DNA from: a virus | Taxonomy: Duplodnaviria; Heunggongvirae; Uroviricota; Caudoviricetes | Virus record (IMG/VR): IMGVR_UViG_3300018471_000187 | Strand: one strand, 5' to 3' | Length of the DNA stretch: 4,550 nucleotides | Shown here: piece by piece, positions 1-4,550 of the stretch | How positions within the stretch are numbered: position 1 is the stretch's first letter | Layout of the letters: each line of letters begins with the position of its first letter | Program-made: the position numbers and the translations under genes | Notes under the pieces: generated by a model | The model's database searches: none | What the model saw: only the letters and a program-made list of their open reading frames with translations | What the model was told of the DNA's origin: nothing

Positions 1-30
1 CTGGAGTTCAGACGTGTGCTCTTCCGATCT
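1..30. other. Illumina TruSeq-type sequencing adapter (reverse complement of AGATCGGAAGAGCACACGTCTGAACTCCAG); non-biological
   Basis: Positions 1-30 read ctggagttcagacgtgtgctcttccgatct, the exact reverse complement of the first 30 nt of the standard TruSeq adapter. The same adapter is present in forward orientation at 4517-4550. Confidence 0.95.
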
Positions 31-77
31 TGGCAAAAACTGATCCCGAGTCAGGCTGATTCTTAATGTTCAACTGT

Positions 78-109
78 CGCCGGTTGTGACTGGTATTCTG
101 CAACCGGCG
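78..109. repeat. Inverted repeat / stem-loop: 9-bp GC-rich stem (cgccggttg / caaccggcg) with a 14-nt loop, upstream of xis; function unknown
   Basis: Positions 78-86 are the perfect reverse complement of 101-109. No U-tract follows on either strand, so it is not a canonical intrinsic terminator. Confidence 0.5.
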
Positions 110-138
110 CTCGTCTGATGTAAGAGATAAAGAAATCG

Positions 139-390
139 ATGAGCGAAGTAATCATGATTGTCTCTCCCGGCAAATGGGTATCCGAAGAGCAGTTAATTGC
201 GCTGAAAGGAATAAAAAAAGGTACGTTAAAAAAGGCCCGGGAAAAATCGTTTATGGAAGGAAGGGAATATAAGCATGTCGCTCATGACGGTATGCCATGG
301 GATAACAGTCCATGCTTTTACAACCTGGAAGAAATTGATCGCTGGATTGAGCGCCAGGCATCAGCGAGACCAAGACGTCATCTTACTTGA
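139..390 (+). CDS. xis: Phage excisionase-like protein (lambda Xis-like small DNA-binding protein), 83 aa
   Basis: Small basic ORF immediately upstream of the integrase on the same strand. It contains a GREY motif in a context resembling lambda Xis (DGREYLFHESA in lambda versus EGREYKHVAHDG here). The start is ambiguous between ATG 139 and ATG 154, with no strong Shine-Dalgarno for either. Confidence 0.6.
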   Translation: MSEVIMIVSPGKWVSEEQLIALKGIKKGTLKKAREKSFMEGREYKHVAHDGMPWDNSPCFYNLEEIDRWIERQASARPRRHLT

Positions 391-424
391 CTAAAAGCCA
401 CACTAACTAATGAGAGAAGTTGAA

Positions 425-1705
425 ATGAAATATCCGACAGGCGTGGAAAACCATGGAGGGAAATTACGTATCTGGTTTGTTTATAAAGGCGTAAGAGTCA
501 GGGAAAATCTGGGGGTTCCTGACACAGCAAAAAACAGGCGCGTTGCAGGTGAACTACGCTCCTCTGTTTGTTACGCAATAAAAACTGGTGTTTTCGACTA
601 TGCAAAACAGTTTCCCTCCTCACGCAATCTGGAAAAATTTGGTGAGGCCCGACAAGATTTAACCATAAAAGAACTGGCTGAAAAATTTCTGGCACTGAAA
701 GAAACTGAAGTCGCCAAAACATCACTCAACACATACCGTGCCGTCATCAAAAATATCCTGAGCATAATCGGTGAAAAAAATCTTGCCTCATCGATTAATA
801 AAGAAAAATTACTGGAGGTTCGTAAAGAGCTACTGACTGGATACCAGATCCCCAAAAGTAACTATATTGTTACACAACCAGGGAGATCGGCTGTAACTGT
901 AAATAATTACATGACAAATCTTAACGCCGTGTTCCAGTTTGGTGTTGATAACGGTTACCTGGCAGATAACCCGTTTAAGGGGATCTCGCCATTAAAGGAA
1001 TCAAGAACCATTCCGGATCCTCTTTCGCGGGAGGAATTCATCCGTCTTATCGATGCGTGCAGAAATCAGCAAGCCAAAAATTTATGGTGTGTTTCTGTTT
1101 ATACTGGAGTTCGCCCTGGTGAGCTGTGTGCACTTGGATGGGAGGACATAGATCTGAAAAATGGAACAATGATGATCAGGAGAAATTTAGCAAAAGACCG
1201 TTTCACGGTACCAAAAACACAGGCGGGAACCAATCGGGTCATTCATCTTATTAAGCCAGCAATCGACGCTCTCCGGAGTCAGATGACATTAACGAGACTG
1301 AGCAAAGAGCATATCATTGATGTTCACCTCAGAGAGTATGGCAGAACAGAAAAACATAAATGCACCTTTGTTTTTCAACCTGAAGTGTCAGCGAGAGTAA
1401 AAAATTATGGTGACCATTTTACCGTTGACTCAATAAGGCAGATGTGGGACGCAGCGATAAAACGTGCCGGACTCCGCCATCGAAAATCATATCAGTCGAG
1501 ACATACTTATGCCTGCTGGTCGCTGACAGCTGGTGCTAATCCGGCATTTATAGCAAACCAGATGGGCCATGCAGATGCGCAAATGGTATTTCAGGTATAC
1601 GGAAAATGGATGTCTGAAAACAATAATGCACAGGTAGCTTTGTTAAATACACAGTTAAGCGAGTTTGCCCCAACCATGCCCCATAACGAAGCAATGAAAA
1701 ATTAA
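425..1705 (+). CDS. intQ: Tyrosine-type site-specific recombinase (phage integrase, IntQ/IntR-like), apparently full length at 426 aa
   Basis: N-terminus PTGVE...RIWF is typical of Rac/Qin-family integrases. The catalytic-domain motifs are present: VRPGEL (box I Arg), SRHTYACW (box II Arg) and GHADAQMVFQVY (His with the Tyr nucleophile 10 residues later). Start chosen at ATG 425 (MKYPTGVE), which has a purine-rich GAGAGAAG 5 nt upstream; the in-frame ATG at 410 has no SD. The gene symbol is by positional analogy to K-12 intQ, from memory. Confidence 0.85.
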   Translation: MKYPTGVENHGGKLRIWFVYKGVRVRENLGVPDTAKNRRVAGELRSSVCYAIKTGVFDYAKQFPSSRNLEKFGEARQDLTIKELAEKFLALKETEVAKTSLNTYRAVIKNILSIIGEKNLASSINKEKLLEVRKELLTGYQIPKSNYIVTQPGRSAVTVNNYMTNLNAVFQFGVDNGYLADNPFKGISPLKESRTIPDPLSREEFIRLIDACRNQQAKNLWCVSVYTGVRPGELCALGWEDIDLKNGTMMIRRNLAKDRFTVPKTQAGTNRVIHLIKPAIDALRSQMTLTRLSKEHIIDVHLREYGRTEKHKCTFVFQPEVSARVKNYGDHFTVDSIRQMWDAAIKRAGLRHRKSYQSRHTYACWSLTAGANPAFIANQMGHADAQMVFQVYGKWMSENNNAQVALLNTQLSEFAPTMPHNEAMKN

Positions 1706-1892
1706 TTTAATATTTATCAAATAGTTGACACGTATGACTCTTGAAATCCATAAATTCAAGCGCAGTGCCCAGCCATCCCGATACTGCTGCTTTCACCAAA
1801 TCCTTAGTGCTTCTTTCATGTTTTTCTATTGTCATAATGGTTATCTCTAAAAAAGAGGTAAGATGCGTACTACTTACTCGCCGTTATTGGTA
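1706..1892. other. Prophage/host junction region expected to contain the attachment-site core (attL or attR); core not identified
   Basis: 187-bp non-coding gap between the convergent int stop (1703-1705) and rspB stop (1893-1895). Its int-proximal part (about 1706-1760) is AT-rich, as phage att arms often are. It contains a sigma70-like element, TTGACA (1725-1730), 18-nt spacer, CATAAA (1749-1754), reading towards rspB. Confidence 0.4.
1849..1879 (-). terminator. Candidate intrinsic terminator of rspB: imperfect 7-bp stem with one bulge followed by a T6 run on the minus strand
   Basis: Plus-strand gaggtaag (1855-1862) pairs with cttactc (1873-1879) around a 10-nt loop; the A6 run at 1849-1854 becomes the U-tract on the minus strand. 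It lies 14-44 bp downstream of the rspB stop. The stem is AT-rich and weak. Confidence 0.35.
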
Positions 1893-2912
1893 TTATTCAG
1901 AAAAAGTGAGTAAGACTTTGCAGCAATGTTTTTGATCCTGTTCAAATAAACTAATGGCATCAGCAACATGCTGGAAATCAAACGTATGGGTAATTAATTT
2001 TTCTGGTTTAATTAACCCTTTACTTAACCAGTCGATAACAACCGGAAATTTATTTGCATTTAAGCGTGAAGAGAAAATAGAGAGTTCTTTTCCGGTAATT
2101 CCTTGCTGAATCACTTCAGACGGTTCACTGGAGAAGCCCATCAATACAATACGTGCCGCTGGAGAAGCCAGCGTTACGGCCTCTTTCAGGATAGAAGGAT
2201 GACAAGCCGCATCGATAATTAATGTCGGCTTGATGCCTTTTTCAGCGAAAATCTCGCCAAGCGGTGTCTGGCTGTTATTAATCGCCCTGTCTGCCCCGCT
2301 CTCTTTCGCTTTTTCCAGTCGTTCATCAATGCGATCGGCAACAATCACATTTTTAACGTTATAGACGCCTTTTAATACCTGAACGATCGTCAGGCCGATT
2401 GGACCGGCACCATAAACCAGAACGGTATCATTTTCAGTCGGTTGACCATGACCGGTAACGTTAGCCGCAATGGTAAAAGGTTCGATCATCACCGCATATT
2501 GATCGGCCACTGCTTCAGGAATTTTCCACGCATTTTTTGCCGGAACCACGGCATATTCACTGAAACCACCGTCAGCGTGCACACCTAATACAGCAAGTGT
2601 CGTACAAACGTTCGGCTTACCTATAGAGCACGGATAGCAATGCCCACAGCTGACCACCGGATCGACAGCAACACGTTCACCGACTCTGGCGCTTTCCACG
2701 CCGTCACCCACCGCATCAATGACGCCAAAGAATTCATGTCCAATGACGCGCGGATATTTCACAAAAGGATTATGCCCACGATAAATATGGCTATCAGAAC
2801 CACAAATTCCGGCAAGTTTCACTTTTACTCGTACTTCACCCGCTGACGGGGTGGGTATTTCACGTTCGACAATCGCCAGTTGATTCGGTTTTTCAATTAA
2901 TATGCTTTTCAT
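1893..2912 (-). CDS. rspB: Starvation-sensing protein RspB, Zn-dependent alcohol/polyol dehydrogenase family (MDR superfamily), 339 aa
   Basis: The translation carries the catalytic-zinc region GICGSDSH...GHEFFG, the structural-zinc motif CGHCYPCSIGKPNVC and the Rossmann motif VYGAGPIGL. Start set at ATG 2912-2910 (MKSILIEK) with SD AAGGAG 7 nt upstream; the longer track ORF beginning MELVRSKI would start inside rspA and lacks an SD. Length matches E. coli RspB from memory. Confidence 0.9.
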   Translation of the reverse strand: MKSILIEKPNQLAIVEREIPTPSAGEVRVKVKLAGICGSDSHIYRGHNPFVKYPRVIGHEFFGVIDAVGDGVESARVGERVAVDPVVSCGHCYPCSIGKPNVCTTLAVLGVHADGGFSEYAVVPAKNAWKIPEAVADQYAVMIEPFTIAANVTGHGQPTENDTVLVYGAGPIGLTIVQVLKGVYNVKNVIVADRIDERLEKAKESGADRAINNSQTPLGEIFAEKGIKPTLIIDAACHPSILKEAVTLASPAARIVLMGFSSEPSEVIQQGITGKELSIFSSRLNANKFPVVIDWLSKGLIKPEKLITHTFDFQHVADAISLFEQDQKHCCKVLLTFSE

Positions 2913-2919
2913 TATCTTA

Positions 2920-2925
2920 CTCCTT
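2920..2925 (-). promoter_or_regulatory. Shine-Dalgarno of rspB (AAGGAG) overlapping the rspA stop codon; translational coupling within the rspAB operon
   Basis: Minus-strand AAGGAG at 2925-2920; rspA stop TAA at 2926-2924; rspB ATG at 2912-2910. The intergenic gap is 11 nt. Confidence 0.6.
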
Positions 2926-4138
2926 ACCAGTTCCACAGCGTGCCATCTTCCAGACGTGCGACTGGTAGATAAGCAGGTTCATAGGGATATTTCGCCGCCA
3001 GCTTTTCATCGAATTCGATGCCAAGACCCGGTTTGTCTCCCGGATGCATATAGCCGTTATCGAAAGTCCAGTTGTGCGGGAAGACTTCGAGCATTTGTTC
3101 GGAATAACCCATGTATTCCTGGACACCGAAATTGGGGACCCACAGATCAAAGTGCAGCGCTGCAGCCATGCAGACTGGTGACAAATCGGAAGGACCGTGT
3201 GAGCCAGTACGTACCTGATACAGCGAAGCAAAATCGGCAATCCGGCGCATACCGGTAATTCCGCCTGCATGGGTCAGCGTGGTGCGGATATAATCGATGA
3301 GTTGCTCTTCAATCAGTTGTTTGCAGTCCCAGATGCTGTTGAAGACTTCACCCACTGCGATGGGTGTGACGGTATGTTGGCGAATGAGACGGAAGCATTC
3401 CTGGTTTTCTGCAGGCGTCGGGTCTTCCATCCAGAACATGCGATAATCTTCAATGCTTTTACCAAAGCGCGCCGCTTCAATAGGCGTTAAGCGATGGTGC
3501 ATGTCATGCAGCAAATGTTCATTAAAACCAAACTTGTTACGTACCGCGTCAAACAATTTCGGCATGAAATCGAGGTATTTCTCCGTCGACCACAGCTGCT
3601 CTTCCGGCCACTGTCCTTTGGTTGCGGGTTCATAAGCCAGACCTTTACCTTTCGACATGCCGTAGGTGGTTTTCATACCAGGGATTCCGCACTGCACGCG
3701 GATGGCTTTGAATCCCAGCTCCTGATGACGGGCATAATCATCCAGAGCTTCATCAATACTGTGACCGGTGGTATGGCAATAAACCATCACCCCTTCACGA
3801 GACGCGCCGCCGAGTAACTGGTAAAGCGGCATGTTGGCAGCTTTGGCTTTAATATCCCACAGCGCCATATCAACCGCTGAAATGGCCGACATCGTAACCG
3901 GACCGCGACGCCAGTAAGCACCTTTATAGAAAAACTGCCAGATATCTTCGATACGGTGCGCATCGCGACCAATAAGCTGCGGACAAAGGTGATCCTGCAA
4001 ATAAGAGGCCACGGAAAGCTCACGTCCATTGAGGGTGGCATCCCCAAGGCCCGTAATACCGTCCTCAGTGGTGATTTTTAATGTGACGAAATTACGCCCC
4101 GGACAGGTAACAAAAACTTCAGCCTTTACGATCTTCAT
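2924..4138 (-). CDS. rspA: Starvation-sensing protein RspA, enolase-superfamily D-mannonate dehydratase-like protein, 404 aa
   Basis: The translation [40 protein letters not shown]... and the FWMEDPT metal-binding region are characteristic of the ManD/RspA subgroup. Start set at ATG 4138-4136 with SD AAGGAA 6 nt upstream; the extra 11 N-terminal codons of the track ORF have no SD. Length matches E. coli RspA from memory. Confidence 0.9.
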
Positions 4139-4244
4139 GTTCGATTCCTTGCATCGCTTGTCGTGATGCATGAAATCTACGCAACTGAGCTACTACCATA
4201 CAAGTATGAAGATCGAAAAAAGCCGGAGTGATCACAAAAAAAGG

Positions 4245-4273
4245 CGTATATTTGCGCTGTGAATGGTTGACAA
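4245..4273 (-). promoter_or_regulatory. Weak candidate sigma70 promoter for rspAB: -35 TTGTCA, 17-bp spacer, -10 TATACG
   Basis: On the minus strand, TTGTCA is at 4273-4268 and TATACG at 4250-4245, about 100 nt upstream of the rspA ATG. The -10 lacks the conserved final T, so this is a low-confidence pattern match only. Confidence 0.2.
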
Positions 4274-4294
4274 AAGATGAAATAGAATACCTTT

Positions 4295-4306
4295 TGTCAG
4301 CTGACA
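4295..4306. promoter_or_regulatory. Perfect 12-bp palindrome TGTCAGCTGACA in the ynfA-rspA intergenic region; candidate transcription-factor operator
   Basis: Positions 4295-4306 are exactly self-complementary. The pattern T-GT-N6-AC-A fits the generic FadR/GntR-family half-site arrangement. It lies about 160 bp upstream of the rspA start and about 40 bp downstream of the ynfA stop. Confidence 0.3.
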
Positions 4307-4343
4307 CTTCCTCTTATCTTATTGATAAAATGGATTTATGTTC

Positions 4344-4516
4344 CTACGTGCGCCCCCAGCCCGCAACAATGATCAACATGCCGCAAAGCGCAATCAACGC
4401 ACCCGTCCAGTCATAAAGAGTCAGTTTCACGCCATCCACAACGCGCAGCCACATCAACGCCGTGCAGACATAAACGCCACCATAAGCCGCGTAAACACGC
4501 CCACTCGCCGCTGGAT
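4344..4516 (-). CDS. ynfA: UPF0060-family small inner-membrane protein YnfA, C-terminal portion only (5' end truncated by the fragment end and adapter)
   Basis: Translation [56 protein letters not shown], stop TAG at 4346-4344, matches the hydrophobic C-terminus of E. coli YnfA from memory. The first 12 codons of the track ORF ([12 protein letters not shown]) are encoded by adapter sequence and are not part of the gene. Confidence 0.75.
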
Positions 4517-4550
4517 AGATCGGAAGAGCACACGTCTGAACTCCAGTCAC
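4517..4550. other. Illumina TruSeq-type sequencing adapter AGATCGGAAGAGCACACGTCTGAACTCCAGTCAC; non-biological
   Basis: Exact 34-nt match to the standard TruSeq adapter sequence, in inverted orientation relative to positions 1-30. Confidence 0.95.

Follow-up and report, generated by a model that had tools for sequence, protein, structure and literature searches.

The ydfJ gene of Escherichia coli is a published integration locus for phages, and an att sequence of 18–19 bp has been defined there (PMC8112680). In the O26:H11 strain 11368, attP of the ydfJ prophage was amplified by PCR with two prophage primers (PMC8112680), and the product is taken to mean the excised circular form. No excision of the Qin prophage was detected in K-12 (Wang et al. 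2010), a result that was put down to an inactive intQ (PMC3105296). mEp460_ev081 (LR597641) has been described as a functional temperate phage with homologues of dicB, dicF, dicAC and rem, and in Qin the leftward early operon is the DicA-repressed dicBF operon (PMC10448788). For the Rac prophage, XisR has been shown experimentally to be the excisionase, and it binds attR (PMC4632033).

Here we analysed a window of 4,550 bases, a short assembly contig of which only positions 31–4516 are genomic. Illumina read-2 adapter occupies bases 1–30 and 4517–4550 in opposite orientations, and its presence at both contig ends indicates that untrimmed reads entered the assembly. These adapter ends would also fit a chimeric contig in which phage and chromosomal reads were joined, making the intact-looking recombination module an assembly artefact. 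We consider the probability of such a chimera negligible and dropped this reading, which is effectively ruled out because 31–4516 aligns as a single stretch without gaps to many complete E. coli chromosomes (99.7–99.8% identity); in addition, the junction at 1743–1753 is an exact attR that is found in K-12 and elsewhere.

The gene order was derived from the list of open reading frames (ORFs), Pfam matches and coordinate mapping onto a colinear annotated locus (L001), and one of the complete chromosomes was compared base by base. The genomic part of the contig begins 108 bp upstream of xis, and the window spans one prophage end, comprising the 3′ end of an exonuclease gene, xis, int and attR (Table 1). 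The exonuclease gene, which in K-12 corresponds to the truncated pseudogene ydfE, is the last one before xis in the leftward early operon. Scanning the entire window against Rfam (E ≤ 1) gave no match. We regard it as highly likely that the window shows the right-hand end of a lambdoid prophage of the Qin/mEp460 type, inserted in the MFS transporter gene ydfJ at about codon 32 and immediately upstream of rspB, that its int/xis module is an ordinary intact one, and that the intQ defect of K-12 is a lineage-specific, IS2-associated deletion.

Table 1. Features of the window, with the attachment-site and arm-site sequences used in the comparison
Feature	Position	Strand	Basis or role	Sequence
Exonuclease gene, 3′ end (prophage)	31–66	+	mapping onto L001, where the exonuclease CDS 17580–20036 ends at the equivalent of window position 66	
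xis, 83-aa excisionase, DUF1233/XisR family	139–390	+	ORF list, Pfam and RefSeq identity	
int, 426-aa tyrosine integrase (431 aa from the ATG at 410)	425–1705	+	ORF list, Pfam and RefSeq identity	
R230 codon	1112–1114	+	predicted catalytic	
K264 codon	1214–1216	+	predicted catalytic	
Y356 codon, in place of the first His	1490–1492	+	HxxR box	
R359 codon	1499–1501	+	predicted catalytic	
H382 codon	1568–1570	+	predicted catalytic	
Y392 codon, nucleophile	1598–1600	+	predicted catalytic	
Candidate arm-type Int-binding sites, in tandem	1663–1686	+	inferred	TTTGCCCCA and CATGCCCCA
Candidate arm-site segment of the int 3′ end (1663–1683)				TTTGCCCCAACCATGCCCCAT
att core, present as attR	1743–1753	.	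four-way att comparison	GAAATCCATAA
ydfJ 5′ fragment read on into the phage arm; start codon 1833–1835	1707–1835	-	joined-flank frame; K-12 ynfP annotation	
rspB, chromosomal flank, outside the element	1893–2912	-	Pfam and mapping onto L001	
rspA	2924–4138	-	mapping onto L001	
ynfA start, cut by the contig end	from 4344	-	mapping onto L001	
attB			empty ydfJ site	AACTG-GAAATCCATAA-ATTCAAGCG
attP			mEp460	CTCTT-GAAATCCATAA-TTCACAGG
attL junction at the 3′ part of ydfJ				contains AACTGGAAATCCATAATTCACAGGTG
attB-spanning sequence				AACTGGAAATCCATAAATTCAAGCG
Circular attP-spanning sequence				CTCTTGAAATCCATAATTCACAGG

A first, sequence-only reading of this stretch had described the integrase gene as a single uninterrupted ORF of 426–431 aa. 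This description is accurate: 410–1705 encodes 431 aa, or 426 aa when translation begins at the in-frame ATG at 425. This second ATG is more likely to be the start than that at 410, because the NCBI annotation pipeline PGAP uses it for the identical RefSeq protein (WP_000876998.1), because the resulting N terminus, MKYPTGVE, parallels MSKLPTGVE of Rac IntR, and because a purine-rich GAGAAG, read directly from the sequence, precedes it. Loss of the N-terminal arm-binding domain had been raised as one way in which the integrase might be defective; the domain is complete, with PF12167 (Arm-DNA-bind_2, E = 1.6e-23) matching over the whole model (positions 1–65 of 65). The catalytic domain matches PF00589 (Phage_integrase) with E = 3.9e-18 and a score of 66.2 bits, the cut-off being 27.1, and weak SAM-like Pfam matches cover the core-binding region. 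These domains extend over residues ~4–67 (arm-binding), ~80–190 (SAM-like core-binding) and ~200–395 (catalytic), and by this arm-binding, core-binding and catalytic architecture we class Int as a lambda-style heterobivalent tyrosine recombinase. An NCBIfam search with Int returned only sub-threshold Xer-type matches.

Catalytic residues were assigned from a phmmer alignment without gaps to Tn1549 Int, whose structure is solved, from a family alignment and from motif logic. MAFFT alignments to lambda Int were set aside for these residue calls, as they set the HELR of lambda three positions away from YQSR and broke up the stretch around the tyrosine nucleophile. In the 426-aa numbering, the residues are R230 (TGVRPGE), K264 (VPKTQAG), R359 and H360 (SYQSRHT), H382 (MGHADA) and Y392 (QVYGKW). 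The earlier statement that the catalytic Arg, His and Tyr motifs are in place thus stands for R230, K264, R359, H382 and Y392 but not for the first His of the HxxR box, which in this protein reads Y-Q-S-R with Tyr at position 356. In addition, the nucleophile sits 10 residues past H382, compared with 9 in lambda Int. The Y-x-x-R variant and the 10-residue spacing are both common to Rac IntR (PYHTRHTFACW) and to the integrases of the Stx phages VT1-Sakai and BP-4795 (SYQSRHTYACW), and so they are probably family traits and unlikely to be defects. As to loss of a catalytic residue, the other weakness that had been considered, the one departure is Tyr at the His-II position. The variant seems compatible with Int activity, because Rac, whose integrase is IntR, excises (PMC4632033), and Int is probably catalytically competent.

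The Xis-like gene that had been noticed ahead of the integrase is also well supported. Over model positions 1–69 of 70, its 83-aa product matches PF06806, 'Putative excisionase (DUF1233)', with E = 1.6e-31 and a score of 108.1 bits, where the cut-off is 22, and its stop codon lies 34 bp before the int ATG at 425 on the same strand. The protein is identical to RefSeq WP_000005552.1 and 100% identical to the Xis of mEp460_ev081. It shares 26% identity with Rac XisR (E = 2e-5), which likewise matches PF06806; an NCBIfam search with Xis returned nothing. By analogy with its family, Xis would bind and bend the phage arm, biasing Int toward attL × attR recombination.

That intQ of K-12 is defective had been stated in the sequence-only reading; this is correct, and a comparison of the two loci locates the damage. 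In MG1655, the annotation lists intQ (b1579) as a pseudogene that immediately follows a remnant of IS2E, with the truncated exonuclease pseudogene ydfE nearby and without xis. In BLAST comparisons, K-12 matches the window only from base 546 on, which is exactly the end of IS2E, and its DNA is 99.1% identical from that base onward; the intact exonuclease gene of a wild strain matches K-12 only as far as the start of IS2E. Given that the matches end at both IS2E borders, K-12 has lost about 2.2 kb, which took away the 3′-terminal two thirds of the exonuclease gene, the entire xis gene and codons 1–40 of int. The IS2E remnant stands in place of all three, and K-12 IntQ retains only positions 37–65 of the 65 in PF12167.

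To define the attachment site, we compared the window with attP of mEp460_ev081, the left junction of the ETEC element, the left and right junctions in K-12 and the unoccupied ydfJ of O104:H4. attB, attP, attL and attR are exact reciprocal hybrids around an 11-bp identity, GAAATCCATAA, and attR of the window is an exact attP/attB hybrid that joins the left arm of the phage (1706–1742) to the bacterial (ydfJ) right arm. When one mismatch and one single-base indel are allowed, the similarity grows to 18 or 19 bp; this agrees with the published att sequence in a comparison of lengths only (PMC8112680). The core sits inside the 5′ end of ydfJ, just before rspB, and coincides with the Qin boundaries annotated in K-12. 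Joining the bacterial flanks of attL and attR gives one open ydfJ frame across the core, MTIEKHERSTKDLVKAAVSGWLGTALEFMDFQLYSLGAALVF..., and this joined, empty-site sequence is uninterrupted in 2,011 of 5,426 complete E. coli genomes. The minus-strand ORF at the junction contains the first ~33 codons of ydfJ and continues into the phage arm, and its K-12 equivalent is annotated as the small protein YnfP. attL is intact both in the ETEC remnant and in K-12. By analogy with related integrases, Int would recombine attP with attB, with strand exchange within the core carried out by Y392, and excision through attL × attR would restore ydfJ.

TTTGCCCCA and CATGCCCCA lie in tandem, 11 bp apart, within the 3′-terminal part of int and at a distance of about 70 bp from the core. 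In the 9.3-kb locus of mEp460, all three copies of TGCCCCA fall less than 150 bp from the core, and an inverted GGCCCCA is found on the other arm. Rac carries TTTGCCCC(C)A twice just past the stop codon of intR, and VT1-Sakai and BP-4795 have a similar motif pair in the 3′ end of int. Because the motif clusters at the core and recurs across the integrase family, we propose the tandem copies as candidate arm-type Int sites; a de novo count of repeated 8–10-mers around attP found no excess over shuffled sequence. In the family model, the N-terminal domain of Int would contact such arm-type sites, while its central and catalytic domains would bind the core.

A promoter and terminator consensus scan of positions 1–1950 returned fewer promoter-like sites than shuffled sequences did, and none adjoining xis or int. 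We therefore propose no dedicated int promoter like lambda pI. The likely gene order is a dicA-controlled promoter followed by ydfABC, dicF/dicB, ydfD, the exonuclease gene, xis and int, such that xis and int would end the leftward early operon and would be expressed on its derepression.

Nearly identical integrases are encoded by sequenced phages. In tblastn searches, the integrases of mEp460_ev081, HannyBb, PhiR42_1 and Tritos were 99.1–99.5% identical to that of the window. The mEp460_ev081 protein differs at 2 of 426 residues (S46A and H301Y), its Xis being identical, and the PhiR42_1 protein differs by G22D and H311Q only. mEp460 also shares the exonuclease–xis–int–att order and an identical phage arm up to the att core, with the difference that the module in the window is integrated, as attR, on a chromosomal contig. 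The order exonuclease–xis–int–attP–ydfK–pin–tail fibre in mEp460 corresponds to the two ends of Qin. K-12 Qin itself has the same insertion in ydfJ by rspB and the same att core, and differs by the IS2E-linked loss.

More distant systems share the same layout to varying degrees. Alignments to K-12 IntQ, IntR and lambda Int had been proposed in the sequence-only reading, and in them IntQ is truncated, IntR is 44% identical and lambda Int is 23% identical. IntR and XisR of Rac have the same Pfam architecture (Arm-DNA-bind_2 plus Phage_integrase, and DUF1233), the Y-x-x-R box and tandem GCCCCA near the 3′ end of int; however, Rac targets ttcA rather than ydfJ, and IntR is without the C-terminal 14 residues whose codons overlap the candidate arm sites in the int gene of the window. 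The integrases of VT1-Sakai and BP-4795 (yehV and yecE sites) are ~62% identical from end to end and have the domain order and the SYQSRHTYACW box in common with Int of the window, but their att cores and chromosomal targets differ. Lambda Int and Xis follow the same logic, with a heterobivalent Int, a small directionality factor upstream and a phage arm that overlaps the 3′ end of int, whereas the lambda arm domain is Arm-DNA-bind_1, the HxxR box is canonical and xis overlaps int, which the xis of the window does not. The module is of an already known ydfJ-integrating type (Qin, PPydfJ, mEp460-type), with no new gene family, site or mechanism.

The sequence-only reading had implied that an intact module at this site is rare, and this implication did not hold up. 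xis–int DNA (139–1705) matches 3,057 of 5,426 complete E. coli genomes, 2,350 of which cover at least 80% of it, and so the intact form is the commonest occupied state (~2,350 of 3,057 int-carrying genomes with full xis–int DNA). The K-12-type copy, with query positions 408–1567 only, is found mainly in laboratory derivatives of K-12. A third class, cut at query base 952, occurs mainly in O157:H7-type genomes among the matches listed, and this class fits the published inactivation by IS insertion of the ydfJ-prophage integrases of PV15-279 (PMC8112680). BL21 and strain 55989 have an essentially complete xis–int module. The intact module is the common, ancestral state, and the contrast with K-12 reflects damage in the K-12 lineage and no special property of the strain from which the window came.

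We conclude that the recombination module, comprising Int, Xis and attR, is very probably functional. This conclusion draws on the identity or near-identity of Int and Xis to those of mEp460_ev081, which is described as a functional temperate phage (PMC10448788), on the demonstrated role in Rac of XisR, an excisionase of the same Pfam family (PMC4632033), and on the attP obtained from the ydfJ prophage of O26:H11 strain 11368 (PMC8112680). The suggestion that the prophage keeps a functional recombination module was therefore well founded: int and xis are whole, attR is an exact hybrid, Xis equals that of mEp460 and the two differences in Int are non-catalytic.

A module that is intact in sequence may nevertheless be stranded in a decayed prophage, with attL lost or the early operon uninducible, and int and xis may be recent passengers that have not yet mutated and never act. 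The ETEC M9682-C1 element, a relative with identical Int and Xis, is a 9-kb remnant that consists of ynfT, ydfK, a truncated pin, IS1, hokD, an AbiH-family gene, IS3, the exonuclease gene, xis and int, so that a live phage does not follow from an intact int/xis. The lambdoid prophages of other close relatives differ and are partly degraded: in strain C41, whose genome is the best match across the entire window, the prophage is a K-12-like Qin to which early genes are added, and strain 90-9281 has a different lambdoid mosaic. The window, being one prophage end, holds no attL and no further prophage gene, and the consensus scan placed no promoter-like site next to xis or int. However, attL is preserved even in the ETEC remnant and in K-12, the four DNA differences in xis and int between the window and the ETEC copy are all synonymous, and excision does occur in E. 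coli for defective prophages whose int and xis are intact, as exemplified by Rac (PMC4632033). We consider a stranded module possible but unlikely, and continue to favour a functional one. As the prophages of its relatives differ so widely, the element in the window may lie anywhere between a live phage and a mobilisable stub.

It is also conceivable that selection maintains int and xis as a reversible ydfJ switch, a form of active lysogeny in which excision would turn the gene on under some condition and re-integration would turn it off again, whether or not phage is produced, with a GCCCCA arm-site code conserved across IntR, IntQ and the Stx-phage integrases. The insertion splits ydfJ at about codon 32 and precise excision restores the frame, the population is polymorphic (2,011 empty-site genomes against ~2,350 with full xis–int), the exonuclease gene, xis and int remain intact within the heavily decayed 9-kb remnant, and excision of Rac similarly alters a host gene, ttcA (PMC4632033). 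Yet the gain and loss of an ordinary phage explains the empty and occupied states equally well, and many lineages have inactivated int without restoring ydfJ, including K-12 and the O157:H7 copies cut at query base 952. A selected switch is therefore highly improbable in our view, and the ordinary integration and excision module of a ydfJ prophage is the reading that we retain.

K-12 is the exception among E. coli that carry a ydfJ prophage, most of which keep a complete int and xis that match their counterparts in sequenced phages exactly or almost exactly. The relevance of this is mainly one of annotation, in that the module looks special only against the broken copy in K-12. In natural isolates, prophages and prophage remnants at ydfJ, including the effector-carrying ones in STEC (PMC8112680), should be regarded as potentially mobile, and their excision would restore ydfJ.

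Occupancy of the ydfJ site is strongly polymorphic across the 5,426 complete E. coli genomes: the site is empty in 2,011 of them, and about 2,350 carry the full xis–int DNA. Laboratory strains are the main carriers of the K-12-type int truncation, and a xis–int copy cut at query base 952 (the query being window 139-1705) was found mainly in O157:H7-type genomes among the matches listed. In ETEC strain M9682-C1, whose Int and Xis proteins are identical to those of the window, the ydfJ prophage has shrunk to about 9 kb, yet its exonuclease, xis and int genes and its two att cores are all intact. This remnant also contains IS1, IS3, hokD and a gene for AbiH-family abortive infection.

Features of the window and of comparison loci (L001, M9682-C1; L003, L004 and L010, loci with Qin-type, Rac or Stx-phage elements)
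Feature	Position	Detail
ydfJ prophage remnant, about 9 kb	L001 12428-21700	ETEC O6:H16 strain M9682-C1
Hairpin, perfect 10-bp stem, GCGCCGGTTG ... CAACCGGCGC	window 77-113	between exonuclease stop codon and xis start
Int Y356, place of first His in HxxR box	window 1490-1492	
Int Y392, nucleophile Tyr	window 1598-1600	
Tandem (T/A)TGCCCCA, 11-bp spacing	window 1663-1683; L004 5239-5262 and 5436-5466; L003 1965-1995; L010 about 1838-1858	
Illumina TruSeq read-2 adapter	window 1-30 and 4517-4550	CTGGAGTTCAGACGTGTGCTCTTCCGATCT and AGATCGGAAGAGCACACGTCTGAACTCCAGTCAC
ydfJ 5′ fragment ORF, YnfP equivalent	window 1707-1835 (−)	

Both ends of the window are adapter and thus non-genomic, and the first residues of the listed 68-aa 'ynfA' ORF are adapter-derived. 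The K-12 'small protein' YnfP consists of ydfJ codons 1 to ~33 with read-on into the phage arm of attR. Two bases of that arm differ between K-12 and the window, and the equivalent ORF is 42 aa in the window as against 36 aa in K-12.

The hairpin preceding xis has a predicted energy of −23 kcal/mol (z −2.4 relative to shuffles). It lacks a U tract, and an Rfam scan of the whole window (E ≤ 1) returned no match to it. It could serve as an RNA processing or attenuation element for the control of xis/int expression.

Throughout the integrase group comprising IntQ, IntR and those of the Stx phages VT1-Sakai and BP-4795, the HxxR box has Tyr in place of its first His, and the nucleophile Tyr follows the third-box His by 10 residues, not 9. 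In Qin-type, Rac and Stx-phage elements, the int 3′ end contains or adjoins the tandem (T/A)TGCCCCA. These copies are coding in Qin-type and Stx-phage elements, where they specify the C-terminal Int tail (..PTMPHNE.. / ..PCMPHKK..), but non-coding in Rac, whose IntR is without this tail. We propose the tandem copies as candidate arm-type sites, which the Arm-DNA-bind_2 domain would bind.

Follow-up and report, generated by a model that had tools for sequence, protein, structure and literature searches.

The window analyzed here (the whole 4550-nt stretch of DNA) is, with an estimated probability of about 0.98, a metagenome contig in which a stretch of E. coli chromosome is bordered on both sides by untrimmed Illumina TruSeq adapter, and both the small protein and the terminal repeat that it appears to contain are artefacts. 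Its ends are synthetic adapter, its interior is normal E. coli chromosome, and both junctions between the two lie inside genes; none of the observations speaks against this reading. The features on which this reading is built are as follows, in order of position:

1-30, minus strand: Illumina TruSeq indexed-adapter arm, first 30 nt of AGATCGGAAGAGCACACGTCTGAACTCCAGTCAC, pointing outward, 30/30 complementary to 4517-4546
1-66, plus strand: second in-frame adapter fusion, an adapter frame joined to the last 11 residues (WQKLIPSQADS, then a stop) of a prophage exonuclease
31-4516, unstranded: genuine E. coli chromosomal insert with the 3' end of the prophage exonuclease gene, excisionase, integrase, rspB, rspA and the 3' half of ynfA
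4344-4516, minus strand: authentic ynfA sequence from the 3' part of the gene, comprising the final two nucleotides of codon 52, codons 53-108 and the stop codon, with no difference from the reference
4344-4550, minus strand: chimeric open frame of 68 aa, made of 11 adapter codons, a hybrid codon 12 (TAT, Y) and YnfA residues 53-108
4411-4533, minus strand: spurious 40-aa open reading frame (MCSSDL...), its GTG start also within the adapter, out of frame with ynfA
4517-4550, plus strand: Illumina TruSeq read-through adapter, complete 34 nt, exact match, pointing outward, the reference diverging directly after 4516

Adapter sequences at the contig termini

A pattern search of the 4550-nt window located AGATCGGAAGAGCACACGTCTGAACTCCAGTCAC on the plus strand at 4517-4550 as a single occurrence, with 34 of 34 bases matching and 0 mismatches, and none of the 200 dinucleotide-preserving shuffles used as a control produced a match (0/200). 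The left copy (window 1-30) is the reverse complement of the same sequence minus its last 4 nt. The right end of the window thus coincides with adapter base 34 and its left end with base 30, and the 13-nt core AGATCGGAAGAGC occurs in it twice, at 4517-4529 (plus strand) and at 18-30 (minus strand). Both copies are terminal, with the 3' end of the adapter directed outward. The original prediction had the same adapter standing in inverted orientation at 1-30 and 4517-4550, and indeed the repeat finder reports an inverted repeat of 30 nt with 100% complementarity (1-30 against 4517-4546), with the refinement that the left copy comprises 30 nt and not 34. On direct comparison of the two window ends, the exact inverted-repeat run measures 30 nt and halts right at the adapter boundary. 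This 30-nt "terminal inverted repeat" is a product of two outward-pointing adapter copies and is absent from the organism. The 34-mer itself is a widely printed reagent sequence: a literature text search returned it verbatim from 546 papers, among them a study in which it is handed to AdapterRemoval as the adapter for trimming Illumina reads (PMC11056681).

The chromosomal insert and its junctions

Megablast comparison of the window with 5426 complete E. coli genomes, 5407 of which gave a match, yielded a one-piece alignment of query positions 27-4516 to the chromosome of E. coli strain C41 (NZ_CP127252.1) at 99.8% identity, and in 2693 genomes at least 80% of the window is covered at one place. 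RefSeq annotation of the matched region gives the order exonuclease (3' end), excisionase, integrase, rspB, rspA and ynfA, followed by ynfB and speG; the Pfam domains found in the window are DUF1233 (excisionase), Arm-DNA-bind_2 with Phage_integrase, ADH_N/ADH_zinc_N, MR_MLE_N/C and UPF0060.

At the right junction, the window agrees with the reference through 4516 (...CTGGAT), after which the window continues with AGATCGG... and the reference with GCAACGTTAAC... At the left junction, the two agree from position 31 onward (TGGCAAAAAC...), and leftward of it there is no similarity except for a chance ATCT. Each junction falls within a gene that is longer in the references, namely the exonuclease gene (left) and ynfA (right). 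Among the reference matches listed, none extends into the adapter at either end other than by the chance ATCT to the left of 31, and all of them end at 4516. The re-mapping of the trimmed insert, which had been proposed as a check, therefore came out as anticipated, with 99.8% identity to the E. coli chromosome and with ynfA going on past 4516 for the remaining 154 nt of a 327-nt gene that encodes 108 aa. Moreover, no genome among the 5426 carries this exact sequence as contiguous chromosome, and the 34-mer occurs only elsewhere, in three of them.

The start of the megablast alignment at 27 instead of 31 was considered as possible evidence against the adapter boundary and was rejected, as it reflects the chance ATCT match bridged by a one-base gap. 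The last four bases of the adapter copy at 27-30 (ATCT) are also present in the chromosome just before TGGC, a chance microhomology of 4 nt.

As a separate observation, positions 139-1705 (plus strand) contain an apparently intact excisionase gene (DUF1233) together with that of a 426/431-aa tyrosine integrase (Arm-DNA-bind_2 and Phage_integrase). This pair abuts rspB, with an intergenic stretch at 1706-1892, and represents one end of a lambdoid prophage. In K-12, this position is occupied by the Qin prophage with its intQ pseudogene. Coverage of at least 80% of the window in only 2693 of the 5407 matching genomes fits a variable prophage located next to a conserved rspBA-ynfA segment.

Adapter-derived reading frames

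The minus-strand open reading frame 4344-4550 was originally predicted to start inside the adapter at a GTG, and both the list of open reading frames and the translation bear this out: the GTG occupies the last three bases of the window, and the C-terminal end reads ...GWGRT followed by the stop. The accompanying claim that the first 12 residues are adapter translation fused in frame to the YnfA C-terminus is correct as to the frame and as to 11 of these residues. The 34 adapter nucleotides account for 11 full codons and for only the initial base of the twelfth, which is therefore a hybrid and reads TAT (Y) where the genuine gene has CAT for His52.

Compared with E. coli YnfA (a small membrane protein of 108 aa, UPF0060 / SMR-3 family), residues 13-68 of the window frame are the same, being identical to YnfA 53-108 over the entire part present, whereas its first 12 residues are not YnfA and the N-terminal 52 residues of the real protein are missing because the contig ends. 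The UPF0060 profile reflects the same difference, aligning to the window frame over profile positions 50-106 of 107 and to the reference protein over positions 1-106 (Pfam), so that the frame does not represent a full-length YnfA. Because it reaches the contig edge, the frame amounts to a ynfA that lacks its 5' part and is headed by residues encoded in the adapter, and it does not represent a small protein. By direct reading, two of the three frames of the reverse-complement adapter are open, one of them in phase with ynfA and the other opening the frame 4411-4533. The in-frame joining of adapter and ynfA is a coincidence of phase.

At the opposite end, the left junction cuts the 3' end of the exonuclease gene, the CDS of which ends at 1-66 in the reference annotation. 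The fusion at 1-66 is a mirror image of the ynfA fusion at the right end, and it is missing from the list of the original prediction.

The same adapter in IMG/VR contigs and complete E. coli genomes

At least 120 unrelated viral contigs of IMG/VR contain the 34-mer. Nearly all of the listed occurrences (121 of 123) lie within 250 nt of the contig end that they point to, at a median distance of 24 nt, with plus-strand copies at right ends, minus-strand copies at left ends, and a different insert beside each. Where at least 20 nt follow the 34-mer (71 cases), all but one (70/71) show a variable block of 5-10 nt and then ATCTCGTATGCC..., usually with poly-A at the end. The constant block, which reads ATCTCGTATGCCGTCTTCTGCTTG, is the P7 flow-cell sequence, and the variable blocks (ATCACG, CGATGT, TTAGGC, TGACCA, GCCAAT and others) are TruSeq indices. 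Such a succession of 34-mer, index and P7 is what a TruSeq indexed adapter looks like when reads run through short inserts. The adapter-identity check suggested at the outset came out as predicted, the 34-mer being the trimming adapter of the literature and being followed by index, ATCTCGTATGCCGTCTTCTGCTTG and poly-A in these 70 of 71 cases.

Two of the IMG/VR contigs, L096 (5047 nt) and L116 (5109 nt), resemble the window in that adapter stands at both ends and the complementarity does not extend further inward. A third one, L038 (IMGVR_UViG_3300045988_036917; 11,968 nt), has an inverted repeat of 345 nt at 97% (1-345 / 11624-11968), the outer 41 nt of which are adapter plus the start of the index, the repeat going on for approximately 300 nt inside the adapters. 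The L038 repeat is probably a genuine inverted terminal repeat of a linear genome, the physical ends of which were ligated directly to adapters.

Within the set of 5426 complete E. coli genomes, the 34-mer was matched in just 3 and was absent from 5423. In NZ_AP046542.1 (~2224712) and NZ_AP040990.1 (~4842174), the adapter is embedded internally, in one of them between cheY and cheB and in the other within bglG, which it truncates and which is annotated there as "partial in the middle of a contig; missing N-terminus"; in both of them the adapter is followed by index, P7 and a long poly-A. NZ_AP040927.1 (~902451) has an 88% adapter match elsewhere in the chromosome, and no feature is annotated beneath it. 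The copies in NZ_AP046542.1 and NZ_AP040990.1, the two of these three records that were inspected, are themselves embedded artefacts.

Origin of the contig and alternative explanations

We infer adapter read-through as the source of both termini. Library fragments shorter than the read length would have allowed read 1 to cross the end of the insert into AGATCGGAAGAGCACACGTCTGAACTCCAGTCAC; one such fragment, read on the plus strand, would have ended at window position 4516, and another one, read on the minus strand, at position 31. The leading A/T pair of the TruSeq adapter derives from A-tailing. Adapter trimming was presumably absent or incomplete, and the assembler may then have taken adapter bases into the contig. 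Extension would have halted at the adapter, as adapter k-mers are common to all read-through reads and would form an unresolvable hub in the assembly graph. A stop-free frame of the reverse-complement adapter, in phase with ynfA and with a GTG on the last three bases, generates the apparent 68-aa protein, and the two outward-pointing adapter copies generate the apparent 30-nt terminal inverted repeat; the organism itself has neither of them.

A related possibility, which we consider very improbable, is that the window corresponds to a single physical molecule of the library, its 4486-bp insert flanked by ligated adapters and the whole sequenced end to end (e.g., by a long-read method). Adapters at both ends in outward orientation are just what a ligated fragment would be expected to display. 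Nevertheless, a finished TruSeq library molecule carries unlike arms at its two ends outside of a shared 13-nt stem, its design giving ...ACACGACGCTCTTCCGATCT on one side and AGATCGGAAGAGCACACGTC... on the other. In the window, the same P7/index-side arm is present for 30 nt at both ends, which fits two independent read-1 read-throughs on opposite strands and implies that at least two different fragments contributed, so that the contig is not one physical molecule. In addition, 4.5 kb far exceeds the usual TruSeq insert size.

Far less credible still is an interpretation of the termini as genuine ends of a mobile element, such as a transposon or a linear element carrying int-xis-rspBA-ynfA', with the 68-aa frame as a truncated or fused form of YnfA that really exists. 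In its favor, one could cite the flawless 30-nt inverted repeat right at the termini, a tyrosine integrase accompanied by an excisionase inside the window, and a clean GTG-initiated open reading frame; however, the repeat is the synthetic adapter letter for letter, and every reference genome lacks it at this locus, all of them being collinear across both junctions. The integrase belongs to a prophage that in the references reaches to the left of the window, and the same 34-mer ends the many unrelated contigs described above, being followed there by index, P7 and poly-A. The genuine inverted terminal repeat of L038 is also different, extending ~300 nt inward of the adapters, in contrast to the window repeat, which ends at the adapter boundary. 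A repeat that recurs in genomic DNA together with such an element was not seen among the reference matches listed, the 34-mer being absent from 5423 of the 5426 genomes, and the putative element boundaries cut genes (exonuclease and ynfA) on both sides. Adapter identity and the adapter-free reference loci effectively refute terminal inverted repeats of a transposon or linear element.

The last and weakest alternative, chance similarity of genuine bacterial sequence to an adapter, can draw on nothing but the four bases (ATCT) that positions 27-30 share with the chromosome and is refuted by the shuffle control (34/34 and 30/30 exact matches against 0 expected from shuffles) and by the scan of E. 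coli genomes, 5423 of 5426 of which lack the string.

Relation to known contamination and practical meaning

The adapter at its termini places the window within a known type of artefact, which is without biological significance and the value of which is one of data hygiene. With respect to Illumina adapter contamination of assemblies (the class targeted by UniVec/VecScreen and NCBI FCS-adaptor), the window is the same in having outward-pointing adapter at its termini that is absent from the genome; it adds to this class the presence of adapter at both ends, a false terminal inverted repeat and the in-frame fusions at 4344-4550 and 1-66. According to PMC13182109, contamination of bacterial assemblies by Illumina adapters is well documented; the same paper describes adapters and barcodes of Oxford Nanopore libraries in GenBank records, at terminal segments lying outside of a widely shared genuine backbone. 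The Nanopore case shares with the window the presence of synthetic library oligonucleotides at record termini and differs from it in platform and oligonucleotides as well as in cause, which would be short-read read-through in the window and is untrimmed long-read ends in the Nanopore records. A parallel at the protein level is provided by a vector-derived peptide that recurs in Plasmodium vivax database sequences (PMC4464627): both are translations of non-biological sequence that appear in a public protein database, the Plasmodium peptide of 47 aa originating from a cloning vector with a His6 tag, and the 11-12 aa in the window from a sequencing adapter.

For practical purposes, bases 1-30 and 4517-4550 are to be trimmed and 4344-4516 labelled as a 5'-partial ynfA. 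Neither the end of a mobile element nor the completeness of a linear genome is to be deduced from the 30-nt terminal repeat. Other contigs can be checked in the same manner, by looking for AGATCGGAAGAGC directed outward at one of their ends. It is possible, although we would place the odds somewhat below even, that adapter-only termini recur in public metagenome and viral catalogues often enough to seed false calls of terminal inverted repeats ("complete linear genome") along with a family of adapter-derived N- or C-terminal peptides in protein collections. This suggestion is based on the at least 120 IMG/VR contigs with the 34-mer, on the adapter-only inverted ends of L096 and L116, and on the three RefSeq E. 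coli chromosomes with adapter (internal in the two inspected). If true, it would make the adapter artefact matter at the scale of databases, beyond one contig.

Entry of the chimeric protein into public collections

The junction CTCGCCGCTGGATAGATCGGAAGAGCACAC gave no exact match in viral or metagenome contig collections, looking up the chimeric protein by gene position likewise gave no hit, and a literature search returned no match for the adapter-derived peptide VQTCALPI and nothing specific that links adapters to false inverted terminal repeats or to CheckV. The M-initial form of the chimeric protein is absent from a collection of 15 billion proteins by exact-sequence look-up. The same look-up retrieved its V-initial form, with JGI/IMG as the source and one 4550-nt contig as the origin, which identifies the window with the whole public contig; in that collection, the protein is grouped with E. 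coli YnfA in a 90% identity cluster. The original prediction that an uncorrected contig would give rise to a false full-length small protein is thus realized in part: a chimeric protein did enter a public collection, but its initial V suggests, in view of how gene callers handle contig edges, that it was called as an edge-partial gene and not as a full-length one. This V-initial entry in the JGI/IMG-derived collection is to be treated as contaminated.
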